This document shows positions 1 through 2,959 of a DNA stretch of 2,959 nucleotides, in pieces; the first letter of the stretch is position 1; the number at the start of each line of letters is the position of its first letter. The position numbers and the translations under genes were made by a program. The stretch is from assembly GCF_003334255.1 (NCBI RefSeq), contig NZ_QOWU01000129.1. One strand, 5' to 3'. The notes beneath the pieces are model-generated. The model saw nothing but the letters and a program-made list of their open reading frames with translations, did no database searches and was not told the DNA's origin. This DNA comes from Escherichia coli (GTDB taxonomy: Bacteria > Pseudomonadota > Gammaproteobacteria > Enterobacterales > Enterobacteriaceae).

Positions 1-1
1 G

Positions 2-841
2 TGGCTTGCGCAGTGCGGGCTGACGGTGGAGCAACTGGCCAGACAGGTGGAGCCGGAATACACACCGGCGCGAAAAGTTCATTTTTACCACTGCGACCAC
101 CGGGGCCTGCCGCTGGCGCTCATCAGCGAAGACGGCAATACGGCGTGGCGCGGGGAGTATGATGAATGGGGCAACCAGCTTAATGAGGAGAACCCGCATC
201 ACCTGCACCAGCCGTACCGTCTGCCAGGGCAGCAGCATGATGAGGAGTCGGGGCTGTACTATAACCGTCACCGGCACTACGATCCGTTGCAGGGGCGGTA
301 TATCACCCCGGACCCGATTGGGTTGAGAGGTGGATGGAATATGTATCAGTATCCGTTGAATCCCATACAAGTGATAGACCCAATGGGGTTAGATGCGATT
401 GAGAATATGACATCAGGTGGACTAATTTATGCCGTATCTGGTGTACCTGGATTGATTGCTGCAAACAGCATTACTAACAGTGCTTACCAGTTCGGTTATG
501 ATATGGATGCTATTGTTGGCGGAGCTCATAATGGGGCCGCCGATGCAATGAGACATTGTTACTTGATGTGTCGAATGACTAAGACATTTGGATCAACAAT
601 AGCTGACGTGATAGGTAAAAATCATGAGGCGGCAGGGGATAGACAAGGTCAGCCAGCTAAAGAAAGAATCATGGATCTTAAAAATAACACTGTCGGTATT
701 GCTTGTGGCGATTTTTCTGCCAAATGTAGCGATGCATGTATTGAAAAATATAACACTGGGCAACTCTTCGGGTTAGATGGTATAAAAGCAGATAATCCAA
801 TAAAAGCAAAGCAAGGGAGTTCAGATGCTTCAAATTATTAG
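2..841 (+). CDS. Rhs-family protein, C-terminal portion (5'-partial; start lies upstream of the window): end of conserved Rhs core plus variable C-terminal toxin domain
   Basis: Frame 2 is open from the window edge (nt 2) to TAG at 839-841; the ORF-track start at 26 is a GTG inside a longer open frame. The translation ([58 protein letters not shown]...[47 protein letters not shown]) matches from memory the conserved end of enterobacterial Rhs core domains, including the YD-repeat-like YDEWGN and the PxxxxDPxGL motif. Possibly rhsE-like; unverified. Confidence 0.9.
362..391 (+). other. Rhs core / C-terminal-domain boundary motif PxxxxDPxGL ([10 protein letters not shown])
   Basis: Direct translation of nt 362-391 gives [10 protein letters not shown]. 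In Rhs and related polymorphic toxins this motif marks the autoproteolytic junction between the conserved core and the variable toxin tip (established knowledge for the family). Confidence 0.85.
392..838 (+). other. variable Rhs C-terminal (CT) toxin domain, ~149 aa, family unassigned
   Basis: Sequence downstream of DPMGL ([149 protein letters not shown]). GC content drops visibly relative to the core segment (by eye, not computed). Position directly after the boundary motif and directly before a small coupled ORF is typical of Rhs-CT toxin domains. Confidence 0.7.
813..819 (+). promoter_or_regulatory. Shine-Dalgarno (AAGGGAG) for the ORF starting at 825
   Basis: AAGGGAG at 813-819, 5-nt spacer (TTCAG), then ATG at 825-827. 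It lies inside the 3' end of the Rhs coding sequence. Confidence 0.6.
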
Positions 842-1307
842 AGGCAAACTTGTCATTTTTTTAATTACCCTTTGTTTATTTGTTGTTTACCTTGGGTTTG
901 ATAACAATTCAAATTCTGACATCGTATTTTATGGACATAAAACACCAAAGAGCGTTGAGATATATCTTTCTGAAAAAAATATTATTTATAAAATAATTAA
1001 TGACCAAAAAATTAGTAGAGGGAATGGTCATTTTATAAGTATAATGGTTAATAATTACAGGACGCACTGTGGAGTGGTTGATATAAATCTTAATTTTTTC
1101 AATGATATTCTTTATAGCGTGCGATTAAAAAACATTAGTAAACTGGAGAATATGGAGTTCTGCGCTACAAAACAACGGGTGTATTTTAGTGATAAAAACA
1201 AGAAGGCTAGTTATAAAATAATTAATTATGGAGACTATTATGATGTTGATTATTATGATAACAATTTGAAAAATGAAGTTTTTGACTGGATTGGTAAATG
1301 GTCATAA
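825..1307 (+). CDS. putative cognate immunity protein of the Rhs-CT toxin; small protein with N-terminal signal-anchor / TM helix
   Basis: 160-codon ORF, ATG 825 to TAA 1305-1307, with a strong SD and a start that overlaps the upstream stop by 17 nt (translational coupling). The N-terminus [32 protein letters not shown] has a positively charged n-region followed by a ~17-residue hydrophobic stretch. The region is extremely AT-rich. Functional call rests on synteny with the toxin, not on recognised homology. Possibly ydcD-like (160 aa) from memory; unverified. Confidence 0.7.
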
Positions 1308-1384
1308 TGAACAACACCAGAAAGAGAAAAATATAAAATACATACAGAAAGACATGAGAGCAAGGGACGGGGCAGGGCAAGATC

Positions 1385-1416
1385 ATGAAAATTGTGATGT
1401 AAATCACGATTTTCAT
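1385..1416. repeat. inverted repeat / hairpin (14-bp arms, 4-nt GTAA loop); candidate weak intrinsic terminator or protein-binding palindrome
   Basis: ATGAAAATTGTGAT (1385-1398), GTAA (1399-1402), ATCACGATTTTCAT (1403-1416). The arms pair along all 14 positions with a single G-T (G-U wobble in RNA) at 1393/1408. It lies 77 nt downstream of the immunity-ORF stop and is followed by CTTTGCTTT. The stem is AT-rich, so a terminator role is uncertain. Confidence 0.45.
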
Positions 1417-1419
1417 CTT

Positions 1420-2640
1420 TGCTTTAACGCCTACAGGTGATCAAAATTTAACCTTTGGAATAACTAAAAAGATAAAAAAGGACGCCAGGTGAGTATTCAA
1501 AGTTTGCTTGATTATATTTCAGTGACCCCTGATATACGACAACAAGGAAAGGTTAAACATAAATTATCTGCTATTTTGTTTCTCACCGTATGTGCAGTAA
1601 TTGCAGGTGCCGATGAGTGGCAGGAAATTGAAGATTTTGGACATGAAAGACTTGAATGGCTAAAGAAATATGGTGATTTTGATAATGGCATTCCGGTCGA
1701 TGACACCATTGCACGCGTTGTGAGTAACATTGACAGTTTGGCCTTTGAAAAGATGTTTATTGAATGGATGCAGGAGTGCCATGAAATCACTGATGGTGAA
1801 ATTATAGCAATAGATGGAAAGACCATAAGAGGCTCCTTTGATAAGGGAAAAAGAAAAGGAGCAATCCATATGGTGAGTGCATTCTCGAACGAAAATGGTG
1901 TTGTACTGGGGCAGGTGAAAACGGAAGCCAAAAGTAATGAGATTACAGCCATTCCAGAGTTGCTTAACCTACTGTATTTAAAGAAAAATTTGATAACCAT
2001 TGATGCTATGGGCTGTCAGAAAGATATCGCTTCGAAGATCAAAGATAAAAAAGCAGATTATCTTCTGGCAGTAAAAGGCAATCAGGGGGAATTACATCAT
2101 GCATTCGAGGAAAAATTTCCTGTAAATGTGTTTTCTAATTATAAAGGCGATTCGTTTAGTACGCAGGAGATAAGTCATGGAAGAAAAGAAACACGTTTGC
2201 ATATTGTCAGTAACGTAACGCCTGAACTTTTGTGATTTTGAATTCGAATGGAAGGGATTAAAAAAGCTTTGTGTAGCATTGTCATTCAGGCAGAAGAAAG
2301 AAGATAAATCAGCAGAAGGTGTAAGCATCCGATATTATATTTCATCAAAGGATATGGATACTAAAGAATTTGCACATGCTATCAGAGCGCACTGGCTGAT
2401 CGAGCACAGTCTTCATTGGGTGTTAGATGTAAAAATGAATGAAGATGCCAGCCGGATAAGAAGAGGAAACGCAGCCTAAATAATATCTGGAATAAAGAAG
2501 ATGGCACTGAATTTATTAAGAGATTGCAAAGACATTAAGGGTGAAGAGGAAAAGAAAGAAGGCTGCGTTAAACACAGGGAAAGATCATCAGAAGTTCACT
2601 TTTTGTACTAAACAATTCGCATTTTATGTTTAAAAATTGA
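1420..2640 (+). mobile_element. degenerate ISAs1-family (H-repeat-like) insertion sequence; element ends NOT mapped, coordinates approximate
   Basis: Inferred from the decayed ISAs1-type transposase gene it contains (1489-2633). Terminal inverted repeats were not identified by eye. Confidence 0.4.
1489..2633 (+). pseudogene. ISAs1-family transposase (H-repeat-associated-protein-like), disrupted by two frameshifts and one in-frame stop
   Basis: Frame 1 (GTG 1489 to TGA 2233-2235) encodes a 248-aa N-terminal part with clear similarity to the second copy at 2719 and, from memory, to E. coli H-repeat-associated proteins (YhhI/YdcC/YbfD type). Motifs include ILFLTVCAVIAGADEWQEIEDFG, YGDFDNGIPVDDTIARVV, IAIDGKT, SNEITAIPELL, ITIDAMGCQKDIA and LAVKGNQG. 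Homology continues in frame 2 from ~2234 ([13 protein letters not shown]...RYYISS...[29 protein letters not shown]), is interrupted by in-frame TAA at 2477-2479, continues (IISGIKKMALNLLRDCKDIKG), then shifts to frame 3 near 2540-2544 (KRKRKKAALNTG...) and ends at TAA 2631-2633. Reconstructed length is ~380 codons. Possible RBS AAGGA at 1477-1481. Confidence 0.85.
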
Positions 2641-2706
2641 GATATTCCTTATTACCTAAAGCTGTTTTTTATTGCTTACACATGATCAAATACTCCTTAC
2701 ATAATT

Positions 2707-2712
2707 AAGGAG
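2707..2712 (+). promoter_or_regulatory. Shine-Dalgarno (AAGGAG) for the transposase ORF starting at 2719
   Basis: AAGGAG at 2707-2712, 6-nt spacer, ATG at 2719-2721. Confidence 0.6.
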
Positions 2713-2718
2713 AACAAA

Positions 2719-2959
2719 ATGGAACTTAAAAAATTGATGGGACATATTTCTATTATCCCCGATTACAGACAAGCCTGGAAAATGGAACATAAGTTATCGG
2801 ATATTCTACTGTTGACTATTTGTGCCGTTATTTCTGGTGCAGAAGGCTGGGAAGATATAGAGGATTTTGGGGAAACACATCCCGATTTTTTGAAGCAATA
2901 TGGTGATTTTGAAAATGGTATTCCTGTTCACGATACCATTGCCAGAGTTGTATCCTGTA
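2719..2959 (+). CDS. ISAs1-family transposase / H-repeat-associated protein, N-terminal 80 codons (3'-partial, runs off window)
   Basis: Not in the supplied ORF track because there is no stop before the window end. My translation: [80 protein letters not shown]. It is open through 2958 and is near-identical, from memory, to the N-terminus of E. coli H-repeat-associated proteins (YhhI/YdcC/YbfD paralog group; the paralog cannot be distinguished from this fragment). Strong SD upstream. Confidence 0.9.

What the first reader, a model, noticed from the sequence alone, without database searches (positions are those of the whole stretch)
1385..1416. Near-perfect 14-bp inverted repeat with GTAA loop between the immunity gene and the IS-type transposase
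ATGAAAATTGTGAT-GTAA-ATCACGATTTTCAT forms a 14-bp stem (one G-U wobble) with a GNRA-type tetraloop in RNA, 77 nt after the immunity stop and followed by a partly T-rich stretch (CTTTGCTTT). Candidate roles are a weak intrinsic terminator or RNA-stability element for the toxin-immunity transcript, a protein-binding palindromic operator, or a remnant terminal structure of the adjacent IS. The stem is AT-rich, so it is not a textbook terminator.
Basis: seen in the sequence. Interest (0 to 1): 0.4.

Follow-up and report, generated by a model that had tools for sequence, protein, structure and literature searches.

The report
CRP-binding palindrome inside an insertion sequence end
The hairpin-like palindrome is real, but it is best explained as a very tight binding site for the E. 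coli sugar-starvation regulator CRP; in-vitro screens had already found it, and it lies inside the left end of a dead insertion sequence rather than in the toxin-immunity cassette.

Summary
The window is the E. coli K-12 RhsE tip: rhsE C-terminus, ydcD, yncO, yncI, then ydcC.

**Observation.** The 14-bp inverted repeat at 1385-1398/1403-1416 is exactly as described. Only 0.2% of shuffled windows contain an equally good one.

**Location.** It lies inside the adjacent insertion sequence (IS). An intact copy in O157:H7 (ISEc26, ISAs1 family, 1305 bp) puts the IS tip at window 1373. The palindrome is therefore IS positions 13-44 and overlaps the terminal inverted repeat.

**Identity.** Its core, TGTGA-N6-TCACG (1393-1408), is a near-consensus CRP operator. 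Two published in-vitro genome-wide screens report exactly this sequence as a CRP site:
- Shimada 2011, genomic SELEX.
- Wang/Stringer/Wade 2026, Footprint-seq, estimated Kd 0.6 nM.

My matrix, built from 39 other sites, scores it above all of them.

**Consequences.**
- The RNA hairpin follows from the operator's two-fold symmetry.
- The terminator reading is weak: the stem is AU-rich, the T-tract varies between strains and is poor in the intact IS, and no 3' end was listed in the one dataset I could search.
- The start codons of the detected small protein YncO lie in the right arm, on the opposite strand.

What CRP regulates here in vivo is unknown. CRP binding is already known; the IS context is a modest addition.

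The parts
1385..1416 (.). 32-bp palindrome: 14-bp arms with a GTAA centre and one T.G position (1393:1408)
   Evidence: The O157 copy is perfect, with C:G at that position.
1393..1408 (.). CRP operator core TGTGA-N6-TCACG, centre 1400/1401. The full 22-bp site is about 1390-1411.
   Evidence: Footprint-seq Table 1 gives 'atTGTGAtgtaaaTCACGatt', Kd 0.6 nM, gene yncI. Shimada 2011 supplement gives the CRP box CGTGATTTACATCACA at 1.52852 Mb in the ydcD>/>ydcC spacer, which is the reverse complement. PWM score 21.3 bits, above all 39 training sites.
1373..1389 (+). Left terminal inverted repeat (IRL) of the ISEc26 remnant, CAGGGCAAGATCATGAA. Its last 5 bp form the start of the palindrome.
   Evidence: In the intact O157 copy, IRL and IRR match at 16 of 17 positions. 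The CAGGG tip recurs in 38 ISAs1-family elements with paired ends (35 distinct left ends).
1373..2574 (+). ISEc26 (ISAs1-family) remnant carrying the yncI transposase pseudogene. PGAP annotates the pseudogene as 1489-2633. The right end is missing because ISEc5 abuts at 2575.
1222..1407 (-). yncO, a 61-aa small protein. The annotated GTG start (1407-1405) and an in-frame upstream ATG (1416-1414) both lie in the right arm. The ORF reads out of the IS across the IRL and runs antisense to the ydcD 3' end.
   Evidence: Annotation. SPA-tag detection by VanOrsdel 2018. ORF list.
1417..1426 (+). T-rich tail CTTTGCTTTA after the hairpin. Positions 1418 and 1420 vary between strains.
1419..1447 (+). 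Weak candidate transposase promoter: -35 TTGCTT at 1419-1424, 17-bp spacer, -10 CAAAAT at 1442-1447. It would place CRP near -53.5. Inferred only.
   Evidence: It falls below the threshold of the promoter scan.
1335..1363 (-). Weak candidate outward promoter in the flanking DNA: -35 TTGCTC at 1363-1358, -10 TATTTT at 1340-1335. It would place CRP at -72.5, a class I spacing. Inferred only.
2575..2959 (+). Left end of ISEc5 (tip CAGGGAAAGATCATCAG) and the 5' part of its transposase gene ydcC, which starts at 2719

Best explanation
The palindrome is a near-consensus, sub-nanomolar binding site for the cAMP receptor protein (CRP). The core is TGTGA-N6-TCACG at 1393-1408, with symmetric A/T-rich flanks. 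It sits at positions 13-44 of the left end of an ISAs1-family insertion sequence (the ISEc26 remnant, yncI). There it overlaps the inner edge of the 17-bp terminal inverted repeat and lies about 88 bp upstream of the transposase start codon.

Shown: the sequence match, CRP binding in vitro, and the position inside the IS.

Inferred: a cAMP-CRP dimer bound here bends the DNA next to the IS tip and sets transcription in the IS leader. One route is modulation of the transposase promoter downstream. The other is class-I-type activation of transcription leaving the IS across its tip, giving the yncO / anti-ydcD transcript. In K-12 the IS is dead and the region is listed as H-NS-bound, so the site may now be largely a relic.
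For: (1) Footprint-seq on naked MG1655 DNA lists 'atTGTGAtgtaaaTCACGatt' with centre 1530492, estimated Kd 0.6 nM, gene yncI. It is the second tightest entry in the table of novel sites with Kd of 10 nM or less. Window coordinate plus 1529097 equals the NC_000913.3 coordinate, so the palindrome centre is 1530497.5.

(2) An independent genomic SELEX-chip study names ydcC as a new CRP target. It gives the box CGTGATTTACATCACA at 1.52852 Mb (U00096.2) in the ydcD>/>ydcC spacer. This is the reverse complement of window 1393-1408.

(3) A position weight matrix built only from the 39 other Footprint-seq sites scores the K-12 allele at 21.3 bits; the best training site scores 20.9. The next best hit in the window scores 6.1. 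No hit of that score occurred in 0.5 Mb of composition-matched random sequence.

(4) All natural alleles keep a strong site: O157 CGTGA..TCACG scores 19.7 bits and TGTGA..TCACA scores 23.0. The two variable positions (1393, 1408) are the outermost half-site bases. [quoted passage not shown] A CGTGA..TCACG site at dtpA has Kd 2.1 nM in the same table.

(5) The site lies inside the IS. The intact O157 ISEc26 is 1305 bp, with IRL CAGGGCAAGATCATGAA and IRR CAGGGCAAGAGCATGAA.

(6) No known RNA family matches the window.
Against: All binding evidence is in vitro on naked DNA. The Footprint-seq authors class the site as novel, meaning more than 500 bp from any of the 308 previously described or predicted sites they used. 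I found no report of in-vivo binding.

No convincing sigma-70 promoter lies at a canonical CRP distance on the transposase strand. The best candidate puts CRP at about -53.5, and the promoter scan found none near the site.

The region is listed as an H-NS-bound 'promoter island', so the site may be occluded in vivo.

The palindrome (32 bp) extends 5 bp on each side beyond the 22-bp CRP consensus, so CRP may not explain all of it.

The site is unique to ISEc26 among 78 ISAs1 loci scanned, and every copy found sits at one and the same junction. There is therefore no independent evolutionary replication of the feature.
Confidence: 0.8

Rival explanations
1. The site binds CRP in vitro but has no selected function. 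It would be a fortuitous or relic high-affinity site in horizontally acquired, AT-rich, H-NS-silenced DNA, carried passively with a dead IS.
For: The IS is a pseudogene in K-12 and in most strains. The region is listed as an H-NS-bound promoter island. No in-phase promoter was found. All 2460 or so genomic copies and all 51 metagenomic copies share one junction, so conservation may be simple inheritance.
Against: A perfect 14+14 palindrome in the intact copy, scoring above 39 bona fide sub-10 nM sites, is not expected by chance. It sits directly beside the terminal repeat, the place where other ISs carry host-factor sites.
Confidence: 0.3
2. It acts as an RNA hairpin on the + strand. In this role it would be a weak intrinsic terminator or 3' stabiliser for the rhsE-ydcD transcript, or equivalently an insulator that stops read-through transcription from entering the transposase gene.
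For: The hairpin energy is -15.3 kcal/mol, z about -6 in context. The loose terminator scan flags it, with 1 found against 0.2 expected. All three natural stem variants keep + strand pairing: C:G, U.G and U:A at 1393:1408, and G.U at 1387:1414. This is weak support, since about 1 in 8 such sets would do so under neutrality.
Against: Only 3 of 14 pairs are G-C, and the stem base next to the tail is A-U/U-A. The tail has 5 of 8 U in K-12, 4 of 8 in about half of the copies, and 3 of 8 in the intact O157 element. The minimum-energy fold pairs CUUUGC of the tail with the IS tip. The Adams 2021 Term-seq supplements list no ydcD, yncO or yncI 3' ends. A left-end hairpin is not a general ISAs1 feature. 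Any near-consensus CRP site forms such a hairpin automatically.
Confidence: 0.12
3. It is a subterminal transposase-recognition or transpososome-architecture element of ISEc26, that is, part of an extended terminal repeat.
For: The left arm overlaps the IRL. Beyond the 17-bp IR, the two ends of the intact IS still align: AAATC-GTG-T-TAAAT...TTTTCAT. The score is reached by 4% of shuffles.
Against: The right end lacks the second half-site (CACGA) and has no palindrome or CRP-like site; the best PWM score there is below 2.2 bits. The similarity is only borderline significant. ISAs1 transposases are DDE enzymes, for which hairpin ends are not a known requirement. Other family members lack the feature.
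Confidence: 0.1
4. It is an FlhD4C2 (flagellar master regulator) binding site.
For: An FlhDC genomic SELEX-chip study lists a peak at 1528470 (U00096.2) in the ydcD>/>ydcC spacer. It assigns this very palindrome, AAGATCATGAAAATTGTGATG TAAATCACGATTTTCATCTTT, as the FlhDC box.
Against: The peak intensity is 11, against a listing cut-off of 10 and a maximum of 54. By my own comparison, the sequence matches the published consensus AAYGSSNNAAATAGCG-N10-12-CGCTATTTNNSSCRTT poorly. MEME would favour any palindrome within the peak. This locus was not among those the paper confirmed by gel shift.
Confidence: 0.04
5. On the minus strand, the hairpin sequesters the yncO start codons and so controls translation of the small protein.
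For: The ATG at 1416-1414 and the GTG at 1407-1405 both lie in the 5' arm of the minus-strand hairpin. The K-12 allele weakens that hairpin, to -10.0 against -16.0 kcal/mol in O157. YncO is detectably made in K-12.
Against: yncO is a chimeric ORF created by the IS insertion: 11 codons lie in the IS and the rest is antisense to ydcD. A dedicated control element is therefore unlikely. The start codon actually used is unmapped.
Confidence: 0.05

Closest known systems
Consensus-type CRP (CAP) operators of E. coli, consensus AAATGTGATCTAGATCACATTT, as at lac and gal and at the high-affinity sites in the Footprint-seq and gSELEX catalogues
   Same: It has a two-fold symmetric TGTGA-N6-TCACx core with A/T-rich flanks. 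Sub-nanomolar in-vitro affinity has been measured for this exact sequence. Natural variation is confined to the least critical outer half-site positions.
   Different: No partner promoter has been identified at -41.5 or -61.5. The site lies inside a mobile element next to its terminal repeat, not in a metabolic gene's promoter. In-vivo occupancy and any regulatory effect are unknown.
Host-factor binding sites at IS/transposon ends: the IHF site next to the IS10/Tn10 outside end, and the DnaA box and Fis site in IS50/Tn5 ends (from established knowledge, not tested here)
   Same: A binding site for a host DNA-bending or global regulatory protein lies within the first 50 bp or so of the element, immediately inside the terminal repeat.
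   Different: The factor would be CRP. I know of no characterised IS precedent for that, and my searches found none. It is present at the left end only, and there are no functional data on transposition.
Rho-independent (intrinsic) terminators
   Same: A stem-loop followed by a partly U-rich stretch. It is flagged by a loose pattern scan.
   Different: The stem is AU-rich with a weak base, and the U-tract is short, interrupted and variable between strains. No mapped 3' end was found.
Left-end inverted repeats of IS10/IS50 that protect against read-through activation ('fold-back inhibition'; from established knowledge)
   Same: An inverted repeat close to the left end of an IS, upstream of the transposase gene. 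It would form only in transcripts entering from outside.
   Different: Here the repeat does not include the transposase ribosome-binding site or start codon, which lie 73 nt downstream of the palindrome's last base.

Membership tests
CRP-cAMP binding site | A 22-bp two-fold symmetric site with a TGTGA-N6-TCACA core | tested here: met
   TGTGA-TGTAAA-TCACG at 1393-1408 matches 9 of 10 core positions. PWM score is 21.3 bits, against 9.9-20.9 for 39 independent sites of 10 nM or tighter. There were no equal hits in 0.5 Mb of random sequence.
CRP-cAMP binding site | Demonstrated binding of purified CRP | not testable with these tools
   Published: Footprint-seq Kd 0.6 nM for this exact sequence, and a gSELEX-chip CRP box at the same coordinate.
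CRP-cAMP binding site | Position in helical phase upstream of a promoter (-41.5, -61.5, -72.5 and so on) | tested here: inconclusive
   On the + strand the best candidate promoter puts CRP at -53.5. On the - strand a weak promoter outside the IS puts it at -72.5. Neither candidate passes the promoter scan threshold, and I could retrieve no TSS data.
CRP-cAMP binding site | In-vivo occupancy and CRP-dependent expression of a target gene | not testable with these tools
   No report was found. The site is called 'novel' relative to 308 known or predicted sites. The region is listed as H-NS-bound.
Intrinsic terminator | A stable, G+C-rich stem-loop | tested here: inconclusive
   The hairpin is stable (-15.3 kcal/mol) but has only 3 of 14 G-C pairs, and the pairs closing the stem next to the tail are A-U/U-A.
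Intrinsic terminator | A run of U immediately 3' of the stem, conserved with the hairpin | tested here: not met
   CUUUGCUU (5 of 8) in K-12, CUUGGCUU (4 of 8) in 27 of 51 metagenome copies, and CCUGGCUU (3 of 8) in the intact O157 IS.
Intrinsic terminator | Transcript 3' ends mapping just after the stem | tested here: inconclusive
   No entries for ydcD, yncO or yncI, nor for coordinates beginning 15304 or 15305, in the held Adams 2021 Term-seq supplements. Expression of the locus may be too low. No supplements were held for the other two datasets tried.
ISAs1-family terminal structure | Lies within the element as delimited by CAGGG...CCCTG terminal inverted repeats | tested here: met
   The IS tip is at window 1373, so the palindrome is IS positions 13-44. 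The IRL/IRR match is 16 of 17 in the intact O157 copy.
ISAs1-family terminal structure | The feature is shared by other family members or by both ends | tested here: not met
   Across 35 distinct elements the mean left-end folding z is -0.41 (not significant). Only ISEc26 and a Legionellales clade have strong hairpins. No CRP-like site occurs in the 73 other ISAs1 loci scanned, nor at the ISEc26 right end.
FlhD4C2 box | Match to AAYGSSNNAAATAGCG-N10-12-CGCTATTTNNSSCRTT together with robust binding | tested here: not met
   The gSELEX peak is 11, just above the cut-off of 10. By inspection, about half of the specified consensus positions match.
Known structured RNA families (Rfam 15) | A covariance-model match | tested here: not met
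   No match at E <= 1 anywhere in the window.

The most novel reading that the evidence does not exclude
ISEc26 carries a functional, portable CRP operator at its tip. Through it the element would couple its transposase expression or transpososome assembly to cAMP, that is, to carbon starvation. It could also turn flanking DNA into a CRP-activated outward promoter; here that promoter would produce the yncO transcript antisense to ydcD. This would make CRP a host factor at an IS end, alongside IHF, DnaA and Fis.
Probability: 0.25. Interest if true: 0.5.

Novelty: already known. Interest (0 to 1): 0.3.

Why it matters
This is one of the tightest CRP sites measured on the K-12 chromosome, yet it has no assigned target. 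Placing it inside the tip of an insertion sequence explains why it sits next to a pseudogene. In O157:H7 the same IS is intact and the palindrome is perfect. The placement also makes a concrete question testable: whether a mobile element uses the host's carbon-starvation regulator to time its own expression, or to drive outward transcription into neighbouring genes. For annotation, it shows that this hairpin after ydcD should not be recorded as the terminator of the Rhs toxin-immunity operon. It also shows that yncO is a chimeric ORF created by the IS insertion.

Tried and rejected
**A family-wide left-end hairpin in ISAs1 elements.** A first look found hairpins 15-45 nt inside the tip in Vibrio, Shewanella and Legionellales elements. 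Across 35 distinct elements, however, the left-end folding z-scores average -0.41 (t-test p = 0.19) and do not differ from the right ends. Rejected as a general feature.

**A matching CRP site at the right end of ISEc26.** None exists. There is only a borderline extended end similarity that lacks one half-site.

**CRP sites in other ISAs1 elements.** None among the 73 other ISAs1 loci (78 scanned in all).

**Independent insertions of ISEc26, to confirm the boundary and show that the palindrome travels with the IS.** None were found:
- E. coli genomes almost always hold one copy, always next to ydcD.
- The close relatives among GTDB species genomes share the same junction.
- All 51 metagenome matches have the identical left flank.

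The boundary therefore rests on the IRL/IRR match and the family's CAGGG tip.

**A ydcD locus without the IS.** The one partial hit is an IS1 insertion with a deletion, which is uninformative.

**Compensatory change as evidence for RNA structure.** The series C:G (311 genomes), T.G (2108) and T:A (2-3) preserves + strand pairing. These positions are also the least constrained in the CRP core, and the counts reflect clonal lineages. The series therefore cannot separate the models.

**Transcript-end and TSS data.**
- The Adams 2021 supplements had nothing for this locus.
- No supplements were held for two other papers.
- A guessed PMC id for Thomason 2015 was not held.

**Rfam.** No match.

**Literature on ISEc26.** Only inventory mentions were found.

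Full report
**Where the window comes from**

The window matches E. coli K-12 MG1655 at 99.9% identity over its full length. In RefSeq annotation it covers:
- the C-terminal part of the rhsE pseudogene (to 841);
- ydcD (825-1307, + strand);
- the small-protein gene yncO (1222-1407, - strand);
- a frameshifted ISAs1-family transposase, yncI (1489-2633, + strand);
- the start of ydcC, an ISEc5 transposase (from 2719).

Adding 1529097 to a window coordinate gives the NC_000913.3 coordinate. This follows from the published yncO position 1530319-1530504.

**Checking the observation**

The repeat is exactly as described: ATGAAAATTGTGAT (1385-1398), GTAA, ATCACGATTTTCAT (1403-1416). It has 13 of 14 complementary positions, and the exception is 1393 T opposite 1408 G.

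As RNA, the 32-mer folds at -15.3 kcal/mol on the + strand. On the - strand, where the odd position is an A.C mismatch, it folds at -10.0. In context the + strand fold scores z = -6. Only 0.2% of 1000 dinucleotide-preserving shuffles of the window contain an equally good hairpin.

**The palindrome belongs to the insertion sequence**

In O157:H7 the same rhs-tip/ydcD/yncO block is followed by an intact 'ISAs1-like element ISEc26 family transposase' and then by an unrelated gene, yafV. Reading both ends of that copy gives:
- left end: CAGGGCAAGATCATGAA...;
- right end (reverse complement): CAGGGCAAGAGCATGAA....

This is a 16-of-17 terminal inverted repeat that delimits a 1305-bp element. The CAGGG tip recurs in the 38 ISAs1-family elements for which I could pair ends.

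In the window the IS tip is therefore at 1373, and the palindrome is IS positions 13-44. Its first five bases are the last five of the terminal repeat.

The K-12 copy is a remnant (1373-2574). ISEc5 begins at 2575, and the last 108 bp or so of ISEc26 are absent from the surrounding 15 kb.

I could not find an independent insertion of ISEc26:
- E. coli genomes almost always carry a single copy, always next to ydcD.
- The close relatives among GTDB species genomes share the same junction.
- All 51 metagenome matches have the identical left flank.

**What the palindrome is**

The core reads TGTGA-TGTAAA-TCACG (1393-1408). This is the CRP consensus TGTGA-N6-TCACA with one change, flanked by symmetric A/T-rich sequence. 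The literature held here shows that this was already found experimentally, twice.

- Shimada et al. 2011 (genomic SELEX-chip) list ydcC among newly identified CRP targets. Their supplement gives the box CGTGATTTACATCACA at 1.52852 Mb in the ydcD>/>ydcC spacer. That is the exact reverse complement of 1393-1408 at the expected U00096.2 coordinate.
- Wang, Stringer and Wade (bioRxiv, January 2026; Footprint-seq on naked genomic DNA) list 'atTGTGAtgtaaaTCACGatt'. They give centre 1530492, estimated Kd 0.6 nM and associated gene yncI. It is the second tightest entry in their table of novel sites with Kd of 10 nM or less.

As an independent check I built a weight matrix from the 39 other sites in that table:
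- The K-12 sequence scores 21.3 bits, above every training site (range 9.9-20.9).
- The next best hit in the window scores 6.1.
- 0.5 Mb of composition-matched random sequence gave none as high.

**Natural variation**

Among 2462 complete E. coli genomes with the site, the 1393:1408 pair has these states:

| 1393:1408 | Genomes | Note |
|---|---|---|
| T.G | 2108 | K-12 type |
| C:G | 311 | O157 type; the palindrome is perfect, and the IS is intact in the O157 copy examined |
| T:A | 2-3 | the palindrome is perfect |

A T:A copy also occurs in a contig from the species-genome collection.

All three states keep a strong CRP score (19.7-23.0 bits). The two variable positions are the outermost base of each half-site. 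The Footprint-seq authors found this the least important position for binding. A CGTGA..TCACG site at dtpA has Kd 2.1 nM in the same table.

The same series also preserves + strand RNA pairing through a wobble intermediate. So does a C-to-T change at 1414 in an O121 strain. That is three transitions out of three, about 1 in 8 by chance, and they occur in clonal lineages. The data therefore cannot separate operator from RNA structure.

**The terminator reading**

The loose pattern scan does flag the hairpin plus tail as terminator-like. Against this:
- The stem has only 3 G-C pairs in 14.
- The pairs next to the tail are A-U/U-A.
- The minimum-energy fold pairs part of the tail with the IS tip.
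- The tail itself varies: CTTTGC in K-12, CTTGGC in about half of all copies, and CCTGGC in the intact O157 element.
- The held supplements of the Adams 2021 3'-end map contain no entry for ydcD, yncO or yncI. This locus may simply be too poorly expressed to register.

Any near-consensus CRP site is a palindrome and will fold as RNA. The hairpin therefore needs no separate explanation. I keep a weak terminator/insulator role at about 0.12.

**Is it a family feature of ISAs1 ends?**

A first scan suggested hairpins at a similar place in Vibrio, Shewanella and Legionellales elements. Across 35 distinct elements, however:
- Left-end folding z-scores average -0.41, which is not significant, and do not differ from the right ends.
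- Only ISEc26 (z = -5.0) and a Legionellales clade stand out. One member of that clade, L039, has an 18/19 stem and z = -6.7.
- None of the 73 other ISAs1 loci scanned has a CRP-like site upstream of its transposase gene.
- The ISEc26 right end has none either.
- The two ends of ISEc26 do align a little beyond the 17-bp repeat (score reached by 4% of shuffles), but the right end lacks the second half-site.

A role as a transposase-recognition element is therefore possible but weakly supported.

**What CRP might do here (inferred)**

I found no strong sigma-70 promoter nearby. With relaxed criteria there are two candidates:
- On the transposase strand: -35 TTGCTT (1419-1424) and -10 CAAAAT (1442-1447). 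This puts CRP near -53.5, which is not a canonical activating position.
- On the opposite strand, just outside the IS: -35 TTGCTC (1363-1358) and -10 TATTTT (1340-1335). This puts CRP at -72.5, a class I spacing.

The second candidate would drive transcription out of the IS, antisense to ydcD. Three further facts bear on this:
- The region is listed as an H-NS-bound 'promoter island'.
- ydcD-yncO is listed among overlapping convergent transcript pairs.
- YncO was detected as a chromosomally SPA-tagged protein.

The annotated GTG start of yncO (1407-1405) and an in-frame ATG (1416-1414) both lie in the right arm. Only the first 11 codons lie inside the IS, and the rest runs antisense to ydcD. 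yncO is thus an ORF created by the insertion.

None of this establishes a regulatory output. In-vivo occupancy is untested as far as I could find.

**A second, weaker in-vitro claim**

An FlhDC genomic SELEX study lists a peak of intensity 11 (cut-off 10) at this spacer and assigns the same palindrome as an 'FlhDC box'. By inspection the match to the FlhDC consensus is poor. I rate this low.

**Verdict**

- The best-supported identity is a very high-affinity CRP operator that lies inside the left tip of the ISEc26 remnant.
- CRP binding to this exact sequence is already in the literature (2011 and 2026).
- New here: the IS context, the perfect palindrome in the intact O157 copy, its uniqueness within the ISAs1 family, the weakness of the terminator reading, and the chimeric nature of yncO.
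- The biological output of CRP binding remains open.

Noticed in passing
window 1222-1416, - strand: yncO is a chimeric ORF. Its start codon(s) and first 11 codons lie inside the ISEc26 left end. The remaining 50 or so codons lie in flanking DNA, the last part antisense to the 3' end of ydcD (1222-1307). The protein was nevertheless detected by SPA tagging. Which start codon is used is unmapped.
   Followed up: partly
window 2575; L001 8575: The ISEc26 remnant is cut off by the left tip of ISEc5 (CAGGGAAAGATCATCAG). The last 108 bp or so of ISEc26, including its right inverted repeat, are absent from the 15-kb K-12 region. The PGAP pseudogene span 1489-2633 therefore runs about 60 bp into ISEc5.
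   Followed up: partly
L002 (O157:H7) 1752-5338, compared with L001 (K-12): The same rhs-tip/ydcD/yncO/ISEc26 block sits at a different chromosomal place in O157:H7 (next to yafV-ivy-fadE) than in K-12 (RhsE, next to ydcC-pptA). The ydcD-IS junction is identical in about 2460 genomes and 51 metagenome contigs. The IS seems to travel as part of the Rhs tip module rather than transposing on its own.
   Followed up: partly
window 1381-1384 and 1438-1441: There are two GATC (Dam) sites. One lies inside the terminal inverted repeat, directly abutting the palindrome; the right end has GAGC at that position. The other lies immediately before the candidate -10 CAAAAT. GATC at this IRL position also occurs in several other gammaproteobacterial ISAs1 elements. 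This recalls the Dam control of IS10/IS50, but it was not tested.
   Followed up: no
L039, L038, L031 (Legionellales MAG contigs), first 50 nt or so of the IS: An unrelated ISAs1 clade has its own long left-end hairpin that includes part of the terminal repeat. L039 has an 18/19 stem at -28.8 kcal/mol, z = -6.7. In L031 the hairpin is followed by TTTTTTT. This could be a true read-through terminator in that clade.
   Followed up: partly
window 1385-1402, + strand: The left arm plus the loop spells a five-codon mini-ORF, ATG AAA ATT GTG ATG TAA. It is probably incidental to the palindrome.
   Followed up: no
window 1420 and 1418: The K-12-lineage T at 1420 (G in about half of all copies) improves both the U-tract after the hairpin and the candidate -35 (TTGCTT against TGGCTT). 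O157 additionally has C at 1418.
   Followed up: partly
L003-L006; hit H121 (NZ_CP069930.1): Contigs attributed to Sporosarcina, Planococcaceae, Flavobacterium psychrophilum and Bacillota MAGs carry this E. coli junction at near identity. So does a 2.7-kb 'Klebsiella oxytoca plasmid'. These are most likely E. coli contamination or mis-binning.
   Followed up: no
window 797-1409 (U00096.2 1527917-1528529): A published 'promoter island' with H-NS binding covers ydcD up to the palindrome. An RpoN-holoenzyme gSELEX peak is also listed upstream, between yncH and ydcD.
   Followed up: no
L086 (strain CH427): In one strain an IS1 is inserted just after ...AGAAAGAC (window ~1352), about 20 bp outside the ISEc26 tip. 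The palindrome and the ISEc26 left end are lost there.
   Followed up: no

Follow-up and report, generated by a model that had tools for sequence, protein, structure and literature searches.

Downstream of an Rhs toxin tip, the stretch of Escherichia coli DNA analyzed here (contig NZ_QOWU01000129.1; 2,959 bp, referred to below as the window) carries two open reading frames (ORFs), at 1489-2235 (248 amino acids) and 2279-2479 (66 amino acids). An earlier note made from the sequence alone had taken both to be pieces of a single decayed ISAs1-family transposase gene, with at least three inactivating lesions and a reading frame that can still be reconstructed. The locus thus raises the question of which element this gene came from, where that element begins and ends, and whether its interruptions are true mutations, recoding signals, or errors in the assembly. 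We conclude that positions 1373-2574 are almost certainly the dead 5′ part of ISEc26, an "H-repeat"-type element of the ISAs1 family known in K-12 as yncI, whose present state is best explained by four inactivating events, among them the nested insertion of a second element, ISEc5, and probably by recombination of the block in which both elements lie.

Locus and existing annotation

The window matches complete E. coli genomes at 99.9% identity, including those of K-12 MG1655, W3110-type, and J53 strains, and corresponds to the K-12 region rhsE tip/ydcD/yncO/yncI/ydcC. Against one MG1655 record, it differs by three single-nucleotide polymorphisms (SNPs) in 2,959 bp (2089, 2360, and 2934), the first two of which lie in the pseudogene and give K201E and A291T in its conceptual translation (window versus MG1655). 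Projected onto the window, the MG1655 record has an N-terminally truncated RHS core protein whose 3′ end lies at 841, ydcD at 825-1307, the small protein gene yncO on the minus strand at 1222-1407, and, on the plus strand from 2719, ydcC, annotated as "ISAs1-like element ISEc5 family transposase." At 1489-2633 on the plus strand, PGAP has placed a pseudogene described as "ISAs1 family transposase; frameshifted; internal stop" (D8B36_RS11625, NZ_CP032667.1), with exactly the coordinates given by the earlier note. Records other than this one have the PGAP pseudogene stopping at the counterpart of window position 2615. These differing ends indicate that the 3′ end of the pseudogene in the annotation is arbitrary.

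Because VanOrsdel et al. give the position of yncO as "ydcD / yncI" (PMC6001520), the K-12 name of the pseudogene is yncI. According to a study from 2024, yncI has a premature stop in MG1655, where it is a pseudogene, and is complete in O157:H7 Sakai, where it is annotated as an ISEc26 family transposase (PMC11540155). The feature that runs from 1489 onward in the window is this K-12 pseudogene, found in MG1655 at the same locus with 99.9% identity, and is already annotated and discussed in print.

Transposase identity and domains

As the standard for family membership, we used the NCBIfam model NF033564 (ISAs1 transposase equivalog; cut-off, 70 bits). The first ORF scored 292.8 bits (E = 2.9 × 10−87) over model positions 1 to 218 of 314, and the second scored 81.1 bits (E = 7.9 × 10−23) over positions 240 to 300 of 314, colinear with the first. 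Using YdcC, the intact neighbor, as the query, a tblastn search of the frameshift-aware kind that had been proposed as a check followed one homology across frames 1 and 2. The homology begins at 1489 in frame 1, is taken up by frame 2 at 2234, and continues through the TAA at 2477-2479, where the sequence reads RGNAA-stop-IISGIKKMALNLL. The proposed course of the homology, in frame 1 to the TGA at 2233-2235 and in frame 2 thereafter, was borne out by this search.

The motifs of the DDE region had been described as otherwise preserved, and each could be located: IAIDGKT at 1804-1824 and ITIDAMG at 1993-2013 in frame 1, a third motif of 10 residues at 2390-2419 in frame 2, and the frame-3 piece VKRKRKKAALNT at 2541-2576. 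The first three of these are also conserved in YdcC. The acidic residues in these motifs are the putative catalytic residues of the DDE core. When the translation was repaired as described below, Pfam placed DDE_Tnp_1_assoc (PF13808) at residues 8 to 94 (E = 6.5 × 10−31) and DDE_Tnp_1 (PF01609) at residues 102 to 342 (E = 4.8 × 10−29). Both the curated model and this order of domains, DDE_Tnp_1_assoc followed by DDE_Tnp_1, assign the protein to the ISAs1 transposases; judged from these alignments, the homology is real and far beyond chance. The prototype of the family, ISAs1 from Aeromonas salmonicida, shares with the window copy the protein model, the domain architecture, and a terminal repeat beginning CAGGG, while the window copy differs in being a nonfunctional, one-ended remnant.

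Comparison with intact ISEc26

The intact reference was the ISEc26 copy of O157:H7 strain EC4115, which adjoins yafV (locus L002). In EC4115, the element measures 1,305 bp (L002 2933-4237) and holds a single ORF of 390 codons (L002 3048-4220) for transposase WP_000027427.1, with inverted repeats GCAGGGCAAGATCATGAA and TTCATGCTCTTGCCCTGC at L002 2932-2949 and 4221-4238 (18 nucleotides, 94% complementary). A search of complete E. coli genomes matched window positions 1441-2576, at 98.6% DNA identity over 1,136 bases, to a gene named "ISAs1-like element ISEc26 family transposase" in RefSeq. This colinear identity to one gene rules out that the segments derive from unrelated genes and bears out the view that they represent a decayed ISAs1-family transposase; being colinear with one intact 390-amino-acid gene, 1489-2235 and 2279-2479 are indeed not separate genes.

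Base-by-base alignment to EC4115 gave 12 substitutions and three indel events across 1373-2574. The whole remnant, on the plus strand, is the 5′ 1,202 bp of ISEc26, equivalent to positions 1 to 1205 of the 1,305-bp EC4115 element, and its near-identical DNA over the shared ~1.2 kb identifies it as a copy of ISEc26. The element begins upstream of the ORF, at 1372/1373, with the left terminal inverted repeat GCAGGGCAAGATCATGAA (1372-1389, plus strand). Terminal inverted repeats in the ISAs1 family are about 14 to 22 bp long and start with CAGGG, and target-site duplications are 8 to 10 bp long. We found no matching right inverted repeat or repeat pair between positions 1300 and 2720 of the window; with a single inverted repeat, at 1372-1389, what the window carries is part of an ISAs1-family element and not a whole one. 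The flanks of ISEc26 in EC4115 (GACGGG and GGGGGG) are uninformative on a target duplication. The same two ISEc26 ends also bound the match to an independent relative, 92% identical, that belongs to an O-antigen cluster (L009).

Inside the left end lies a putative hairpin with a 14-bp stem (ATGAAAATTGTGAT and ATCACGATTTTCAT; 1385-1416, plus strand) that matches a terminator-like consensus, and in intact EC4115 the two arms of the stem pair without a mismatch. It is one of three terminator-like sites in the window, a slight enrichment over the 0.7 expected from shuffled sequence. An Rfam scan of the window matched no family.

The O157:H7 element and the window copy thus share their left inverted repeat and, upstream, their neighbors (Rhs tip, ydcD, and yncO). 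They differ in location, at yafV in O157:H7 and at pptA in K-12, and in integrity: the O157:H7 element has an uninterrupted ORF and both repeats, whereas the window copy has an inserted C, a TAA, and a 5-bp deletion and lacks the last 100 bp.

Three small lesions in the transposase gene

The alignment to EC4115 resolves what is left of the gene into three plus-strand coding segments. Segment 1 (1489-2226, frame 1) comprises codons 1 to 246 and encodes DDE_Tnp_1_assoc and, of the DDE domain, the first two-thirds, with IAIDGKT and ITIDAMG. It is followed by lesion 1, a single C inserted at 2227 (GAATTTTGTG changed to GAACTTTTGTG), as a result of which frame 1 stops at the TGA at 2233-2235. The shift into frame 2 predicted within 2228-2236 is therefore real, with the inserted base lying one position outside that range. 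Segment 2 (2228-2538, frame 2) spans codons 247 to about 350 and includes the third motif. Within it lies lesion 2, a G-to-T change at 2477 that converts GAA (Glu) to TAA (2477-2479); YdcC also has Glu at this position, in agreement with the claim that relatives carry a sense codon there. Lesion 3 is a deletion of 5 bp that leaves one GGGTG (2539-2543) of the tandem GGGTGGGGTG. Its exact site is ambiguous within the repeat, and reading moves to frame 3, which accounts for the second shift that had been expected near 2540-2544. Segment 3 (2541-2574, frame 3) reads VKRKRKKAALN, followed by one base of the codon after it. ISEc26-derived sequence ends with this segment, at codon 363 plus 1 nucleotide of 390.

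We repaired the window copy by removing the C, restoring the G, and reinserting GGGTG. The resulting translation is the ISEc26 transposase through codon 364, with seven substitutions (I13T, D28A, I89M, D163Y, K201E, A291T, and V360A). The reading frame is reconstructable, as had been claimed, to codon 363/364 of 390; beyond this point it is not, the 3′ end having been removed by ISEc5. Compared with the intact gene, the remnant carries seven nonsynonymous changes and one nonsense change against one synonymous change, an excess of amino acid changes that fits relaxed constraint or decay, in numbers too small to test. I13, D28, and D163, all altered in the window copy, are common to intact ISEc26 and YdcC.

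The earlier count of at least three lesions rises to four with the truncation by ISEc5. A single-base insertion, a nonsense mutation, a 5-bp deletion, and a 3′ truncation, all recurrent in independent assemblies, mark the gene as a pseudogene. The remnant is unable to make a transposase, and it cannot be mobilized because it has one end only.

Programmed recoding, by a +1 frameshift near 2227-2233 and readthrough of the stop, might still keep a gene interrupted in this way functional. Frame 1 reads CUU-UUG-UGA at this place and so contains CUU-U, a slippery motif familiar from prfB, at which a +1 slip would bring the ribosome back into the homologous frame. However, the codon after CUU is a sense codon, and there is no Shine-Dalgarno-like stimulator ahead of it. 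The intact relative and the paralogue YdcC each have one unbroken ORF, so that recoding is not a trait of these genes. Downstream of the shift come three further lesions (the TAA, the 5-bp deletion, and the missing last 27 codons), and the right inverted repeat is absent, which leaves no transposable substrate. On these grounds, we rejected programmed +1 frameshifting, which we give next to no chance of being the right explanation, and treat the interruptions as inactivating mutations.

A fourth lesion: insertion of ISEc5 into ISEc26

Homology to ISEc26 ends at 2574 (2576 if two bases of chance identity are counted), and from 2577 on, the base-by-base alignment to EC4115 collapses. The fourth lesion begins at this boundary. 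From 2575 to 2959 on the plus strand, the window consists of the left end of ISEc5, CAGGGAAAGATCAT..., with ydcC starting at 2719. Window positions 2575-2700 have up to 100% identity to the sequence upstream of ydcC in strains that lack the ISEc26 remnant, such as 2013C-4991. The complete ISEc5 is 1,291 bp long (L001 6575-7865), starting with CAGGGAAAGATCAT (window position 2575) and ending with CTTGCCCTG (L001 7865). Like ISEc26, it is a member of the ISAs1 family, with CAGGG...CCCTG ends, a similar size, one transposase ORF, and the same domain order, but YdcC has only 56% amino acid identity to the ISEc26 protein. ISEc5 is intact in K-12, and it interrupts ISEc26 rather than being a duplicate of it.

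This boundary corrects the extent of the pseudogene. The end at 2633 proposed in the earlier note does not hold: transposase homology stops at 2574, and 2575-2633 is the noncoding left end of ISEc5, open in frame 3 by chance. The PGAP feature overruns into ISEc5 DNA in the same way, by 59 bp in the MG1655 record and by 41 bp in other records, and leaves the ISEc5 junction unmarked. For annotation, both ORF fragments are best held as one pseudogene whose 3′ end belongs at 2574, with ISEc5 starting at the next base.

What is absent from the window is 100 bp of ISEc26, made up of 2 bases of codon 364, the 27 codons that end in the stop, and the right inverted repeat. In strain 2003-3014, at the yafV locus (L006), these missing 100 bp with the right inverted repeat are found immediately beyond ISEc5. 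At the left junction in this strain, GCGTTAAACA is followed by CAGGGAAAG..., and at the right junction, ...CTTGCCCTG is followed by GCGTTAAACACATG; the intact gene has one GCGTTAAACACATG. The 10-bp sequence GCGTTAAACA flanks ISEc5 on both sides in 2003-3014 and is single-copy in intact EC4115. The window retains its left copy (2565-2574, plus strand), and the right copy is absent from the window and from K-12. The 10-bp duplication around ISEc5 in 2003-3014 shows that ISEc5 transposed into ISEc26 at codon 363/364. We also sought the ISEc26 3′ end downstream of ISEc5 in K-12, 55989, and D217-5 and did not find it in these three strains. The right flank of ISEc5 in K-12 is GGCATTATTG, running to pptA, and 55989 and D217-5 (yafV locus) have a degenerate ISEc5 right end.

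A genome paper remarks of Rhs-associated H-repeats that their transposition "has not been observed" (PMC3032704). As a small documentary point, the 10-bp duplication in 2003-3014 is direct sequence evidence that an Rhs-associated H-repeat has transposed in E. coli, and the nested insertion offers a tidy example of how tandem H-repeats beside Rhs elements arise. At this minor level the nested-insertion origin is new, although the original description of the H-rpt (Zhao et al. 1993) may include the junction.

Distribution of the dead copy across genomes and loci

To the window copy we added six further dead copies, making four at pptA (the window, MG1655, ES5, and HKUOPY1) and three at yafV (55989, D217-5, and 2003-3014). 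Their sources are laboratory, human, and animal associated, with ES5 coming from frog-farm sediment and HKUOPY1 from giant panda feces. Diagnostic-string tests detected the inserted C, the TAA, the 5-bp deletion, and the ISEc26/ISEc5 junction in all seven dead copies, and EC4115 was wild type. When the intact 3′ half of ISEc26 was used as the query, 2,555 complete genomes matched, 318 of them covering at least 80% of the query. Six sampled from the 318 were 100% identical and annotated as intact; four of these are labeled O157:H7, and two carry no serotype in their names. Truncated copies occur in about 2,200 complete genomes, and every one of the 38 sampled showed the same alignment signature, with 436 bp aligned to query bases 1 to 440 at 98.0 to 98.2% identity. 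This is the match expected for the insertion, the 5-bp deletion, and the TAA together with one further SNP. Among the seven dead copies and the sampled matches, none had a partial set of the lesions; intermediates may lie among about 30 records with at least 99% identity and less than 80% coverage.

These comparisons bear on whether the frameshifts and the stop are sequencing or assembly errors in a gene that is in fact intact. The earlier note had raised this concern on account of the T- and G-rich surroundings of the lesions, which it described as homopolymer-rich sites; no result of the analysis speaks for it. Neither indel, at 2227 or at 2539-2543, is a change in homopolymer length. Furthermore, the same three small lesions recur in seven of seven independent dead copies, the signature is shared by all of the sampled truncated copies, and the 3′ end has been exchanged for another insertion sequence at a precise junction. 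Identical lesions in independent assemblies exclude sequencing error, and the likelihood that the gene is intact is, in our estimate, negligible.

Since none of the dead copies that were examined, at either of the two chromosomal loci, lacks any of these lesions, the insertion is old and inactive, as had been proposed. On the sequences compared here, the lesions predate the spread of the block over many lineages and two loci. Beyond what was in print, this comparison adds minor points: the base-exact lesions, the 3′ overshoot of the annotation into ISEc5, and the sharing of lesions across about 2,200 genomes and between the two loci.

Probable recombination between Rhs loci

How the dead copy came to lie at two loci is suggested by ISEc5 itself. 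The yafV-type and pptA-type forms of ISEc5 differ at about 35 sites in their first 575 bp. From position 39 on, no variable site separates the ISEc5 of K-12 from the pptA-type resident (L004), which would place a crossover within the first 38 bp, unless its trace was later erased by gene conversion. At the rhsE locus, ES5 and HKUOPY1 have ISEc5 copies that combine stretches of both types. We infer that the block made up of the Rhs tip, ydcD, the dead ISEc26, and ISEc5 probably passed between the two Rhs loci through homologous recombination, one exchange falling within ISEc5. Resting on few informative sites, this route should be read as a probable one and not as a demonstration.

The account that best accommodates these observations has ISEc26, an element with one transposase gene, sitting downstream of the RhsE toxin tip and ydcD. 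The transposase gene was hit by a 1-bp insertion (2227), a GAA-to-TAA change (2477), and a slippage-type loss of GGGTG (2539-2543). ISEc5 (ydcC), a different element of the ISAs1 family, entered at codon 363/364 and made the 10-bp target duplication. The distal 100 bp of ISEc26 are gone in K-12, most likely because homologous recombination carried the block between the Rhs loci on the yafV side and on the rhsE/pptA side, a single crossover lying within ISEc5. The identity of the element, the lesions, the duplication, and the sharing of the lesions across genomes and loci are present in the DNA itself; the four events may have taken place in an order other than the one in which they are listed here.

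Possible retention of the 248-codon ORF

The 248-codon ORF (1489-2235) would encode the N-terminal domain and a partial catalytic core without the motif that holds the third acidic residue, and it could conceivably be expressed and kept as a truncated regulator, for example, one that damps the adjacent intact ISEc5/YdcC. It is open in all seven dead copies, with no further disrupting changes, and its start codon and the upstream left-end sequence are kept. A pangenome association of "yncI" with adherence, for which its authors offer no explanation (PMC11540155), could be taken in the same direction. The substitution pattern described above speaks against retention, including as it does the altered I13, D28, and D163, in copies too alike for a formal test (about 8 variable sites among the seven, too few for a test of selection). 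Promoter-like sites upstream of the ORF are not above chance, and the window as a whole has 4 such sites versus 5.8 expected from shuffled sequence. Since YdcC is only 56% identical, cross-regulation would also be speculative. We therefore consider a retained regulator improbable, with a slim chance of being correct.

Read in this way, the feature is correctly recognized, ordinary, and already known, and it matters little beyond annotation hygiene. One practical consequence concerns pangenome studies such as the one cited above, in which the presence or absence of "yncI" really scores dead versus intact ISEc26, a distinction that tracks lineage (O157:H7 versus the rest).

Nested insertion of ISEc5 in ISEc26

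The ISEc26 remnant (window positions 1373-2574), which carries the pseudogene yncI, ends where a second ISAs1-family element, ISEc5, begins. In strain 2003-3014, the distal 100 bp of ISEc26 are retained beyond ISEc5. In this strain, a perfect 10-bp direct repeat, GCGTTAAACA, lies within ISEc26 on both sides of ISEc5 (3925-3934 and 5225-5234 of record L006), and its left copy is found at 2565-2574 of the window. The 2003-3014 arrangement is a clean case of one H-repeat element having transposed into, and come to lie nested within, another, even though a genome paper states that transposition of Rhs-associated H-repeat elements has not been observed (PMC3032704).

The same pseudogene is given two different 3' ends by the NCBI annotation pipeline (PGAP) across records, equivalent to window positions 2615 and 2633 (annotated end points: 6633 in the K-12 MG1655 record, L001; 4174 in the 55989 record, L003; and 3975 in L005 through L008). 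Both ends fall past the true end of ISEc26 homology at 2574, in DNA belonging to the left end of ISEc5. Three single-nucleotide differences separate the window from the MG1655 record: those at 2089 and 2360 lie within the pseudogene and correspond to K201E and A291T in its conceptual translation, and the third, at 2934, falls in ydcC. The source is thus a close K-12 relative and not that exact MG1655 record.

ISEc5 sequences at both Rhs loci

We compared ISEc5 of MG1655 (L001, 6575-7865) with the copies in L003 through L008. The copies at the rhsE/pptA locus of ES5 and HKUOPY1 are patchworks of yafV-type and pptA-type sequence over their first ~575 bp, and the K-12 copy carries pptA-type sequence from position 39 on; together, these patterns suggest recombination or gene conversion between the ISEc5 copies of both Rhs loci. 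At the yafV locus of 55989 and D217-5, the ISEc5-like copy contains an internal stop and its right end is degenerate, with GTCTTACCCCG replacing ATCTTGCCCTG (5395-5455 in L003 and 5195-5255 in L005, respectively); the remainder of ISEc26 is deleted there, along with ~75 bp of flanking sequence that is present in O157:H7.

An ISEc26-like element (92% identical; L009, 2700-4041) also sits within a different ISAs1-family transposase gene in PigCaeca_2, directly after the IPELLNILDIK codons of the host gene, amid the glycosyltransferase genes of an O40 O-antigen cluster. This element, itself frameshifted and carrying an internal stop, is a second case of one ISAs1 element nested within another. 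In strain 2013C-4991, an extra, solitary copy of the ISEc5 left end, CAGGGAAAGATCATC, lies ~160 bp upstream of the real left end (L004, 2835-2855) and adjoins an IS1 fragment; it may be what remains of another rearranged H-repeat.

The ISEc26 left end and the Rhs tip

The small-protein gene yncO (1222-1407, minus strand; 61 amino acids), included among the small-protein genes listed in PMC6001520, starts at 1407 within the ISEc26 left end and reads outward over the left inverted repeat (1372-1389), then antisense to the 3' end of ydcD. From this position, its start codon is IS derived, as presumably is its promoter. A hairpin with a 14-bp stem (ATGAAAATTGTGAT/ATCACGATTTTCAT; 1385-1416) overlaps the inner end of the inverted repeat. 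The stem has one mismatch in the window but none in the intact O157:H7 copy, and the hairpin fits a terminator-like consensus; this predicted structure could shield the transposase gene from read-through or serve as a putative binding site.

Upstream, GC content in the Rhs C-terminal region shifts sharply from 0.62 (1-300) to 0.35 (301-1372), coincident with the end of the conserved Rhs core (...PDPIGL... motif). The Rhs open reading frame ends at 841 and overlaps ydcD (825-1307) by 17 bp, the usual layout of a toxin tip and its immunity gene. The upstream Rhs gene is full length in ES5 and HKUOPY1 and N-terminally truncated in K-12.

Follow-up and report, generated by a model that had tools for sequence, protein, structure and literature searches.

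Evidence for an H-rpt element nested in a decayed ISEc26-type element, and for probable cassette transfer, at the RhsE locus of Escherichia coli K-12

Background

Insertion sequences of the ISAs1 family (ISAs1, IS1358, ISEc1, ISEc5 and ISEc26 in ISfinder) are approximately 1.2 to 1.5 kb in length, carry one open reading frame that encodes a DDE transposase, have inverted repeats that start with CAGGG, and are flanked by direct repeats of 8 to 10 bp. The H-rpt of E. coli was reportedly described by Zhao, Hill and co-workers in J Bacteriol in 1993, with a published length that is said to equal 1291 bp, and the element that contains ydcC in K-12 is the H-rptE of the older Rhs literature. The two elements at the RhsE locus that are the subject of this report, an ISEc26-type element (copy 1) and the ydcC element (copy 2), resemble the ISAs1 family in their lengths of 1305 bp (intact form) and 1291 bp, their single reading frames of 390 or 378 aa, their CAGGG repeats, a 10-bp duplication, and full matches to NF033564, PF13808 and PF01609. 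They differ from the family in that flanking duplications are absent from most of the H-rpt copies examined in E. coli, which lie at fixed island boundaries; these copies appear to behave more as relics or recombination substrates than as active insertion sequences.

Transposition of H-rpt has not been observed, according to the E. coli W genome paper (PMC3032704). Turnover of rhs toxin tips has been attributed to C-terminal displacement, in which a circular intermediate recombines with the rhs core by one crossover; in that work H-rpt and other IS elements are unmentioned and core recombination between loci is reported as infrequent (Jackson et al. 2009, PMC2935791). The RhsE locus resembles this system in that the toxin tip and the genes downstream of it form a unit decoupled from the rhs core, and in that one recombination end point falls within the final ~100 nt of the conserved core. 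It differs in that two loci carry the cassette and an H-rpt marks its other boundary, which suggests a two-ended replacement in which the IS element is the second homology arm. Compared with generic nesting of one IS in another and with IS-mediated adjacent deletions, the locus has the same target duplication and the same variation of flanks from the IS ends, and nothing unusual. The nested relationship of the two elements, the 10-bp duplication at yafV and the presence of the cassette at two loci were not found stated in the literature searched.

Methods

The window is the whole stretch of 2,959 nt that was analysed. It was compared by megablast with 5426 complete E. coli genomes, and junctions were sought in the same 5426 genomes with synthetic junction queries. 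An extended region of ~15 kb from K-12 (L001), in which the window occupies positions 6001-8959, was compared with loci from strain 14EC033 (L002), strain 504239 (L003), O157:H7 TR01 (L004), O157:H7 JEONG-1266 (L005), 2012C-4606 (L006) and MY1-8 (L008), and with a further locus, L007. Element termini were sought across the 15-kb locus with the motif CAGGGnAAGAT. The SNPs of copy 2 were compared as a mosaic with nine reference copies that are 2-7% apart.

Results and discussion

The locus and its toxin/immunity cassette

The window is the RhsE locus of E. coli K-12, with 99.9% identity and three SNPs relative to MG1655 by megablast. In the RefSeq annotation of the extended region the gene order is yncH, an N-terminally truncated rhs gene (rhsE), ydcD, yncO (minus strand), yncI, ydcC and pptA; yncI (b1459) is labelled a frameshifted ISAs1 family transposase with an internal stop, and ydcC (b1460) an ISAs1-like element ISEc5 family transposase of 378 aa. 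Both transposase genes of the window were therefore already annotated. They are a known IS pair of K-12 with an ordinary mobile-element history: H-rptE and yncI of the K-12 RhsE locus are the same DNA as the window, with no sequence difference beyond the 99.9% match. The features upstream of the two elements, or reaching into the first of them, are:

26-841, plus strand: 3' end of rhsE, an N-terminally truncated pseudogene in K-12 (positions 1141-1261 of NF041261, RHS_core; TIGR03696)
825-1307, plus strand: ydcD, presumed cognate immunity gene of the YdcD family (annotation; NF050020, 215 bits)
1222-1407, minus strand: yncO, a small annotated ORF that starts inside the left end of copy 1, reads outward over the junction of IS and flank, and is antisense to the 3' end of ydcD

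The Rhs core ends near position 391, with DPIGL at 311 and DPMGL at 377, and is followed by a polymorphic C-terminal toxin tip; the RHS_core and TIGR03696 matches stop at aa 122, and ydcD overlaps the rhsE stop codon. With a core end of the PxxxxDPxGL type, a variable tip and a small ORF downstream, rhsE and ydcD are organized as an Rhs cassette and are a putative toxin/immunity pair. Copy 1 lies directly downstream of the toxin tip and ydcD, and is inherited with both as one cassette. A promoter scan gave fewer matches than were obtained in shuffled sequence.

Two elements of different lineages, one of them truncated by the other

The features of the two elements within the window are:

1373-2574, plus strand: copy 1, a truncated ISEc26-type element of the ISAs1 family without the terminal ~100 bp and the right inverted repeat of the intact 1305-bp form
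1373-1390, plus strand: left inverted repeat of copy 1, CAGGGCAAGATCATGAAA, which is matched by the right repeat (ending at 8305 of L005) of the intact element in O157:H7 JEONG-1266
1385-1416, plus strand: terminator-like hairpin, with a stem of 14 bp followed by a T-rich tail, immediately inside the left end of copy 1
1489-2574, plus strand: yncI, the decayed transposase gene of copy 1, truncated at codon ~364 of 390
2565-2574, plus strand: decamer GCGTTAAACA, a target site in copy 1, of which only the left copy is present here and which flanks copy 2 on both sides in the complete nested structure
2575-2959, plus strand: copy 2, an H-rpt of 1291 bp (H-rptE; ydcC element) of which the window covers the 5' 385 nt; its left inverted repeat CAGGGAAAGATCATCAGA starts at 2575
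2719-2959, plus strand: first 80 codons of ydcC, an intact gene for a 378-aa ISAs1-family transposase; the ORF leaves the window and is complete in the extended K-12 region

The terminus search found exactly three ISAs1-type ends in the 15-kb locus: left ends at 1373 and 2575, and a right end at L001 9865. The right inverted repeat of copy 1, present in JEONG-1266 (ending at 8305) and 2012C-4606 (ending at 9602), was absent from the window and from K-12 in this search; having a left repeat only, copy 1 of the window is therefore a truncated relic and not a complete IS. Copy 2 extends from 2575 to 3865 in extended coordinates (1291 bp), and its right repeat (L001 9848-9865, ending in AATCTTGCCCTG) ends 906 nt outside the window, where it overlaps the stop codon of ydcC and borders directly on the upstream region of pptA; by hand count, 13 of the 18 positions agree between the two arms. 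There is no spacer between the elements, the gap between the two ORFs being the 144-nt leader of copy 2 itself. The coding homology of copy 1, whether with YdcC or with the intact protein of the ISEc26 type, ends exactly where copy 2 begins, at 2575, and the end of the yncI pseudogene at 2633 in RefSeq/PGAP is 59 nt too far, inside the copy 2 leader.

Compared with the intact homologue in O157:H7, which has 98.6% nucleotide identity to copy 1 and matches the whole NF033564 profile with 415 bits, yncI has three lesions: an additional C at 2227 that shifts the frame into a stop at 2233-2235, a G to T substitution that changes GAA to TAA at 2477-2479, and a 5-bp deletion of GGGTG near 2535-2539. 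Copy 1 is functionally dead. YdcC matches NF033564 (ISAs1 family transposase) with 416 bits over positions 1-314 of 314, and PF13808 (DDE_Tnp_1_assoc) and PF01609 (DDE_Tnp_1) as full models; copy 2 encodes a full-length DDE transposase that may still be active. The contrast of a decayed first copy and an intact second copy, drawn in the initial annotation from the window, is borne out by the three lesions and the truncation of yncI and by the complete 378-aa ORF of ydcC in K-12.

The earlier count of 48 identical residues in 80 (60%) between the translations from 1489 and 2719 was reproduced exactly, and full-length alignment upholds the view that these are distinct lineages and not a recent tandem duplication. 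Once the downstream sequence is included, the second ORF proves complete rather than a fragment, and near-identity of the copies is absent beyond the first 80 codons as well. The intact O157:H7 copy 1 protein (390 aa) is identical to YdcC at 217 of 373 residues (58%), and copy 1 of the window can be aligned with YdcC, allowing for frameshifts, from residue 1 to ~364 of 378 with ~56% identity. Identities of 58% in protein and ~67% in DNA over the full length mean that the elements are neither products of a recent duplication nor fragments of one element. The nearest relatives of the copy 1 protein, in Salmonella and E. coli, are ~80% identical, and below these the identity falls to ~60%, where the bulk of the enterobacterial 378-aa H-rpt proteins is found; this drop also supports distinct lineages. 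PGAP names copy 1 as ISEc26-family and copy 2 as ISEc5/ISEc1-family.

The nested structure at yafV

Copy 1 is present in 2529 genomes. In O157:H7 JEONG-1266, a module of rhs tip, ydcD, yncO and copy 1 is located at the end of a T6SS cluster and adjoins yafV, and copy 1 is intact: it measures 1305 bp, has an inverted repeat at each end, encodes an ISEc26 family transposase of 390 aa and contains GCGTTAAACA once. The flanks of the complete element, GGGACGGGG on the left and CGGGGGGATT on the right, have only the 5-nt CGGGG in common. Uninterrupted copy 1 was found in 310 genomes, at least 99% identical to the O157:H7 query in 309 of them and, among the matches listed, only adjoining yafV.

In 2012C-4606, copy 1 is interrupted. 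At the left junction its 5' part ends in GCTGCGTTAAACA and is joined to CAGGGAAAG, followed by copy 2; at the right junction copy 2 ends in CTTGCCCTG and is joined to GCGTTAAACACATG, followed by the 3' remainder of copy 1, which ends in CTCTTGCCCTG. Copy 2 thus lies between two perfect 10-bp copies of GCGTTAAACA (8193-8202 and 9493-9502), and the remainder of copy 1 is 100 bp in length and includes the right repeat. L007 has the same right junction, with GCGTTAAACA to the right of copy 2. Two different junction queries found the complete nested structure in 298 and 283 genomes, at yafV in all of the matches listed. At K-12 RhsE itself, the left decamer only is present. Sequence comparison shows that copy 2 is inserted inside copy 1, with a 10-bp target-site duplication; its position within copy 1 at yafV, together with the duplication, means insertion of one IS in another and not two chromosomal hits. 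K-12 and 2012C-4606 have all three copy 1 lesions and an identical left junction in common, and so descend from one interrupted allele.

The pptA side of the RhsE locus

The K-12-type arrangement at pptA occurs in 1239 of the 5426 genomes. Synthetic junction queries of the complete genomes found none in which ydcD is joined directly to pptA, and only one, with an IS1 between, in which copy 1 is joined to pptA without copy 2. The 3' remainder of copy 1 was near pptA in none of the 5426 genomes, and a complete copy 1 at RhsE was not retained in any genome searched. In three strains ydcC adjoins pptA without the rhsE 3' end, ydcD or copy 1. Strain 504239 has yncH, ydcC and pptA, with the same junction of right repeat and GGCATTATTG as K-12, and lacks the segment that corresponds to L001 4645-8574; strain 14EC033 has other Rhs/VgrG fragments at the left and 206 bp extra to the right of the right repeat; and O157:H7 TR01 has full vgrG-rhs and a 3'-truncated ydcC. 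The presence of ydcC at pptA in strains without copy 1 implies that copy 2, unlike copy 1, has long been resident at the pptA boundary. The DNA beside ydcC varies among strains from the exact IS ends on both sides, and so IS-adjacent rearrangements, or further recombination, have occurred at the RhsE locus as well.

A candidate shared pptA junction in O157:H7-type genomes was rejected, the 5-nt extension being a chance match of AAGCA to AAACA. The left flanks of copy 2 in 14EC033 and K-12 are similar (9/12), the other copies have nothing similar, and a target preference is unproven.

A mosaic block with edges in the rhs core and in H-rpt

Comparison of the K-12 RhsE locus with the yafV/T6SS locus of 2012C-4606 defined one more feature:

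276-2612, plus strand: near-identical block, with 6 differences in 2337 bp (99.7% identity)

Within the block are the toxin tip, ydcD and copy 1 in its truncated form, followed by the 5'-most 38 nt of copy 2. To its left the rhs cores of K-12 and 2012C-4606 diverge by ~6% (107 differences in ~1470 bp of aligned core), and by 6.5% just left of 275; to its right the divergence is ~6% from position 39 of copy 2. The left edge is 36 nt before the DPIGL demarcation of core and tip, and the right edge falls where the H-rpt begins. Over its initial 38 nt, copy 2 has the same sequence in K-12, 14EC033, 504239 and 2012C-4606, but four other H-rpt copies differ there; the crossover in copy 2 therefore cannot be placed. 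The shared block may end exactly at the junction of copy 1 and copy 2, and is equally compatible with an event mediated by the IS end.

Within copy 2, only the 3' ~500 bp of K-12 could be assigned in the comparison with nine reference copies, and these are of the type of 504239: positions 900-1291 are identical and there is one difference in 800-899. The 5' 800 bp in K-12 are a private allele, 3-5% from every reference, which a directed search found in none of 283 nested copies, the best mean identity being 96%. The RhsB-linked yhhI element of K-12 was rejected as the source of the copy 2 allele, with 29 differences spread along its length.

In MY1-8, the nested left junction at yafV is joined to the right end of a degenerate resident H-rpt, and this strain is a recombinant parallel to the K-12 case. 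The yafV boundary of K-12 holds a 291-bp 3' fragment of H-rpt with a degenerate right repeat, which is the resident end seen in MY1-8; as a vestige of the donor this boundary was rejected, the 291-bp H-rpt fragment being all that is there, with nothing on copy 1.

Origin of the K-12 arrangement

The most likely model, read from sequence comparison as a historical footprint, is one nested transposition followed by transfer of a cassette between loci through recombination in the rhs core and in H-rpt, a course of events that is probable with some reserve. By the sequences at yafV, the 1291-bp H-rpt transposed into the 3' end of the transposase gene of copy 1, which was already decaying, and duplicated GCGTTAAACA. 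Homologous recombination or gene conversion, we infer, may then have placed the left part of the nested structure at K-12 RhsE, namely the end of the rhs core, the toxin tip, ydcD, truncated copy 1 and the junction of copy 1 with copy 2. One end point would be in the conserved rhs core, and the other in the H-rpt already resident beside pptA. In the proposed model, the remainder of copy 1 and the right duplication are missing from K-12 because the second end point was in the resident H-rpt, and recombination into the resident H-rpt would likewise be the reason that the right end of ydcC keeps the old pptA junction and that its 3' 500 bp are the resident allele.

The initial annotation proposed instead that two ISAs1 elements were inserted independently, side by side, at a hotspot downstream of ydcD at RhsE. 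The elements are clearly of different lineages, and placement of H-rpt on the 3' side of rhs loci, which it gave as classical, was indeed found and recurs at several of them; both observations agree with a hotspot. This explanation is nevertheless highly improbable: the right end of copy 1 is missing and its transposase gene is interrupted precisely at the left repeat of copy 2, no target-site duplication surrounds either element at RhsE, and the identical copy 1 allele, lesions and junction included, is found at yafV, where copy 2 is demonstrably inside it. Copy 1 moreover belongs to the 99.7%-identical block with the toxin tip, and the occurrence of this 2.3-kb block at two loci contradicts an independent insertion of copy 1 at RhsE. 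Comparison of the same locus among strains, by which the order of the insertions was to be found, gives no support to repeated side-by-side insertion, as ydcC is at pptA without copy 1. Of the terminal structures expected of such insertions, both left ends and the right end of copy 2 were identified, and at K-12 RhsE there were no target-site duplications of copy 1, of copy 2 or of the composite.

Rearrangement in place is a stronger competitor, though unlikely. The left end of the resident ydcC element could have moved by intramolecular transposition into the 3' end of a complete copy 1 located upstream of it at RhsE, an adjacent deletion with loss of the DNA in between, or copy 2 could have been inserted simply and independently at the same decamer with subsequent loss of the remainder; the identical junction at yafV would then reflect another, independent insertion at a favoured target site. 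The junction is at the outer base of the left repeat of copy 2 and has no right duplication, ydcC is an intact transposase gene, and the 5' allele of copy 2 in K-12 is unlike that of any nested donor. The flanks of ydcC also vary from the exact IS ends (the gap in 504239, the additional 206 bp in 14EC033), and this variation is what gives an adjacent deletion at the same decamer its share of probability. However, the same 10-bp target would be needed twice, and such specificity is nowhere indicated: the flanks of six other H-rpt copies contain neither a similar decamer nor duplications. None of the genomes searched has a complete copy 1 at RhsE, and among the matches listed uninterrupted copy 1 only adjoins yafV. 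Less probable again is movement of the whole nested structure to RhsE with later removal, by an unrelated deletion, of the remainder of copy 1 and the adjacent DNA up to the right repeat of ydcC. Deletions are common at this locus, as illustrated by the 3' truncation of ydcC in O157:H7 and an IS1-associated loss in H31, but intermediates were found in none of the 5426 genomes, and the same junction of right repeat and GGCATTATTG in 504239, a strain that never had copy 1, would be unexplained.

Conclusions

The proposal that these elements have a part in the replacement of toxin tips is compatible with the boundaries of the mosaic; their role, however, would be that of a block of dispersed homology and not that of an insertion hotspot. 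A broader reading, advanced tentatively and with slightly less than even confidence, is that H-rpt elements at the distal boundaries of rhs and T6SS islands could serve as a second homology arm, the rhs core being the first, for two-ended replacement of toxin/immunity cassettes between loci or strains. The cassette of K-12 RhsE would be an import of the yafV type, and the nested copy could be taken as direct sequence evidence of H-rpt transposition with a 10-bp duplication.

For K-12, the value of the comparison is corrective: yncI belongs to a truncated relic of the ISEc26 type and ydcC to the H-rpt that interrupts it, and the two are not neighbouring insertions. The nested copy is a clean footprint of H-rpt transposition; it and the two-locus cassette are modest additions that do not change the kind of understanding at hand. 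The block found at two loci, with its edges in the rhs core and in H-rpt, is an example of how Rhs cassettes may shuffle by way of IS homology, and such IS-flanked shuffling would be an addition to the core-only model of C-terminal displacement. The pattern suggests that dispersed H-rpt copies may be mainly portable homology that bounds cassettes of an Rhs tip and its immunity gene.

Ends of the ISEc26-type element

The pseudogene call made by RefSeq for the decayed transposase gene yncI (window 1489-2633) is 59 nt too long when compared with the real end of the ISEc26-type element (copy 1) at 2574, and its extension into the adjoining H-rpt (copy 2, the ydcC element) is an annotation artefact.

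Features at the ends of copy 1:
Window 1222-1407, - strand: yncO, an annotated small protein gene with its start within the left end of copy 1
Window 1373-1390: left repeat of copy 1
Window 1385-1416, + strand: terminator-like hairpin; its 14-bp stem contains one mismatch, and its tail is T-rich
Window 2575-2633: overshoot of the RefSeq pseudogene call, covering the left inverted repeat and leader of copy 2

The yncO frame starts inside copy 1 and reads outward across the junction of insertion sequence and flank, in antisense orientation to the ydcD 3' end; this open reading frame therefore owes its existence solely to the insertion of copy 1, as a by-product. The hairpin lies 12 nt inward from the left end of copy 1, in a region where four terminator-like sites were found versus 0.9 expected, and could insulate the transposase gene against read-through from ydcD.

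Flanks of ydcC at the RhsE locus

Strain 504239 lacks the segment that contains rhsE', ydcD and copy 1 in K-12 (L001 4645-8574; L003 5707-5710 of strain 504239 versus L001 4644/8575), and the break point is exactly the left inverted repeat of ydcC, a sequence arrangement compatible with an IS-adjacent deletion. On the other side, 206 bp separate the right inverted repeat of ydcC from the sequence upstream of pptA (GGCATTATTG) in strain 14EC033 (L002 6795-7000), a segment that is absent from K-12 and strain 504239. A deletion in O157:H7 TR01 (L004 6960-7000) fuses codon ~370 of ydcC to the middle of this 206-bp segment, with loss of the right repeat. At the same TR01 locus, incomplete H-rpt left ends occur three times in tandem (CAGGGGCAGATT, CAGGGAAAGATCA and CAGGGAAAGATCATCGG; L004 5454-5500), with an IS1 fragment adjacent and the ydcC element downstream. 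The sole genome with the copy 1 tail and the pptA flank close together (H31, NZ_CP115984.1 2643451-2644807) has them ~750 bp apart; an IS1 annotation underlies the matching stretch, and this genome evidently lacks copy 2 there.

H-rpt copies at other boundaries

Another intact 1291-bp H-rpt, in O157:H7 JEONG-1266 (L005 3427-4717), has an rhs tip/immunity pair (sel1-repeat protein) on its upstream side and, on the other, the 5'-truncated rhs fragment bearing the ydcD-type tip. The H-rpt's right inverted repeat directly contacts the truncated rhs core, so the 5' break of this orphan rhs fragment is likewise marked by an H-rpt. Upstream of yafV, K-12 C600 retains a 291-bp H-rpt 3' fragment (L011 2706-2996) whose right repeat is degenerate (...GTAGTAATACCCCG); it occupies the boundary position that is the site of the T6SS cluster in other strains. 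The same degenerate end is present in MY1-8 (L008) and in L009, so an H-rpt right end is fixed at the yafV island boundary too.

Among the H-rpt copies inspected, a target-site duplication was found only at the one that interrupts the ISEc26-type element; none of the six others (L001, L002, L003, L005, L009 and L010) is flanked by one. Most H-rpt copies therefore owe the gain or retention of their positions to recombination or rearrangement, not to a recent event of simple transposition.

Follow-up and report, generated by a model that had tools for sequence, protein, structure and literature searches.

Organization of the RhsE locus

The window, that is, the whole stretch of 2,959 nucleotides analyzed here, corresponds to the RhsE locus of Escherichia coli K-12 and comprises, in this order, the rhsE tip, ydcD, the yncI pseudogene and ydcC (MG1655 annotation). 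K-12 strains match the entire window at 99.9% (megablast, complete E. coli genomes). In the NCBI annotation of MG1655, the 3' portion of the rhsE pseudogene is followed by ydcD, the oppositely oriented yncO, yncI, ydcC and pptA. The locus contains two insertion sequences, referred to as element 1 and element 2, and the following features (window coordinates, strand, description and basis of the assignment):

26-841, plus strand: 3' part of the rhsE pseudogene, with the end of the Rhs core and the C-terminal toxin tip (MG1655 annotation)
825-1307, plus strand: ydcD, the presumed immunity gene for the rhsE tip, inside a patch that appears to be imported (ORF list, MG1655 annotation)
1373-2574, plus strand: element 1, a decayed ISEc26-like element of the ISAs1 family, cut after nucleotide 1205 of the 1,305 of ISEc26 (alignment to intact ISEc26)
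1373-1389, plus strand: left inverted repeat of element 1, CAGGGCAAGATCATGAA (pairs with the right inverted repeats of ISEc26 and ISEc5)
1489-2574, plus strand: yncI, the decayed transposase gene of element 1, without its 26 native C-terminal codons (ORFs, NF033564, alignment)
2565-2574, no strand: target sequence GCGTTAAACA, left copy of a 10-bp target-site duplication whose right copy is missing in K-12 (O111 compared with intact ISEc26)
2575-2959, continuing to 3865 past the window, plus strand: element 2, ISEc5 (the H-rpt of RhsE), complete, 1,291 bp (independent copies)
2575-2592, plus strand: left inverted repeat of ISEc5, CAGGGAAAGATCATCAGA (matches to the right inverted repeat; flanks of copies)
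2612-2718, plus strand: interior of the ISEc5 leader, IS positions 38-144, with no element boundary (homology of ISEc5 copies)
2693-2712, plus strand: hairpin CTCCTTA-CATAAT-TAAGGAG, a perfect 7-bp stem with an N6 loop (minimum-energy and centroid folds)
2719-2959, plus strand: 5' part of ydcC, the intact ISEc5 transposase gene (378 aa, gene end at 3855; MG1655 annotation)

The small gene yncO (1222-1407, minus strand) overlaps the 3' end of ydcD and, because its reading frame extends into the ISEc26-like left inverted repeat (1373-1389), consists partly of IS-end sequence. The same left end contains a 14-bp near-perfect palindrome (ATGAAAATTGTGAT / ATCACGATTTTCAT, 4-nt spacer, 1385-1416), which overlaps the inverted repeat.

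Element 2 is a complete copy of ISEc5

Independent copies of ISEc1/ISEc5, taken from plasmids and from thousands of genomes, align to K-12 solely from position 2575 (CAGGGAAAGATC...; +/-4) to position 3865 (...CTTGCCCTG; +/-3), and in plasmid copies from unrelated contexts the flanks diverge immediately beyond CAGGG...CCCTG. A junction-centred search of 5,426 complete E. coli genomes, the sample used for all junction surveys, places the onset of homology at 2571-2576 and its end at 3865-3867 for copies called ybfD, yhhI and others. Because homology is confined to 2575-3865, element 2 is a complete 1,291-bp member of the ISAs1 family. The left inverted repeat, CAGGGAAAGATCATCAGA, matches CAGGGCAAGATTACGAAA, the reverse complement of 3848-3865, at 10 of the first 11 and 13 of all 18 positions, and each of 5 independent copies has other sequence immediately leftward of it. 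The window stops short of the right end of element 2, so a search for inverted repeats in it does not include both ends and was extended into the MG1655 record. In the extended locus, CAGGGCAAGATCATGAAA (1373-1390) pairs with TTTCGTAATCTTGCCCTG (3848-3865), which overlaps the stop codon of ydcC; the sequence at 2575-2592 is a second, direct copy of the CAGGGCAAGATCATGAAA-type motif.

The product of ydcC, annotated by NCBI as 'ISAs1-like element ISEc5 family transposase' (2719-3855), is a single DDE transposase that scores 416 bits against NF033564, the ISAs1 model of NCBIfam (cut-off 70), and covers model positions 1-314 of 314. Its ATG is preceded by a good ribosome-binding site (AAGGAG) and by a leader of 144 bp, counted from the end of the element. 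ISAs1-family elements are about 1.2-1.5 kb long. The family is further defined by CAGGG ends, inverted repeats of 14-22 bp and a direct repeat of 10 bp (PMC11946415), and element 2 conforms in its transposase, its ends and its length, and also in the 10-bp repeat, which is seen on both sides of the nested copy of O111 RM9322 described below. In K-12, the right inverted repeat of ISEc5 abuts the upstream region of pptA and the second GCGTTAAACA is missing. The two flanks (GCGTTAAACA on the left, GGCATTATTG on the right) are unlike each other, which is consistent with later recombination. Target duplications were also sought around 5 independent ISEc1/ISEc5 copies and none was found; the nested copy at the yafV locus is the only ISEc5 copy examined that is still flanked by one.

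Variants of the element occur at pptA in other strains. The pptA-linked ISEc5 of O157:H7 carries an in-frame expansion of about 33 bp at IS position ~953 (record L009, about 6830-6865), built on a AGCAGAAC-type 8-bp unit; its ydcC is annotated with 389 aa as against 378 aa, and the first base of the element is T (TAGGG), not C. In a B2-type strain from a dog (L010, 5910-7201) and in pBone4_4 (L004, 301-1660), the right inverted repeat of an ISEc1-like element abuts the 3' part of pptA (GCCGAAATCGCGCCCC...), and yncG/yncH and the Rhs region are missing on its left side; deletions therefore abut both ends of this element. Its left end departs after position 13 (CAGGGAAAGATCACGTAACGC...).

Element 1 is a truncated ISEc26-like element

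The intact element annotated as ISEc26 in O157:H7 and O55:H7 is 1,305 bp long and adjoins yafV. The references used here are the copies of O157:H7 (L012, 4949-6253) and of strain 194195 (L007, record CP044351.1), the latter found in a search for distant homologs of element 1 as a copy that extends beyond 2576. It reads ...GCGTTAAACACA|TGTTATATAGAAGAAGTG...TTAATTCATGCTCTTGCCCTG, the remainder of the transposase C-terminus being followed by the right inverted repeat. An alignment of K-12 element 1 with the intact ISEc26 over 1,204 bp shows 19 differing positions, substitutions and indels together. Of the 17 positions of the element 1 left inverted repeat, 16 agree with the ISEc26 right inverted repeat, and the same left repeat also pairs with the right inverted repeat of K-12 ISEc5. 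The final 99-100 bp of ISEc26 are missing from element 1, comprising the right inverted repeat and about 83 bp before it. The ISEc26 right end (TGTTATATAG...CTCTTGCCCTG) was looked for in the 15-kb K-12 locus and is absent downstream of ISEc5 and across the whole region. K-12-type genomes show one place of match only, which spans just the shared part of the ISEc26 query. Because it has lost its right inverted repeat, element 1 is a truncated remnant and not a complete IS.

Three lesions mark the transposase gene yncI, each of them also present in the O111 copy: the reading frame shifts by +1 at 2227, a G>T change creates a stop at 2477, and 5 bp are deleted at 2538/2539. Its fragments score 292.8 and 81.1 bits against NF033564, which identifies a decayed ISAs1-type transposase. 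A tandem duplication of one element was considered and rejected, as elements 1 and 2 share about 70% identity over part of their length only.

Two database records that contain parts of this region deserve comment. CP044351.1, labelled 'IncX4 plasmid p194195_1', carries between 69500 and 78500 an ISEc5-like element, an rhs fragment, ydcD, the intact ISEc26 and yafV; the record is typed as a conjugative plasmid and is unannotated, and this chromosomal-looking block was either captured from a chromosome or mis-assembled. NZ_CP069930.1, a 2,724-bp 'Klebsiella oxytoca plasmid', consists entirely of E. coli ydcD-yncO-yncI-ydcC at 95.6-98.8% identity and is probably no plasmid but a contaminating or mis-assigned contig.

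The interval between yncI and ydcC

A preliminary description of this DNA had drawn attention to the 85 bp that separate the two transposase genes, and this spacing is real: the frame from 2541 runs to a TAA at 2631-2633, ydcC starts at 2719, and 2634-2718 lie between. The NCBI annotation draws yncI to the same stop (L001, 7489-8633, equivalent to window 1489-2633). The stop had been taken as that of element 1 itself. It is instead a chance stop within element 2, the preceding codons being encoded by the ISEc5 left end: the intact ISEc26 transposase terminates in ...KKVALNT-CYIEEVLASCSELGFRTDKMKNLTQI, whereas in K-12 the 18 codons past ...AALNT (GKDHQKFTFCTKQFAFYV) are translated ISEc5 left end and not ISEc26. 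The gap and the apparent stop are nothing other than the initial 144 bp of ISEc5, followed in the reading frame of the truncated gene. Similarly, the junction between the elements, formerly placed in 2612-2718 and so some 40-140 bp too far to the right, is at 2574|2575, 37 bp upstream of that interval. In K-12-type annotations, yncI is drawn about 59 bp too long (to 2633) and should end at 2574, with an ISEc5 feature starting at 2575.

Intact, non-overlapping inverted repeats of both elements were looked for in 2612-2718 and neither is there: the left repeat of ISEc5 lies at 2575-2592, and the right repeat of element 1, for which a search had been advised, is gone from the whole K-12 locus. 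No IS end is shared or hybrid at the junction, as had been entertained. The earlier observation that there is little space for two complete ends is upheld, and there is in fact none, because element 2 is inserted into the 3' end of element 1.

An outward-reading promoter had also been considered. A consensus scan for promoters and terminators over 2400-2800 gives 3 promoter-like sites against 1.5 +/- 1.1 expected, a chance level around the junction that lends no support to an outward-reading or hybrid promoter. Within the leader, the 3' arm of the hairpin at 2693-2712 coincides with the Shine-Dalgarno sequence of ydcC, and this predicted structure could occlude translation initiation of ydcC on read-through transcripts. 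Such occlusion is known from other ISs. The fold of the whole ISEc5 leader is not significant (z = -1.42), and Rfam gives no match at E<=1 across 1300-2959.

ISEc5 is nested in ISEc26 at the yafV locus

The order of insertion, which by the preliminary description the junction could reveal, is settled by comparison of strains with and without the inner element. In O157:H7 and in strain 194195 the target is uninterrupted, and intact ISEc26 contains GCGTTAAACA once. The yafV-linked Rhs locus of O111 RM9322 consists of an RHS core, ydcD, the decayed left part of ISEc26, an ISEc5-like element, the ISEc26 right end and yafV, with GCGTTAAACA on each side of ISEc5; it shares its yafV flank with the uninterrupted ISEc26 of O157:H7. 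The left junction of O111 is that of K-12 base for base (...GGCTGCGTTAAACA|CAGGGAAAG...), with 41 bp to the left and 38 bp to the right identical, and the right junction of O111 reads ...CTTGCCCTG|GCGTTAAACACATGTTATATAG... The search for direct repeats that had been proposed was accordingly productive in O111 RM9322, with its 10-bp repeat, and gave nothing around the K-12 copy. The empty site, the filled site and the 10-bp direct repeat together argue that ISEc5 transposed into ISEc26, as the earlier suggestion that element 2 entered the 3' end of element 1 had it. On this evidence the alignments clearly indicate an insertion between nucleotides 1205 and 1206 of ISEc26 at the yafV-linked Rhs locus, accompanied by a 10-bp duplication, and a past transposition of ISEc5 may be deduced from the empty site of O157:H7 and the filled, duplication-bearing site of O111. 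By the same alignments, the RhsE locus of K-12 carries the left half of this structure only, its ISEc5 running on into the pptA flank.

Among the 5,426 genomes, the left junction occurs in 2,184, the complete nested right junction beside yafV in 284 and an intact ISEc26 adjoining yafV in 310; some genomes match just the last ~110 bp of ISEc26 and the yafV flank. A third state of the nested insertion is found at the yafV locus of UTME-8 (L011, 7395-7500) and SCEC020022 (L017), where the nested left junction persists without the right remnant of ISEc26 and about 70 bp of the yafV flank, which are deleted, and ISEc5 ends in a degenerate right inverted repeat (GTCTTACCCCG).

Mosaic structure of the K-12 locus

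The mosaic make-up of the K-12 locus explains the missing distal half of the nested insertion. In a sliding comparison, the rhs core to position ~127 shows 0-5 mismatches per 150 bp between K-12 and strains with the pptA-linked locus, as against 8-24 mismatches per 150 bp between K-12 and the yafV-linked module of O111/UTME-8. From ~133 to 2612, K-12 and the O111/UTME-8 module differ by 0-2 mismatches per 100-150 bp (ydcD by 0-1 per 100 bp), and from ~300 the pptA-locus strains are unrelated in this stretch and have another tip. K-12 thus tracks the pptA-locus strain L015 to 127 and the yafV-locus module of O111 from 133, and the patch has its left recombination boundary at about 128-247. From 2613, the first SNP that parts K-12 from the nested O111 copy, K-12 is near-identical to the pptA-locus strains and diverges from the O111/UTME-8 module (18 mismatches over the following 150 bp); within ISEc5 as a whole, K-12 and O111 differ by 3-18 mismatches per 100-150 bp, and in the rhs core upstream of the patch by 10-24. 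This is the pattern of a module exchange, with a near-identical patch between diverged homologous flanks that match another lineage.

Strains without ISEc26 at pptA illustrate the resident arrangement, and the K-12 sequence on either side of the patch is about 99.9% identical to such strains. SCPM-O-B-9504 has vgrG-rhs-...-ISEc5-pptA with no ISEc26, an O157-like arrangement in a K-12-like backbone: over 2,426 bp starting exactly at 2575 its identity to K-12 is 99.88%, its flank to the left of that position is unrelated, and its rhs core is near-identical to that of K-12 up to 127. O157:H7 likewise has an ISEc5-pptA junction without ISEc26; upstream of it are vgrG and an intact RHS core as well as an IS1 fragment and two small ORFs. 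At pptA, CE10 is free of both Rhs and IS, and its homology to K-12 begins directly past the right inverted repeat of ISEc5. Strain KL53 has the same pptA arrangement as K-12, with a switch of allele type between 2591 and 2705: alleles common to the nested and the O157 pptA copies occupy IS positions 39-105, and resident-type alleles begin at 131. The right joint of the patch therefore lies within 2575-2704, a widening of the range that assumes a single event ancestral to K-12 and KL53. This range overlaps 2612-2718, as a recombination joint rather than as an IS end.

Homologous recombination would have brought a patch of about 2.45 kb (~130-2574) to the pptA-linked Rhs locus, made up of the Rhs tip, ydcD, the truncated ISEc26 and the outermost left part of ISEc5. 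Of its two crossovers, one would fall in the conserved rhs core (~128-247), the other in the first ~130 bp of a resident ISEc5 (2575-2704). The import may have proceeded by direct double-crossover replacement or by integration followed by deletion between the two direct ISEc5 copies, which would yield an identical product. We infer such an import, with the rhs core and the left end of ISEc5 as the recombining sequences, from the distribution of mismatches. SNP patterns are blurred by gene conversion among the 4-11 ISAs1 copies of each genome, and, since most of the ISEc1/ISEc5 copies examined have no target duplication, shuffling of flanks is common; the history of the RhsE locus may involve further steps.

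Alternative explanations

The whole account, in which ISEc5 is nested in the 3' end of an ISEc26-like element with the junction at 2574|2575 and the left half reached K-12 by import of a module, is in our judgment highly probable. The right boundary of the patch falls within 38 bp of the ISEc5 terminus, if measured against an O111-type donor, and could hint at a transposase-mediated joint, as 38 bp are short for RecA-type recombination and longer identical stretches lie deeper in ISEc5. This shortness of shared identity also speaks for an unlikely course of events in which the left end of the resident pptA-linked ISEc5 attacked a complete ISEc26 upstream, at the same target and within the same molecule, so that an adjacent deletion removed the intervening DNA and the ISEc26 right end without a duplication, independently in the K-12 lineage. 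Such a deletion would account for a breakpoint that coincides with base 1 of the ISEc5 left inverted repeat and for the 99.88% identity, from that base on, of K-12 ISEc5 to the resident copy of an ISEc26-free strain; deletions that abut ends of ISAs1 elements do exist in the B2 strain L010, in pBone4_4 (L004) and in UTME-8 (L011). However, it would have to reuse, to the base and in orientation, the target of the duplication-bearing insertion present in 284 genomes, although the flanks of other copies reveal no target consensus. The identity of K-12 and O111 over 41 bp to the left and 38 bp to the right of the junction, the decay lesions of element 1 common to both, and the left end of the patch, which looks like a typical homologous crossover in the rhs core, fit the import of a ready-made junction.

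The direction of events might also be reversed, with the pptA-linked arrangement of K-12 as the original and the yafV-linked nested copies, with their apparent duplication, as secondary. Genomes with the left junction (2,184) do outnumber by far those with the whole nested structure (284), but the ISEc26 right end and flank at yafV are identical to those of the uninterrupted ISEc26 of O157:H7 at the same site, the 10-bp repeat is exactly the product of a single insertion, and the truncated K-12 form would have to regain 99 bp. Because the yafV-linked copies keep the native ISEc26 end and flank, this order is very unlikely. The probability is smaller still, and practically negligible, that two complete elements abut as a tandem IS pair with short or hybrid ends inside 2612-2718, for which the 85-bp spacing of the annotated coding regions is the sole argument: neither element has an inverted repeat in this interval, the homology of independent ISEc5 copies begins at 2575 and the ISEc26 right inverted repeat is missing, so that the alignments exclude an abutting complete pair or a hybrid end. 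Insertion of ISEc5 into ISEc26 at yafV, followed by import of the left half into the K-12 locus, accordingly remains the preferred reading.

Relation to known systems

The locus is an ordinary mobile-element scar at a well-studied site and offers little that is new; its significance beyond annotation is small. It does provide a clean example of an IS nested in an IS, of flank loss through recombination between IS copies and of Rhs tip swapping, in which the exchange of a toxin/immunity tip between loci appears to use conserved flanking repeats. A broader reading can be entertained, if with considerable doubt: the H-repeat may not be a mere passenger and may have acted as a portable right homology arm, the rhs core being the left one, that moved a toxin-tip/immunity module from the yafV-linked to the pptA-linked T6SS-linked Rhs locus, and the nested ISEc26::ISEc5 with its 10-bp duplication may constitute the first explicit sequence proof of E. 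coli H-rpt transposition. Literature searches on yncI/ydcC and ISEc26 brought up incidental mentions only, and Poole et al. (2011) mention neither a transposase or insertion sequence nor RhsE or homologous recombination.

Nested insertion of an IS, followed by IS-mediated recombination that parts the flanks, is a textbook pattern. The present case shares with it one copy that retains the target duplication and another that has lost one flank; unlike the textbook case, the IS here also seems to provide the right homology arm for the exchange of a toxin/immunity module between Rhs loci. In comparison with ISEc26 of O157:H7 and O55:H7, element 1 has the same left inverted repeat and a closely similar body (19 differing positions over 1,204 bp), but, unlike the intact element, it carries a frameshift, a premature stop and a 5-bp deletion, and it breaks off 99-100 bp before the end, without the right inverted repeat.

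In the Rhs elements of E. coli K-12, the H-rpt (Hinc repeat) is ISEc1/ISEc5 of the ISAs1 family. The H-rpt was reportedly described in 1993, by Zhao et al., as 1,291 bp long with one ORF of 1,134 bp; element 2 (2575-3865, CAGGG...CCCTG) is exactly 1,291 bp long, and in the element itself nothing differs. Transposition of the H-rpt has been stated as not observed (PMC3032704), whereas the empty and filled sites with the 10-bp duplication offer sequence-level evidence that the E. coli H-repeat was once mobile.

In the published view, Rhs tips are displaced or replaced by homologous recombination, and cores and tips are decoupled by it (Jackson et al., 2009, PMC2935791). K-12 likewise shows decoupled histories of core and tip and a left crossover that would lie in the conserved end of the core. 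The published model invokes circular intermediates and a displacement that leaves arrays of old tips (PMC2935791); in contrast, K-12 has lost the old tip region, and it is an ISAs1 element, not Rhs sequence, that appears to contain the right boundary of the patch.
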